This document shows, piece after piece, positions 1 through 20,000 of a stretch of DNA of 20,000 nt. This DNA is from an uncultured virus (IMG/VR IMGVR_UViG_3300005683_000076) (taxonomy: Duplodnaviria; Heunggongvirae; Uroviricota; Caudoviricetes), in IMG/VR virus record IMGVR_UViG_3300005683_000076; one strand, given 5' to 3'. A program made the translations under genes and the position numbers. The notes beneath the pieces are model-generated. The model ran no database searches, was not told where the DNA came from, and worked only from the letters and a program-made list of their open reading frames with translations. The number at the start of each line of letters is the position of its first letter. Position 1 is the first letter of the stretch.

Positions 1-2
1 GG

Positions 3-3000
3 GTAAGTAGACTCACCGAAGACAAACTCCCCAGCGGTTTTGATCGGACCAAGAGCCTGTACTACTCGGTTGACTGGAGCTTTCACGCCTTCAGCTATCT
101 TATCTATTACCGTAGCCCTGCCGTCTCTCACTTCACTAATATCTGAAACTATATCTCCCGCATCAAACCAGTCCATCGCATCCCGCAAAGCCGTATCCGC
201 CTGAAACACCCTAGCCGTCCCATCCGGATTAGTGCCCACGATCAGGTGTGGACGCTTGCCTACGTCTGTCTTCATTAGCTGGTCTTCAAGATCAGGGAAT
301 ACCAAGTGATTCCACGCATTGATCGCAGCTGTAATGGCCATTAATTGGGCAGCACGTTTAGTTCCTACCAGTGCTACCTTACCAGCCACCTTCGTGCCTG
401 CCATTCCAGCAAGACGCGACTTACCACCTGCTTCATTCGGTATGTTAGCTATCATACGTACGTACCTGGGAGCGTTGATCTCACAGTTTCCTGTAATCAT
501 TACCTTTCCGTCCTGCCGCATGATCCACGTACTGTTGGCTGTCTTAGGGCACCACACCTGTCCGGTGTACTGCTCTTCAGTTCTCTGCCACTTGTGTACG
601 GAAATCTTATCCCTCCCTTTAACATACAACGCTGCGTGACCGGTTCCGCCCCTCTTATCGCGGATGTGGCCAGCCTTACCTAGCATGTAGCACAGGATCT
701 GGAACCCGTCCAGAACTGGTCCGCGGTTTTGCGGAAACTGTGTGGCTCCATTAGCTGAAGATCCTTCTGCCCGCATCATTGCGTCGTACATCGCCCGACA
801 CTCAGCCTGCCCCAATCTAGTGATGACTGACGGGAGATCTTCCTTTGTCTGGAAGACACTTCTGATTTTAGATATCTTCGGAGCAGACAACCTGAAACAA
901 ATTACCCCTGTCTGCGGGTGTACTGACTCAGAACTAATGTAGTCCTTAAATGTGTCGCGGATCCACTGAACCTCACCAGGCTTTTTCTGGTACAGCACTG
1001 CCTCGAACGAGTTAGGTGATTCTTTTCTAGTTCGAAAGTACCCGTCTGTAACTAAGAATCCTAGCAATGCCGCCTCAGTTTCATTGAGCACACTGCCGGT
1101 TGAGAACTCGTGCGGAGCTACAACAGGTAATTTGTGATGAGATTTGAGATCTTTGGCCAGAACAACTTTTCTCTTGTCCTTATATTGTTCGATGACCACG
1201 CAGCGGTGATCGGGAGTAAACTGGTACTTATGGCCAAAAGAATTATTCAGCGTTACCAGCGGCCCATCATAATCTAGCACGGCTTTATCTTGTACCGGCT
1301 GCCATTCCGTTGTCCGGGTCTCGATGTTGTAAGTTAACACTTCCTCTCCAAGAGCCAGCTCATCGTGGGCCTTCCACCCATCCCTAGTCAGGATCTCCGT
1401 GGTCGTAGGAACACACCACGAGTAGAAGGGCATCATATGTTTACGTATAGCTCTACCCGCCTCAGATATACCGCCGTAGTCGCCTACCAGTTCTCTAGCT
1501 ATCTTTGCAGCCTGCCTTCCTGGATTACCAGCAAGAGCATCCACCTGTCCGCGATTTGACGCACCATAGATAACATCCCCGTTAGCCAACCGTTGCTTGA
1601 TGTGCCTGTAAGCGGCCAGCCGGATCCAGTTCTCTCTGGCATTAGAGCTGTTCTTCATGGCATCCCACACCTTGTTCAGTCCTCGACTGAGAACATTGGT
1701 GTCTGAATCCGCAAAGATCTTAAACACACCGAGCTTACTGATGTCCGGGATCTCAGCAAATGTCTGGCCGGAATCCATCACGCCGTCCTTGATCGCCTGC
1801 TCGATCTCTGCAGCGGCCGCATGGTTCTTATCCCTACTGTACTTGTAGATGTCTTTAATAGCGGCCGGCAGCTCCTTTATAATTCCCGGGTACGCCATTG
1901 CAGCATCAAGGTCAGAGATGAAGTTTCTGATATTGTAAGACAGGTAGTTCTTCGGGTTGATCAGTGCCCACTGCTTCCACGAGGCCATAGCACTAGCCGT
2001 GGTCTGCTTGATAGCATTCTCGTGAGGCTGTACCTCGAAGTTGTCCATCAACTTAGCGACACCACTAGGAAGTACCCACTCAGGTTTCTTCTGCCCGCGT
2101 GCCAACGCTTCCCTCAACTCAGCCTCAGCTGTACTGAGAGTGTGCTTTCCGGAAAAGATGTCAGTCAGAAGTTCATCCGGAGCAGACATCACCTTATAGA
2201 AATAACTACCTTCCTGTGGCTGCCAGATCCTGTGAGTGCTCTTATCGACCAGCGTGTGCCAGTCGACGCCTTGTATCTTAGCCTGCAGCTTTAGATCGTC
2301 AGATATATCTACTGCACGTTTGATCTCTTGCAACAACTCGTACTTGCGTATCTGGGCGTGTGCCTGGGAGAGCCACTCCACCTCAGCTTCTACGTAGTTG
2401 GTGTTATAATCATCCCCATCACCGGTACGCTTCTTTTCAAATCCTTTCTTTCGTACACGCAGGTCACGATTGCCCATGCTCAGGAATAGGTTGTTCTCTC
2501 CTCCCTGCGGCACTTGTCGGTGGAAGTAGCTGTCGTTATTAAGGGCCTGCTCTCCGAGCATGTCGATCTTCACCAGATCACCGACCGTCTTTCTACGCAA
2601 CGCCTCCCTGTCCGCAAGAGCTTTAGAGATGGCCGGGTCTGCTTTAGCTGCATCCTCGTATTCCTTCAAAGACTTCTCTACGTCAGCAAGATCAATGTAC
2701 CCGTGACCGGGCTTCATTCCCTGCTCCACGGCCTTCTTCTTGTCCCGCAAGATAAGCACATTCTCGAACACGTCGTACTGTTCCCGGCTTAGAGGTTTGA
2801 TAATTCGAGCTACGTCATTGGTAGCTTGGGTCTTAGCCCAGCTGTTCAAGCTTGAGAGCAGCCGGAAAGAGTCCGCGGTTCTGGCCATCTGCACACTCTC
2901 GTTCGGATCGATCTCCTTGAACTGCCGCTTGAACTCTCGATAGATGTTGACTATCCGGTCCGCGATCTTCTGAGGGCTGGTCTCCACGTCCATGCCTCTG

Positions 3001-6000
3001 GCCTTTGCCATCCTCTCGGCAGCCACAGGGTTGGGGTTGGTGGCTAGAGGAGTACCAGTAGATTTCCGCGGCTTCCAGAATGCAGCCAGCTGCGGGAAGT
3101 TCTCATCGGTAAATGCCGACACTTCGTCCACGGCCTTCTTATCGAAGACTCTCTTGTCCTTCAGGGCCTGGGCGAACTGGATGCGACTGACGTCGATGTC
3201 CTCACCCTTGAAGATCACGTGGTTGTGGGTTTGTTTCTTAGGGTATTTGACTGTGAAGTCGGCAGTATTCAGGGCCTGAAGTTCCGTGAGTTTTTGCTTG
3301 TCCCACTCACCAGTAAGGGTCTTGTACGCCCAGTTAATAGCTTCTGTTTTTGCAGCTTCAATATCTACAGGCTTACCATTATTTATCTGGTTCTCTATGT
3401 TTGCAGCTACCCACGCAATAGCAGATTCTTTTGGAGTTACCTGGCCGCTGAACCTGGTAGGCTTTCCTGAGTACAAAACCTCTGGAGGTTTCCTACTGTT
3501 CTGGTCCAGGAACTTCAGACCCTTAATGCCTTTATCCTTCAGAAACTCACTGGCCAGTACATCTCCTCCACCTTTCTTCGACAGGAGTCCAAGCTGAGTG
3601 GTGCGGTCAAACTCTCGAGACATTCTCTTGTAGAGTTGTTCTCCGGTCCTGCTAACAGGATCATTCACACTGGGGTTGTCAGCGTCGTAGAAGTCATAGC
3701 CTCGACTATTATCAAACTCTCTGGCAATGTCTTGAATGTGCTCACCCTGGTCCTTGATTTGCCTGTCCAGGTGCAACAGGTCTTCATCCTTTACGTTTGT
3801 CTTGATGTGGTAGAGGTAGCCTGGGTGTGGCTCCGGCATCTCGATATCAAACTTGTCTGGATCTAATTGTTGGTAAGCCTCCACTACTTTTCTGTAGTAT
3901 TGCAATTTCAGCTTTGTGATCGCCATCCCGGGAGTAAGCTGGCCGGCCTTGTCTGCTTCTTCAAACCTGGCAATCTCCGTCTCGTACCAGTCGATCTGAT
4001 TTTGTATTGCCTCCTTAGCGTCTACCCGATTGTTATCCATCGCGGTAAACGTGCCCATTATGGCACCATTACGTAGGCTATCTGCGTCTGACGCTCCGGA
4101 AGCTTTGGCGTTATAGTCGAACTCCTTGCCGTCGTAGAGGAATCTTGGATTTGCATTGTCATGTATCCCAGCCTGCCTGTAAGTGCTAGCAACTCCGTGT
4201 GTCTCCGCAGCGTAATGCCCGTATCCGCGGAACTGTGAACCCTCACCTGTGTTGATCTTATCGTCACGGATGCGGCCGAGTGGGTACTTCTCGATCACCT
4301 TGTAACCTTCTGGGATCTGTGGGAGCCAGGAGTCTACGGAATGGAGCTCGCGCCCTGCCCTCTTAGAAGGGATTGCAAAGTCCTCAGGCTTTAAAGACTT
4401 GATAAACTCCACTGCACGGTTTTGGCTTATGTAATCATGTAGTGGAGCGTGAGTATTATTGTCTCTCCAGTGTTCCGCTGTTTTGAGTTGCTGAGACAGG
4501 GAGTCAGCAATAGATTTTGGTCGTTTAGGGTGTGTGACTTGCTGTTCGATAGCCTGTAGAATTTTCTGCTCTCCAATGGAGATCTCTTGGTCGGAATCAT
4601 ACAACCCCTTGCCACGGAATTTCATACCCTTTTCAGGTTTAGTCCGGACAATAATGTTCTCCCCTCTTCTGGACACACGCGTACCCACAGGGAACTTCTT
4701 CTGTTCTCCTTCAATGTACTTCCTCTCACCGTTAGGGCCTTCAACTAAGACTTCAGGTTTGAATAAGTGACGAGATCCGTGCTTGAGTTGGGCGAACTGA
4801 GGATCAATACTTCCGCCACTAGCTCTCCGCTTATTGAACTCAAGGATCGGACCGTACTTGTTACGCAGAGCTTCGATCTTCTTCTGGAACAGGGCCGAGC
4901 CAGAGCTCTGCATGTTAATTGCATCCTGTTCGTACCGCTTAAGTACTCCCTCCACGGCTTTGAACTGATCGCCGCCGGCATCTTTGTAAGCCTGACGTAC
5001 GTCCCTGTCCACTATTTCGTCGACAGTCTTGTCGGCAGCGGGGCGTGTATCAGACAGTTCGGCAAGCCTTTGTCGTTGTTTCCAGGCTTCGATGTTCGGA
5101 TCAGGTTTAGCAGGAGGTTGCCACTCTTTGATACCCAGCTTTTTATTGATAGCCTGAACATTCTTCAGATGTGCCTCTCTGGACTGTACGCTCCAGGGAT
5201 CTTCCTTGGCGACAGGAGTGCTAGGTTCTTTTGCTTTAGGAGTGGACTCTTTAGGTGCTTTGGTCTTGACCTGTTTAGCAACCTGGTGAGTATTGTAGGC
5301 CGTGTTCGCTTCAGCAATATCCTGAAGGTACATGCCATTATCCAGGAGGACAGACTCGTAGTCTCTAATAGCTGCGTCAACGTCAGTGCCAAACCGATGG
5401 TCCTCGCCTATGACGGAGTCAAGCTGTTCTCTGGTGACTTGGCCGCTTCTTTTTAATTGGTCTAGCTCCTTAAGCTTCTCGGTAATGAGGGCATTGTTGT
5501 GCTCGGCCATGGCCCTGACCACAGCTACACTTTCATCTGTTGGAAATACCTGCTGGCCCTGTACCCAAATCTTACCGTCCTCAAGCACACTTCCACGCTC
5601 GACAGCATTCGGATTCGGGACATACTTGCCGGTCTTCTTCGGAGCGGCAGGAGCAGCCGTGACCTCTTCAAAGATCTCCTGGTTGCGTGCTTCGGCCCCG
5701 GCCTTGACCGCGGTCTCCGGGACATCTACCCAGGCACGCTTGTCACCTAACGGTAACTCAGCTCCTGTCTCCAGGGCATCCTTCAGATCGAAGATGGCTC
5801 CACGTGGACTACGCCCATAGGAGTGCTCAGGGTTCCCTAGGATCTCCCCGATCTGCTCCCTAGTAGGAGCGCCCTTAGCCTGGAGCTCTTCTAGTTCCTG
5901 GATTGCCCGAGCAGCACGCCTTTCAAGTTCGGTCCGGTCGGTGACTTGGGAGAACCTTGGCTCGATAGGGCCTTCTCCACCTGGTCCAGTACCTGATCCT

Positions 6001-8936
6001 CGTTCAGCTGTCCCTCTGGTATCAGGCGAACTATGTCGTATGCCAGGTCCAGCCCCTCTTCCCCGAACTCCTGGTGTATTGCTCCCAGCAGCAGAAACCT
6101 CCGATGGCTTTCCTCCCGCCACTGGCTGTTGTTGTTTTCTTCTTGCATATAGGTTAAGTAAGTGCCCACGTCTGGCAAACTTAGTGGCAGCAGGGCTTAC
6201 ATCCTTGAGAGATGATGCGTACTGTAGGGTGTTCTCGTTATTCTCAGCCAGAACACGGAACACGTCTTTCAATGTTTGTTTGATTTCGTCGGTGGTCAGG
6301 CCTAGGTGCTCTTCTGCTTTCGGGCGGAAGGTCTGGGCGATCACCTCGTCCATTGCGTACGTGTCCTTTCTATTAGGATCACGGCCTTTGATTATATCAA
6401 ATACTTTCTGGACACTAGGCTTTTCAAGAAGCTTTGGCGTCTGTGCAGTAACACCGAAGCGTTCGTTCCGGATGTGGACACGCTCCTCAGCCTTAGTACC
6501 CTGCGTGATGTCGTCAAGGCCTTCGTACTTAGTGTAGAGTCCTGCCTCTCCAGCTGTCCGCTTCGTGACGTCGTTGATCTTGGCGATGAGATTCGAGATC
6601 TCCACCATCGAGGACGCGTCCTTTGCGAGCTGGGCCTGGTCGAGCATATTCTCCAGCTGCTTGATGAAAGCTCCGGAGTAGTTCGCGTATAGCGGCAACC
6701 CGTGGAAATCTCGGTAGCTGCCTGCATTTCCCTGCTCCTCTGCTATGTTTTTAAGCAGGTGGTTCAGGACAGCAGTGGCTTGCGGGTTAGCAGCAATAGC
6801 ATCAGGACCGTCCACGGTGAGGTCTGCTTCTCTAATGAGTTCAGACATGGGACGGTTCATCTCTTCGATGATCTTGTTGGAAGCGGCTAACTCCTGCTTG
6901 TTGTACGGAGAAAGGATCTCAACGTCAGCTACTTCCCCTTTAGGTACTTGTACTTCTTTGGCATTACCCTGCGGGTCTATCTGAAAAGCAACTTCATTGC
7001 CGGCAGGGTCTTTCGCTCGTACAGTTCTCCCGGCTAGCACTGAAACAGCATCCCCGAGACTAAAGATCGTATTGAAGATAGTTTCCTTGAGGGCCGTCTT
7101 AGGGTCCGCACCGGATGCCCGGCTTACCGGATAAGTAGCTGCACCCGTGAACGCCAAGGTTGCTGCCCCACCGCCGAGCTTGCTAGCTGCAGAACTGAAG
7201 CCTGCCTCCTCCAGCCCAGCCATCCACTTCTCGCCAACCGGTCCAGCATACTTAGCGATACTTCCGAATATGGCACCCTTAAAAGCCTCACTTGCGACTT
7301 TGTCAAAGTGCTCACCTCGGCCGGCTGATTGGGCAGCCATGTCAGCAGACATACCTGTGATCATTCCACCAGGCAGCTTAGACAGCAGCATGATCCTCGA
7401 GAGGTCTCCAGGCAGAGCACCTGCCATCTGGAAGATCTCGGCACGAGTCCCGCCGTACTTAGCCAACTTCTCAGCCGGAGCCTCAGAGGTCGCAGCGATC
7501 GAAGACATGTACTTGTAGATGTCGTCTCCCTGGTACGCCTTGATGTCTTCAAACTTGGAAGGATTGATCAGCCGGTGACCTTCCCCAAAGGGCCTGTGCC
7601 ACAGGTCATCGGCAGCCCGGTAGAGACCAGCCAGATCCCGCCAAGCACTGCCACCTGTACGCAGGGCACCAGCAATAATGTTCTGCTCATCTTCCATGCC
7701 GATCCACGGAGTTTCTAGTGCCTCAGTAGGTGTGATCGTGGAAGCCTTCAACGCATTGATTACTTCAGGAGTCAGGAGATTCTCAGGCGGGATCTGTTCA
7801 ATACCCACGCGAGACTGTGCCTGCCTCATCCGTTCGTCGGTCTGAGCTGCATCCTTGCCCTTGATATTCTCAAGGTCCTTAAGCGTGATCCAGATAGTAC
7901 CTTCAGTAGTATCATCATCAATTCTACCTTTCACCTTATACTGCCTACCAAGTTTAATGCCTTGCTCGATCTGGTCTGGGGTAAGGTCAAACTTGGTAGC
8001 AACAGATTCATAGGCCTTTCGGATGGAGTAGTCTAGCTTTTCCGCAGTGGGAACTCCCTGAACATTGACGGTAACTTTTGCGGCAATGCCGTTGCTGTCG
8101 GTAGCCTTACCTGCCTGACGCGGAAGATCCACTTGTACACCGGTATCAACAAACTGGCCGGCGGACGTGTCGATCGGAGTCAGGTTCCCGACGTCCACGG
8201 TGACAGTTCCTTCACCTACCGGAGCTTTAGGTTTAGCTTTGATCGGAGCCGCAACCTTATTTTTCCTAGGTTGGAGTGTCGGTCTGTTGGACGGTATAGA
8301 CGAATTATCTAGTGTGTTTGTATTTACAGGGGCATACCCTGGAGCGGGATTGGTAGGTGTGGTAGCGGTACCAGTTATTAAGGTCTCGATCTTCTGCTTG
8401 AAGTTGTCATCAACCTCCGGAGATGCAGGAGAGATCAAGCTCTCGAGGTGGGCCCTAAACTCGTCATCGCTGACAGTGGTAGGAGCAGCAGGAGCACTGG
8501 CCTTGACCTGTCCCGGCAAGATACCTTGAGCCGCCAGCCTCCTCTTGGAATTTAACCAGGCGTCAAAGCCCTGCTTCTTGTAAACATCGAGGGCAGCCTT
8601 TGCATTGTAAACAGGATCAGTAGCCAGCTTCTGCGGATCGTATTGCGGGTTGGCAAGAGTGTTGATTTGCCACAGTCCGTAGGAAGACTCTGGAAGTTTC
8701 TGTCCTTCACCTGCCCTGCGTACACGTGTGGCCCCCGGGTCGCCAGAGCTTTCCTTCAATGCCATTTCTGTCATGTAAGGGACGTGCTCTTCCGGCCACC
8801 CAGCCTGTCGAAGAATGTTCTCGAGATCCGGACGTGTATAAATGGAAGGAGCCGGCCTTGTGGGGGTCGGCTTTGGTTCCAGTTTCTTGAGCCCGCCCAG
8901 CAGGCTCTTCAAGAAGTCGTCGTCGTTGTTTACCAT
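3..8936 (-). CDS. Giant (>=2978 aa, 3'-truncated by window) polyvalent internal virion/ejection protein with lytic transglycosylase, ART-like domain and intein
   Basis: ATG at 8936 directly follows TAG TAA of the upstream gene. Manual translation (MVNNDDDFLKSLLGG...GPIKTAGEFVFGESTYP) shows no stop down to the window edge, which explains its absence from the ORF track. Multiple recognisable motifs lie in this single frame. Confidence 0.93.
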   Translation of the reverse strand, partial: MVNNDDDFLKSLLGGLKKLEPKPTPTRPAPSIYTRPDLENILRQAGWPEEHVPYMTEMALKESSGDPGATRVRRAGEGQKLPESSYGLWQINTLANPQYDPQKLATDPVYNAKAALDVYKKQGFDAWLNSKRRLAAQGILPGQVKASAPAAPTTVSDDEFRAHLESLISPASPEVDDNFKQKIETLITGTATTPTNPAPGYAPVNTNTLDNSSIPSNRPTLQPRKNKVAAPIKAKPKAPVGEGTVTVDVGNLTPIDTSAGQFVDTGVQVDLPRQAGKATDSNGIAAKVTVNVQGVPTAEKLDYSIRKAYESVATKFDLTPDQIEQGIKLGRQYKVKGRIDDDTTEGTIWITLKDLENIKGKDAAQTDERMRQAQSRVGIEQIPPENLLTPEVINALKASTITPTEALETPWIGMEDEQNIIAGALRTGGSAWRDLAGLYRAADDLWHRPFGEGHRLINPSKFEDIKAYQGDDIYKYMSSIAATSEAPAEKLAKYGGTRAEIFQMAGALPGDLSRIMLLSKLPGGMITGMSADMAAQSAGRGEHFDKVASEAFKGAIFGSIAKYAGPVGEKWMAGLEEAGFSSAASKLGGGAATLAFTGAATYPVSRASGADPKTALKETIFNTIFSLGDAVSVLAGRTVRAKDPAGNEVAFQIDPQGNAKEVQVPKGEVADVEILSPYNKQELAASNKIIEEMNRPMSELIREADLTVDGPDAIAANPQATAVLNHLLKNIAEEQGNAGSYRDFHGLPLYANYSGAFIKQLENMLDQAQLAKDASSMVEISNLIAKINDVTKRTAGEAGLYTKYEGLDDITQGTKAEERVHIRNERFGVTAQTPKLLEKPSVQKVFDIIKGRDPNRKDTYAMDEVIAQTFRPKAEEHLGLTTDEIKQTLKDVFRVLAENNENTLQYASSLKDVSPAATKFARRGHLLNLYARRKQQQPVAGGKPSEVSAAGSNTPGVRGRGAGPGIRHSSPDTRGTAERGSGTGPGGEGPIEPRFSQVTDRTELERRAARAIQELEELQAKGAPTREQIGEILGNPEHSYGRSPRGAIFDLKDALETGAELPLGDKRAWVDVPETAVKAGAEARNQEIFEEVTAAPAAPKKTGKYVPNPNAVERGSVLEDGKIWVQGQQVFPTDESVAVVRAMAEHNNALITEKLKELDQLKRSGQVTREQLDSVIGEDHRFGTDVDAAIRDYESVLLDNGMYLQDIAEANTAYNTHQVAKQVKTKAPKESTPKAKEPSTPVAKEDPWSVQSREAHLKNVQAINKKLGIKEWQPPAKPDPNIEAWKQRQRLAELSDTRPAADKTVDEIVDRDVRQAYKDAGGDQFKAVEGVLKRYEQDAINMQSSGSALFQKKIEALRNKYGPILEFNKRRASGGSIDPQFAQLKHGSRHLFKPEVLVEGPNGERKYIEGEQKKFPVGTRVSRRGENIIVRTKPEKGMKFRGKGLYDSDQEISIGEQKILQAIEQQVTHPKRPKSIADSLSQQLKTAEHWRDNNTHAPLHDYISQNRAVEFIKSLKPEDFAIPSKRAGRELHSVDSWLPQIPEGYKVIEKYPLGRIRDDKINTGEGSQFRGYGHYAAETHGVASTYRQAGIHDNANPRFLYDGKEFDYNAKASGASDADSLRNGAIMGTFTAMDNNRVDAKEAIQNQIDWYETEIARFEEADKAGQLTPGMAITKLKLQYYRKVVEAYQQLDPDKFDIEMPEPHPGYLYHIKTNVKDEDLLHLDRQIKDQGEHIQDIAREFDNSRGYDFYDADNPSVNDPVSRTGEQLYKRMSREFDRTTQLGLLSKKGGGDVLASEFLKDKGIKGLKFLDQNSRKPPEVLYSGKPTRFSGQVTPKESAIAWVAANIENQINNGKPVDIEAAKTEAINWAYKTLTGEWDKQKLTELQALNTADFTVKYPKKQTHNHVIFKGEDIDVSRIQFAQALKDKRVFDKKAVDEVSAFTDENFPQLAAFWKPRKSTGTPLATNPNPVAAERMAKARGMDVETSPQKIADRIVNIYREFKRQFKEIDPNESVQMARTADSFRLLSSLNSWAKTQATNDVARIIKPLSREQYDVFENVLILRDKKKAVEQGMKPGHGYIDLADVEKSLKEYEDAAKADPAISKALADREALRRKTVGDLVKIDMLGEQALNNDSYFHRQVPQGGENNLFLSMGNRDLRVRKKGFEKKRTGDGDDYNTNYVEAEVEWLSQAHAQIRKYELLQEIKRAVDISDDLKLQAKIQGVDWHTLVDKSTHRIWQPQEGSYFYKVMSAPDELLTDIFSGKHTLSTAEAELREALARGQKKPEWVLPSGVAKLMDNFEVQPHENAIKQTTASAMASWKQWALINPKNYLSYNIRNFISDLDAAMAYPGIIKELPAAIKDIYKYSRDKNHAAAAEIEQAIKDGVMDSGQTFAEIPDISKLGVFKIFADSDTNVLSRGLNKVWDAMKNSSNARENWIRLAAYRHIKQRLANGDVIYGASNRGQVDALAGNPGRQAAKIARELVGDYGGISEAGRAIRKHMMPFYSWCVPTTTEILTRDGWKAHDELALGEEVLTYNIETRTTEWQPVQDKAVLDYDGPLVTLNNSFGHKYQFTPDHRCVVIEQYKDKRKVVLAKDLKSHHKLPVVAPHEFSTGSVLNETEAALLGFLVTDGYFRTRKESPNSFEAVLYQKKPGEVQWIRDTFKDYISSESVHPQTGVICFRLSAPKISKIRSVFQTKEDLPSVITRLGQAECRAMYDAMMRAEGSSANGATQFPQNRGPVLDGFQILCYMLGKAGHIRDKRGGTGHAALYVKGRDKISVHKWQRTEEQYTGQVWCPKTANSTWIMRQDGKVMITGNCEINAPRYVRMIANIPNEAGGKSRLAGMAGTKVAGKVALVGTKRAAQLMAITAAINAWNHLVFPDLEDQLMKTDVGKRPHLIVGTNPDGTARVFQADTALRDAMDWFDAGDIVSDISEVRDGRATVIDKIAEGVKAPVNRVVQALGPIKTAGEFVFGESTY
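486..1415 (-). mobile_element. Intein (310 aa) with LAGLIDADG homing endonuclease, in frame within giant protein
   Basis: Block A CVPTTTEILTRDGWK (Cys1 1413-1415); block B FTPDHR; LAGLIDADG-like helices LLGFLVTDG and MYDAMMRAEG; block F YTGQVWCPKTANSTWI; block G MITGN followed by +1 Cys (483-485). Exteins rejoin as PFYSW/CEINAPRY. Confidence 0.93.
3189..4781 (-). other. ADP-ribosyltransferase-like (ART-PolyVal-type) domain with large insertions
   Basis: Ordered motifs: KHGSRHLF; PLGRIRDDKINTGEGSQFRGYGHYAAETHGVASTYR; GYLYHIK...LLHLDRQIKDQ; TGEQLY; ASEFLKDKGIKGLKFLDQNSR; THNHVIF. These match the HGSPH / IGTGEGAQAYGxGLY / LDWDKPLSEQ / GIxGIKYLD / NYVVF pattern I recall from phage polyvalent proteins. 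Confidence 0.72.
5891..6148 (-). CDS. Nested (overprinted, +1 frame) small acidic helical protein, 85 aa from ATG 6148
   Basis: MQEENNNSQWREESHRRFLLLGAIHQEFGEEGLDLAYDIVRLIPEGQLNEDQVLDQVEKAL... has globular amphipathic composition, while the host frame over the same span becomes a G/R/P/S/T-rich linker (AGGKPSEVSAAGSNTPGVRGRGAGPGIRHSSPDTRGTAERGSGTGPGGEG). AT-rich leader before the ATG. Confidence 0.6.
   Translation of the reverse strand: MQEENNNSQWREESHRRFLLLGAIHQEFGEEGLDLAYDIVRLIPEGQLNEDQVLDQVEKALSSQGSPKSPTGPNLKGVLLGQSRN
6330..6500 (-). other. Degenerate zincin/MPTase-like motif region of giant protein
   Basis: TKAEERVHI (EExxH in place of HExxH, aa 817-821) followed 43 aa later by MDEVIAQ, resembling the downstream Glu helix of polyvalent-protein metallopeptidases. 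Confidence 0.45.
8547..8840 (-). other. Lytic transglycosylase (lysozyme-like/SLT) domain of giant protein, aa ~33-130
   Basis: MALKESSGDP (catalytic Glu62, 8751-8753), SYGLWQIN, DPVYNAKAALDVYKKQGFDAW match the E-S, GLxQ and downstream motifs of SLT/lysozyme-like domains. Confidence 0.88.
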
Positions 8937-8939
8937 TTA

Positions 8940-10178
8940 CTACTGTAGTCGATTAGTCACTATCCCTGCCTGGTTAGCTATGAGTTCTCGGAGTACACCC
9001 TTTTGTCCTTCGTTCAGGTCATAGCTTTCCTCGAGAGATGTTAGAGCGTTGGTCAGCTGCTGGATGATCTTCTGTGCGTCTTCGATCTTTCCTTCCTTGC
9101 GAAGCTGCTCAGCGATTTGCATCTGTTCCTGGTACTTGGACTTAGTGAAGTCGAACTGTTGAGCACTCAAGGCGAGTCTGGCATTAGCTATACGCTCATT
9201 AGATGCAATACGTTCTGCACCCATCTGCTGCATGGTTGAGTTATACGCAGCATTACTTGCCGGTATGCTCACCGTTCTACCGTCTGGGAGTTTCCAATCT
9301 ACAAGATCTTTACGTGTTCCGGCCACGGTCCATTTACCGGTAGACCGGTCTAGTTGGAGAATGTCATTGCCAAGCTTCAGCGTCTTCGGGTCCCGATCGT
9401 CAAAGGCCACCATCTGCGAAGGATTTAGCCCGGCAGTTATGGCATCCTGTACGTGGAGAGGATTCTTCGGATCCCAGTATCTGTTCTTAGCTAGGCGAGC
9501 TCTGGCCTGTGACTGTCGTACTTGGTTGATCTGGTACATTTTGATCTCGTTGTCGATCGGAATGTCTGCGATCTTGGCATCCATAAGCCTGCGGCCCTGC
9601 TCATCTTGTAGCTGTCCACCAAGCTCCTGCTCCCGCATCTGCGACCTACGAATGTCGTACAACCGCTGACGCTCCTCGTCGATGGTCGGCTTGAATGCTC
9701 CGCCAAGTCCTCCGGCAATGCCCCCGCCTAACGCTGCTATAAGTCTCTGCTCGGGATCACCTTGGGCGTTTCCGTAAGCTTGTCCGGCATTGATCACAAA
9801 CTCCCGGCCGATGCTGCCAAGCCTTCTCCAGAATCCTTTATCGTTATCCACGATCGGGTTGTTTCTGGTGTCTTGTAGCCAGTTGGTCTGCTGCTGCTGT
9901 CGCTGCAGAAGCGTCTCGGTGTCCGGCGTGTATGTACCTATCTGGTCCGGAGTAGCTTGAAAAGAACCAGCCGGTCGGTCATAGTCTGAGATCCTGGGCA
10001 GCAGCTGTGGTCGTTGTACCTCTGTCCCGACTTCCGTCGGTGCCATGACGATGGGCTGTTGAGCTCCTACCCTGCGGGTAATTGCCATCAACCTACGCCT
10101 TTTTTCATCCTCCGTTTCTTCTGGAGGAGGAGCTGACATAGCTATTGCCTTGTTTGTGAAGTAATCAAATAGTCCCAT
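8940..10178 (-). CDS. Putative internal virion/DNA ejection protein (412 aa)
   Basis: Long ORF directly upstream of the giant gene; Q/R/E-rich coiled-coil segments and a Gly/Ala hydrophobic stretch (LIAALGGGIAGGLGGAF), typical of ejection proteins. Function inferred from position and composition. Confidence 0.65.
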   Translation of the reverse strand: MGLFDYFTNKAIAMSAPPPEETEDEKRRRLMAITRRVGAQQPIVMAPTEVGTEVQRPQLLPRISDYDRPAGSFQATPDQIGTYTPDTETLLQRQQQQTNWLQDTRNNPIVDNDKGFWRRLGSIGREFVINAGQAYGNAQGDPEQRLIAALGGGIAGGLGGAFKPTIDEERQRLYDIRRSQMREQELGGQLQDEQGRRLMDAKIADIPIDNEIKMYQINQVRQSQARARLAKNRYWDPKNPLHVQDAITAGLNPSQMVAFDDRDPKTLKLGNDILQLDRSTGKWTVAGTRKDLVDWKLPDGRTVSIPASNAAYNSTMQQMGAERIASNERIANARLALSAQQFDFTKSKYQEQMQIAEQLRKEGKIEDAQKIIQQLTNALTSLEESYDLNEGQKGVLRELIANQAGIVTNRLQ

Positions 10179-10183
10179 CTCTT

Positions 10184-10744
10184 TTATTTCAACCAGTCTT
10201 CGAAGGTCGTACAGACCAGGTCTACGCTCTCATCGTCCCACCCAATAACCTTTTGAAATCTCTTAGCCCCCTTGATCCAGGTCCGCATAGGTTTACGCTG
10301 ACACCCTATGTATGCACACCCGTCAGTGCTCTCAGTAACTATCACTCCTGTAGCCACACTGTCGTTGATCTCAAATCTCCTCGGCACCCGGGTCCAATTC
10401 CCGACACCGATCCTCATATCCTCCGTAATGGTCAGGCCGTTCAGCACGGCGTTGCCAACGACTACGTCGGCATCAATGTTGCAATTAAAGAAGATCCCGC
10501 CACGAGAGGTTACGCCCTTTAAGGTGGACTCAAACACTGATCCCTCGTAGATCTTGCTTGTGCTGATGTCGCCTCGTACCACGGAGGTCATTACCAGGTT
10601 GGAGTACTCCACCCACGAGTCCTCAAGGTATGAGCAGTAGATGTCTGTTTCAGTCCCAACCTTGGAGTTCTTTAAGTACGAGTTGGGGCAGACCTCAGAG
10701 TTCAGGTCCAGGACCATCCCGCGTGTGTGCCTGTGTTTGATCAT
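10184..10744 (-). CDS. Beta-solenoid (short-repeat) protein with C-terminal IGCQ motif domain, 186 aa
   Basis: Start reassigned to ATG 10744 (TAATG overlap with upstream stop). Roughly 5-residue S/C-x-hydrophobic periodicity (NSYLK NSKVG, CSYLE DSWVE YSNLV) then AYIGCQRKPMRTW, a motif I associate with phage pentapeptide/beta-helix proteins (DUF5758-like). Confidence 0.65.
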   Translation of the reverse strand: MIKHRHTRGMVLDLNSEVCPNSYLKNSKVGTETDIYCSYLEDSWVEYSNLVMTSVVRGDISTSKIYEGSVFESTLKGVTSRGGIFFNCNIDADVVVGNAVLNGLTITEDMRIGVGNWTRVPRRFEINDSVATGVIVTESTDGCAYIGCQRKPMRTWIKGAKRFQKVIGWDDESVDLVCTTFEDWLK

Positions 10745-11370
10745 TAACGCCTGTTGAATGCACCGCCTGCTCCAAATCCAGGAGCCAGTATCGACGCACC
10801 AGCCTGGAGACCGGCACCGATCAGTCCTCCCCACGTCTGCATAAAACTTGGAGGAAGCGTCTGCCGCTGCTGATCAAAAAAGAACTGAGCACTGGACGTG
10901 GCATTACCTAACAGGCTCTGCCGGTTAGCCAGATCTTGTCCAGACCAGGCCAGTCCCTGCCCTTTGTAGTAGGCGTCCTGCTGCTTGATCGCATTCTCGT
11001 AAGCATTAGCGTGGTCCTGAGCGGCCAGGTTGGCATTACGTTCCCGCTGTTGGGCCACGGCGATCGACTGATCCCCGGTACCTGACATGGCGGCTGCACC
11101 TACTCCGGTAAGACCTGCCATACGTTCACGGATGGAGTTCTGTTGAGACGGCGACCACAGGTCAAAATTGAGGATAGAATCTGGAGGTGGTGCCCCGTAG
11201 TTTCTTCCCCGAATAAAGGTGTCCCATGCGGCCGAGTCCCTACGGAACTTCTGTTGCTCAGGCGTGCCCTGCTTTGCCCAGTCAAACATCTCACGCTGGA
11301 GCTGGTACTGGCTTTGGGCATTGGCAGCCATCTGTCGGTTGTACTCTTTTTGAGCTTTACTTTGTCCCAT
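10744..11370 (-). CDS. Putative DNA ejection/pilot protein (208 aa)
   Basis: MG start, Q/A/N-rich helical body, C-terminal Gly/Ala hydrophobic tail (WGGLIGAGLQAGASILAPGFGAGG); located between tail genes and the large injected protein. Confidence 0.65.
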   Translation of the reverse strand: MGQSKAQKEYNRQMAANAQSQYQLQREMFDWAKQGTPEQQKFRRDSAAWDTFIRGRNYGAPPPDSILNFDLWSPSQQNSIRERMAGLTGVGAAAMSGTGDQSIAVAQQRERNANLAAQDHANAYENAIKQQDAYYKGQGLAWSGQDLANRQSLLGNATSSAQFFFDQQRQTLPPSFMQTWGGLIGAGLQAGASILAPGFGAGGAFNRR

Positions 11371-11648
11371 TAGTCTATGTGCGGATAGTAAGCAACTGGA
11401 ATGCTGGCTGTACCGCTAGCCACTGATACACGCTGGCCATTGACTGGTATCACGGCATTCCCCTTGGGCCCAATAAGAACGCCCGCCAAGGTACCCGTAG
11501 ACGCTGCGTCTGCATCAACGTTGACGTATATATCTACTGTTCCTGAAAGATTGTTAATCACCACCACGCCATACAGATTGTTGTCTGCGATCATGTTGGT
11601 CGGAGTGTTGATCACTGCTGAAGTTACGAAGTTATTTATTACTGGCAT
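11370..11648 (-). CDS. Small beta-rich virion-associated protein (92 aa)
   Basis: Fills the gap exactly; stop overlaps the next ATG; V/I/N/G/T-rich beta-sandwich-like sequence. Confidence 0.7.
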   Translation of the reverse strand: MPVINNFVTSAVINTPTNMIADNNLYGVVVINNLSGTVDIYVNVDADAASTGTLAGVLIGPKGNAVIPVNGQRVSVASGTASIPVAYYPHID

Positions 11649-11652
11649 GGTG

Positions 11653-13575
11653 TTAATCCTCGGGCAGCTTATAGTTATGAACGCCTATGTCGTTCTGCCA
11701 AAAGCCTTTCTCGGTTCCTTTTAGTGAGATTTTTACGGTGTGTCGTTTTGCGAAATGTTTGATTACAGCGTCTACTTTAACTATACCATTTCTAGTTAAT
11801 ATAGTATCATATTCTGTCAAGCGGTGCAAGGGCGTACCTACAAAGTCTATATCACTTGTGAATACCGGGTGTGACTTAGAAGCGGTCAGCTTATAGTTCC
11901 CGGCTATTAAAGTATAGACGTCCTGCGGAGGTATTACCTGCGTCTCATAATCCACTGGAAAACCGTTCCTGTTTATGATCTTGTACCGGTGCTGGCTATC
12001 TACCAGATCTACAGCCTTGATAGGTCCGTGGTCCGTTTCGATCAGATCATCAAATACCGGGCAATATCCGCCACCACCCGGGGGTACGTTTCCACCACCT
12101 CCACCTGAAGTACCTTGGTCTCCGCTGGTAGGAGCAATAGATACTCCACGCTTAGCCTCAAAATCTAACGGGCACCTGGTGAACAAACCGAACTTGTCAT
12201 CTAAAGACACAAGATCCACTAACAGTGCGTGATCAGATCCGCTGCCACTGAACCCAGTGTCCATTCCCATGACTAACCACTGCTTGTCCGAGGTGTTACC
12301 TAGGTTGTAGTCACTGGGAACTACGATATTCATGCGGCCAACTCTCCATTCGAGAGCAGATGCCGGCCTGAAGTTTGCAGCAGTTACCTGGGTCTTAGCG
12401 ATGTGCCTTAGCCTGGTCGGAGTAGGAAAGCCTCCTACGGTGTTGTTAGCCGTGCCGTAGTCGTAATAGGTATTGGCCGGGTAGGGGAACTTTAATCTTT
12501 CATACGTAGCACCGGTCTTCCTGTAAACTTCAGTTCGGACTACTCCAGGTTCCTGCGGCCACGACAGCTCCACGTAATTGGTAGTACTGAGCGTGGCATT
12601 AGTGTTTGCTATTGTCAGGGTAGTTGTACTGATCGTTGACCCGTCGGCCATGTACATCAGGACCATATAGTCTCTCGATGTCGCACCGGTAGTACCCTGC
12701 TGTGATCCTGTAAGGGCAGGCCTTTGTCCTTCGAGAAACTTCCTCTGGCCGGCGGAGTTGTCCCAAAGCCCACCAAAGAAATCTACGAACACCTCGTCCT
12801 CTCCACCTACCTGCCCGCTAAGCTTATAAATAAACGTCAGAATGTATTGCTTTGACGGGACTATCGTGTTGTATGCCAGTGGAAATGTCAGCGTATTCGA
12901 CGCGTCACTCCACCTGGCCCAGCCGTTGGTCTTGTCATAATCCGGATTACTTACTGTAGTAGCATACCGGGTATGAGTCGTGGTCTTTAGAGCTGTGTTA
13001 GTAGCAAGATTCGCATCTGCATTAACGTCGGTAGAGTCTTCTTTTAACTGTAAAAGCCTGAAGCGTACACGCCCGTTAGTTACCGTAGTAGAAGCCGCGA
13101 CTGCTAAAGTACAAGTAGTAGATGATCCTGGAGCACCGTTGATCGTAGTGACCAGGTCCGCACCAGCCACTCCGGCACCATAAACAACTATCTCCTTGCC
13201 TGCGTCACCAGCCACAAAATCAGCAGTATCGATAGTAAGAGCAGTAGATGCAGCCGTGACTGATCCAGTGGTGTCAATGCAAGTATCTTTCGGGTGAGCG
13301 TAGACATGAGCTGCTTCAAGAGATACGTTACCGTCCTCCCCCGTACCTCCAGCAAAATCAGTAGTATAGAGATACCTATTACGGTCGAAGTGAAAGTCTC
13401 CATTTCTAATGTGATTCTGGTGCCCGTACTCCGTAGCAGAATTTGCATTCTCTATCACGGTTTGCAGAGCACCCCCCTGCTCCTGCTGGATAGTAGAGAG
13501 TGCCTTGATCTGTCGCTCCAGGGACTGTACACGCCCGAGGAATTCAACTGTATTTAGATCTGTCGGAGTCGGCAT
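11653..13575 (-). CDS. Tail-associated structural protein (640 aa) with C-terminal Hint autoprocessing domain
   Basis: N-terminal coiled coil, T/G/A-rich beta domains including an FN3-like segment (NYVELSWPQEPGVVRTEVYRK), poly-Gly linker, then Hint domain. Confidence 0.85.
   Translation of the reverse strand: MPTPTDLNTVEFLGRVQSLERQIKALSTIQQEQGGALQTVIENANSATEYGHQNHIRNGDFHFDRNRYLYTTDFAGGTGEDGNVSLEAAHVYAHPKDTCIDTTGSVTAASTALTIDTADFVAGDAGKEIVVYGAGVAGADLVTTINGAPGSSTTCTLAVAASTTVTNGRVRFRLLQLKEDSTDVNADANLATNTALKTTTHTRYATTVSNPDYDKTNGWARWSDASNTLTFPLAYNTIVPSKQYILTFIYKLSGQVGGEDEVFVDFFGGLWDNSAGQRKFLEGQRPALTGSQQGTTGATSRDYMVLMYMADGSTISTTTLTIANTNATLSTTNYVELSWPQEPGVVRTEVYRKTGATYERLKFPYPANTYYDYGTANNTVGGFPTPTRLRHIAKTQVTAANFRPASALEWRVGRMNIVVPSDYNLGNTSDKQWLVMGMDTGFSGSGSDHALLVDLVSLDDKFGLFTRCPLDFEAKRGVSIAPTSGDQGTSGGGGGNVPPGGGGYCPVFDDLIETDHGPIKAVDLVDSQHRYKIINRNGFPVDYETQVIPPQDVYTLIAGNYKLTASKSHPVFTSDIDFVGTPLHRLTEYDTILTRNGIVKVDAVIKHFAKRHTVKISLKGTEKGFWQNDIGVHNYKLPED
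11674..12063 (-). other. Hint (intein-like/BIL-type) domain, aa 505-634, no endonuclease
   Basis: GGGGY/CPVFDDLIETDHGPIKAVDL (Cys at 12061-12063), block B LTASKSHPVF, C-terminal TVKISL...FWQNDIGVHN followed by YKLPED-stop. Confidence 0.85.
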
Positions 13576-15353
13576 TAAAGAGTCGTCGAGTTTTCTACAG
13601 TCCCGTACACGATGATGTGTGACAGGAAGCTGTCATTCGAGAAGTTGGTCTGTGTCCCGTCGAACTGAACAGAGAAGGAGTTCTTTCTAGGCAGGTACCA
13701 CCTGGACCGCTGAGTGGTATTCATCCCAACAGCTGCAGTATGTGCGAGAGTCTTATCTACTGTATTGGAGTAGTCAGTCCGGATCTTGAAGTTGTGAGTA
13801 GTGGCTGCAGCCCCGCAATACACTCCACGCAGGCCAAGAATATTTATCCTGCCCTCTGGGAATGGCTCGAGATCAGCACTTCTTATGATGAAGTTCGTCG
13901 AGGAAGATCCGTTATCGAATTCATACATCGTGAACGTGCTGCCGTTCTTCAACGTAATATAAGGAATACGATTGTGGACTACGGCTGAGACCACGTTACC
14001 GGCAAAGAAGTCATTCAACGCTGCCGGTGAAGACCACTTCAGTGTCTGTAGATTGAACAGGTAAGTCTCACCTTGATAGGAGTAGGCTACAGAATTCAGG
14101 TGGGGGACACGGTGTACAACAACATTGTCCACGACCCAGTTACGCATGGCCTTAGCTACGGGCTGAGCAAACCTGTTATCCGGAAGGCCGTTGTCACCCA
14201 TAGTCACTGCTCCGGTCTTGGAAGTGAAAGCAAACAGCACGCCGCTGACCGTGCACCAGTTGTGCGGATTAGCAACCCCGACATCCGACCACAAGGTCTG
14301 GATCATTAGGGGGTTGTCTGTTCCCGGGATCACTGACACGGCATGTACGCTGGAGTTGGTCGACACATACACGTAGGTTCCCTGCGGATCTTGTAAGATA
14401 GCTGTGGGAGATTTGGGGAGAAATGCCAGGTGCTCAGGGTTGAAGCTCTCCGGGAAGTTCCTGACGCTGGCTTGGATCGCATTAGTATACGCTCCGAAAG
14501 TAATGACGTAGTTCTCGAGCCTCGCTGCAAACAGTGCCGCCTGCGGGGGGTAGTCATCCGTGTACGCAGTGACAGGGAGAAGATCGGAGTCGTTGTACTC
14601 AAGAACGTATGACCTGGCTATAGAGTCCACGGTTGAGAGGTCGCTCTCGTTGATCTCCTTGATCAGGTAGTGCACACCTACTCCTCCGAATCCAGCCTTG
14701 GTACCAAAGATGGCCCACCGGTCCTGCCCGTTAGACGCAGCAGCCGGAAACACCAGGTGTACTGTCTGGGACGTCAGCGTGATCACGGCTGATGTGGGAG
14801 ACGCTATTGATCTGGCACCTGTAGTACTCCTGACCGCGGCGATCTTAAAGGAGAACGTGCCAGTGTTAAGTCCGGTAAACGGAGATACCGGGTTTCTAGC
14901 ATAGACCTGTGGTGCGGTCGGCTGAGAAAATCCAGCCGTGTACCATTCCGGATAGGTATATGATCCTACCTTCGGTGCCAGCTGGAGTGTGCTGGTGGCC
15001 GTGACGTTTGCCGGCGATGGGGTGCTGTCTACAAGAACACTTCCATTGTAGAAGACCTCCCCGGCCCCGATCGCAAATAAAGACTCGTTGATGAAGTTAA
15101 AGATGGAACCTACTCCCTGAGTAGCTCCAACGTCGTTAAGAGAAGCATAGCCTCCGGCCACGTTGAACATGGTTCGTCCACCGGTACCGTTGGCAGTAAG
15201 TCCGCGGAATACCCGCTGCGAGTTGTTGTCTACAATAAAGACATTCTTCGACCCTGGTGCCATGGCATCCATTGGATAGGTCAAGGTGTCCGTATTGAAG
15301 TACCCGCCGCCGAGATTTACTCCGGCAAGAACTTCATTCTCTATATCACTCAT
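13575..15353 (-). CDS. Putative tail nozzle/stabilisation-type protein (592 aa)
   Basis: Beta-propeller-like alternating strands, inserted Ig/FN3-like segment (GTFSFKIAAVRSTTGARSIASP), S-x(3-4)-FPESF motif; size and position comparable to P22 gp10/T7 gp12 equivalents (inference). Confidence 0.6.
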   Translation of the reverse strand: MSDIENEVLAGVNLGGGYFNTDTLTYPMDAMAPGSKNVFIVDNNSQRVFRGLTANGTGGRTMFNVAGGYASLNDVGATQGVGSIFNFINESLFAIGAGEVFYNGSVLVDSTPSPANVTATSTLQLAPKVGSYTYPEWYTAGFSQPTAPQVYARNPVSPFTGLNTGTFSFKIAAVRSTTGARSIASPTSAVITLTSQTVHLVFPAAASNGQDRWAIFGTKAGFGGVGVHYLIKEINESDLSTVDSIARSYVLEYNDSDLLPVTAYTDDYPPQAALFAARLENYVITFGAYTNAIQASVRNFPESFNPEHLAFLPKSPTAILQDPQGTYVYVSTNSSVHAVSVIPGTDNPLMIQTLWSDVGVANPHNWCTVSGVLFAFTSKTGAVTMGDNGLPDNRFAQPVAKAMRNWVVDNVVVHRVPHLNSVAYSYQGETYLFNLQTLKWSSPAALNDFFAGNVVSAVVHNRIPYITLKNGSTFTMYEFDNGSSSTNFIIRSADLEPFPEGRINILGLRGVYCGAAATTHNFKIRTDYSNTVDKTLAHTAAVGMNTTQRSRWYLPRKNSFSVQFDGTQTNFSNDSFLSHIIVYGTVENSTTL

Positions 15354-15584
15354 TTAGCTTACGTCTGGGTCTTGTACTCTGGTAGCTTGTGCTGCAAGGT
15401 CTAGTTTTACGCGGTATGCCTTGACTACATCCTTGGAGAACTGTCTGATGATGAAATCCCTGAACTGTCCCTTTGTTGCACCTCGAGGATCCTCAGGTCC
15501 GGTCCACCCGTAAGTGTCGGCAAAAGCATCTCGCATCTCTGGATTCAAGGCGTCGTTTTGAAAATTAACTGATAGTGTCCACAT
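15354..15584 (-). CDS. Small protein downstream of tailspike (76 aa), possible fibre/spike accessory or chaperone
   Basis: ATG 15584 (MWTLSVNF...) lies 5 nt after the tailspike stop and is preferred to the track's overlapping start at 15614; its stop abuts the next ATG. Confidence 0.6.
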   Translation of the reverse strand: MWTLSVNFQNDALNPEMRDAFADTYGWTGPEDPRGATKGQFRDFIIRQFSKDVVKAYRVKLDLAAQATRVQDPDVS

Positions 15585-15589
15585 AAATA

Positions 15590-18500
15590 TTACGGTAAGA
15601 GGCTGACACGCCATCTAGAAGTCGTGCCGTCATACATGGCGATCGCACACTTGCCGGCCGCCAAGGCCAGGTCTGCTCCTGTTGTAGTAAAGAATTGGTT
15701 AGCTGCGGTTGAAGTAACTTGGTGCTTCAGTGTGATCGTATTTGTCGTACCTACGTTCCAGATGAACAACTCCTGGCCGTCCACGCCTGCTACTATTCCG
15801 GTAAGGTTTACTGCAGATGAAGCACTGAGGCGTAGATGGCGAGCCGTTCCCGGATTGTAATTATCTGTGTTAGCAGCAAGTGCGGTAGGGGAGAGAGGTA
15901 CTGAACTGAGCGTTGCATTGCCGGTGGACCCATCAGTCAATTTGATAACCTTGGCAGCGGCTCTGGCCAGGCCAGTGTCTGCTGCTCCAGTTACGGCATC
16001 CGCTGTGGAGCTCCAATTGAATGCTCCAGCACTGCGAACTGTCCAACCACTACTACCTATGAACGCACCGTAACGTGCCCCGCCGTAATAGAAAGAGATC
16101 GCACCATTTGTGGCTCCATCAAGCTGTATACCCAACGGGAAGGCGGCGTTGCTTGTATCGATAAAATGAATGTTTGCGGCCGAGGTGCTGTTAGACGCAG
16201 GAACTACTACCTGCCCGTTAGACTTGATCCTGAATAGATCTCCGCTAGAGCCTGCACTGGAGTCAATCTCTAATAGATTTCCGGATTGCGAAGCTGCAGC
16301 CTTGATGTTGAAAGGAACGTCAGCGGCCGCTCCCGATGTAATCTTGAGCTGGCTCGATGCCGCACCGTAAGTCAAGTTAGCTGATGCTGAGAGGGCCTGA
16401 GATCCGTTCTCATAAAGAACCCGATTCACGCCGCCGCCTGTTACTGTATTACCTACGGTCAGTCCGCCGATAGTTTCTATCTTGTCGTAAACGTCGTTCT
16501 TTGTAGGAACTTCGTTAGATCCATTCCAGGAGACACCGTACGCCTCACCCGGAACAGTAATATCCCCGGTAGAACTTACTGAAGGACTTGACAGTTCGAT
16601 CGGACCGGATGCCTGTATCAACATCCCGGCAAGGCTACTGCCAGCCAGAACATATCCTTTGTCCTGGTATCCGTCCCCAGTAGCAGTACCTCCTACTCCA
16701 AGAGCCATGCGGGCATTGCCGTCTCCGCCGGTCTGTAAAGACTGTATCTCTGTGTAGTCAGTAGTTGCCCCACCTGCCACACCTAAGTTTCCGCCAGAGT
16801 AGGTAAAACGTGAAGATGTTGCCACGTTCTGGGAAGCGTCTTCGTAAATAACGCGGTTAGCTCCGCCGCCAGTGACGGCATTGCCAACAGTAATACCAAT
16901 AGTCTCTACCTTGTCGTAAACGTCGTTCTTGGTTGGGACTTCATTAGATCCGTTCCACCCAACACCATAGGCTTCTGCTGGAACTGTTACGTCTCCGTCA
17001 AAGTTATAGGAAGTGAACGCAGGATGGCTGCCATCAAATTCCAAGGCACCAGTGCTGGAGTTACGGTAAATGTCGTAGCCGACAAAGTCTCGGTTGGAGT
17101 CGAGTATACCTAAGCGGAACTGCTTCTCGTTCTCGGTAAGGACCTGCAGCCACGGGTCTGTGCTTGAGGCACCAGATGCACCGGTTCGTGTGACTTTGAA
17201 TCTGTCTTGGACCTCGTACTCCGGTCCACCCCATAATGGTTCTCCTGGAGCGTCTACGCGGACAGTTCCGGGGTAAGCGTTAATACTGGTATTGCAGTGA
17301 ACGTTCTCTAGGCCCATCGCAGAGTAACCGGCAATTGTCTGCAACATCTGGGTCTTACCCCTGATGATGACGTGCATTGCACCGGACTCGTTGCGAATTG
17401 TTTTCGGCCAACACTGGACAGAGTCCAGCATAAGAGTACCGTAGTCGCCGCCCTGAATACGGATAGCGTGACCGATAATGCCGCCTACGATCGAAATATT
17501 ATTCTGAACCTCACCAACTACAATGTTATTGTTGATCTCCATGGCACTGAAGTACCCTTCGATCCAGCAGCCATTGATGTGCAGAGAACGTGCCGGCCCT
17601 TCGATAAGAAAGGCAGCCTGTGGAATGGTCGCCGCCGGAGCAACTCCAGCAATGTGCGAGGAACTTGTGAGATCGTTACTTATCCCGGCACAGGTGACAT
17701 TTTCAATAGTGACATTGAACGTAGCGTCATTGGCTGCCTCGTCTAGCGTACATAAGTAGAAATCACTAGACCCATTCCAGCCAACGTTATACTCGAGCAT
17801 GACATCTTTGTGCTTAGCCAGGGCCTGAGCAGCCGCTTTAGCAATAAGAGTTGCTGTCGTGTGTTCCGTGGTTGTAACTGGAAAAGTAACGGTCGGGCCT
17901 ACGATCGAATTGCGGGTAATGACGCATCTTGCATTACCTGACGAAGTGATACCGGACGGTGCCACTACGGTCTGCTTAATTGCCTGTCTGGATCCAGGAG
18001 AACCAAACCCGCCGGCAAACTCCACGCCATTAAATCCAAGGTATCCGCACCCGACAGAGCCTATATAAACAGCTTTTGAGGTGTTGGTGGCCGCCGCCAG
18101 TATCTGCCCATCATAGTTAATGACAGTGTTGTTGGCGTTTACATACAGCCCGATCTCGCAGTAACTTAAAGTACAATCCCTATCAAAACGTACCTGTCTG
18201 AATGCACCGTTTCCGGAGGCATCATCGATAGATACACCAGTTGCCGCAGCCTGGATCTTGACGTTCCTACAGACAAAATCCAATACATCTACTGTGCCTG
18301 AAGGTGCAGCTAGCGAAATTCCCACTGATCCTGGCCGGCTGTCACACCGCAGCATCAGATCACTCAAGTGGGTACTCCACATCGCAGCTGCTAACTGCTT
18401 GAATATCTTGGCGTTATCTACCGTTACTTTTAGGGTAGTACCTTTGGTGACTCCAGAATCTAATACGTTACCGCCGCCTTCACCTTTAATATGGGTATAG

Positions 18501-19366
18501 CTGGGAAGTTGGTGCTCACCTGTCGTACTCCACTCACCGTTAGGAATGACGATAGTAGTTCCCGGGGTGTTAGCAGCAGCACTTAGTGCCTTGTTCAAGG
18601 CTGTAGTTATTGTCGTCGGAGTCGGGCCTGTCCACCACGCGGTCTTGTATTCCTTGATGCAGCCAGTACCAAAATACACATTTCCGCTGCCGGAAAAGCA
18701 CTGCTCGTTGTCGTGCTCGAACGCAGAGTTAATAGTAAGCGTTATCCCAGTATCTACTGAAAGGACAGCACCACGTAATATTCGTAACCTGATGTTGACA
18801 GGTACTGTTACGTTAGATGAAATTGTCGCGTTCTCGAGAACAAAGAGATCAGTACTTGCTCCACCGATGGCCGTCACGGCCGCCGCGAGATCGTTGGCGT
18901 AGTCCTCAGACAAGGACGGCCTCATTATCTTCGGAGAGTTAATGTCGACTTTCTGCGACAGCAGGTACGCAGTCTGGTCAGCCGTATAGTACGTGTCTGG
19001 CATCTGCCTGACGACAGCCTGGTTGTATACCATCAACTCAGACCACGTGATCGGGGTGTCTGGCGGTACACTGAATTCAATACCACCCATAAGAGTGGCC
19101 ACGCGTGCACCAGTATCGTCATACAATACTGCGATGTACTTTGCCGCGTCGTTACTAGAGTCCGTTGTAGACTGAAGCGTGAAAGACGGGACCGTGATCG
19201 TAGTGCCAGACACTGTACACGCCACGGACTTGTAGAAGTACCCTAGGCCGGGAACATACTCCAGCCCGCCAGCAAAAAAGCTAGAGTCGCAGTAGATCCG
19301 GATTGATGCTGTTGATCCGCCTCTCTGGTAGTTAGGTATGGTAGTTGATTGTACGGTTACATTCAT
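15590..19366 (-). CDS. Tailspike/tail fibre with pectate-lyase-like right-handed beta-helix (1258 aa)
   Basis: Beta-helix entry motif TTALNKALSAAANTPGTTIVIPNGEW...IKGEG...TTL, followed by beta-helix rungs; G/S/T/A-rich fibre-like C-terminal half with a duplicated module. Confidence 0.85.
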   Translation of the reverse strand: MNVTVQSTTIPNYQRGGSTASIRIYCDSSFFAGGLEYVPGLGYFYKSVACTVSGTTITVPSFTLQSTTDSSNDAAKYIAVLYDDTGARVATLMGGIEFSVPPDTPITWSELMVYNQAVVRQMPDTYYTADQTAYLLSQKVDINSPKIMRPSLSEDYANDLAAAVTAIGGASTDLFVLENATISSNVTVPVNIRLRILRGAVLSVDTGITLTINSAFEHDNEQCFSGSGNVYFGTGCIKEYKTAWWTGPTPTTITTALNKALSAAANTPGTTIVIPNGEWSTTGEHQLPSYTHIKGEGGGNVLDSGVTKGTTLKVTVDNAKIFKQLAAAMWSTHLSDLMLRCDSRPGSVGISLAAPSGTVDVLDFVCRNVKIQAAATGVSIDDASGNGAFRQVRFDRDCTLSYCEIGLYVNANNTVINYDGQILAAATNTSKAVYIGSVGCGYLGFNGVEFAGGFGSPGSRQAIKQTVVAPSGITSSGNARCVITRNSIVGPTVTFPVTTTEHTTATLIAKAAAQALAKHKDVMLEYNVGWNGSSDFYLCTLDEAANDATFNVTIENVTCAGISNDLTSSSHIAGVAPAATIPQAAFLIEGPARSLHINGCWIEGYFSAMEINNNIVVGEVQNNISIVGGIIGHAIRIQGGDYGTLMLDSVQCWPKTIRNESGAMHVIIRGKTQMLQTIAGYSAMGLENVHCNTSINAYPGTVRVDAPGEPLWGGPEYEVQDRFKVTRTGASGASSTDPWLQVLTENEKQFRLGILDSNRDFVGYDIYRNSSTGALEFDGSHPAFTSYNFDGDVTVPAEAYGVGWNGSNEVPTKNDVYDKVETIGITVGNAVTGGGANRVIYEDASQNVATSSRFTYSGGNLGVAGGATTDYTEIQSLQTGGDGNARMALGVGGTATGDGYQDKGYVLAGSSLAGMLIQASGPIELSSPSVSSTGDITVPGEAYGVSWNGSNEVPTKNDVYDKIETIGGLTVGNTVTGGGVNRVLYENGSQALSASANLTYGAASSQLKITSGAAADVPFNIKAAASQSGNLLEIDSSAGSSGDLFRIKSNGQVVVPASNSTSAANIHFIDTSNAAFPLGIQLDGATNGAISFYYGGARYGAFIGSSGWTVRSAGAFNWSSTADAVTGAADTGLARAAAKVIKLTDGSTGNATLSSVPLSPTALAANTDNYNPGTARHLRLSASSAVNLTGIVAGVDGQELFIWNVGTTNTITLKHQVTSTAANQFFTTTGADLALAAGKCAIAMYDGTTSRWRVSLLP
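16367..16996 (-). repeat. Two copies of a ~66-aa module in tailspike (16799-16996 and 16367-16567)
   Basis: GDVTVPAEAYGVGWNGSNEVPTKNDVYDKVETIG-ITVGNAVTGGGANRVIYE vs GDITVPGEAYGVSWNGSNEVPTKNDVYDKIETIGGLTVGNTVTGGGVNRVLYE; shared DNA such as cttgtcgtaaacgtcgttctt. Confidence 0.95.
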
Positions 19367-19944
19367 TAGTTGCGGAAGTATTTAAGTCTGTCGGCGTCTG
19401 GAAGGTCAGAGTGTCTGACAGTTCTCTGATCGATGAGGTGTTGCGGTGCGGGCATCGCGTTTAGCTCTTTGCAAGTAGTGCAGCGAATAAACGGAACTTC
19501 TCCCCCGTGCTTTACAGAGTGTCCGTACATTTCTATGTACTGGACAGGTAGGTTGAACTCACCTTCTTGTTTGAACGAGTCGCAGCTGCAGTCACAGTCC
19601 TCTCGCTCTACCGCCCGGAACTTTTCCTGGTACTCTGCTTTCAGCTGATCGGACACGGCTACTTCGGCAGCCTCTCCGTACCTGCCTTGTAAAGCCAGGG
19701 CCTCAGCTAGTCCATCCTTGTTTCCGGTTATCCTGTGATGCTTCTCCAGTTCAATGCCTCGGCCGATCCTCCGCTCGTTGTCGGTCAATAGGGCACGAGA
19801 CCTGTAGAGCCGTAATGCCTGCTCCCGTCGGATCTCCTCTTTCTGTTCCTCTGTAAGTTCGAGAAACTTCTGGACATCTTCAGGAGTAGCTACGGCCTCT
19901 CTAGGTATCGGGCTGGTGCTGGCTTCTGTTTGGGATTTATTCAC
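19366..19944 (-). CDS. Hypothetical protein (192 aa) with TPR-like helix and Cys cluster (possible Zn ribbon)
   Basis: GTG start; LAEALALQGRYGEAAEV resembles a TPR consensus; CDCSC...RCTTCKELN; stop overlaps the tailspike ATG (TAATG). Confidence 0.7.
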   Translation of the reverse strand: MNKSQTEASTSPIPREAVATPEDVQKFLELTEEQKEEIRREQALRLYRSRALLTDNERRIGRGIELEKHHRITGNKDGLAEALALQGRYGEAAEVAVSDQLKAEYQEKFRAVEREDCDCSCDSFKQEGEFNLPVQYIEMYGHSVKHGGEVPFIRCTTCKELNAMPAPQHLIDQRTVRHSDLPDADRLKYFRN

Positions 19945-19948
19945 TTAG

Positions 19949-19999
19949 TTACTGGCGGGCCTGTGCTTCAGCAACATCAGGCATCTGGGTGATGCCCCC
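19949..19999 (-). CDS. 3' end of an upstream gene (partial)
   Basis: Frame reading ...GGITQMPDVAEAQARQ-TAA ends 4 nt before the next start. An alternative frame ending at 19945 is possible. Confidence 0.4.
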   Translation of the reverse strand, partial: GGITQMPDVAEAQARQ

Positions 20000-20000
20000 G

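Follow-up and report, generated by a model that had tools for sequence, protein, structure and literature searches.

The prevailing view is that inteins occupy only positions at which a Cys, Ser or Thr already follows. One of the closest described systems, the haloarchaeal MCM-d intein, undergoes a Pro-to-Ser co-conversion at its +1 residue, which the available text describes as rare, with a near-negligible rate of invasion (PMC10643990). In phages, inteins have been published in minor capsid, portal, tape measure and baseplate wedge proteins (bioRxiv 10.1101/2025.01.02.630785), and a non-enzymatic virion host is thus not new in kind; those of crAss-like phages are described mainly in terminase (PMC7886860). 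Large polyvalent proteins join several disparate enzyme domains in one polypeptide, in a paper whose text does not contain the word "intein" (PMC5512222). Our search of the literature found no published intein in a polyvalent or ejection protein, a point on which supplementary host lists could bear.

Here we analyzed a 20,000-nucleotide stretch (hereafter the window) of a 67,276-bp virus record (IMG/VR IMGVR_UViG_3300005683_000076). The conserved C-terminal domain of a polyvalent protein, likely packed in the virion, contains a full-length LAGLIDADG intein for which splicing is predicted and active homing likely, and we consider it probable that upon invasion it overwrites the codon downstream of its insertion site with a Cys codon of its own. 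The sequences show its anatomy, the empty alleles, the patchy spread, a recent transfer between hosts and the match between the filled state and a +1 nucleophile.

Host Protein and C-Terminal Domain

The intein-bearing gene runs on the minus strand and comprises the following features.

3..8936 in the window (G000:C1:46580-56212), minus strand: host gene, a large polyvalent protein of 3210 aa, the last of the virion-side operon
8559..8813, minus strand: lysozyme-like SLT_3 domain at the N terminus of the host (E 8.7e-12 to Pfam PF18896, better than its cut-off)
3..2315, minus strand: C-terminal all-helical, LPD38-like domain, split by the intein and continuing past the window's left edge (model, BFVD, Atlas)

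The gene shares one strand and, across the contig ends, one run with terminase, major-capsid-like and tail-spike-like genes; PHROGs gave no name to eight virion-side genes upstream. SLT_3 is the sole enzyme-type domain that profiles name in the window's own host protein. The 358 residues preceding the intein, used as a query, retrieved 28 proteins of 2000-4900 aa that are large polyvalent proteins as PMC5512222 uses the term, many of them with helicase, methylase, InPase or ART-PolyVal domains; overall, homologs of the C-terminal domain bear helicase, methylase, InPase, ART-PolyVal, LPD1 and LPD5 domains. The homologs known in full vary in length by hundreds of residues (2576, 2816, 3197 and 3210 aa), and the cargo region is mosaic, with 198 bases (window 2449-2646) swapped for a diverged block of the same length in run X4. 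A host segment at window about 4050-4300 (minus strand) resembles the ART-PolyVal motif, with no Pfam match.

Modeled in its empty state (P0004 stretch, 65 sequences), the C-terminal domain is mostly helical (pLDDT 88). It has no PDB match, by sequence or by Foldseek, and a wide VIA structure search matched only its last helical hairpins (Z ≤6.8), a result that speaks neither for nor against a likeness to solved ejection proteins (T7 gp16, P22 gp16, N4 gp50). Pfam, PHROGs and NCBIfam gave the domain no name, the Pfam LPD38 model (PF18857) matched none of the 65 domain members at E 0.01, no cultured phage matched by tblastn, and neither profile nor structure searches returned an enzyme for the helical domain. 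BFVD yielded 75 matches to the empty domain at E 0.001 or better, many of them named large polyvalent or LPD38, and Atlas sets an empty homolog beside LPD38 clusters (0.97, with recognition below the tool's bar). These fold matches and clusters support the label "LPD38-like" and nothing narrower.

One fold relative, A0A482MT02 of phage PTXU04 (BFVD match rank 25), is inferred from its length to be PTXU04_00025, a protein needed for infection (bioRxiv 10.1101/2023.09.18.558157). The LPD38 protein phi24B gp47 belongs to the virion proteome, and its ejection has been proposed (bioRxiv 10.64898/2026.04.10.717836). By analogy with these two relatives, the host protein is likely needed for infection, packed in the virion and ejected into the host cell.

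Anatomy of the Intein

486..1415, minus strand: intein of 310 aa, Cys1 to Asn310, a Hint splicing domain into which a LAGLIDADG endonuclease is inserted (sequence and model)
612..1094, minus strand: LAGLIDADG homing-endonuclease domain, intein residues 108-268 (I-DmoI alignment, Z 10.4)
1044-1046, minus strand: catalytic Asp124, Asp in 50 of 50 family members
765-767, minus strand: catalytic Glu217, Glu or Asp in 48 of 50 family members
1206..1217, minus strand: block B TxxH, Thr67 and His70, both invariant in 50 of 50
549..551, minus strand: Cys289, block F position 4, Cys in 50 of 50; a class-3-like residue, though Cys1 is kept

Window positions 486-1415 (minus strand) read as 310 codons without a stop, in frame within the open reading frame 3..8936. 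The insert begins with Cys1, ends in Gly-Asn, contains TxxH and is followed in the extein by Cys, its junctions reading PFYSW/C1...GN/CEINAPRY. Pfam Intein_splicing matches it weakly (E 2.4e-5, under the curated cut-off), and the Pfam scan gave no LAGLIDADG HMM match. The AlphaFold model, computed from 35 sequences at pLDDT 96, superposes on three full-length, endonuclease-bearing inteins over 295-301 residues: TliVMA (7qsu; Z 24.2, rmsd 3.8, 295 residues aligned), 2cw8 (Z 21.8) and PI-PfuI (1dq3; Z 21.2); residues 108-271 superpose on I-DmoI. The insert is a genuine full-length homing-type intein, for which splicing and DNA cutting are predicted. An assembly artefact is ruled out by the open frame, by a GC content of 0.50 against 0.51 in the flank and by copies in other studies, the filled allele lying within single contigs of two of them (runs X3 and X4). 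Contigs of four runs contain no intein-skipping joint, a result that speaks for presence only.

The class 1 hallmarks are present, namely Cys1, Thr67/His70, Asn310 and Cys+1 in a Hint fold with a two-motif LAGLIDADG domain and its two catalytic acids, and Cys1-initiated (class 1) splicing is predicted from them; the penultimate Gly variant splices in the phage Bethlehem gp51 intein (PMC5050341). We also considered a class 3 mechanism. At the positions of the WCT triplet the window intein has Cys72, Cys289 (assigned by eye, with block numbering after PMC2807308) and Thr308, and the full W-C-T triplet occurs in 26 of 53 relatives. Class 3 was not adopted because the N-terminal nucleophile is present and Cys1 is invariant (50 of 50 family members); moreover, the window copy, with Cys in place of Trp, lacks the triplet. 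Only three WCT inteins with Cys1 or Ser1 were known to PMC2807308, whose available text leaves their mechanism open.

The same genome holds other elements of this kind.

G000:C1:9724-12495, 36781-39558 and 43014-45704: three further intein-type inserts (L002-L004), in terminase, primase-helicase and DNA polymerase A

Of these, the insert in primase-helicase appears to begin with Ala, as in class 3, yet has Cys at +1. Separately, a 640-aa gene (11653-13575) encodes a Gly-rich linker followed by a 130-aa end piece (window 11656-12063, minus strand) with Cys first and His-Asn last, then Tyr and five residues. Judged by its sequence, this piece resembles a self-cleaving tail of the Hint type that lacks a +1 nucleophile, a likeness for which Pfam and a profile comparison gave no support.

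Insertion Sites and Intein Family

1416..1430, minus strand: PFYSW motif; site b, which holds the window intein, lies after Trp, and site a two codons upstream, before Ser
1473..1484, minus strand: GDYG motif, the other most conserved window; in homolog P0033 the corresponding motif holds a third intein site
483..485, minus strand: +1 codon TGT (Cys), the only extein cysteine and one that the intein likely put in place; both nearest empty alleles have Met

Conservation was scored over 11-residue windows across the last 1000 residues of 126 empty homologs, a set filtered by motif that excludes 12 of 158 proteins; on this scale the GDYG window (3.75 bits) and the insertion-point window (3.73) are the top two of 989 (median 1.95). 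The +1 column is the weakest of PFYSW-x-EINAPRY, at 2.13 bits, and in the domain model the insertion point falls within the first turn of a helix predicted to span 16 residues. The initial annotation, made from the DNA alone, had described a complete LAGLIDADG-type intein at PFYSW/CEINAPRY, in the helical C-terminal region of a structural or injected protein with no known catalytic role and at a conserved site. The intein, its helical setting and the conserved site are borne out: the junctions lie where they had been placed, the frame is open and the fold matches reach Z 21.2-24.2; the region is modeled as helical and matches no enzyme; and the insertion point ranks among the two most conserved windows.

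Intein searches retrieved related elements from many giant proteins without Pfam names: 50 protein copies of 296-338 aa, of which 34 lie at site a and the other 16 at site b. Adding loci and dropping one duplicate brings the family to 53, all at the two sites two codons apart; the search favors full-length copies, and mini-inteins could therefore be missed. Site a divides PFY from a native host Ser or Thr, which serves as nucleophile, and site b follows PFYSW. A distant host subfamily holds 39 of the 53 members; for 11 of these 39 the domain profile matches at E <1e-3, with junctions in register. In P0033, a distant host, two different inteins (residues 859-1177 and 1196-1516) stand 18 residues apart, and P0078 (1892 aa) has a related intein at residues 1418-1746, a position that presumably is a lytic transglycosylase motif, with no Pfam match. 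Three insertion sites cluster in the GDYG-PFYSW segment and mark it as the likely indispensable core of this uncharacterized domain, which occurs in giant ejection-type proteins of phages and has no solved structure.

On the intein tree, site-a and site-b copies are interleaved, with eight site changes among the 53 rows, and a single site-b clade is rejected (p-AU 6e-59). The closely related L133 (site b) and L136 (site a) share TCT as +1 codon, so a two-codon shift carrying the Ser codon could explain where a site-b nucleophile came from. Such sliding from a to b is speculative, and recombination between inteins accounts for the interleaved tree equally well.

Filled and Empty Alleles

Among the 28 homologs, 24 have a colinear empty junction, two are filled (the window protein and P0006) and two are unreadable at the site; the intein-free alleles that the initial annotation had suggested looking for do exist. 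An IMG/VR motif scan, which took 120 of about 130 loci and is blind to alleles filled at site a, found site b filled in three and empty in 117; IMG/VR queries with single exteins found no loci. P0004 and P0005 are 98% identical to the window protein and empty, and empty relatives of filled alleles reach 98-99% identity. An extein tree, built without the intein and without the +1 column, comprises 207 N-extein rows, 193 of them empty and nine filled at site b, and needs eight changes, a number that cannot tell gain from loss.

The +1 residue follows the state of the site. It is Cys, Ser or Thr in all nine rows filled at site b but in only 11 of 193 empty ones, and Cys in six of the nine versus none of the 193. 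Across the 117 empty IMG/VR loci (from the 120 of about 130), it is Met in 51, Leu in 23, Ile in 20, Thr in seven, Gln and Val in five each, Asn and Ala in two each, and Tyr and Ser in one each; an empty allele with Cys at +1 was found in IMG/VR neither in these loci nor by direct scan. The annotation had asked whether intein-free alleles have Cys, Ser or Thr here, and the answer, mostly not, is one it did not predict.

Close pairs of filled and empty alleles agree. Of seven independent pairs on the extein tree, 6.6 switch in the same direction and none in the opposite (median p 0.016); a test restricted to Cys falls short of significance (p 0.06). In a direct comparison that covered seven of ten close pairs, the window protein has Cys where P0004 has Met, with 14 differences in 600 aa, and L130 has Cys where P0198 has Ile, with four differences in 600 aa; L126 likewise has Cys where P0212 has Ile, and L133 has Ser where L035 has Gln. 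Another such pair is P0031 with Cys and P0012 with Met. Each of these switches requires two to three base changes. P0089 has Thr at +1, as does its nearest empty relative. Cysteine is otherwise scarce in these hosts: 126 empty ones have 69 Cys in 316,040 aa (0.02%), 103 have zero, and P0004 and P0005 have none.

Transfer, Tract Length and Scars

Between L130 and L167 the intein sequence changes at 8 of 933 nt, while the flanks are 70.8% and 60.5% identical, and more generally inteins 98.4-99.1% identical occur in hosts 60-71% identical. Near-identical inteins in divergent flanks indicate recent transfer. Outside the intein, identity in the L130/L167 pair extends over 15 nt upstream and only 2 nt downstream; read from these sequences, the downstream tract is no longer than part of the +1 codon. 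With a two-base tract, Cys results only where the third base of the codon is C or T, as in 40 of 104 empty site sequences. In a further 45 of the 104 the codon is that of Met, and since two bases would turn ATG into Trp, Met hosts, the window's included, need at least three. The window differs from both of its nearest empty relatives at two additional positions, -7 and +13, differences seen at the protein level that may mark a longer tract in the window. As side observations, six of the eight amino-acid differences between the L146 and L130 inteins fall in the endonuclease half (residues 200-271), and L157 (intein bases 48-207) and L167 are mosaics that point to recombination between inteins.

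A metagenome scan for Cys-EINAPRY gave 42 matches: ten filled alleles from three hosts, one of them identical to the window, 31 unrelated sequences and a single empty allele with Cys, L156. The latter (TGT) differs from the empty L026 (GTT) at 6 of 3600 nt, three of which lie at -4, +1 and +2. This pattern fits a scar of intein loss or of aborted homing; as L156 was found through a query containing Cys, the difference at -4 is the only one that this query did not impose (p of about 0.02). Twelve of the 42 matches (L141, L143, L145, L147, L153, L155, L159, L163, L168, L171, L176 and L181) belong to an unrelated 200-aa family that natively has the nine residues of the site-b junction; the three scanned fell in phrog_6721, with one weak Thy1 match. 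We rejected this ThyX-like family as a source of the Cys junction: no filled copy was found in it, and the match is partly forced by the search pattern.

Discussion

A +1 nucleophile that tracks the filled state, transfer between hosts and the Cys scar together argue that the intein likely homes actively and co-converts the +1 codon. We propose that its endonuclease would cut the empty PFYSW-x-EINAPRY site of a co-infecting phage, a step for which recent transfer between hosts is indirect support. Repair off the filled allele would then copy the intein along with two to three flanking bases. Recombinants retaining Met, Ile or Leu at +1 would not splice and would be lost, because the host protein is probably needed for infection. 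The spliced product would be the protein of the empty allele but for one junction residue, a single Cys at the motif's least conserved position. A broader version, to which we give even odds, makes the mobile unit the intein plus its +1 codon, with routine invasion of sites lacking Cys, Ser or Thr, the only Cys placed into an otherwise Cys-free ejection protein, Cys scars left upon loss, and several shifts between sites a and b that carry the Ser codon of site a.

Homing could instead proceed in the ordinary way, entering only the rare alleles that already have Cys, Ser or Thr at +1 and leaving the codon behind. Such alleles exist: the 11 empty rows with Ser or Thr and the lone Cys allele L156 mean that some invasions may have used them, and 7 of the 30 distant hosts with a filled site a carry a native Thr or Ser in the site-b position. 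Two hosts whose inteins are 99% identical also differ in the third base, TGT versus TGC, which points the same way. As a general account, however, this is unlikely. It would need independent Cys changes of two to three bases in at least five lineages of a family so poor in Cys; the commonest residue of filled alleles is the very one absent from the empty rows and loci, and few filled rows have Thr, which among ready-made nucleophiles is the most frequent. We give still less weight, regarding it as quite improbable, to an ancestral intein lost many times by recombination with empty alleles and homing little at present. Related inteins in two distant host subfamilies, change counts that do not tell gain from loss, the resemblance of L156 to a scar of precise loss and a 4-base repeat shared by the window's intein start and +1 codon would agree with it; yet inteins so nearly identical sit in such divergent hosts, 193 of 207 rows are empty, the catalytic residues are conserved, and the L130/L146 pair already contradicts it.

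The initial annotation had further suggested that splicing could gate virion maturation. An intein kept as a switch timing maturation or ejection of the virion protein would be in keeping with the interruption of a predicted helix in a conserved domain, which would make splicing a requirement, and with several intein cysteines that could sense redox state. Its rarity, patchiness and mobility nevertheless make a regulatory gate hardly credible: 3 of 120 loci (of about 130) are filled at site b, relatives 98-99% identical do without the intein, eight gains or losses are needed on the tree, it moves between divergent hosts, endonuclease residues are intact in 48-50 of 50 copies, and the three other inteins in ordinary hosts of the same genome suggest an intein-rich niche. 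The intein is best read as a selfish element. The annotation's view of the site as an unusual intein target stands as regards its conservation but was overstated as regards the host, inteins of non-enzymatic virion proteins being published (bioRxiv 10.1101/2025.01.02.630785).

A widespread phage intein thus appears to evade the +1 nucleophile rule repeatedly by rewriting the next codon, and near-identical natural alleles in filled, empty and scarred form open tract length and the invasion of new sites to direct tests. Among known systems, LPD38 polyvalent proteins resemble the host in being giant late-region proteins with a lysozyme and, as seen in the host's homologs, variable enzyme cargo (PMC5512222), and in their conserved helical C-terminal region of the same predicted fold; unlike them, the window-type domain is not matched by the Pfam LPD38 model. 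The intein resembles the WCT inteins that keep Cys1 or Ser1 in combining Cys1, the block F Cys and the block G Thr, and departs from them where the window copy has Cys instead of Trp (PMC2807308). Its best matches among cultured-phage inteins include those in methylase, portal, terminase and polymerase genes (23-29% identity). In architecture and size it is like the class 1 LAGLIDADG inteins of actinobacteriophages with penultimate Gly (PMC5050341; bioRxiv 10.1101/2025.01.02.630785), which also include near-identical copies in divergent exteins and a pair of sites, TerL1-a and TerL1-b, one residue apart; in contrast, the available text of their lists includes no polyvalent or ejection-protein host and notes no rewriting at +1. 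It represents a new intein allele family in an LPD38-like ejection-type domain. It stands out from ordinary new members in that, on the best reading, it has rewritten the +1 codon repeatedly, as natural pairs of near-identical alleles document. In this it is like MCM-d as described in PMC10643990, with a nucleophile at filled sites, mostly none at empty ones, and an invasion that would need +1 co-conversion; it differs in that nearly every sampled invasion of site b appears to involve conversion (Met, Ile or Gln to Cys or Ser), in its host, a phage virion-type protein, and in a DNA-level tract of about two to three bases.

Follow-up and report, generated by a model that had tools for sequence, protein, structure and literature searches.

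A candidate gene nested in the +1 frame of a disordered linker of a giant tailed-phage protein

Does the linker of a giant phage protein conceal a second gene, read in another frame of the same DNA? This question arises in a stretch of 20,000 nucleotides from an uncultured tailed phage (the window, i.e. the whole stretch of DNA that was analysed), in which a giant gene occupies positions 3..8936 of the minus strand, with 2978 codons within the window and a frame that leaves it at the low end. The full protein, P0003, comprises 3210 aa, includes an intein and carries an SLT_3 lysozyme-like domain at aa 42-126, which is the sole Pfam family above cut-off across the whole protein. In the +1 frame relative to this gene, an ORF of 85 codons runs from an ATG at 6148 to a TAG at 5893-5891 (5891..6148, minus strand), within a stop-free run of 101 codons (5894-6196) that is open from host codon 913. 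An earlier note, made from the letters alone, had reported this ORF and the acidic nature of its product, and both are present as it described them: the 85-aa product has a mass of 9.6 kDa and a pI of 4.74, with 14 D+E, 8 K+R and no Cys. The overlap with a host linker rich in G, R, S and P is likewise borne out, since aa 936-993 (5958..6131, minus strand) consist to 74% of G, R, S, P, T and A, with only 5/58 residues being L, I, V, M, F, W or Y. Other parts of that description did not hold up. No peptidase-like region was found next to the linker, as Pfam gives no family above cut-off on either flank, and the proposal of an inhibitor or immunity partner for a toxic or peptidase domain is unsupported, no such domain having been found. 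Nor does the ORF end at the RFSQ motif: translation would stop at host codons 1014/1015, some 19 codons past RFS (aa 994-996), and only the confidently folded part of the product (residues 3-63) ends near RFS.

Overall, we regard the +1 frame at 6148-5891 (minus strand) as most likely a real embedded gene, a credible but unproven reading to which we assign a probability of about one half. Of the earlier proposal of a nested gene with a neighbour-binding product, this retains the nested gene and its partner, for which codon usage, ATG context, predicted fold and predicted docking speak, and drops the toxin and inhibitor. It is also quite possible, if short of even odds, that only the host frame is translated and that the ORF is a by-product of linker composition. 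In that case the A-ending codon bias described below would have another cause, e.g. a need to leave a GC-rich mRNA stretch without structure, or local GC compensation, and would mechanically make the +1 frame rich in E, D, Q and L, helix-prone and gene-like, with the ATG, its start-like context and the docking being coincidence or artefact. Most of the evidence has to be weighed between these two readings.

The length of the ORF is within chance expectation once the 124 +1 runs in the gene are counted. Given the host protein and the codon usage of the gene, the +1 frame is open with a probability of 0.044 for the 101-codon run and of 0.11 for the 85 codons, and 1.1 runs of at least 101 codons are expected per gene. 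Three tests of the type described for overlapping ORFs in single genomes (Schlub et al. 2018, PMC6188560) give probabilities of 0.71, 0.72 and 0.50 for a maximum of at least 101 codons per gene, with a per-ORF probability of 0.008 for at least 101 codons; in failing length tests with all 124 runs counted, the candidate is like the chance alternative-frame ORFs of that study. Furthermore, T at host position 2 is scarce in the linker region (0.137 compared with 0.232 gene-wide, the 1.8th percentile), and in a linker with almost no NTN codons +1 stops can hardly form. Low position-2 T and the expected number of long runs both favour a by-product. What sets the candidate apart from the ordinary chance ORFs of the window is that it alone has a gene-like codon score, a start-like ATG context and a confident predicted fold, the last being judged against one control.

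The host frame over the ORF has a strong bias towards A-ending codons, which number 35/86 where 19.2 ± 3.8 are expected (P = 5e-5), more than anywhere else in the gene; the excess is restricted to host codons ~910-990. GGA thus makes up 8/15 Gly codons in the region and 52/207 elsewhere, and CCA 5/8 Pro codons compared with 23/149. The xGA/xGG signature noted earlier is therefore only half right: the xGA bias is real, but xGG is not enriched, with position-3 G at 0.20 over the region and 0.29 gene-wide, while position-3 T is unchanged at 0.26. Several ordinary causes can be discounted. Next-base context predicts only 21.6 A-ending codons (z = 3.44), other G/R/P/S-rich stretches are without the excess (A3 0.10-0.37), and a generic cluster of rare codons is not supported, the bias being A-specific and the rare codons CCC, CGC and ACG being unused in the region. 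A slippage origin would call for a tandem repeat, and none was found. GC compensation is a partial cause at best. GC12 and GC3 are negatively correlated throughout the phage even with the linker excluded (r = -0.23, P = 7e-4), which is a point for the by-product reading, but compensation predicts a GC3 of 0.44-0.49 without a rise in A3, whereas the observed GC3 is 0.20-0.30, and an A3 residual of z = 3.55 and 2.63 is left. Together, the A-specificity of the bias with its unchanged T3 and unused rare codons, the mismatch in GC3 and the missing repeat weigh against a mere by-product. Pointing the other way, the actual codons weaken the predicted mRNA structure of the linker to -87.9, where resamples give -99.6 ± 7.1 (P = 0.057) and other windows -74.6 ± 9.8, as would be expected if an unstructured mRNA were the cause.

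Read in the +1 frame, the same DNA has a codon usage compatible with that of the genome's genes. Its score of +11.1 compares with a maximum of -9.5 for other +1 windows and lies at the 5.9th percentile of in-frame windows, whereas the host frame over the ORF scores -3.5, lower than all 563 in-frame windows. Per codon, +0.106 is the sole positive value among the 23 same-strand alternative-frame runs of at least 60 codons, the others ranging from -0.07 to -0.41. Given an open frame, such a score is rare upon synonymous resampling (P = 2.6e-4); given the region's codon counts as well as the open frame, it is ordinary (P = 0.16), which means that the anomaly lies in composition and not in codon order and may have another cause. 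In addition, all 23 long runs lie above the synonymous null, at z = 0.8 to 3.68 and with the candidate highest, simply as a result of having been picked as open. Both of these results are as expected of a by-product.

The context of the candidate ATG, by comparison, resembles the genome's own gene starts. This phage shows no Shine-Dalgarno motif at any of its annotated starts (0/10), and the start region of the candidate (6123..6173, minus strand), i.e. the 53-nt window centred on the ATG, contains 42% A and has an MFE(-25..+27) of -2.6 kcal/mol, close to the median of -3.0 for annotated starts. It is among the least-structured 1.1% of 1243 windows in the gene; only 2.8% of 71 out-of-frame ATGs are equally weak in structure, and of the 17 among the 23 alternative-frame runs that contain an ATG at all, none has a less structured first ATG than the candidate. 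The minimum of structure is centred on this ATG, its profile matches the mean of eight annotated starts (minimum at 0 to +12), and just 0.07% of 3000 synonymous resamples of the 53 nt are as unstructured as the actual sequence, which is built of minor A/T-ending host codons (TTA CTT AAC CTA TAT GCA AGA AGA AAA CAA CAA) and in which the ATG itself arises from the minor Tyr codon TAT (20/88). An in-frame GTG (V938) is unlikely to be the user of the unstructured patch, since the minimum would lie about 26 nt upstream of it, compared with 0 to +12 at real starts. Unstructured 53-nt windows as such are common (43 clusters in 20 kb), and the existence of five unstructured internal sites whose ATG is no gene start, the candidate's included, is again compatible with a by-product; a sixth such site, at 15584, is a likely true start of a small gene. 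In that small gene (15354-15614), the start signature favours 15584 over 15614, and the Atlas record also begins at 15584.

AlphaFold2, run without an alignment, predicts the product with confidence to be a helical hairpin (mean pLDDT 79.7, pTM 0.63, 47/85 residues at 90 or above), whereas the one control, another +1 ORF of 111 aa, gave a pLDDT of 53.8, a pTM of 0.18 and no residue at 90 or above. The predicted helices comprise residues 3-42 (6023..6142) and 50-63 (5960..6001), joined by an I-P-E-G turn at residues 43-46 and followed by a low-confidence tail of residues 64-85 (5894..5959; all minus strand), which overlies a host region that regains conservation (EPRFSQVTDRTELERR...). Compared with open frames of identical codon counts, the product is poor in G+P (6, where 9.2 are expected; P = 0.007), its helix penalty is reduced (P = 0.003) and its hydrophobic moment is raised (P = 0.019), but these statistics, like the fold, are post hoc, because the ORF was chosen for its protein-like look.

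Modelling of a complex with the adjacent domain, a check proposed in the earlier note, came out positive for the host domain upstream of the linker (aa 700-929; 6150..6839, minus strand), which matches no known family. The predicted complex scored 0.80, the best of three controls 0.00, and replacement of chain 1 by an unrelated protein with the partner kept also gave 0.00; the runs share at least 50% of their contacts, with a partner pLDDT of at least 65. The mark applied in this test is reached by 51/78 solved complexes and by 2/108 mismatched pairs, and the four mismatches that reached it in calibration scored 0.34-0.59, but this calibration differs from our job, which consisted of three chains without alignments and in which a fragment cut out of its protein may let an amphipathic helix dock. 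In the predicted interface, to which W10, F18, L21, L33 and Y37 of the product and F870, L889 and F893 of the host belong, product residues 10-45 contact host aa 820-897, a span that takes in a conserved helix pair at aa 866-897 (6246..6341, minus strand; I-A-Q-T-F-R-P-K-A-E-E-H-L ...) with invariant columns in the alignment, the residues in the interface that are invariant across P0003-P0006 including A867, Q868, F870, R871, P872, A874 and E875. If the ORF were a by-product, the A3 maximum, an ATG made from TAT, a structure minimum centred on it, the confident fold and a complex score of 0.80 against 0.00 would all have to coincide.

Database searches with the product, also proposed earlier, yielded no homologue in any database searched. 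There are none among 1.84 billion representatives, no family in Pfam, PHROGs or NCBIfam, no tblastn match in phage records and no match of the predicted fold at E <= 0.001 in the PDB or BFVD. In the ESM Atlas, recognition of the product is 1949, where 91/100 proteins of known families reach 2300, and no usable look-alike was found, while a real 86-aa protein of the window has viral look-alikes at 0.88-0.89. The missing homologues and the low recognition are in line with a by-product. The linker region also shows no Rfam family, promoter-like site or terminator-like site, and the window is without a tRNA gene.

Relatives of the giant protein itself were found as proteins, i.e. P0003 (the window's own) to P0007, with no match in the 371-1227 aa length class. 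Neither blastn and tblastn against phage records nor scans of viral contigs and genome contigs found a relative's DNA, and metagenome contigs gave the window's own contig only. P0004 and P0005 have the same host linker as the window. Across the whole linker, P0006 and P0007 can be aligned with the host frame of the window, and a Smith-Waterman score of 81, compared with 34.5 ± 6.7 for shuffles (z = 7.0), shows the host-frame linkers to be homologous; in these relatives the linker moves with the upstream domain as one module, with P0007 diverging immediately past the linker. The substitutions do not favour the +1 frame. Between the window and P0006, 48 host residues differ: 37 require position 2 to have changed, where the +1 codon has its first base, 10 are position-1-only and one is position-3-only or ambiguous; the flanks have 87 position-2 and 50 position-1-only changes (odds ratio 0.47, P = 0.07). 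Inferred from the proteins alone, a first-base change is forced in 37/83 aligned +1 codons of P0006, and the +1 product reaches 55% identity in the best case, with the host at 43%, compared with 62% in ORF-free flanks at 45% and at 56%. A count of 15/22 possible identities in the +1 core of P0006 carries no signal, since control windows give 14.07 ± 1.27 of 22. Indels do not favour the +1 frame either: insertions of +2 and +6 codons fall within the predicted helices, at product residues 25 and 30, and P0007 has residues 55-62 deleted. Both kinds of change thus fit a by-product. Judged from the proteins, no obligatory +1 stop was found in the relatives.

The sequence itself appears sound. Contigs of four DNA runs from four studies span the linker without indels and P0004 and P0005 carry the same host linker, which argues against an assembly error. 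Run X2 has no differences in 5891-6148, but with just five in 5100-6920 these are too few for statistical power; 12 further differences, whose positions are not listed, must belong to other runs. Parts of the stretch were also found in five rows recorded as RNA.

Alternatively, the +1 frame could be a relic, i.e. a helical sequence that was formerly coded, either by the giant protein prior to a pair of compensating frameshifts or by a small gene swallowed in a stop-loss fusion of two genes, and that is now untranslated, with its signals being fossils. A more genome-like codon usage, as found here in the +1 frame, is described as the mark of the ancestral frame in proven overlaps (PMC3744397), and in such pairs the younger frame is expected to be the disordered one (Rancurel et al., cited in PMC6139136). 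A former segment of the same chain or of a neighbouring gene would also fit the predicted packing on the preceding domain, as well as the position of the linker at a module junction, right after which P0007 diverges. However, all three alleles read the host frame through their homologous linkers, so that any shift would have to predate alleles that are 43-56% identical, and an unselected open frame with its ATG, start context and codon usage should have decayed since. Moreover, the product matches the main frame of neither P0006 (best E = 2.7) nor P0003 (1.7). We therefore consider a relic highly improbable, and the shared host frame together with the lack of a match in P0006 also argues against a compensated frameshift in the window's own lineage.

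Tandem rare Arg codons can provoke +1 shifts, and a programmed +1 frameshift at host codons ~913-~937, giving a truncated protein of ~1000 aa whose hairpin C terminus folds back, could draw on a +1 frame open from codon 913, on the predicted packing of the hairpin on the directly preceding domain and on a tandem AGA-AGA with an A-rich run at codons 932-937, but it seems very improbable, as inspection of codons 913-940 by eye shows no X XXY YYZ heptamer, slippery site or in-frame stop (+1 sites having no universal motif), AGA is a common Arg codon in the giant gene (36/171), P0006 and P0007 lack the tandem Arg (YARQKQ), and a structure minimum centred on the ATG fits initiation better than slippage.

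From the computed features, i.e. the ORF, its codon bias and start context, the predicted fold and docking and the module boundary, we infer that the candidate gene is translated and that its 85-aa product binds in the cell and has a function there. Ribosomes would start at the internal ATG on a long late mRNA, with the ATG being marked, as at the annotated genes of this phage without Shine-Dalgarno motifs, by an A-rich window free of secondary structure. Translation would yield an acidic 85-aa protein made up of a helical hairpin (residues 3-63) and a floppy tail, and the first helix of the hairpin would dock in trans on the helix pair at aa 866-897 with its motif AQxFRPxAEEHL, so that the product would serve the upstream domain of the giant virion protein as a partner bound to it, a cap or an assembly chaperone. 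The giant protein would tolerate the overlap because its own frame is a disordered G/R/S/P linker there, and the structured part of each frame would overlie the unstructured part of the other. Linker and upstream domain recombine together as a single module, which would keep the partner gene linked to its cognate domain.

Embedded +1-frame phage genes whose product binds that of the host gene are established in the case of lambda Rz/Rz1 (PMC6139136), and the same source counts 182 embedded cases among 528 two-component spanins and states that gene callers miss embedded genes. With Rz/Rz1 as described there, the candidate shares a small gene situated wholly within a larger phage gene, in the +1 frame and with its own start, and a product that binds the product of the surrounding gene, although for the candidate this binding is only predicted. 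The candidate differs in that its product has neither a lipoprotein signal nor Cys, in that its host gene encodes a 3210-aa SLT-bearing protein of virion type and not an i-spanin, and in that it is the embedded frame that is structured, with disorder in that of the host. With no lipobox Cys in the product and an SLT_3 domain in the host, an o-spanin of the Rz/Rz1 type can be dismissed. In overprinted viral pairs, one frame is structured with genome-like codons and the other disorder-prone with atypical codons (PMC3744397; bioRxiv 10.1101/229690), a split that the candidate has in common with the pairs of Rancurel et al., Pavesi et al. 2013 and Willis and Masel; those pairs, however, are backed by conservation or expression, whereas the candidate is known from computation on a single genome. 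By the codon-usage rule reported for such pairs, the younger frame would be the linker of the giant protein, and the small ORF the older. It is conceivable, though we hold it to be rather unlikely, that the small ORF is indeed older and that the linker is an overprint from a stop-loss fusion of two virion-protein genes, with the small gene between them still active from its internal start and its hairpin still clasping the conserved helix pair of the upstream domain.

Should the ORF be a by-product after all, it would be a warning that linker composition alone could give gene-like codons, an AlphaFold model of high confidence and a positive docking result. If it is a real gene, it would be a second, unrelated case of embedded genes in tailed phages, where these are known mainly from spanins, and a concrete example of a structured frame nested in a disordered one; coding capacity to which standard gene callers are blind could then be hidden in the linkers of giant phage proteins. 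The case suggests a screen in Shine-Dalgarno-less phages that combines alternative-frame codon scores with start-like minima of mRNA structure. If the proposed arrangement is true, a nested partner gene would stay with its cognate domain when modules of mosaic giant proteins are swapped, and the principle might be a general but overlooked means by which giant phage proteins bring along their own trans-acting subunits.

The minus-strand operon in the window has as its largest ORF a giant gene that starts at 8936 and runs past the window's low end, with 2978 codons inside the window; its complete protein, P0003, is 3210 aa long. This giant protein carries an SLT_3 lysozyme-like domain near its N terminus (Pfam, aa 42-126, E = 8.7e-12) and has no matches in PHROGs or in NCBIfam. 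In the +1 frame of this gene, on the same minus strand, an ORF does indeed extend, as the earlier note had claimed, from an ATG at 6148 over 85 codons to a TAG at 5893-5891. It overlaps aa 936-993 of the surrounding (host-frame) protein, a linker consisting to 74% of G/R/S/P/T/A. The peptidase-like region thought to adjoin it is not detectable as a domain in Pfam, and the RFSQ motif marks the end of the confidently folded part of the product rather than of the frame, whose stop lies about 19 codons beyond RFS.

The length of this open frame is not more than chance. Stops in the +1 frame can arise only from host NTA or NTG codons, and NTN codons are scarce in the linker (0.137 versus 0.232 gene-wide). 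With host protein and gene codon usage fixed, 4.4% of resamples keep the 101-codon run open and 11% the 85-codon ORF. In run-length tests modelled on the method of Schlub et al., as outlined in PMC6188560, +1 runs of at least 101 codons are expected 1.1 times per gene (P for such a maximum 0.71, 0.72 and 0.50); the giant gene has 124 +1 runs, the longest being 116, 101, 88, 80, 78 and 78 codons.

Codon composition is a different matter. Over the candidate ORF, 35 of 86 host codons end in A (expected 19.2 +/- 3.8; P = 5e-5), which is the maximum in the gene, and this excess is limited to host codons ~910-990. Next-base context fails to account for it (z = 3.44), and the phage-wide relation between GC12 and GC3, which is negative (r = -0.23 without the linker), does so only partly; no increase in A follows from it (A residual z = 3.55 and 2.63). 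An enrichment of xGG codons had also been claimed, but G at position 3 is actually below the gene average. With a codon-usage log-odds score trained on the ten minus-strand genes and applied to 85-codon windows, the host frame over the candidate ORF scores -3.5, lower than all 563 in-frame windows, whereas the +1 frame scores +11.1; no other +1 window exceeds -9.5, and among true coding windows this value falls at the 5.9th percentile. The synonymous null is exceeded by each of the 23 long alternative-frame runs (z = 0.8-3.68), simply because openness was the criterion for choosing them; the candidate ORF is the sole one with a positive per-codon score. Given openness, the +1 score has P = 2.6e-4 under gene-wide usage but 0.16 with the region's own codon counts, and the anomaly thus resides in codon composition and not in codon order.

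None of the ten annotated minus-strand starts (8936 ... 19944) has a Shine-Dalgarno motif; most adjoin the stop codon of the preceding gene, and they are located in A-rich, structure-free windows (median MFE -3.0 over 53 nt). Initiation of this kind has been described for Bacteroidetes (PMC6847099, PMC3155529), and the phage starts point to a cellular host with SD-independent initiation. At ATG 6148, the 53-nt MFE is -2.6 with 42% A, which is in the top 1.1% of the giant gene's 1243 windows, equalled in weakness of structure by 2.8% of 71 out-of-frame ATGs and first among the 17 alternative-frame runs having an ATG. The structure minimum is centred on this ATG, with a profile matching the mean of eight annotated starts. 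Its context is built from minor synonymous codons (TTA, 15 of 209 Leu codons; CTA, TAT, CAA and AAA), the ATG itself being created by TAT (20 of 88 Tyr codons), and only 0.07% of 3000 synonymous resamples of the 53 nt reach -2.6. Unstructured windows as such are not rare, with 43 clusters in 20 kb, six internal ones of which carry an ATG. Four further out-of-frame +1 ATGs in intragenic unstructured windows (4438, 8011, 12503 and 12965, minus strand) are each followed by short frames only. For the small gene at 15354-15614 (minus strand), the true start is probably ATG 15584, one of the six, rather than 15614, since the structure minimum lies there and the ESM Atlas sequence begins at residue 11.

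AlphaFold2 without alignment predicts the product to form helices at residues 3-42 and 50-63 (pLDDT 79.7, pTM 0.63), compared with 53.8 and 0.18 for the single control, a 111-aa +1 ORF at 6395-6727. Relative to permutations that kept the frame open and the codon counts unchanged, the product has fewer G+P (P = 0.007), a lower helix penalty (0.003) and a higher hydrophobic moment (0.019), statistics that were chosen post hoc; the fold and helicity statistics are partly a result of a protein-like ORF having been selected in the first place. The product has no match among 1.84 billion representative sequences or in fold searches (PDB, BFVD) and no family in Pfam, PHROGs or NCBIfam. In the Atlas, its recognition value (1949) falls short of what 91 of 100 known-family proteins reach; a genuine 86-aa protein of the window has viral look-alikes there at 0.88-0.89.

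When co-folded with host aa 700-929, the domain upstream of the linker, and aa 996-1110, the product obtained a complex-test score of 0.80 (best of three controls, 0.00). Of 78 solved complexes used for calibration, 51 reached the pass mark, as did 2 of 108 mismatched pairs; this job, with three chains and no alignments, differs from that calibration. The score is well above the four calibration mismatches reaching the mark (0.34-0.59). Docking runs share at least 50% of contacts, with partner pLDDT of at least 65. The predicted interface places product residues 10-45 against host aa 866-897, including residues invariant across P0003-P0006 (A867, Q868, F870, R871, P872, A874 and E875).

Protein searches found only five family members, P0003 to P0007. 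In the region, P0004 and P0005 reach 97% identity, with an identical linker, and P0006 (62%) and P0007 represent diverged alleles. All relatives encode the linker in the host frame, and its homology is clear (z = 7.0 versus shuffles; shared motifs YAR.KQ, G.G.G and DT.G...RG), and the product resembles none of their main frames, which excludes a window-specific frameshift; contigs from four runs, one per study, exclude an assembly error. Run X2 shows no difference from the window over 5891-6148 and just 5 over 5100-6920, too few to give a test of synonymous polymorphism any power. P0007 retains upstream domain and linker before continuing into a different module, so the linker belongs to the upstream module. 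As judged from their proteins, P0006 and P0007 contain no obligatory +1 stop. With the host proteins 43% identical, the +1 products could at best be 55% identical, which does not surpass the ORF-less flanks; 37 of 48 differing host residues require a change in the first base of a +1 codon (flanks: 87 first-base versus 50 position-1-only changes; difference from the linker P = 0.07), and the relatives' indels hit both predicted helices. At the protein level, this evidence is neutral to unfavourable for the embedded frame, and the pattern argues against a product conserved across alleles, from which gene loss in one lineage would be indistinguishable.

The giant-protein relatives are mosaics, in which near-identical blocks alternate with replaced or ~45-60%-identical ones (e.g. 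aa ~240-650, window ~6990-8220; aa ~1380-1900, window ~3240-4800), and the linker is located at one junction of modules. In contigs of sequencing runs X6, X12 and X15, one base is inserted after 4694 and one is missing at 4699 relative to the window, a short compensated frameshift in the giant gene, within a difference-dense patch. An intein of ~310 aa (aa 2508-2817; window 486-1415, minus strand) interrupts the protein in P0003 and P0004 but is absent from P0005, P0006 and P0007 (continuous YSW-M/L-EINAPRYV); it begins with CVPTTTEIL, finishes with ITGN before a +1 Cys and contains LLGFLVTDGY, which we take to be an endonuclease-like motif, with the Pfam Intein_splicing match being sub-threshold (20.3 versus 35.8 bits). 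Plus-strand antisense ORFs inside the giant gene reach 229 aa (4767-5456), and in the one covering the linker region (5941-6537) third codon positions coincide with those of the host frame, an arrangement in which long antisense ORFs commonly arise by chance. Elsewhere, a 640-aa protein (11653-13575, minus strand) has the sole PHROG match among the window's 10 annotated proteins, a weak one to the pectin-lyase-type family phrog_32881 (E = 4.8e-6), and may be a tail fibre or depolymerase. Positions 4000-7200 of the window recur nearly identically, in whole or part, in metagenomes from sludge, wastewater, freshwater and aquaculture (20 rows, 14 studies); searches of phage records, IMG/VR and GTDB yielded no relative.

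For an 85-codon orphan, length and missing homologues weigh little either way. The start signature, attained by about 3% of out-of-frame ATGs, and the docking pass are independent of how the ORF was selected and each uncommon under the null; together with the unexplained A-specific bias, they lift an initially low probability to about even. By judgement rather than computation, we assign a probability of about 0.5 to an embedded gene that is real, has its own internal start and encodes a binding partner of the upstream domain. That the frame is a by-product of composition, to which its chance-compatible length and the loss of significance under the region's own codon counts correspond, is a serious contender, albeit one we tend to doubt in view of those three observations. 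A fossil of an older frame, for which the older look of the +1 frame could speak, is very improbable, and so is a +1 frameshift supplying an alternative C terminus to the giant protein.

The nearest known system to the candidate ORF is lambda Rz/Rz1. According to the account in PMC6139136, the Rz1 gene lies inside Rz in its +1 frame, its product binds that of Rz and gene callers overlook it, and 182 of 528 two-component spanins are embedded. Unlike spanins, the candidate product has neither Cys nor lipobox and the surrounding gene encodes a different protein, and its identity as a spanin was therefore rejected. The asymmetry in order versus disorder and in codon usage is as described for overprinted pairs in PMC3744397 and bioRxiv 10.1101/229690, though here it is the embedded frame that looks older. 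Such an age order suggests fusion by stop loss across a small gene, as likewise sketched in the spanin paper PMC6139136.
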